From Octopus bimaculoides (lineage: Eukaryota): 64,000 nt of DNA. The stretch spans positions 57,363,210 to 57,427,209 of the forward strand of contig NC_068981.1 of the NCBI RefSeq assembly GCF_001194135.2. The letters are read 5' to 3'. A program made the position numbers and the translations under genes. Positions 1 through 64,000 of the stretch are shown here, one piece after another (position 1 is the first letter of the stretch; every line of letters starts with the position of its first letter). The notes beneath the pieces are model-generated. The model did not search any database. It saw only the letters and a program-made list of their open reading frames with translations, and had not been told where the DNA came from.

Positions 1-1780
1 AACTTTCACAAACCATACATATACAAGCCTTCATGACCTAAGTTATAACATATTTCCAAAACTGCATTGCAAAGACGATATTCCAACTTTAAACCCAGTG
101 AACACTTCAGTACTGTTTACTCTCAGATCCTCTACAATGCTTAAGTATACACCCACACCATAAAGTAGAGCTCATGTATCTAGGATAAAGCAGCTACAAT
201 ACATACATAAACAAGACTGTATCCAAAGAAAAGCCTGGTTGATTGACAAACCTTCACTCACTAACATTTTACAACTACTCCTTAGGACCATGGTGGCTCA
301 TGTATAGGAATTGCAGAACTGCAGCACCCCTTATTTCCACTCAATATCATCAATAACATTCAATATAATGAATCATTTTTCTTTAATTCTTTCTTTATAC
401 TTGTACATTATATAATCCTTAAGCTTAATGTCAGTAGCCATCACCTAGTTTATGAAAAAAGTACAAAAATCCTTGTATAGAACTGTGCACTTCACAGTCC
501 CAGCAATGCGGTGTTTGGCTGTTGTGCGCATGCTCACATGTCCGAGATAGGAAGCTTCACACTAGGGAGAGAGAGCACTGCATGAACGACAGTGCTGGCT
601 GAAAGGTAGTGTTTCTTTTTGACTCCACGTGTGTTGTGCATAAAAATGTGTTTATATTCTTGAATGTGATAAAGTGTAGAATTAGATTATTATCCTGCTT
701 CCAGCTTCAGTGTTGTTGCCAGGATTTGAAAAATAGGGCACATTTCCACCGCCCCTTTATTTTGTGATTTAGAAGGTATTTTTGAAAAACAAGGGGAAAT
801 TCGCATCGGTGTTCAGTGAACAAATTAAACACACTACTCGGCAGTGGCTAAAATGTGAACCAATCAAGTTTATGTATAAATTTTCTTTTTATATGTTTGA
901 TGATGATGATGTTTCCTTTTACACAACATTAAAGCAATGGCTAAAAATTTTCTGTGCTGCACCCCAACTAATTTTATCTACAAGCTACCAATGTTTAGGA
1001 CACATAAACTAGCTCCTCTCTATTACCTGCATTGTTACTACAATAGTCCTCAATCCTATCCAAATCATCTGTAAATCAGAGCAAAAACTGGGGCACTACT
1101 CTCTTCCTATTGGAATAAAATGTGAAATATAATCCTACTCATATGGTTATACCCCATATATATATATGTATCCTTCTATAGAAAATCTATTGAGTTTATA
1201 CTTTACAGGAGCAGGTTTAGTTAGGGGATGAAAACAATTATGGTTGTGAAAACATTTATTTCCCTATCATAGAAATTTAGGTACAATTTTCTAATATCAA
1301 TGTATTTATTTAACAGCAGTTGTTTACAATAAAAATGCAAGTTTTCAAGTGATGGTCTGGAGAAAATCTAGACATATACAAATTATCCATTCTATTTGCT
1401 TTCTCCTATCTTTTGAATTCACTAGCGCTTGATGATATTTTTTACCAGCATAAAATTCATATATGTCTTGTTTAAATATATTTCTCTTCGCACGTTGAAG
1501 GCAACAAGGATCCAGATTAAAATTATCAAAGGAACAGCAAAATCTGTTACGATTGGAAATAAAGTGGAGCTTAAGTTCTCACTGAATTAAGATGGTATCA
1601 GTGTTTTAATGTATATTAAGCTCAACGTTATATAACTTGGAAACAATACTCCAGCATAGAAGATTATTTTTATCTGCCAAAATGAAAGTAGGGAGTCTAG
1701 TTTAAGTTAATGAAGAGGTCCAAGGGAAATAACTCTTGAAACCATTGCTATGACAACATCAAAATAAAAAAAATAAAAAA

Positions 1781-2287
1781 ATGAAGAAAATTATCGTGAA
1801 AAAAATGCCTGTATCTGGAAATTTTCTATCACAGGACTCTACACTACAAATAATCAATGCTGTAAGTAATGGAAATGTTGCAGTCACTCGAAAGTTATTA
1901 CGATCAGGAATTGATCCTAATATCCGTAATGATAAAAATCAGTCATTAATCTGCATCGCCAGCCGTGCAGGAAATTTAGCAGTAATAGACGAACTTCTTC
2001 AAAGGGGTGCCAAAGTCAATTTCGCGTCTACCGATGGTTGTACGGCTTTACATGTCGCAACTGAAGCTAAGCATGAAGATATTGTTAAAAGACTTATCGA
2101 CGCTGGAGCTTCAACGACAGCAACAACTTTATCGGGTTTAAAGCCGATTGACTTAGCGAAATATGAAACTTCAATTTGGTATGCGCTGAGAAAGGCTGAG
2201 AATGATGAAAAAGCTAAATCCGAGGCAGGTTATGCTCAGACGTCGACCGCCAGAAATCGAAATCACACACTCCGTCGAAGCTCGTAG
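1781..2287 (+). CDS. Single-exon ankyrin-repeat protein (168 aa from the first ATG; three full ANK repeats plus a partial fourth)
   Basis: Uninterrupted ORF bounded upstream by an in-frame TGA at 1751. ANK consensus blocks: IINAVSNGNVAVTRKLLRSGIDPN, LICIASRAGNLAVIDELLQRGAKVN, GCTALHVATEAKHEDIVKRLIDAGA, GLKPIDLA. The true start could be the second ATG (MPVSG...). Confidence 0.85.
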   Translation: MKKIIVKKMPVSGNFLSQDSTLQIINAVSNGNVAVTRKLLRSGIDPNIRNDKNQSLICIASRAGNLAVIDELLQRGAKVNFASTDGCTALHVATEAKHEDIVKRLIDAGASTTATTLSGLKPIDLAKYETSIWYALRKAENDEKAKSEAGYAQTSTARNRNHTLRRSS

Positions 2288-3049
2288 AAAAAAAAAAAGG
2301 AAAATTTCGATAAAAAACACTTGGAAGGAAAAGAATGAATTTTCCAATCATTTTTGTCCAATATTTCGAGTAACATCGGACTAATGAGCCACAAAATATC
2401 TTGCAGTCCTTTAATTCTGAGTTGGAATCCCACTGAAGTCCACATCGTCTTTCATCATACTGGGGGAATTGATGAAATAAGTGTTATATACTTCATATAC
2501 TTTTTTTGAAAATCATTAATGATCGGCAAAAATCGATAATAATGGTACTAATCGTAAATTTGTTTAACTGTTTTATTTTATTTCATTCTCAAATTATTAT
2601 TCCCCCCCCCTCCTTCTCTTCTCTCTTACACAGTTATACATACGTACACATAAACATACAAACACAAGCACTTACATGTGGGTACGTGCATGGAACATTC
2701 ATAGATGCTGATAATAAGTGCTTTTTACCTTTTACTCTCACTCGCTGCAACTTGTTTCATTTACAAACAACCTTCGAAAGATAAACGTTATTTCGAAAGT
2801 AACAAAAAAATTTCTTTTACTTTTCTTTTTTTTTCTCTCCTTTGACCGTTGATTTATTCTTCGTCAGCGATGATAGATGAGTTTATATATGTAGATACTT
2901 TACGATATTTTTCAATTTGTTTGGAGTTAATGTTTTTTTTTGTTTTTTTTTTCTGATTCATTAAATTTACCGATAACTGTTATTAACGTTGAACTGGTTT
3001 GTGTGTGCGTGTGTGTGTTTCACCAATCAACTTGTAATGTTTCAGATTT

Positions 3050-3252
3050 GGTACTACTAAAGAAGAGTGGTCCCCAACGCGCACCCAAATAAAAATAACA
3101 CACTACCTGTTTTTGTTAATTTCATACATTTTCAAATTCAACTTTCAAGAACGCTATCCAAATCGCACGTGGTTGTCAAGGTCTAGAATGTATTCATTTG
3201 CATACGCGCACTCGCGACTGCGCGTTGGGGACCATTCTTTTTTAGTAGTACC
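3050..3252. mobile_element. MITE-like element with ~34-bp terminal inverted repeats
   Basis: ggtactactaaagaagagtggtccccaacgcgca (3050-3083) is inverted at 3219-3252 (tgcgcgttggggaccattcttttttagtagtacc). Confidence 0.6.
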
Positions 3253-4004
3253 TCAGATTTTTTTTTATTTGTGAAAGGTACGACGAAGGAAGGAGTGAGA
3301 ATTAAGAAATTCTTGTAAAAGAAAAGAAAAAAAAAAAGTGAATTACAAATGTTTCAGAATGTGGAATACAATAAAATGATGACAAACAGCGAAAAAAAAA
3401 AAATAATAATAATGATAATTACANNNNNNNNNNNNNNNNNNNNNNNNNNNNNNNNNNNNNNNNNNNNNNNNNNNNNNNNNNNNNNNNNNNNNNNNNNNNN
3501 NNNNNNNNNNNNNNNNNNNNNNNNNNNNNNNNNNNNNNNNNNNNNNNNNNNNNNNNNNNNNNNNNNNNNNNNNNNNNNNNNNNNNNNNNNNNNNNNNNNN
3601 NNNNNNNNNNNNNNNNNNNNNNNNNNNNNNNNNNNNNNNNNNNNNNNNNNNNNNNNNNNNNNNNNNNNNNNNNNNNNNNNNNNNNNNNNNNNNNNNNNNN
3701 NNNNNNNNNNNNNNNNNNNNNNNNNNNNNNNNNNNNNNNNNNNNNNNNNNNNNNNNNNNNNNNNNNNNNNNNNNNNNNNNNNNNNNNNNNNNNNNNNNNN
3801 NNNNNNNNNNNNNNNNNNNNNNNNNNNNNNNNNNNNNNNNNNNNNNNNNNNNNNNNNNNNNNNNNNNNNNNNNNNNNNNNNNNNNNNNNNNNNNNNNNNN
3901 NNNNNNNNNNNNNNNNNNNNNNNNNNNNNNNNNNNNNNNNNNNNNNNNNNNNNNNNNNNNNNNNNNNNNNNNNNNNNNNNNNNNNNNNNNNNNNNNNNNN
4001 NNNN

Positions 4005-4381
4005 GTAAGTAGCTTGCTTACCAACCACATGGTTCTGGATTCAGTCCCACTGCGTGGCACCTTGGGCAAGTGTCTTCTACTATAGCCTCGGACCGACCAA
4101 AGCTTTGTGAGTGGATTTGGTAGACGGAAACTGAAAGAAGCCTGTCGTATATATATATGTGTGTGTATATGTTTGTGTGTCTGTGTTTGTCCCCCCAACT
4201 TCGCTTGACAACTGATGTTGGTGTGTTTACGTCCCCGTAACTTAGCGGTTCGGCAAAAGAGACCGATAGAATAAGTACTAGGCTTATAAAGAATAAGTCC
4301 CGGGGTCGATTAGCTCGACTAAAAGGCGGTGCTCCAGCATGGCCGCAGTCAAATGACTGAAACAAGTAAAAAGAGTAAAGA
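4005..4381 (+). mobile_element. tRNA-derived SINE (5' end cut by gap)
   Basis: tRNA-like head (gtaagtagcttgcttaccaaccacatggttctggattcagtccc), family body ...gtggatttggtagacggaaactgaaagaagcc, (TA)/(TG) linker and tail ...gctccagcatggccgcagtcaaatgactgaaacaagtaaaaagag. Related copies lie near 11430-11780, 25640-25790(-), 28390-28530(-), 36930-37010, 52320-52470(-), 53230-53430(-) and 57430-57540(-). Confidence 0.85.
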
Positions 4382-4647
4382 GTTGCGATTGAGCAGACGA
4401 TAAATAATTGCAGTAAAGCGCATGCGTTAAGTGAGGGAATTTTAAAAAATAAAATATAAACAAACTCCACTGTTCACTGTCCAACTACCAACAAGGTTCA
4501 GTCCGAGTTATTTACTGATAGAGAATTTTTCATTTCAACCCATCTATCTATTAATATATCTCTCTATTTGTTAAGGAGGGTAGAAATTGATATTAATCAA
4601 TTAAAACCAGTGGTCTAGCATATTAAAAAAATCCGAAGATTAAAATT

Positions 4648-4923
4648 ATATTACATATAAAAATGAGAGGAATGACCAACAAAAGTGGACTCCTATATGC
4701 TAGAAATAGATGCCGAATCATCTAACCACGAAAAAAATATATGTTCTCAGTAAAAATTTAGCGACACAACAGACTGTAAAGGGCAAAACAAATACAGTCT
4801 GTTGTGTCGCTAAATTTTTACTGAGAACATATATTTTTTTCGTGGTTAGATGATTCGGCATCTATTTCTAGCATATAGGAGTCCACTTTTGCTGGTCATT
4901 CCTCTTATTTTTATATGTAATAT
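4648..4923. repeat. Near-perfect foldback (two ~130-bp arms, 14-nt loop)
   Basis: 4648-4778 is the reverse complement of 4793-4923, with about two mismatches seen by eye. Confidence 0.9.
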
Positions 4924-5536
4924 CTCTCTATTTGCATAGCTTTTTCTATATCGGTACGTCACCTACCTACCTATCTGCCTGCCCACCTATCTGGCTGTCT
5001 ATGTAACTATATCTACTTTCCTTTCTGCCGATGCGTGTATCTGTTTTCTTTCATAACACTGATAAACATTTAAACCTACAGAAAAAAAAAAATTAAATAA
5101 CCGCATTGCTCCAGCATGGCCACAGGTTTTGGTCTGGAACACGTAAAAGATAAAAGTATAACTTCCACAGCTATTGGCTAAGTTTAATTCACTTTAATTT
5201 AACCACCGATTGATATACTTTTTAAAGCGTAGATTTATAGATCTTACTGGCATTGTTTCATCGTGATGTATTTTTAACAGATAAATGTAGAATAATAGGA
5301 TCCTTTTTAAAACGGGGGCCACATTTTTCATTAACGAAACACTTTGAAACTTGGAACACTGGTAGAATGTGTCATATAAAACATCTTTTTCTCTTAGTCT
5401 TCTTTAAAAAAAAAGAAATCCATAAATTATTCCATGTTAAAGTTGTCGTATTTCTGTAATTTCAACCAATCACTGACGTCCATTCAGCCGATATACATTA
5501 AGTGCCGACTACATAAACAAACGATTCTGAAACAAT

Positions 5537-5580
5537 TAACCCTAACCCTAACCCTAGGGTTAGGGTTAGGGTTAGGGTTA
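5537..5580. repeat. Short palindromic telomere-type repeat (TAACCC)3-TA-(GGGTTA)4
   Basis: Read directly from the sequence; lies 42 bp before the 5623-6055 gap. Confidence 0.9.
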
Positions 5581-6184
5581 AAGCAAATTTAAAATGAAAA
5601 AAGCAAATAAAACGAAGGTATGNNNNNNNNNNNNNNNNNNNNNNNNNNNNNNNNNNNNNNNNNNNNNNNNNNNNNNNNNNNNNNNNNNNNNNNNNNNNNN
5701 NNNNNNNNNNNNNNNNNNNNNNNNNNNNNNNNNNNNNNNNNNNNNNNNNNNNNNNNNNNNNNNNNNNNNNNNNNNNNNNNNNNNNNNNNNNNNNNNNNNN
5801 NNNNNNNNNNNNNNNNNNNNNNNNNNNNNNNNNNNNNNNNNNNNNNNNNNNNNNNNNNNNNNNNNNNNNNNNNNNNNNNNNNNNNNNNNNNNNNNNNNNN
5901 NNNNNNNNNNNNNNNNNNNNNNNNNNNNNNNNNNNNNNNNNNNNNNNNNNNNNNNNNNNNNNNNNNNNNNNNNNNNNNNNNNNNNNNNNNNNNNNNNNNN
6001 NNNNNNNNNNNNNNNNNNNNNNNNNNNNNNNNNNNNNNNNNNNNNNNNNNNNNNNTCATTCTTTATTTTGTTCTTTCTTTTTTCCCTATCCTTTCTCTCC
6101 CTCCCTCCCCCCTCTCTCTTTATGTATTTATATATATATATATATATAAGCAAGCTAGGAGAGTCGATTTACACAGAATATTAG

Positions 6185-6530
6185 ATACATTTAATAGAAA
6201 AAAATATATACATGTGTATGGATATAAAATAGTCCGACTTACAGAATATAAATATCATGAGTTAAATAGCTAGAGTTTTACGAGTCCAACAGCTGTTTCT
6301 GGAGACTTGGTAGTCCGGAATAATGATAGTTACTTGGATCCAGTATCGGATAACACTGCTTCCGTCTTCAGGGAAGAATTTTACATTTGAGGTGTGGACA
6401 GATATGGAGTTTAAACTCCCAAAAAAACAGCTGTTGGACTCATAAAATTCTACTCATTTAACTCCTGATATCATTTATATTCTGTTAGTTAGACTATCTT
6501 ACATCCATACTCATGTACATCTTTTTCTAT
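6185..6530. repeat. Foldback repeat, probably Penelope-derived, containing a degenerate hammerhead-like motif on the minus strand
   Basis: Arms ~6185-6300 and ~6420-6530 are imperfect reverse complements (gagtccaacagctgtttc / aaacagctgttggactc). The minus strand reads CUGAAGA-CGG...CCA-GAAAC-AGCU-GUU. Confidence 0.6.
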
Positions 6531-7013
6531 TAAATGTATTTAAGTAAGAAGGCAAACAAACCACAAACCCCTTCAGGTAGATGGCCCTGCTTGATCTGTA
6601 GAAAAGGCGTAGGTAGAAACTCCATAAGATGTACCCAGTGAAATTGACCATAGGACTTATTCTTTGTAAGCCTAATAATTCTATTCTCTTTCGTCAAAAT
6701 GCTAAGTTATGGGGACATAAACACACCAACATCAGTTGTCAAACAAAAGTGGCATGATACAAAGATACACTCACATAAATACATATATATATATGACCTT
6801 TGAATAGTCAGGCGACACACCGTACTTGAGGAGACCTATTGAGTCAAGTAAAATCAGTTTCTCTCTACCAAATCCATTCACAAAGTTTTGGTCAGCCTAA
6901 GGCTATAGTAGAAGACAGCTGCCCAAGGTGTCATGCAGTGGGACTGATTCTGGAACCATGTGGTTGGGAAGCAAGCTTCTTACCACACAGCCATACCTGT
7001 GATATATATATAC

Positions 7014-7106
<93 letters not shown>

Positions 7107-7107
<1 letters not shown>

Positions 7108-7278
7108 TAGTGGCATGTAAAAAGCACCCACTACACTCTCGGAGTGGTTGGCATTAAGAAGGGCATCCAGGTGTAGAAACATTGCCAGATCAGATTGGAG
7201 CCTGGTGCAGCCTCCTGGCTTGCCAGTCCCCAATCAAACTTTCCAACCCATGCTAGCATGGAAAACGGACGTTAAACG
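7107..7278 (+). mobile_element. RTE-LINE 3' tail / LINE-related short repeat (abundant family)
   Basis: aaaagcacccactacactctcggagtggttggcattaagaagggcatccag...ccaacccatgctagcatggaaaacggacgttaaacg. Near-identical copies lie at ~24205-24383, 40466-40580(-), 41140-41290, 45425-45590, 47680-47770, 50440-50610 and 59745-59930. The same tail terminates RTE coding fragments at 19.3-19.45 kb and 50.4-50.6 kb. Confidence 0.8.
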
Positions 7279-8500
7279 AAAGGGGTGCTGAAAAGTTCCT
7301 GGCTTTAGGTAAAAGAAATACAGGAGAATCCTCCCAGATTCACACACATATTGGAACAGACCTTCAGTTTTTTAAAGCCCTGTAAAAGAACTTGAAGGGT
7401 TGGGCCTCCAACTTTTCATAATACCATTAAAGCTAGGAACTTTTCAGCACTCTCACTCTGTGTGTGTGTGTGTATGTATGTGTATGTGTATATATATATA
7501 TATATGATCTCTGTAACATAATCCATGTTCCCATGATGATCTGTTGTGGGTCATTGCACTTGGATCATCCAATGCAGCAGTTGCAAAGTAGTGAAGCAGA
7601 CATAGAGAACAAGTTATATAAACTTATGTTTATCATAATTTCTCCTACATCTCTCACCACATTACATTGACCAAAGTACTGCTCTCAAGAGCAATACATT
7701 ACATTGACAACACATGTATTGCTATGGGGAGCAATTCATTGGTCAAACTAAAAACAGTTTACACCAGAGGATGACTGTACATAGATCCCAGATTAAAATA
7801 CAGAAAAATAGCATTAGGTGGACACATCAATGTTTGCGCTACTAACAAACAACCCAACTTTAGGATTTTCCCCCTCTATAAATTTAGGGACAATGCAACC
7901 TATAATCAGCGCGTTAACAAAGAATCATATTTTGTTGCAAAATATAAACCTCTATTGAATGCTTCCACCACAGATGACACTACTACAAGGATCTTAGAAT
8001 AATACCCGTGCAAATATTAAAAATGATAGATATATTCAGAACATGAATTTATTTGGAACAATTCCAACCACTACTGCTACAACCACAACAGGTCACTTTT
8101 AGGTCACAAACAATCTACTACTGGGTCATACCACTCCTATCTTTTCTTTTTTCTTCTCCTTCTTCTCCATCTCTTTCCCTGGCAGCTGCTTCTGCTTAAA
8201 CCATCAAACTTCAGAATCAACATTTTTCTGCACTCATAAAAACTATTTCTTCAGATCTATTACTACCTTCAGAGCCTTCACAAAGGAAAACAGAGAGGCA
8301 TAAAAAAGGAAAATGTCCTACCTATTTGAAGACTATGAAAATATTTACAAAACATTTCATTTAAATTTTTTCTTCAATTTAATTGTTTTCCATGTTTTAC
8401 TCTTAGTTGAAAAAGTCGAAAAGACTGAAACTGGTACTAACTTTTAAAAATGTACTGCATGACAAAATTATTTTAGCATTTTCTACCTTGTCTTATTTTC

Positions 8501-8536
<36 letters not shown>

Positions 8537-10569
8537 AGAAGGTACTGAAAAGTTCCTGGCTTTAAGGATATTGCAAAAGGCCTGATAGGAGGTCCAAAAT
8601 CATTTAAAGAGCTTAGAATAATTGAAGGACCACTGCAATAAGTGCTTGAATCTGAGAGCAGAGTATATTGAATAAAATCATAATTACTGTAAAAACCTAT
8701 GTAATTTGCACACCTGTGTAATTTACACAGGTGATTTACAGGATAAAAATTGTTAAAAAAAAGCTTATACTCAAGTAAAATTCGCACCTAAAAGTTTTTA
8801 GAATTGCCAATATGGTCAGGAGAAAAAGGTTTTCAATTTAGTTGTATTTAGTATAATTTCACGAACTTATGATTAGATTTTATTAAATTTTCATTAAATA
8901 AAAATAATTTCTGTTTAACAGGTATCACATTAAAAGCTATCAAATTACAAAGTGTCTGTGTTGTCTATATAAATAAAATCGGCTTTGCCGGACTGACATT
9001 TGTCAGTCCATTTTACTCACTCAGCACACCCTCTTTCTCCACCCTTATGAGACTGACAATGTCAGTCTGCTTTAGTCATTCGGTATACCCTCCTCCTCCT
9101 CCTCCTTTGACATTACCGTCTGAATAATAAAAATAGATGAAAAATATGATGTTGATTGTGTGTGTGTGTGTGTCTCCATGTAACCAGAACATGGTCTTAC
9201 AAGCCATGAGCATATAAGTCATGTACTGGCTAAGTGACTTGCCTTCAACCCTGGCAGGTACATGATGTTGATAAGCCGCAAAAATAGCAAAACACCCAGT
9301 GTCCATCACTCCCAAATGGGATTGAAGCTGAGTTACCTTGCCTGTCCATGACTCTAAAGTGTTTTAACACTCACTTTGAGAGTGTATATACTCCACCACA
9401 CTATTGCAGCCACCAGAAAATACACAAAGCATATAGGTTAAGTATATATGGTTAATAATATATATATGTTAAATTTTTATTAAAAATGAAACAGAGAGTT
9501 CATCAAGACTTGAGTTTCACACCAGTGCAATCATTAGATTTAGCCTGATAATTGCAGACATGAAACTAAAGTCACAAGACAAACTCACAGCTTTAGGTGG
9601 CTTTTAAAAAAAATGTATCTGTGAGTGAGTATGAGTGTATGTATGTTTGTGTCTTGACATTGCATGATTGTTTTAAATAAAAGTTATTCATTTCCATTCT
9701 GCAAAAGTATGTCTGACCATAGAGAAATATTACCTGGCTTCGAAACAGATAAAAGGCTGGTGACAAGAAGGGTACCATACTATAGAAAATCTGTTTCAAT
9801 ATACTGTTTGGCCCATGCAAGCATGAAAAAGTATATATTAAAATGATGATGATGATGAAGAAAATTGGATTAGCTTCTTTCTTTCATTATTATTTTTTTG
9901 GCGGGAAGAAGGCTTTACATAAATCAGTCCAAAGTGAATGGTCCTCTCAATGGTGGGAGGAAATTATCATCAAGCCTAGAGGCCTGTCCAAATGTATTTA
10001 GCGAAAGCTCTGCTAATGACACACAATAGCCAAGTAGTGGTGTTAAAACAGGTGACATATTCATCCAGTTTTCATCTACCAAATTCCCCTGAAAAAGATT
10101 TGGTCAACCCAAGGGTCTGGTAGTAAAAAATCATAAGCAAAGTACTGTGCAGTGGTACTGAACTTCAAAACATGGTTGTGAAGCAAATACCACACAGCTG
10201 TACTTACAACCATTTTTAGGTACTGTAACTGACATATTTCAAGAGGGTAATGGACTGGCAATGTTGGCAGTGATGAGCAAAAGGTATCATGGGTAATTTA
10301 GTTACATCTATTTTTACATTACAAGTTCAAATCCTGTCAAAACTGGAAGTTTCAAAAAAGTCGACTGATGCTTCTTGTGATAGGAAATGTTGCTGACAAT
10401 ATTAGATTATAGTCCCTACTGATGTACCACTCCTCATATTCAATTACCTACAAGGACTATGTTAAGTTTACTCTGCTTGTGATTTTGGCATTCAAATAAG
10501 AAGAATGATTTCAAGATTTATCAAAGACTAGTTCACAAACTTTTAGGATCTGCTGTAGAAATGTACTGT

Positions 10570-11260
10570 GATCTAAATAGTATATTCAACAAAATATTGT
10601 TTCTTTTAGACAATGCACCTTGTGAATTTCAATTATTTTTCTGATCATGAGTGTGGAATTATATCCCTAAGAACAATATTTCTTTGTTCTCACAAATAGA
10701 TCATAGGGCATTAGCTAAATTCAAAGCCTATATCTGAGAAGGCTTTTGGAACAATTCATAAAAGCAATTGATAGAGAAGATAAACTGAGAGACAGTGACT
10801 TCTGGAAAAAGTTCAACATTATGGATGCAATAGCCTTTTCATGAGATGAAGTAAAAACTCTCAGCTATGAAAGGTACTTAGCAAAACATACAGCCAGACT
10901 GTTTCCAAGTCTTTATAGATTTTCCAGCAAAAGAATGTTTACATCAAGGTAAGCAAGACACTGTGAACACTGGCAAATGATATAAGATTTGAAAAAGTCG
11001 TAGATAACATGGTTGTGTTGTAGCATCCCAAAGAGAAAGTTTATTTAAGAGAACAAGAGAAAGCTGTAGTGCAAGAAGAGAATATCAAATATACTGACTC
11101 CACCTCAGTAAACTGCAAAGAGTTTGAGTTAATAGCTGGTACTTATAGAGAAAGCTGTATAAGTCTTTGTTGTTAATGATCCTAATCACAAAAGTAAAAT
11201 AAAATGTAGAAGAGGAGTTCATTATGATCTCAGTTCTCATACTGAGCTATACAGAGAGAT
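10570..11260 (+). pseudogene. Decayed pogo/Tigger-type DDE_1 transposase
   Basis: Frameshifted remnants KILFLLDNAP (10591-10620) and a P-N-T-S...Q-D-G...FKAY-like block (10660-10740). Confidence 0.65.
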
Positions 11261-12147
11261 GGTGTACATCTCTTTGTGTTTCATCAAAATGCTTAATGTC
11301 CTCTAAACTAATATGCTGTAGACAGATTTGTTGGGAAGGTACAGGTCACCAATGTAAGCAGTACAAAAACACTGTTTGTCTAACAAATAGTTGTTTGTTA
11401 TGAGCTACACAGCAACGAAAAGAACATCAAAACTACCTGTTATTTTTGATAACATGGTTCTGGGTTCAGTCCCACTGCATGGTGCTTTGGGAAAATGTCT
11501 TCTACTACAACCTCGGAACAACGAAAACCTTATAAGCAGATTTGGTAGATGGAAACTGAAAGAAGCTTATCATATATGTGTGTGTGTTTTTGTGTCCCCC
11601 ACCACTGCTTGACAACCAGTGTTGGTGTGTTTACATCCCCATAACTTAGAGTTAAGCAAAGGAGACCGACAGAATAAGCACCACTGGGGTCGATTCACTC
11701 AACTAAAACAAACTGTTCAAGGGGGTGCCTCAGCATAACCGCAGTCTAATGACTGAAACAAGTATAACATAAAGATAAAAGATGGATGTGATTTTAATTT
11801 TAAGATCTTAGGATATATTCATAGCAAAGATATAATGTTTATGACATGAAACACCAGATGAATACTTCACTCAGTCAGATACCACCAAAATATAGGTGTT
11901 GGCTTAGGGCAGCTCATACAATAGTAATATGTGAAGAACCAATAACCTATACAGTGTGGAAGATATGTTTCTCAGTGCAATCTAACTCTTGGTAATGGTG
12001 GTGGATAAGTAAAATAATGACAAGGAATAGTGCTAGAACAACAGTTTAAGTAAAGTGTATTTCAATATAGAAATAGATAACAACTAGATATTCTTAAAAC
12101 GAAAGTTTATTTCATCTAAAATTATTCTACATTATTTACCGTTTTTT

Positions 12148-12430
12148 ACATTATTTATATTTGACAGATATTTGTCCTCATCTTGCTCCACAGGCATATG
12201 GCATAGTGGTTAAGAGCGTGGGCTACTAACCCTAAGATTTTGAGTTTGATTCTAGGCAGTGACCTAAACAATAATAATAATAATAATAATAATATCAAAA
12301 ACCTTAGGAATGAGAACCAGGTTCAAAATTTTCCCAAGACACCTGATGAAGACTGGAGGGTATATCAGTAGAAACGTTGTGTTAACAAGAAACAAGATGA
12401 GGACAAATATCCATCAAATATAAATAATGT
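12148..12430 (+). mobile_element. Composite short element: 38-bp inverted repeats enclosing a tRNA-like Pol III head and a minimal hammerhead-like motif
   Basis: Inverted repeats at 12148-12185 and 12393-12430 (2 mismatches). A-box-like tggcatagtgg (~12199) and B-box-like gagtttgattc (~12242). Hammerhead-like gacac-CTGATGA-agactg...cagta-GAAAC-GTT-gtgtt at 12338-12383. Confidence 0.65.
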
Positions 12431-12487
12431 ACATAATTCCTCATCTCTTAAATATAGAACTGTAAAATTATTGTCTCAAAACGAAAA

Positions 12488-12493
12488 TTTATT
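12488..12493 (-). terminator. Polyadenylation signal (AATAAA) of the IRF gene
   Basis: tttatt on the + strand, ~75 nt after the TAA stop at 12571-12569. Confidence 0.6.
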
Positions 12494-12568
12494 ATATTCA
12501 AATAAAGTGAAAGAAAAACATTGAAAATGGATATTTTCAGTTATTCTTCAAAATTTCTTCCTCAGTTT

Positions 12569-12588
12569 TTATGTAGCCAAAAGTTCCT
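12569..12588 (-). CDS. IRF: IRF terminal coding exon 11 ((E)ELLAT*)
   Basis: Acceptor tttttgtattgttttacag|AG GAA CTT TTG GCT ACA TAA; phase 1 matches the previous exon; AATAAA follows. Confidence 0.7.
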
Positions 12589-15500
12589 CTGTAAAACAAT
12601 ACAAAAAGTTATATAGATATACAGCAAATATAAAAAAAGTGAATTAATTTTCACAGAATCATTACATTTAAAAGATGAGTGCGTCATCATCATCTAGCAT
12701 CCCTTGTCCATGCTGGCATGGGTTGGATGGTTTGACCAGGGCTGGCAAGCTGGAAGGTTGCACCAGACTCCAGTCTGATTTGGCATGGTTTCTACGATTG
12801 GATGCCCTTCCTAACACCAACCATTCCAAGAGTGTAATGGGTACTTTTACGTGCATAGGTGGTTGGGTTTTCTCCAGCATTATGTCACTCATTGTCAAAG
12901 TCTCTTATCATCTCTTTCAAAGCATTCAGTAACTTGGAACATGATGGAATCAGTTTCCACTATTTCATCTTATGTCTTTCTGGGATTCCCTCTACTGCAG
13001 GTTCTCTCCACTTCGAGCACTTAACTCTTTTCTATGCAGCTGTTATTCTCTATATGCATAACAGTCTTCTTTCTTGCACACTGATTGGATTCTTCTTATA
13101 TTCAGTTTTCTCTCAGTTATTTGTGATCTATTGTTCATACACACTGAAATAACATATCCAGCAGAGCATATTCACCTAATTTCTATCTTCACAAATCCTC
13201 TGCATTCAAAGTCAACATCGCTCTACCAAGCAGCATCAAAGTTTGTACACAAACATATTTCATGTTTATTATTGCTATTAATGATTCCTGTGCACCTATC
13301 ACAGCCTATATCTGATCCCACTACTATACTCTCTTCTCTGACAATCTGCTTATGATCCTACAGTGTAGATCTTAAGCATCCATACTTTACACTGATTTCA
13401 ATACATGGAATTTCTATCTTTGACTTTTCATCATATCAAGCATGACCAGTTCCCTGTTGGTAGCAGGGTCCTGTGTGTTTTCCTATGTACTATAAAACTT
13501 TAGTCTCTGTTAAGTCTACTTTAAGATTTTTCAGTTCTAGGTTTTGCTTCTAGATCTGGAATTTTATCTGTAAATCTCTTAGATTTACCAATAAAGTCAA
13601 ATCATCAGCATACAAGAGTTCACAGGGGCAACCAATCTTAAACTCTTTTGTTAGAGCCAGAGATTGAGTCCTAATGGATTCCTGCCTGCATGCAAAATCT
13701 GTCACTGAACTTTTAACTGACTCTCACTTTGCTGAATGTGCCTCTGTACATGAGTCGTATGGCGCCCACAAGCCATTCATCTACATCTAGTTTCCTAAGC
13801 AACCATCAGATTAGAAAGTAGCACCTTATTACATGCCTTTTCTAAGTTAGCAAATGTTGAAATGGTTTTGAAACATAATTATATTACCTTTAATTCTCAT
13901 AATTTCAGAACATTTTTTATCAACTGAGTCAGGTTCTGACATCTGTATTGAATTATGTGCCGTCAAATTCTGCATAAAAAATAAAAAGGAGGATATTGTG
14001 ATTAAACAATGGAAACAAAGAAAGCAATGAATTAACAGAAAATGTTGTAATAAACTAAATATTTCTGACAGTTTAATATTGTCATTCTGTGTTCTATAAT
14101 TAAATCCTGTGAAATTATTCCTTTACATTAAATAATTATTAGTATTGTAATGCTGGTGAGTCAATTAGTCAATTACGTATGCTTCTCTTTGTCAAACAAT
14201 GGTCGTGTACATGATCAAAAGAAATTGATATTTAGTAATCAGTCGAATCCTATAAGCAAGGCATACTGCTACATTTCTTTGAATGTGCCTAGATGAAAAT
14301 AACATAACAATATGTAAGCAAATGCACAAATTTGAAAAAGCATAAGAAATAGTAAGCTGCACTTAAAGTGGTTTGTTTTTATTTACGAGTTGTTTTTTAA
14401 CCCTTTTGTGACCATATTACTACTGAAATATACTACATTTGTTTCAATTAGTTTTATAATAATAATAATGACATTATTGCGTATAGTGCTCAGGTGCACT
14501 ACAACTGATCAAAGGTGCATGTACAATACATAGAATTATGTACAAAAGTTAGGAAAGTAAACAGTGTATGAGTCATGATATACATGTGTGCATCCATATG
14601 GAGTGGAAATATCAGGTGTAGTGTTCGTGAATTTCAGGAAGCATGGAGGTTTTAAAGGATGCAATGTCTCAGCAACTAACAACTGATGCAAGTAGTTTGT
14701 TCCATGCTTCAGCAACTCTGAGTGTGAAAAAATGTTTCTGAAAGTCATTAGAGCTGCGCTGTTTTCTGACTTTGTAGGCATGCCCACGTGTTAAACGCAT
14801 GGAGCTCAAAAAAATGTTCAAGTTGATATTTAATAATCAGTTGAATCCTGTAAGCAAGGCATACCACTATATTTTGAAAATAATGAAGAATTTGGTAAAA
14901 TAATTTTGTCATTATTAAGCTGGTGTTTGGAATATAAATTAATATGACATTTTGATAGAGGGTTTTAATTTAGATCACTTTAAAACAGAATTAACATTGT
15001 AGAACCAAGGGTATTCTTAGGTGGGTTGATCAAAAGGGTTCAAGGTTTTGTGATATTTGCAGCACTTCCAATAATTTTTTAAAGAGTCGCCAAAGTGTCA
15101 AATTTACAACACAAGTCCAAAACGAATTTTATTTTTAAACTAGCAGTATAACCCAGCTTTGCCAGGGATTAAGTTAGGATTATTAAGCTAATCAAGTTCT
15201 TTATTTCAAACCAAACTAAGTAACATCAACGTCAAATTTGGGCAGAATTAATGTCGCGACAGGAGCGCATGGGTTGGGAGTTTGAACGGCAAAGGTGATC
15301 AGGTTACACATGCCAGCCCTTTGAAAACACCACTCCCATCATCTAACCCTTCTTTGCCCATGGGTTGGGAACCCTTCCAGCAAGGAAAATAGAATGCCTA
15401 AAAGGGCTCCCGATTCTCTGTGTCAGAAGCAGATCACAATTAAGATCACAACTAAGTCTTAAGTATATGTATATATATATATATATATATAAGGGCAACA

Positions 15501-16473
15501 CACACATACACAGACGTACGTACACCAATTGCATACATGTTCGTATGTGTGTGTTGCCCATATATCAACAAAACACATTTTTCCTCGATGGAAAAAACAA
15601 CAACAAAAGTCTTAAAAACTTACTCGTCGCTAGAAGGGGACTTAACTCCTGTTCTAAACAATGGTGGTTTTCTCCAACTTGAAAATTGTTAAAAGTTTTG
15701 GTTGAAAATTTATTTTTACTGCTATTCGCTGGTGCCTCTGGGGAAAATAAGTTAGCGAAAATACAGCTAGGGTCATGACGAATGTCCTCCTAAAATTGGA
15801 GTGACATGCGTGCTAATTTGTGTACGTGCATAAATTACATTCACACACACACACGTCCTGCCTTTTATATACACAGATAACAAAATAACTTAGCTCCAGA
15901 AGGCAAAGAACACAGAACGCTAAAATATATAGACACAGTCAAACGCCCCTCCAAACACCCACCCACCACCACCACCACTTCCACCAATATTTTAGATTGA
16001 CGTCGGAGTTCTGATGTAAGGGAGACAACTTATTTCCTGTGATTAATATATTAAACACATGACTAAACTTCGAAAAACTGTTCCACGTCCGTTTTTAGCA
16101 TGGTAACATCTGTAAAATGAAGAAATGGTTACAACATTCTAAATTGAATGTATAAATAACTTACACATTGTTTAAGATATTCCTCTGCTAAATGACTTGT
16201 GACAGTGATGGATAATAATATACCATTCTGTAAATTTAAATCCGGGTAACAGCGTTGACCAACTGACATGAAAATATCGCACTGTGGAACAAACTTAGTT
16301 GTTCCGTTTAATCTTCCTGTTAAGAGTTCAGAGAAAATTGTGAAATCGAATATTTTCTCAGGTTTATTTCGTTCCAGATTCTTAGATTCTTGATTTTCCA
16401 TTTGACTAATATAAAAAACACGACACCTACAAATATTAAAAAGAAGTTATATAAAATCAATTTTAAAAGAGGA

Positions 16474-16510
<37 letters not shown>

Positions 16511-19500
16511 ATGCATCTATCTATATATACTATAATGGAGAAAGCTGCTTATTAATTAGGTGTGTAACAATTACTAAAAGTACTAAAAGCAATAATTAAA
16601 GGGTTGACCATCTGGAAATATTTTTATAAATTCATGTTTTAAGAAATTTCCTATAATTTCGATTTCTCAAGTTTATTGAATTTTTTTACTCCAATTTCTC
16701 ACGAATTTTAATATTCATTGCAATCACTGCATCCAATTCTTCACAAGTTTAAATATTTATTGCATTCACTGTGGAGTATTCCATTTCCCTTTGCCAAGTC
16801 TCTCACTTTCTCTTTTAAGTTTTAATTCGCTATTTGGAGAACTAGCAGTTTATTCTATTAATGTATACATAACATAAAAACATTATTTATTGAATGAAAA
16901 TTTTTTTAAATACCCGCATAATTTTTGAATGTGGGATAGCTGTGAGAAGGGGTAATTACTATTAGAAGACGAGGAGAGAAAAAGTCACCGACAAGTACTC
17001 AAAATTTGGTCCTTATTCAGTTTCCAAAAACTCTGTACCACTAAGCCAATATATACACAAACAAGTTGTACAAGCGACTTCAAAAGTCACACATACACAC
17101 ATAGATACGCATACACACAAATGAAAGGCAATGAATGTGTGTGTGTGCGTGTGTGCTGTTCACTGACAAAACATCGTGCTGCATCACTTTGTCGGTAGCA
17201 GGGTCCTGTGTGTTTTCCTACGTACTATAAAACTTTAGTCTCTGCTAAGTTTACTTTAAGGTTTTTCACTTCTAGGTTTTGCTTCTAGATCTGGAATTTT
17301 ATCTGTAAATCTCTTAGGTTTACCAATAAAACTAAATCATCAGCATACAAGAGTTCACAGGGGCAGCCAATTTTTAACTCTTCTGCTACAGCCTATAGGA
17401 CTTTGGCACAGAGAGCCAGAGACTGGGTTCTGGTGCACTCCTACATACATGCAAAATCTGTCACTGAACTTGTAACTGACTCTCTCTTTGCAGAATAAGC
17501 TTCTGTACAGGGGCTGTATGACCCTCAGAAACCATTCATTTACATCTAGTTTTTTTTAAGTAGCCACCAGATGCCTTTAACAAAGCTTGACATTTTAAAC
17601 TGTGCTCAGTCATGTGCAGTTCACTACTGAAAGAACACCATATAACTCATTGATGAGTATTTTATAAGTTTACTTTAAATTTATTGTTATGTTAAAATTG
17701 GCATTTTTAGTCTAGGAAAGGAGAGTCTTATATATCAATGAAAAAGATACAAGCTTTCACAAGTGCACAAATAAATACCTTTGTCACTTTTTTTCTTGAC
17801 AATGAAATTAATCACAAACAAGTGATCAGCGATTTTGTTGGATCTGTGTTCACAAATGCATGTAATAAAAAATAATTATTAAATACTGGTGAAATAACAG
17901 AACTGAATTTGTTTTTTATTCTTTATATATTATATTTCTTGCACTTGTTATTTTTATTATGTAATAGGATAGAAAGGCAGCAAGTTGGCAGAACCATTAA
18001 CATGCTAGGCATTTTGTCCGTCCTAACGTTCTAAGTTCAGATTTTGTCACGGTCAACTTAGCCTTTCAAAAAAGTAAGAGCCAATTGAGCTCTAGGGTCA
18101 ATGTAATTGACTTACCCTACCCTCGAAATTGCTGACCTTGTGCCAAAATTTGAAACCCTTATGTAATGGGACAGTAAGTAGAATACGGAGAGTGCCAGAC
18201 AAAAAAGCTTATAGTACTTAATCATGTCTCTTTAGATTCAAATCTTGCTGAGAGGTACTTTGCCTTTATCCCTCCATTGCTGATAAAATAAAGACCAGTG
18301 AAATACTGAAGTCAATTTAATAAACTGTGTCCTCTTCTAAAAGTTGTGGCCTTGTTTTGTCACAATGTTAGAAATTATTACTAATATTTTATATCATAGA
18401 AAGAAAAGCAAGAGACAGGAAGCAGAAATGAGTGGGTGTAATTTCTTAAAATAATTTTCATTCATTATCATTAAATGTAATGTTTAAAGAAAAAAAAATC
18501 AAGAGAAACACAAGAACAAGGAAAAATGAAAATGTATCAGAACAAGATATACATACTGGCAACTTCGTTCAGCAAAAATATTCATTCTATCATCAATATA
18601 GATGTGAATTCCCCGTGATAAGCCATCGATTAATTTTTTTCCAGATGGATGATGTGAAAGGTTATCTAACTGAAGGCAAAGAATGTTCTTTGATGTCAAC
18701 TTTAATGAGAAATGAAATGAAAAAAGAAAGACACAATTTAATTTAACAACAGTAAAAGTAGATAAGTATAAAATAATATAATCAGTATTTAGACAATGAA
18801 ACTTATACACACATAACAAAGAGCCTCTCTCTCAGAGTGAAAGGCAGGTTTGATGCCTGTTTGCAAACAGCTATGCTGCATGGCAGTGAAACATGGGCTA
18901 TAACAGCCGAGGACAAGCATAGGCTTGAGAGAAATGAAGCCAGTATGCTTTGCTGGATGTGCAATGTCAGTGTGCATGTTTGACAGTGTGTAAAATGTAA
19001 GCATCTTGAGAGAAAAGTTAGGTATAAGAGGAATCAGATGTGGTATGCAAGAGAGACAACTGCACGGGTATGGTCATGTGATGTGTGTGGACGAAGACAG
19101 TTGTGTAAAGAAGTGCTGATCTCTAACTGTGGAGGGTAGACCCAGGAAGACATGGGCTGAGGTGGTGAAGCATGACCTTTGAACCTCACGGAACCAATAA
19201 CTAGTGACTAAGACCTTTGGCATAGTGTCATGCTTGAGAAGACCCATCAAGCTGAGCAAAATCACAATGATGACAGATACTGGTGGCACATAAAAGCACC
19301 CATTACATTCTTGGAGGGGTTGGCTTTAGGAAGGGCATCCAGCCATAGAAAACCATGCCAAATCAGACTGGATCCTGGTGCAGCCTTCTAGCATGCCAGC
19401 CCAGTCAAACCGTCCAACCCATGGACATTGGATGTTTAATGATGATGATGATGATGATGATACATACACACACACATACATATATTACATTGGTGTAATG

Positions 19501-19712
19501 GTAGCACAATTATCATGAGGTGTGGGTTTGAGTCGCATGCATACGAAAAACCCACTGTTTCCCTCAAGGGCTTATATGCCCCAATATTAGACTATTTTCT
19601 TTAGTTGATACAGCATGATCACTTACAAGCTTTAAGCTTATAAAATATTAATATATAGATATATATTAATATAAAAAGAAGACATAAAAAATTTATCCCA
19701 AACACCCTGGTG

Positions 19713-19786
<74 letters not shown>

Positions 19787-22700
19787 CACACACACATAAA
19801 TATATACAAATGCATATTTAGAATTAATTTAGCAAAGACCAAAGTCCTAGTAAGTAGGAAATCCAACAAATCACAAATTCCTTCAGAGAGATGGCCCTGC
19901 TTGATATGTAAAAAAGGTGTAGGTAGAAACTCTATAACGTGTACATGGTGCAAGCTATGGGCACATAAGAGGTGCAGTAGCTTCTATGTGTGGTACATGT
20001 GCAGGTTTAATAAACAATAGGAATGTATGGAAAATAGACTTCGTCAGATGCCTGGTGGGATTCTTAGAACTAGTAGAGAGCTTCTGTTACTAGGTGACCA
20101 AACCAGCAGTGGAGGAGGATGCTCTGAGAGTGTAGCTGCTGGAATAAGAATGGGCTGGTCAAGGTTCAGAGAGCTTCTACTTTTGTAAGTAACAAAGGGC
20201 TTCTCCCTCAGAGTGAAAGGCAGATTGTATGATGCCTGTGTGCAAACAGCCATGCTACATGGCAATGAAACATGGACTGTGAATGCGGAGGACAAAAGCT
20301 TGGAAGAACTAAAACTACCATGCTCTACTGAATGTGCAATGTCAGTGTGCATGTATGACAGAGTGTAAGTGTCCTAAAAGAAAAATTGGGTATAAGAGGC
20401 ATCAGATGTAGTGCACAAGAGAGAAGACTGTGCTGGTATGGTCGTGTGATGCATATGGATGAGAACAGCTGTGTAAAGAAGTGCCAATCTCTTAATTGTG
20501 GAGAGAGCCTGTGAAAGAAGTAGACCCAGAAAGACGTGGCACAAGGTGGTGAAATAATATTTTTAGGTTGTTGAGACTCACAAAAGTGTTAACAAGAGAC
20601 TGAGACTTCTGGCAATTTGCTGTGCTTGAGAAAGCATGTCAAGTTAAGTGAAGTCATGGTCGTGGCCAGTTCTGATGACACACAAAGGGCACCTATACCA
20701 GTGATACATAAAAGGTACCCAAGCTGACGACACATAAAAGGCACTCATACTGGTGGCATAAAAGGTACTTAGTACATTCTGTAAGGTAGTTGATGTTAGG
20801 AAGGGCATCTAGCTGTAGAAACCAAGCCAAAACAGATGACTGGAGCTCTTCTCAAACTGTCTAACTCATGCCAGCATGGAAAACAGACATCGGATTTAGG
20901 TTTATTAGATGATGATGATTAGATGGTAGTGGTGTTAGTGGTGGTGGTGTTGGTGGTGGTCATGATGATGCACTAGTGATTGTTAATAACACTTTCCTAC
21001 ATTATTTGAGAAACTATGTTAAAAAAAATATATCTGCAAAATAAGTGAGAAAAAGGCAACCAACTTACAGACCCATCCATACAACAGCCAGTTTTAATAA
21101 CACATGAAGTGAAATTTCTCTCTCGATACTCAATTTGTGAACCAACTTTCACAGTCACGGTGAAATCTATAAAGCATAAAATATTTTGATAGTACTTATG
21201 CAAACATAAATCATCATTAACAACAACATTCTTCAGTCTAGTAAATTTAGTCCATATTAGCCACTTTTAATCCAGATTTAACAACAGGTCATGTTGGGAT
21301 GGAAGCCAAAAGCATTTATAGTAGTGGCAAAAATAGTAGGGGAGAAACAGCATATCTCCAAGTATCTTTATAACATGTTGGTGTAGTATAGCATGTTTGA
21401 GACTACTAATTTGTTTTATGGCCTTTTTATATGTGGTCTAGTATGCTTGCACGTGTAACAGCAGCACCACACTTGATATATGAAAAGTACTCTCTTGTGA
21501 GGTTATACCTGAGCTTTGTCAGTAACAGATCAAAGCTGAAATACTTTCTCACTCTGAAGAGGAAGCCTAGTCTATTGAATAGTTCTGGTAATCTTACATG
21601 TACAATAAACAGCTGGTCTTTTTGATCTCTAAACCTTTGCTCAAAATTTCATCTATTACTCCTCAGCTTCCTCTAATGCTCCCTGCATTGAGCGATTTAT
21701 TTGCTTCATCAATAGATACCTGAAGATTGGATGGTTGATTTATTATCTAGGATAACAAAAAAGGGAGGCCTTTGAGAGTATGGAAATTGGAGGGATATGA
21801 TGCTGAGCAGCACGGTACCGAGTGTGTTTGGTTTGGTTCGGTTATACTGAATAAGATTTAAATTCCATTGGAAAGTAATATTAAAGGATGCAAAAGTAGT
21901 CTTCTAGTAATCATGTGGTTGAAGTGGGTAGACATTTTTTGCTTGGACATCTTATACATCAATGCATTGATTTCAGATAGAATTTGATAATGGCTTTCAT
22001 AGATTTTGAAAAGGTATTTCTCTCTCTCTCTTTTGTTTTTTTTTTATAGTATACATAGGATTACACATAATAAAGAAAACTAGTGGAAATAGAAAAGAAT
22101 AAACTGAACGGATTTATGGAAAGTATTTGGCAGATTCAGACTATGTTGAATAAAATAATGTAGCAGGTCTTCCAAAAATCAGTGTTATCAGATGAATGAA
22201 GCAATAATTTGTATTGTTTTAAATAACATACCAGTTAAGCAATTAAGTGATGGTTGCGGCGAAGATGTTTCCATTTCTTCTTCTTCCTCTTCCTTGATTT
22301 CCTCATTGAATTCTGGAAAATATAAAAGAAAATATTATTTTTGTTTTCCATCAAGTAACATTGATAATGGTTTCAAATTCTGGCACAAGGCCAGCAATTT
22401 TAAAAGAAGGAGTAACTTGGCATCATCAACCCCAGTGCTCAAATAGTACTTATTTTATTGACCCTGAAAGGCGTTTGAATAACACTGAACACAAAGCCAG
22501 AAGAAAGCCTCTAAGTATTTTGTTTGGTGTGGCAATGATTCTGCCCACTTTCCTCATTAAGTAATATTAATACTAAAATTACTTTAAAAGCAGGTTTTCT
22601 AAATTATGTTCTAACACCAGCATTTTCTACTGACTACAATACTTTTAACATTCTTTTACCTTCTATAAATAATTTTTGTATGTTATGCAAGAAAGGAATG

Positions 22701-25700
22701 TCTTTTCGAATGTCTTTTCACGTGCCAGGAAGGCGACGTTGGTAACGGTCACGCTCAAATGGTGCTATGTGGTTGATTACTCCAAATTAGCTCTGATTAA
22801 GTAAACCTATGATCAAAAACCATGATCGTCCCATCTACTATTCAGATATAGCATATCTAGGAATTACATTGTCCACTGTGTCCTGCAAGGCAGCTGAGTG
22901 TGATTTTGAGGGATACTTAAATGTTGTTTCTAGCAGGTCAAGCAACCATCTACATACTGTCTGGCTAGCTCACATTTGAATGTGTTGAATGAGATGGTAT
23001 GTCCAAGAATAAGGTGTAGTCATAGGAATTAATTACTCATCATCATCATTTATTGAGTACTTAATAGTAGATTTTTGTGAATGAATTTTCATTCCAACCT
23101 TTGATCCACAGATGTGTTGTTTCTTCACTCTGCCTCTTTTTTTCACTGATACTAATGTGGCCTTACTTCTTGCAATTGACCAGTCACAGGCTATAATAGG
23201 TTCCATATAAGCTCATCTGTCTCTCTTCCTTTTATCACTCATATCGAGTCAACTACATCCAAGATCCTACACTAACCATTATCACTATTCATTCTTTCCC
23301 AGAATGTCATCCATTTGGAATTCCTTCTCTACCCATATTTTCCTTGAAGTTGTTCAAGAACATTCACCAAGCTTAGAGGGCAAAGGTTGTATATGCAGGC
23401 TCTTCTTCCAAACCTAATCATTTAATCAAGAAAAAAAAAGTATTTAATTCATATTAAAGGAAAAACAAAAAAAAATAACTTACCAGTTAGCAAAGTTGGA
23501 ACACTGTAACTGCACGTATCATTCTGCAGATATAATATTTAGGCATTACTATCAATACAAGAATAATAAACTACAATAATAGAATTTACTTTTTTTCAGA
23601 ATATTTAACAGTATCAAATTCCACTTGCCATACAGTGTGATAAAATATTTTATGTATATATAGTTTCAGTAGTTTTATAGATGATTAAACATACAAAATA
23701 AATGTACACTCAAGTTTATAAAATAAGATATTAACATTCTGTTCAGTTCAGAAAAGGCCTTGAAAATACAATACTATACTTTAATGGTGAATCTGACTGT
23801 TCTATAACTAGTCAATCATAAATGATGCATTTTTAACAAATGAATAGTTATAATTAAATGTAAAAATATGAATTAGTTTTACAATTTAATGAAAATATAC
23901 AATAATAATATTTTATGATAATGCTCAGGCATAATGATACTAAAAGCCAGTTATTAGAATCTATATATACTTACACACACATTTTGCTGTATATATGTAC
24001 AGAATGGTAACAACCATAATCGGGATGGCACCTGTGCCCAGCGTCGCCTTTCTGGCACTTGTGCCCGCAGCATGTGTAAGGACTTTCGAGCGAGATCGTT
24101 GCCAGTGCCCCTGGACTGGCTCTTGTGTGGGTGGCACATAAAATACACCATTTTGAGCGTGGCCATTGCCTGTATCGCCTGACTGGCCTTCGTGCGGGTG
24201 ACATGTAGAAGCACCTACTACACTCTCGGAGTGGTTGGCATTAGGAAGGGCATCCAGCTGTAGAAACTCTGCCAAATCAGATTGAAGCCTGGTGTAGCCT
24301 TCGGGTTCCACCAGTCCTCAGTCAAATCGTCCAACCCATGCTAGCATGGAAAGCGGACGTTAAACGATGATGATGATGATGATACAGTTTTTGGGAGTAT
24401 TTTTATCTTTGCTCAAGTGTAAAATTATGGTCAATGTGAAATAAGGAAGCATGTACATGAAGCTTTAAAGGTGTTGTTAAATGCCTCTGCAAGATACAGG
24501 GATTCATAAAACCAATTCTTGGCTTTAAAATTTATAATGTGATGCAGATAGAAGGTACATTTTCTTTTGTATATAACGCCAACCAATCTTGGGTAACGTT
24601 TCCAAAATATCTGGTGCTTCTACCCAACAAATTAGGTGATTTCAGATAAGTAAAACTGACTGCACTACCCCCACTCCACACTACACCACAAAAAAATTCC
24701 TACTGTAAATATAAATTTACTTGTCTAATATCTTGTCCTCTGATCCAACTTAAGTCTATTAAAAATAACAATACTTAGGAAAAAAAGTATCCACACCTAT
24801 ATCATGAGTAGTAAATAGTAACGAAAGCATCTAGCTGGCTGCAAAAATTCATTATTCCAACAAAACCAGAAGAATGTTCCCTTCTAACTGTAGTTGAGTA
24901 CAGGTAAGTTACAGGTGAAAAGAAGGTCTGGACATTAATGCTTAGTGTTTATTTTAGTATCTTACAAACCAACAAAGTGACCAAACGAAATCAGAAAATA
25001 GATATTTAATAACTAATTTGATATCATATATTTCTGAATTCCAATCCCACTAAGATAGATTTTACATTTTTATCTCTTTGGAATTGGTATATACAAATAA
25101 AATATTGTATTAAAGTGAAATGTCTTCGTTAAATAATGAATTATATTTTGCAAGTCAGTGTCACATATGAAGTAAACAAAAATAATATTTGATTTTATAT
25201 ACAAGAAAGATTATCAAAACATTTGAAGAACTCACATTATCGAAATTCATATCCTGAGAATATCCTTGTGGCTGTGTATAGGGTTTATAATCTACAAAAA
25301 TTGAAAAACATAAACAAGTAAATAAAAGCACATACATTTCCATTTAAATAATCATATAAATGAAAGTAAAGTGAATAACAATGTTATTTTTGTAAGAGGA
25401 GAGAGCATATATAATTTAATATGATAATTATTTTACCAAAACAGGGAATTGGAATGAAAGAAACAACTATATATGGATTGAATAAGGATACTCAGAATAA
25501 TTATGTCAACAATTATATGTGATATATCATAGTTAATGAATTAACTAGCTCTATTAACCATTTACCTTTACATCTTACACCCTCCTAACAATGTTGGGAC
25601 ACAAACAAAAAACACATACACACACCACACACACAACAGGCTTCTACACAGCTTCCATCTACCAAATTAATTCACAAGGCATTAGTTGGCCCAGGGCTAT

Positions 25701-62310: not shown

Positions 62311-64000
62311 TAAGACTACTTAATACTATTTTCACAGGACAAAAGTCACTTAAGAATTGCTTCCCTTTAATTAACTTTACTACTCACCGTGTGCGCCACG
62401 TGGTTGACATCTTCTAGACTTATAAGGTACTTTATTTTATTTTACTTGGCGTTTTCATTAGTATTTCGTTTTTGTTAGAACAACTAAACTTATATACATT
62501 GAATCAGAATTGCTTCTTTAGAGTACACAAGTATTTTTGACCATATACTGTGCATGTATATATACACATTTAATTTTGATTTGACTTTTCTTGATTTAGC
62601 TTTTCTTGTACGAGTCAATGGATACTAATAGACTTGTTAATTCACATCCATCAGCTTTATTTTTATTTTTAAATTTCATTTTTTCACATCCTAAAGCAAG
62701 ACTTAATTGAAACCGTAATTTACTGTTCTCAGTTAAAATTACGGCTTACCTACACAAGTGTCCGTTCCCCTTACTTTGGTTTCTCATAACTTACAGGAAA
62801 ATGGATATATATATATATATTTTTTTGATTTACAGATTGAAACCTCTTAAATAATAACACAAATCTTATTCCCTGAAACTTCATGATAGCCAGAACGCCC
62901 TGTCGTACTAGGCTCTCCGTTATGACTTTTGCTTCATTCTTCAAAAGTTGATAAAATAAATATCAGCCAGGCGTTGGTGTAGATTACTTTCCTTCTGCCA
63001 AATTTGTCGATTTAGGCTTATATATTTTTTAAAAAATCATTTTGTGATCCATAGCAAGCGGAACCCATAACAGAATACCAACATTTTGGTTTTTTCAGTT
63101 TCTGTTTAGAATACGTATACTGATATCTACTTAGTTTGTGTGTGGGTCTCTTCTTTAATCACTGCCAAGTTATGAAAAACAATCGTGACATGGAGAAAAT
63201 GAAACTAATTCTCAACTACGAAAGATTAACAAAAAAAAAAAAATAATAATTAAAACATGTATATTTATTTCATTCAATTGAAAGTATTACTTTCGGGAAA
63301 ATGGATGGAGCTCCTTTAGAAACGCACCTCTCCAAGAAAATGAAATGCAATTTTAAAAAGTTATGAAAATGGAAAATATATACAAAATAAATTATGTATG
63401 CAAAACATTAGAAAGATTCATCCATTTTTTAATATTTTATACTAAAAAGTGAAACAAACGATAAACGGACACTCGCGAATATAAACAAACATGTCAGACG
63501 ATACAAGGGGAGGTAATTTACTTTTACCAGTCAGGTATTATTAATGATACGAGGAGCCTGACAATATCGTTTGCCAATTCTTGATTGGTTTTAATCAGAT
63601 TTTTTTTTACTGTGCACACTCGTTAGGGTTAGGTGGTTTGCACTCGCGTTACCTTCGCCCATTTTATGATGATGTCATATACGACAGAAATAATTATAAA
63701 ACAACAGAGTAAATATATTTAAGAAGTATGCCAGCTTTGTTATTTTGGTGGACATTGGAATTAGACACTGAGGGAAAATGGCTGTAACTTTTTTATTTTT
63801 TAAGTTAGGCGATTTTCGTTTTCGATAATGTATTCTATATGTCCCGGTCATGCGATTCCCCCTAAAAAGCATATCAAGTTTCGTGGTAGGGACTCCACAT
63901 GTGATCCTTTTTCTGTTTCAATATAAATTAAAGCCGTTCATTTTCACATCTAAGTTGCGAGAAGGCTACTCGTACGACTTGGACATGTAGAACACAACGT

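Follow-up and report, generated by a model that had tools for sequence, protein, structure and literature searches.

Conserved C-terminal serine motif and terminal helix in an IAD-type interferon regulatory factor of Octopus bimaculoides, a candidate phospho-switch

The window analysed is a stretch of 64,000 nucleotides from Octopus bimaculoides (contig NC_068981.1). It carries on the minus strand the gene for P0001, a 371-aa protein that NCBI names "interferon regulatory factor 1". When the gene was rebuilt, 10 coding exons were obtained, the spliced CDS translated to P0001 letter for letter, and 9/9 introns were GT-AG. Coding exon 9 encodes a connector and most of a C-terminal helix, and is bounded by the AG acceptor ttttttatgcag and the GT donor gtaatata. 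The motif SIQMSEPD was found in this exon where the first-pass annotation had placed it: the reverse complement codes for S345-D352, and the numbering of S349 fits the 371-aa protein. The exon had been called exon 10, a count that would require an untranslated first exon; among the coding exons it is the ninth of ten. Because no encoding-contig record was found for P0001, splicing rests on the canonical sites and on conservation in orthologues.

Features of the octopus IRF gene and its C-terminal motif, in positions of the window.
Feature	Position	Strand	Detail
Coding exon 1	28968..29132	-	M1-K55, IRF DNA-binding domain first half; PF00605 exon match 47.5 bits
Coding exon 2	25842..26010	-	D56-K111, IRF DNA-binding domain second half; PF00605 exon match 39.2 bits
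Coding exon 3	25236..25291	-	linker
Coding exon 4	23484..23523	-	linker, NDTCSYSVPTLLT
Coding exon 5	22232..22312	-	acidic linker, EFNEEIKEEEEEEMETSS...
Coding exon 6	21069..21166	-	D171-S203, IAD beta-sandwich start; AlphaFold2 strands 172-196
Coding exon 7	18557..18699	-	L204-Q251; contains R248 (18567-18565) and ERSCQ of ERSCQCRVFY
Coding exon 8	16165..16426	-	C252-C338, IAD core; PF10401 exon match 35.7 bits
Coding exon 8 basic residues	R253 16422-16420, R270 16371-16369, K272 16365-16363	-	
Coding exon 9	13888..13969	-	82 nt, phase 0 start; N339-K365 and first base of E366
Coding exon 10	12569..12588	-	last 2 bases of E366, ELLAT, stop TAA; C-terminal helix end
SIQMSEPD, S345-D352	13928..13951	-	codons TCA ATA CAG ATG TCA GAA CCT GAC
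S349, candidate phospho-acceptor	13939-13937	-	conserved Ser column
Extended motif Phi-x-Phi-S-x-P-D-x-x-D, S345-D355	13919..13951	-	D355 matches last Asp of IRF5 NPDLKD
Predicted C-terminal helix ("helix 5" equivalent)	13888..13927 (residues 353-365), continuing 12588-12575 to 370	-	AlphaFold2 DSSP

Pfam places an IRF DNA-binding domain at residues 7-110 (PF00605, 95.9 bits). Its five spaced tryptophans (W11, W26, W38, W57 and W75) do not vary among octopods, and its PDB matches are the DNA-binding domains of IRF2/3/4, with E down to 1e-18. The IAD follows at residues 224-337 (PF10401, IRF-3, 54.7 bits), and the protein also gives a weak Pfam match to MH2. The AlphaFold2 model has pLDDT >90 in the IAD and <50 at linker residues 121-163 and connector residues 345-347. 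The predicted terminal helix at 353-370 is amphipathic and scores 91, 93 and 85 in 10-residue blocks. Among PDB structures, Foldseek placed the dimeric IRF5 transactivation domain first (E 3e-13), ahead of the IADs of IRF4, IRF9 and IRF3 and of SMAD MH2 domains (Smad1/2/3).

Members of the IRF1/IRF2 subfamily do not have IAD1 and carry IAD2. Membership in that subfamily was ruled out by the clear IAD1 of P0001 in Pfam and Foldseek, and the NCBI name is therefore a misnomer; IAD-type (IRF4/5/8-like) would be a better one. A genome search with the octopus IAD protein returned itself as the sole match, so that this gene is the only detectable IAD-type (IRF3-9-group) IRF of O. bimaculoides. It is co-orthologous to the IRF3-9 group as a whole and not to IRF5 in particular. 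The motif was considered as a marker of an IRF5 orthologue, a reading rejected because the motif is common to the entire IAD-type family.

The motif begins eight residues past the end of the IAD match, and since that match stops at residue 337, the earlier description of the site as directly after the IAD holds. A six-frame scan of the window (127,996 codons) for the pattern [LIVM]Q[LIVM]S.PD found it at this site and nowhere else. HMMER aligned octopus SIQMSEPDSVDKK with IRF5 RLQISNPDLKDRM, and a phmmer search with the C-terminal 201 aa matched IRF5 3DSH at E 2.6e-5, with siqmsepdsvdkk set against RLQISNPDLKDRM. Because SIQMS-EPD-SVD is thereby aligned with RLQIS-NPD-LKD, S349 matches IRF5 S462, the IKKbeta site. 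A family profile of 42 sequences recovered IRF5 at 1e-58 and IRF3 at about 1e-19 to 1e-20, and in its alignment the serine column falls on RLQIS of IRF5 and DLHIS of mouse IRF3. By these alignments S349 is homologous in position to IRF5 S462 and to the LHIS serine of IRF3, as had been proposed, and the homology is solid. The label pLxIS-like needs qualification. The strict pLxIS consensus is hydrophilic-L-x-I-S, from which S-I-Q-M-S departs by having Ile in place of Leu and Met in place of Ile; the looser pattern Phi-x-Phi-S of 62 family relatives does cover it. Two further serines, S345 and S353, flank S349 at four residues to each side. The stretch S349-E-P-D is also compatible with a CK2-type acidophilic S-x-x-D/E site and with a helix N-cap box.

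Conservation was assessed in 62 non-octopod IAD-type IRF representatives from molluscs (gastropods, one bivalve and one chiton), an annelid, a nemertean, amphioxus, Hydra and vertebrates; a word-based search for homologues, run with an alignment of 30 sequences, gave only 7 proteins and contributed little. The first-pass annotation had proposed aligning mollusc IAD-type C-termini, and the motif was indeed kept in octopod orthologues (SIQMSEPDSVD in O. sinensis, SIQMSNEDSID in Argonauta), with S345, I346, Q347, M348, S349, D352, S353 and D355 invariant in the three octopods. Among the 62 relatives, the S349 column is Ser in 50 and Thr in 4, the D355 column is Asp in 43, the D352 column is D in 27 and N in 11, and the I346 and M348 columns are hydrophobic. 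Conservation of the serine, both flanking hydrophobics and both Asp extends from Hydra, where the counterpart reads EIQASEPNSND, to vertebrates. P0009 and P0180, the closest relatives outside the octopods, end directly after VSIS/VSLS, without acidic box or helix. Both occur only in RNA-seq assemblies (SRR8281663 and others) and, with <=49% identity to the DBD exons of the octopus genome, do not come from it.

IRF8-like vertebrate proteins retain the motif as NLEIS or NLQIS, and IRF4 keeps a remnant, PEHINSPEDY in Mustela. IRF8-like and IRF4 proteins are not known to be switched on via this tail motif. Its presence in them means that it is not diagnostic of a phospho-switch. The motif is, on the aligned sequences, ancestral to all IAD-type IRFs, and by itself it is therefore no sign of the "IRF3/5/6/7 mode" to which the octopus factor had been assigned; it reaches Hydra, amphioxus and the IRF8-like vertebrate proteins alike.

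The basic segment ERSCQCRVFY is present as described, at E247-Y256, split over coding exons 7 and 8. In IRF3, R285 contacts phosphoserine, and the basic patches are R285/H288/H290, K313/K315, R211/R213, K360/R361 and R255/R262/H263 (PMC10350828). R248 is the equivalent of R285, aligned to the Arg of IRF3 AQRLGH and of IRF5 AIRLCQ, and its column is Arg in 62/62 relatives. H290 corresponds to the basic R253, and H288 to Q251. In the profile alignment (mouse IRF3 row), K313/K315 correspond to R270/K272, also basic, with Arg at the R270 column in 60/62 relatives. The counterparts of R211/R213 (V178/S180, mapped by eye) and of K360/R361 (G318/I319, from the profile alignment) are not basic. The idea that the IAD keeps the phosphate-binding surface thus survives for its core arginine, R248, and in part beyond it: of the five IRF3 patches, four of which were mapped, two are kept.

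We consider it probable, on the sequence comparisons, that the SIQMSEPD site is a conserved C-terminal regulatory element, composed of a flexible connector and a terminal helix, of a latent, phospho-switched octopus IRF. A phospho-switch at S349 itself is plausible. In the resting protein, the terminal helix would be packed on the IAD and the factor would be monomeric and inactive. An IKK-family kinase would phosphorylate S349, perhaps together with S345 and S353. The tail would then be released, and phospho-S349 with I346/M348 may dock on R248, R253, R270 and K272 of a second IAD. The resulting dimer would gather in the nucleus and bind ISRE-like sites. The element is closest in form to that of IRF5/6 and not IRF3, because the tail is short and without the GASSL block of IRF3/7.

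The motif could instead be purely structural, with Ser and Asp forming a helix N-cap or capping box, the hydrophobics anchoring the helix on the IAD, and no signal-dependent phosphorylation. Its conservation would then reflect a need to fold or to bind partners constitutively, as IRF4/8/9-type factors do. IRF4/IRF8-like factors are known to act via partners rather than by phospho-dimerisation, and IRF8-like proteins still carry the motif, IRF4 a part of it. IRF4 and IRF8 are mainly nuclear (PMC11841930). The arrangement S-x-x-D / D-x-x-D directly before a helix that AlphaFold2 predicts with confidence is what capping would look like, and a lone octopus IAD-type IRF must cover all ancestral roles. 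Against this, the residue is a regulatory phosphosite in every vertebrate paralogue studied, namely IRF5 S462 (PMC7228753) and S396, the site-2 serine of IRF3 (PMC11486635). The serine column is also conserved far above its neighbours, the phosphate-contacting Arg is invariant, and the connector is predicted to be flexible, as a kinase substrate would be. We regard a structural role without a switch as unlikely.

A switch at S349 raises the matter of its kinase. The O. bimaculoides genome has, by exon matches, a TBK1/IKKepsilon-like kinase gene: a TBK1_ULD exon at C1:5527162-5527350 scored 57.2 bits against a cut-off of 31, a second exon lies at 5528150, and an activation-loop exon at C1:5545631-5545783, upstream of the TBK1_ULD exon, has the activation-loop Ser conserved. 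An exon-level Pfam search of the genome, which does not show absence, gave no exon match to STING_LBD at E<=1 and none to TBK1_CCD1 or IKBKB_SDD. With no STING exon found, IRF3-type adaptor docking is without support. The octopus setting is a single small IAD-type IRF and a TBK1-like kinase, possibly with no STING.

S349 might instead be phosphorylated outside the antiviral TBK1/IKK axis, by a constitutive CK2-type or a developmental kinase (as RIPK4 acts on IRF6), which would put the octopus factor in differentiation or housekeeping rather than latent immune signalling. The CK2 consensus is S-x-x-[DE], and nearly every form of the motif has Asp/Glu at +3, as in the D352 column and in IRF5 NPD; the exon-level search that found no STING exon points the same way. 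IRF6 is activated by RIPK4, and not by TBK1/IKK, via its C-terminal S413/S424 (PMC11486635). The TBK1/IKKepsilon-like gene with its conserved activation-loop Ser speaks against such a kinase, as do the responses of shrimp and oyster IAD-type IRFs to the STING/IKKepsilon/TBK1 axis (10.1101/2022.12.18.520954; PMC8218723) and the phosphorylation of the S-N-P-D context of IRF5 by IKKbeta (PMC7228753). We therefore hold a kinase from outside this axis to be quite improbable. That the resemblance is due to chance or to a mis-predicted exon, as the missing encoding-contig record for P0001 might suggest, is effectively refuted by the canonical splice sites and continuous frame, by the exon peptide kept in two other octopod genomes, by the motif recurring across phyla and by the uniqueness of the pattern in the window.

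A switch made of connector serine and terminal helix may be the device by which IAD-type IRFs were all activated ancestrally, predating the cnidarian-bilaterian split. The octopus would then offer a natural system reduced to the minimum, with the whole IRF3-9-type output controlled by phosphorylation of one serine, S349, by an IKK-family kinase; we put this forward tentatively, as a serious possibility. A 2025 paper presents the IRF5 serine-rich region and cytoplasmic latency as a jawed-vertebrate innovation (PMC11841930). Ser in 50/62 and Arg in 62/62 relatives across phyla qualify that claim of origin for the serine-rich region and latency. If the S349 switch works, activation of the IRF5/IRF3 type long predates vertebrate interferons, and a cephalopod with only one such factor has it too, which would offer a simple handle on cephalopod antiviral signalling. 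Cephalopod innate immunity is poorly known.

Kinase-driven dimerisation of invertebrate IRFs has already been published, for shrimp and oyster. The octopus tail is a sound but fairly ordinary counterpart of the old serine-bearing tail by which IRF3-9-type factors are switched on in vertebrates. In shrimp, IRF dimerisation and nuclear entry depend on IKKepsilon/STING (10.1101/2022.12.18.520954; PMC12928593), and nuclear entry of oyster CgIRF8 depends on STING/cGAS (PMC8218723); the novelty once attached to finding such a factor in an invertebrate falls away. Shrimp LvIRF and oyster CgIRF8 are protostome IAD-type IRFs of the same class as the octopus protein, with stimulus- and STING/IKKepsilon/TBK1-dependent dimerisation and/or nuclear translocation shown by experiment (10.1101/2022.12.18.520954; PMC12928593; PMC8218723), whereas the octopus IRF is known here from sequence and predicted structure. 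In the texts consulted, the acceptor serine is mapped in neither protein (10.1101/2022.12.18.520954; PMC12928593; PMC8218723).

The closest known system is vertebrate IRF5, with IRF6 beside it; IRF5 is the best match of the octopus protein both in sequence (phmmer) and in fold (Foldseek). In IRF5, phosphorylation of S462 by IKKbeta leads to dimerisation and nuclear entry, and the connector spans 455-464 and helix 5 spans 465-478 (PMC7228753). The two proteins have in common Phi-x-Phi-S-x-P-D-x-x-D followed by an amphipathic helix, and a short IAD link with no GASSL block. The Arg of IRF5 AIRLCQCKVFW equals R248 of octopus AERSCQCRVFY, and the Arg of PIQRE equals R270 of NLERN. In contrast to IRF5, the octopus connector lacks two residues (SIQMS, where IRF5 has SIRLQIS), Glu and not Asn or Thr comes after the acceptor, and the protein is much smaller, ending six residues past the helix exon, with no NES identified in it. 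IRF3/IRF7 have the pLxIS motif (DLHIS) and are activated by TBK1/IKKepsilon through the adaptors STING, MAVS and TRIF. With them the octopus factor shares the aligned LHIS serine, R248 for R285, R270/K272 for K313/K315, the IAD/MH2 fold and a TBK1-like kinase. It differs from IRF3/IRF7 in having no GASSL/S386-type site 1, in Q251 for H288, in a pLxIS that is not strict, in R211/R213 and K360/R361 patches that are not basic, and in that the exon-level search found no STING exon. SMAD MH2 domains belong to the same fold superfamily as the octopus IAD, as the weak Pfam MH2 match and the Foldseek matches to Smad1/2/3 indicate. Their logic is also the one proposed for the octopus tail: the C-terminal SSxS phospho-tail of a SMAD docks on the basic pocket of the neighbouring subunit. 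SMADs differ in being another family, phosphorylated by receptor Ser/Thr kinases and assembled in another oligomer geometry.

The annotated 371-residue octopus IRF (P0001), retrieved by a word-based search of proteins using a draft assembled by hand, was mapped back to the window and its exon junctions refined. The gene comprised ten coding exons with GT...AG at all nine introns, and translation of the spliced coding sequence matched P0001 exactly. Reverse-complement translation confirmed the motif, S345-I-Q-M-S-E-P-D352, to the base. The first-pass annotation had assigned it to exon 10; it lies in coding exon 9, and the number 10 fits only given an untranslated first exon. Word-based search also recovered two orthologues, P0002 of O. 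sinensis and P0003 of Argonauta hians.

Pfam identified an IRF DNA-binding domain (residues 7-110, 95.9 bits), an IRF-3/IAD domain (residues 224-337, 54.7 bits) and a below-threshold MH2 match in P0001, which is therefore an IAD1-type IRF. IAD1 is absent from IRF1/2, and the NCBI name 'interferon regulatory factor 1' is thus a misnomer. Both orthologues carry the same name. PF00605 detected three IRF loci in the genome (C1, C10 and C25), PF10401 gave one significant exon genome-wide, that of the window gene, and the octopus IAD protein matched only its own three exons. Within exon-by-exon search sensitivity, O. bimaculoides seems to have no IAD-type IRF other than the window gene. No Pfam IAD exon was matched near the C10 or C25 loci, which are therefore probably IRF1/2-like.

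Residues S345, I346, Q347, M348, S349, D352, S353 and D355 were unchanged across the three octopods, among which overall identity fell to 50%. Searched exhaustively with HMMER, 1.84 billion representatives yielded 875 matches to the octopod profile. From the best 150, 62 non-octopod sequences with an IAD of at least 24 bits and fewer than 800 residues were aligned over IAD and tail. The search profile included the motif, but it was the DNA-binding domain that dominated the ranking; in this set the S349 column held Ser in 50 of 62 and Thr in 4, D355 was Asp in 43, and D352 was Asp in 27 and Asn in 11. The M348 column was Ile (23), Leu (11) or Val (8), and I346 was Leu (23) or Ile (12). This count is stronger evidence than the invariant S349 of two hand-picked alignments of IRF relatives (A2, A3). 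Members included gastropods (Gigantopelta, Patella, Bulinus, Batillaria, Littorina, Physella, Elysia, Haliotis), bivalves (Sinanodonta, Pecten, Argopecten), a chiton, a nemertean, the annelid Owenia, amphioxus, Hydra vulgaris (EIQASEPNSND) and vertebrate IRF5, fish IRF3/7-like and IRF8-like proteins. These cross-phylum counts and members argue that Phi-x-Phi-S-x-[PS]-[DN]-x-x-D (Phi, hydrophobic) with its helix is ancestral to IAD-type IRFs and no IRF3/5/6/7 peculiarity. The IRF3/5/6/7 mode earlier read from the motif does not follow, since a motif common to IAD-type IRFs does not discriminate their sub-modes.

The nearest non-octopod relatives, P0009 and P0180, are mRNAs from RNA-seq assemblies (SRR8281663 and others). 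They share with the octopus IRF an unusual WKRN and YPYWK/YPVWK in the DNA-binding domain. Their products end directly after ...KVHKVSISI or ...HHVSLSVGSNS, keeping Phi-S-Phi-S without the acidic box or terminal helix.

Searching residues 171-371 against PDB sequences with phmmer matched IRF5 (3DSH) at E 2.6e-5, pairing octopus ...ahn.siqmsepdsvdkkcse with ...ADDiRLQISNPDLKDRMVEQ. A profile of 42 IAD-plus-tail fragments matched IRF5 at 1e-58 and IRF4 at ~5e-39; for IRF9 and IRF3 the values were ~1e-19 to 1e-20. The Ser column of this profile fell on RLQIS of IRF5 and DLHIS of mouse IRF3, so that the proposed homology to vertebrate serine sites is well supported. In IRF5, Ser462 lies within a connector (455-464) preceding helix 5 (465-478), and its phosphorylation by IKKbeta leads to dimerisation and nuclear translocation (PMC7228753); we infer a shift of 26 between that paper's numbering and the one used for the crystal construct (S430D, residues 222-467). 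Alignments and numbering together indicate S349 as the counterpart of S462. Likewise, I346 and M348 align as the two hydrophobic residues of RLQIS, and D352 and D355 as the two Asp of NPDLKD.

AlphaFold2, run on a 30-sequence alignment, gave a mean pLDDT of 81, mostly >90 in both domains and <50 in the acidic linker (121-163). Residues 345-347 fell below 50 (341-350 block average 56), and a helix at 353-370 reached ~90. The top Foldseek match was the dimeric IRF5 transactivation domain (E 3e-13), with the IADs of IRF4, IRF9 and IRF3 and the MH2 domains of SMADs ranked next. The model thus predicts the IRF5 layout, a serine on a flexible connector followed by a stable terminal helix, whose packing may be autoinhibitory. 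T341, S345, S349 and S353, all candidate acceptors, are spaced exactly four residues apart, and S345-I-Q-M-S349 (Argonauta D-S-I-Q-M-S) resembles the IKK substrate spacing D-S-Phi-x-x-S. The linker, predicted disordered over 131-170, contains an acidic run, EEIKEEEEEEME, possibly an activation region, and a VPTLL element that is conserved, with Pro139 unchanged in all 30 sequences of A3.

IRF3 has five basic patches, and R285 contacts the pLxIS phosphoserine (PMC10350828). Residues were mapped through the phmmer (IRF5) and 42-fragment alignments. R285 corresponded to octopus R248 (Arg in 62/62 non-octopod relatives), H290 to R253 and K313/K315 to R270/K272 (R270 column Arg in 60/62); H288 corresponded to Q251, K360/R361 to G318/I319 and, by eye only, R211/R213 to V178/S180. 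The alignments suggest that the core of the phosphate pocket is kept and its periphery is not; ERSCQCRVFY was thus correctly described as a basic segment corresponding to the phosphate-binding surface.

These comparisons make a kinase switch a reasonable reading of the octopus IRF. We somewhat favour S349 as a regulatory acceptor: an IKK-family kinase would phosphorylate it, freeing the tail, which would then engage R248/R253/R270/K272 on a second IAD to form an active dimer. A purely structural motif, capping and anchoring the tail, is unlikely here and may hold for IRF4/8-like proteins, which keep the motif. Slightly less likely still is an acidophilic or developmental kinase outside the antiviral axis; S-E-P-D fits S-x-x-[DE], and IRF6 is activated via S413/S424 by RIPK4 (PMC11486635, review). 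A chance resemblance or false exon is extremely improbable; strict [LIVM]Q[LIVM]S.PD occurred once in six-frame translation of the whole window.

An exon-level genome search found a TBK1_ULD exon (57.2 bits) and a second ULD exon ~0.8 kb upstream. Another ~18 kb upstream, an exon on that strand encodes what we take, from the human sequence, to be the TBK1/IKKepsilon activation-loop signature including its Ser. This gene lies ~52 Mb from the IRF gene on the same chromosome, and about a quarter of 40 kb at the locus is N. STING_LBD, TBK1_CCD1 and IKBKB_SDD gave no exon-level genome match, negatives that do not show absence.

Two near-identical reverse-transcriptase fragments, KIGCPCELLYADDL[TV]LLVNLRDLQIKFQI, appear to be copies belonging to a single retroelement family. 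Upstream of the IRF gene, four transposable-element frames were recognised by visual inspection only. An open frame encoding ankyrin repeats (…GNLAVIDELLQRGAKVNFASTDGCTALHVATEAKHEDIVKRLIDAGAS…) probably represents one exon of an adjacent gene. The N runs, either assembly gaps or withheld sequence, often had simple repeats of the (TA)n or (CA)n type at their borders.

Coordinates of features (window positions unless a contig is named; window, C1:57363210-57427209; G000, O. bimaculoides genome)
Feature	Position	Strand	Detail
IRF gene, coding exons	29132 to 12569	-	P0001
Acidic linker run region	22232-23523	-	residues 131-170
Coding exon 9	13969-13888	-	82 nt; motif exon
Candidate acceptor segment	13889-13963	-	residues 341-365
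SIQMSEPD	13928-13951	-	S345-D352
Last coding exon		-	20 nt, follows exon 9; ELLAT + stop
Reverse-transcriptase fragment	13553-13723	-	last intron
Reverse-transcriptase fragment	17288-17392	-	intron 7
Ankyrin open frame	1754-2287	+
Possibly retroelement-derived ORF	30416-30862	+
RT fragment	31629-32090	+	YLDD motif
Tc1/mariner-like transposase fragment	44477-44926	-
LINE-type RT fragment	48729-49053	+
N runs	3424-4004, 5623-6055, 35393-35620, 48020-48728, 51736-52214		total 2,460 bases
TBK1/IKKepsilon-like gene	G000:C1:5527162-5545783	-	ULD and activation-loop exons
TBK1_ULD exon	C1:5527162-5527350	-
Second ULD exon	C1:5528150-5528227	-
Additional IRF DNA-binding-domain locus	G000:C10:54169867-54186869
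Additional IRF DNA-binding-domain locus	G000:C25:1707143-1708729
P0009	L009:2085-3182

The heterobranch Aplysia reportedly lacks STING and MAVS yet retains five IAD-type IRFs as well as non-canonical IKKs (PMC9334734). In response to DNA or virus, shrimp IRF is described as dimerising and moving to the nucleus in dependence on STING and IKKepsilon (10.1101/2022.12.18.520954; PMC12928593), and nuclear entry of oyster CgIRF8 as depending on cGAS/STING (PMC8218723); in the available portions of these accounts we found no mapping of the acceptor serine. Such IRF activation is thus already on record for invertebrates other than octopus. A 2025 paper regarded cytoplasmic latency and the serine-rich region of IRF5 as jawed-vertebrate innovations (PMC11841930). 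Conservation of the motif among IAD-type IRFs points to an origin long before jawed vertebrates for at least the core of the serine-rich region.
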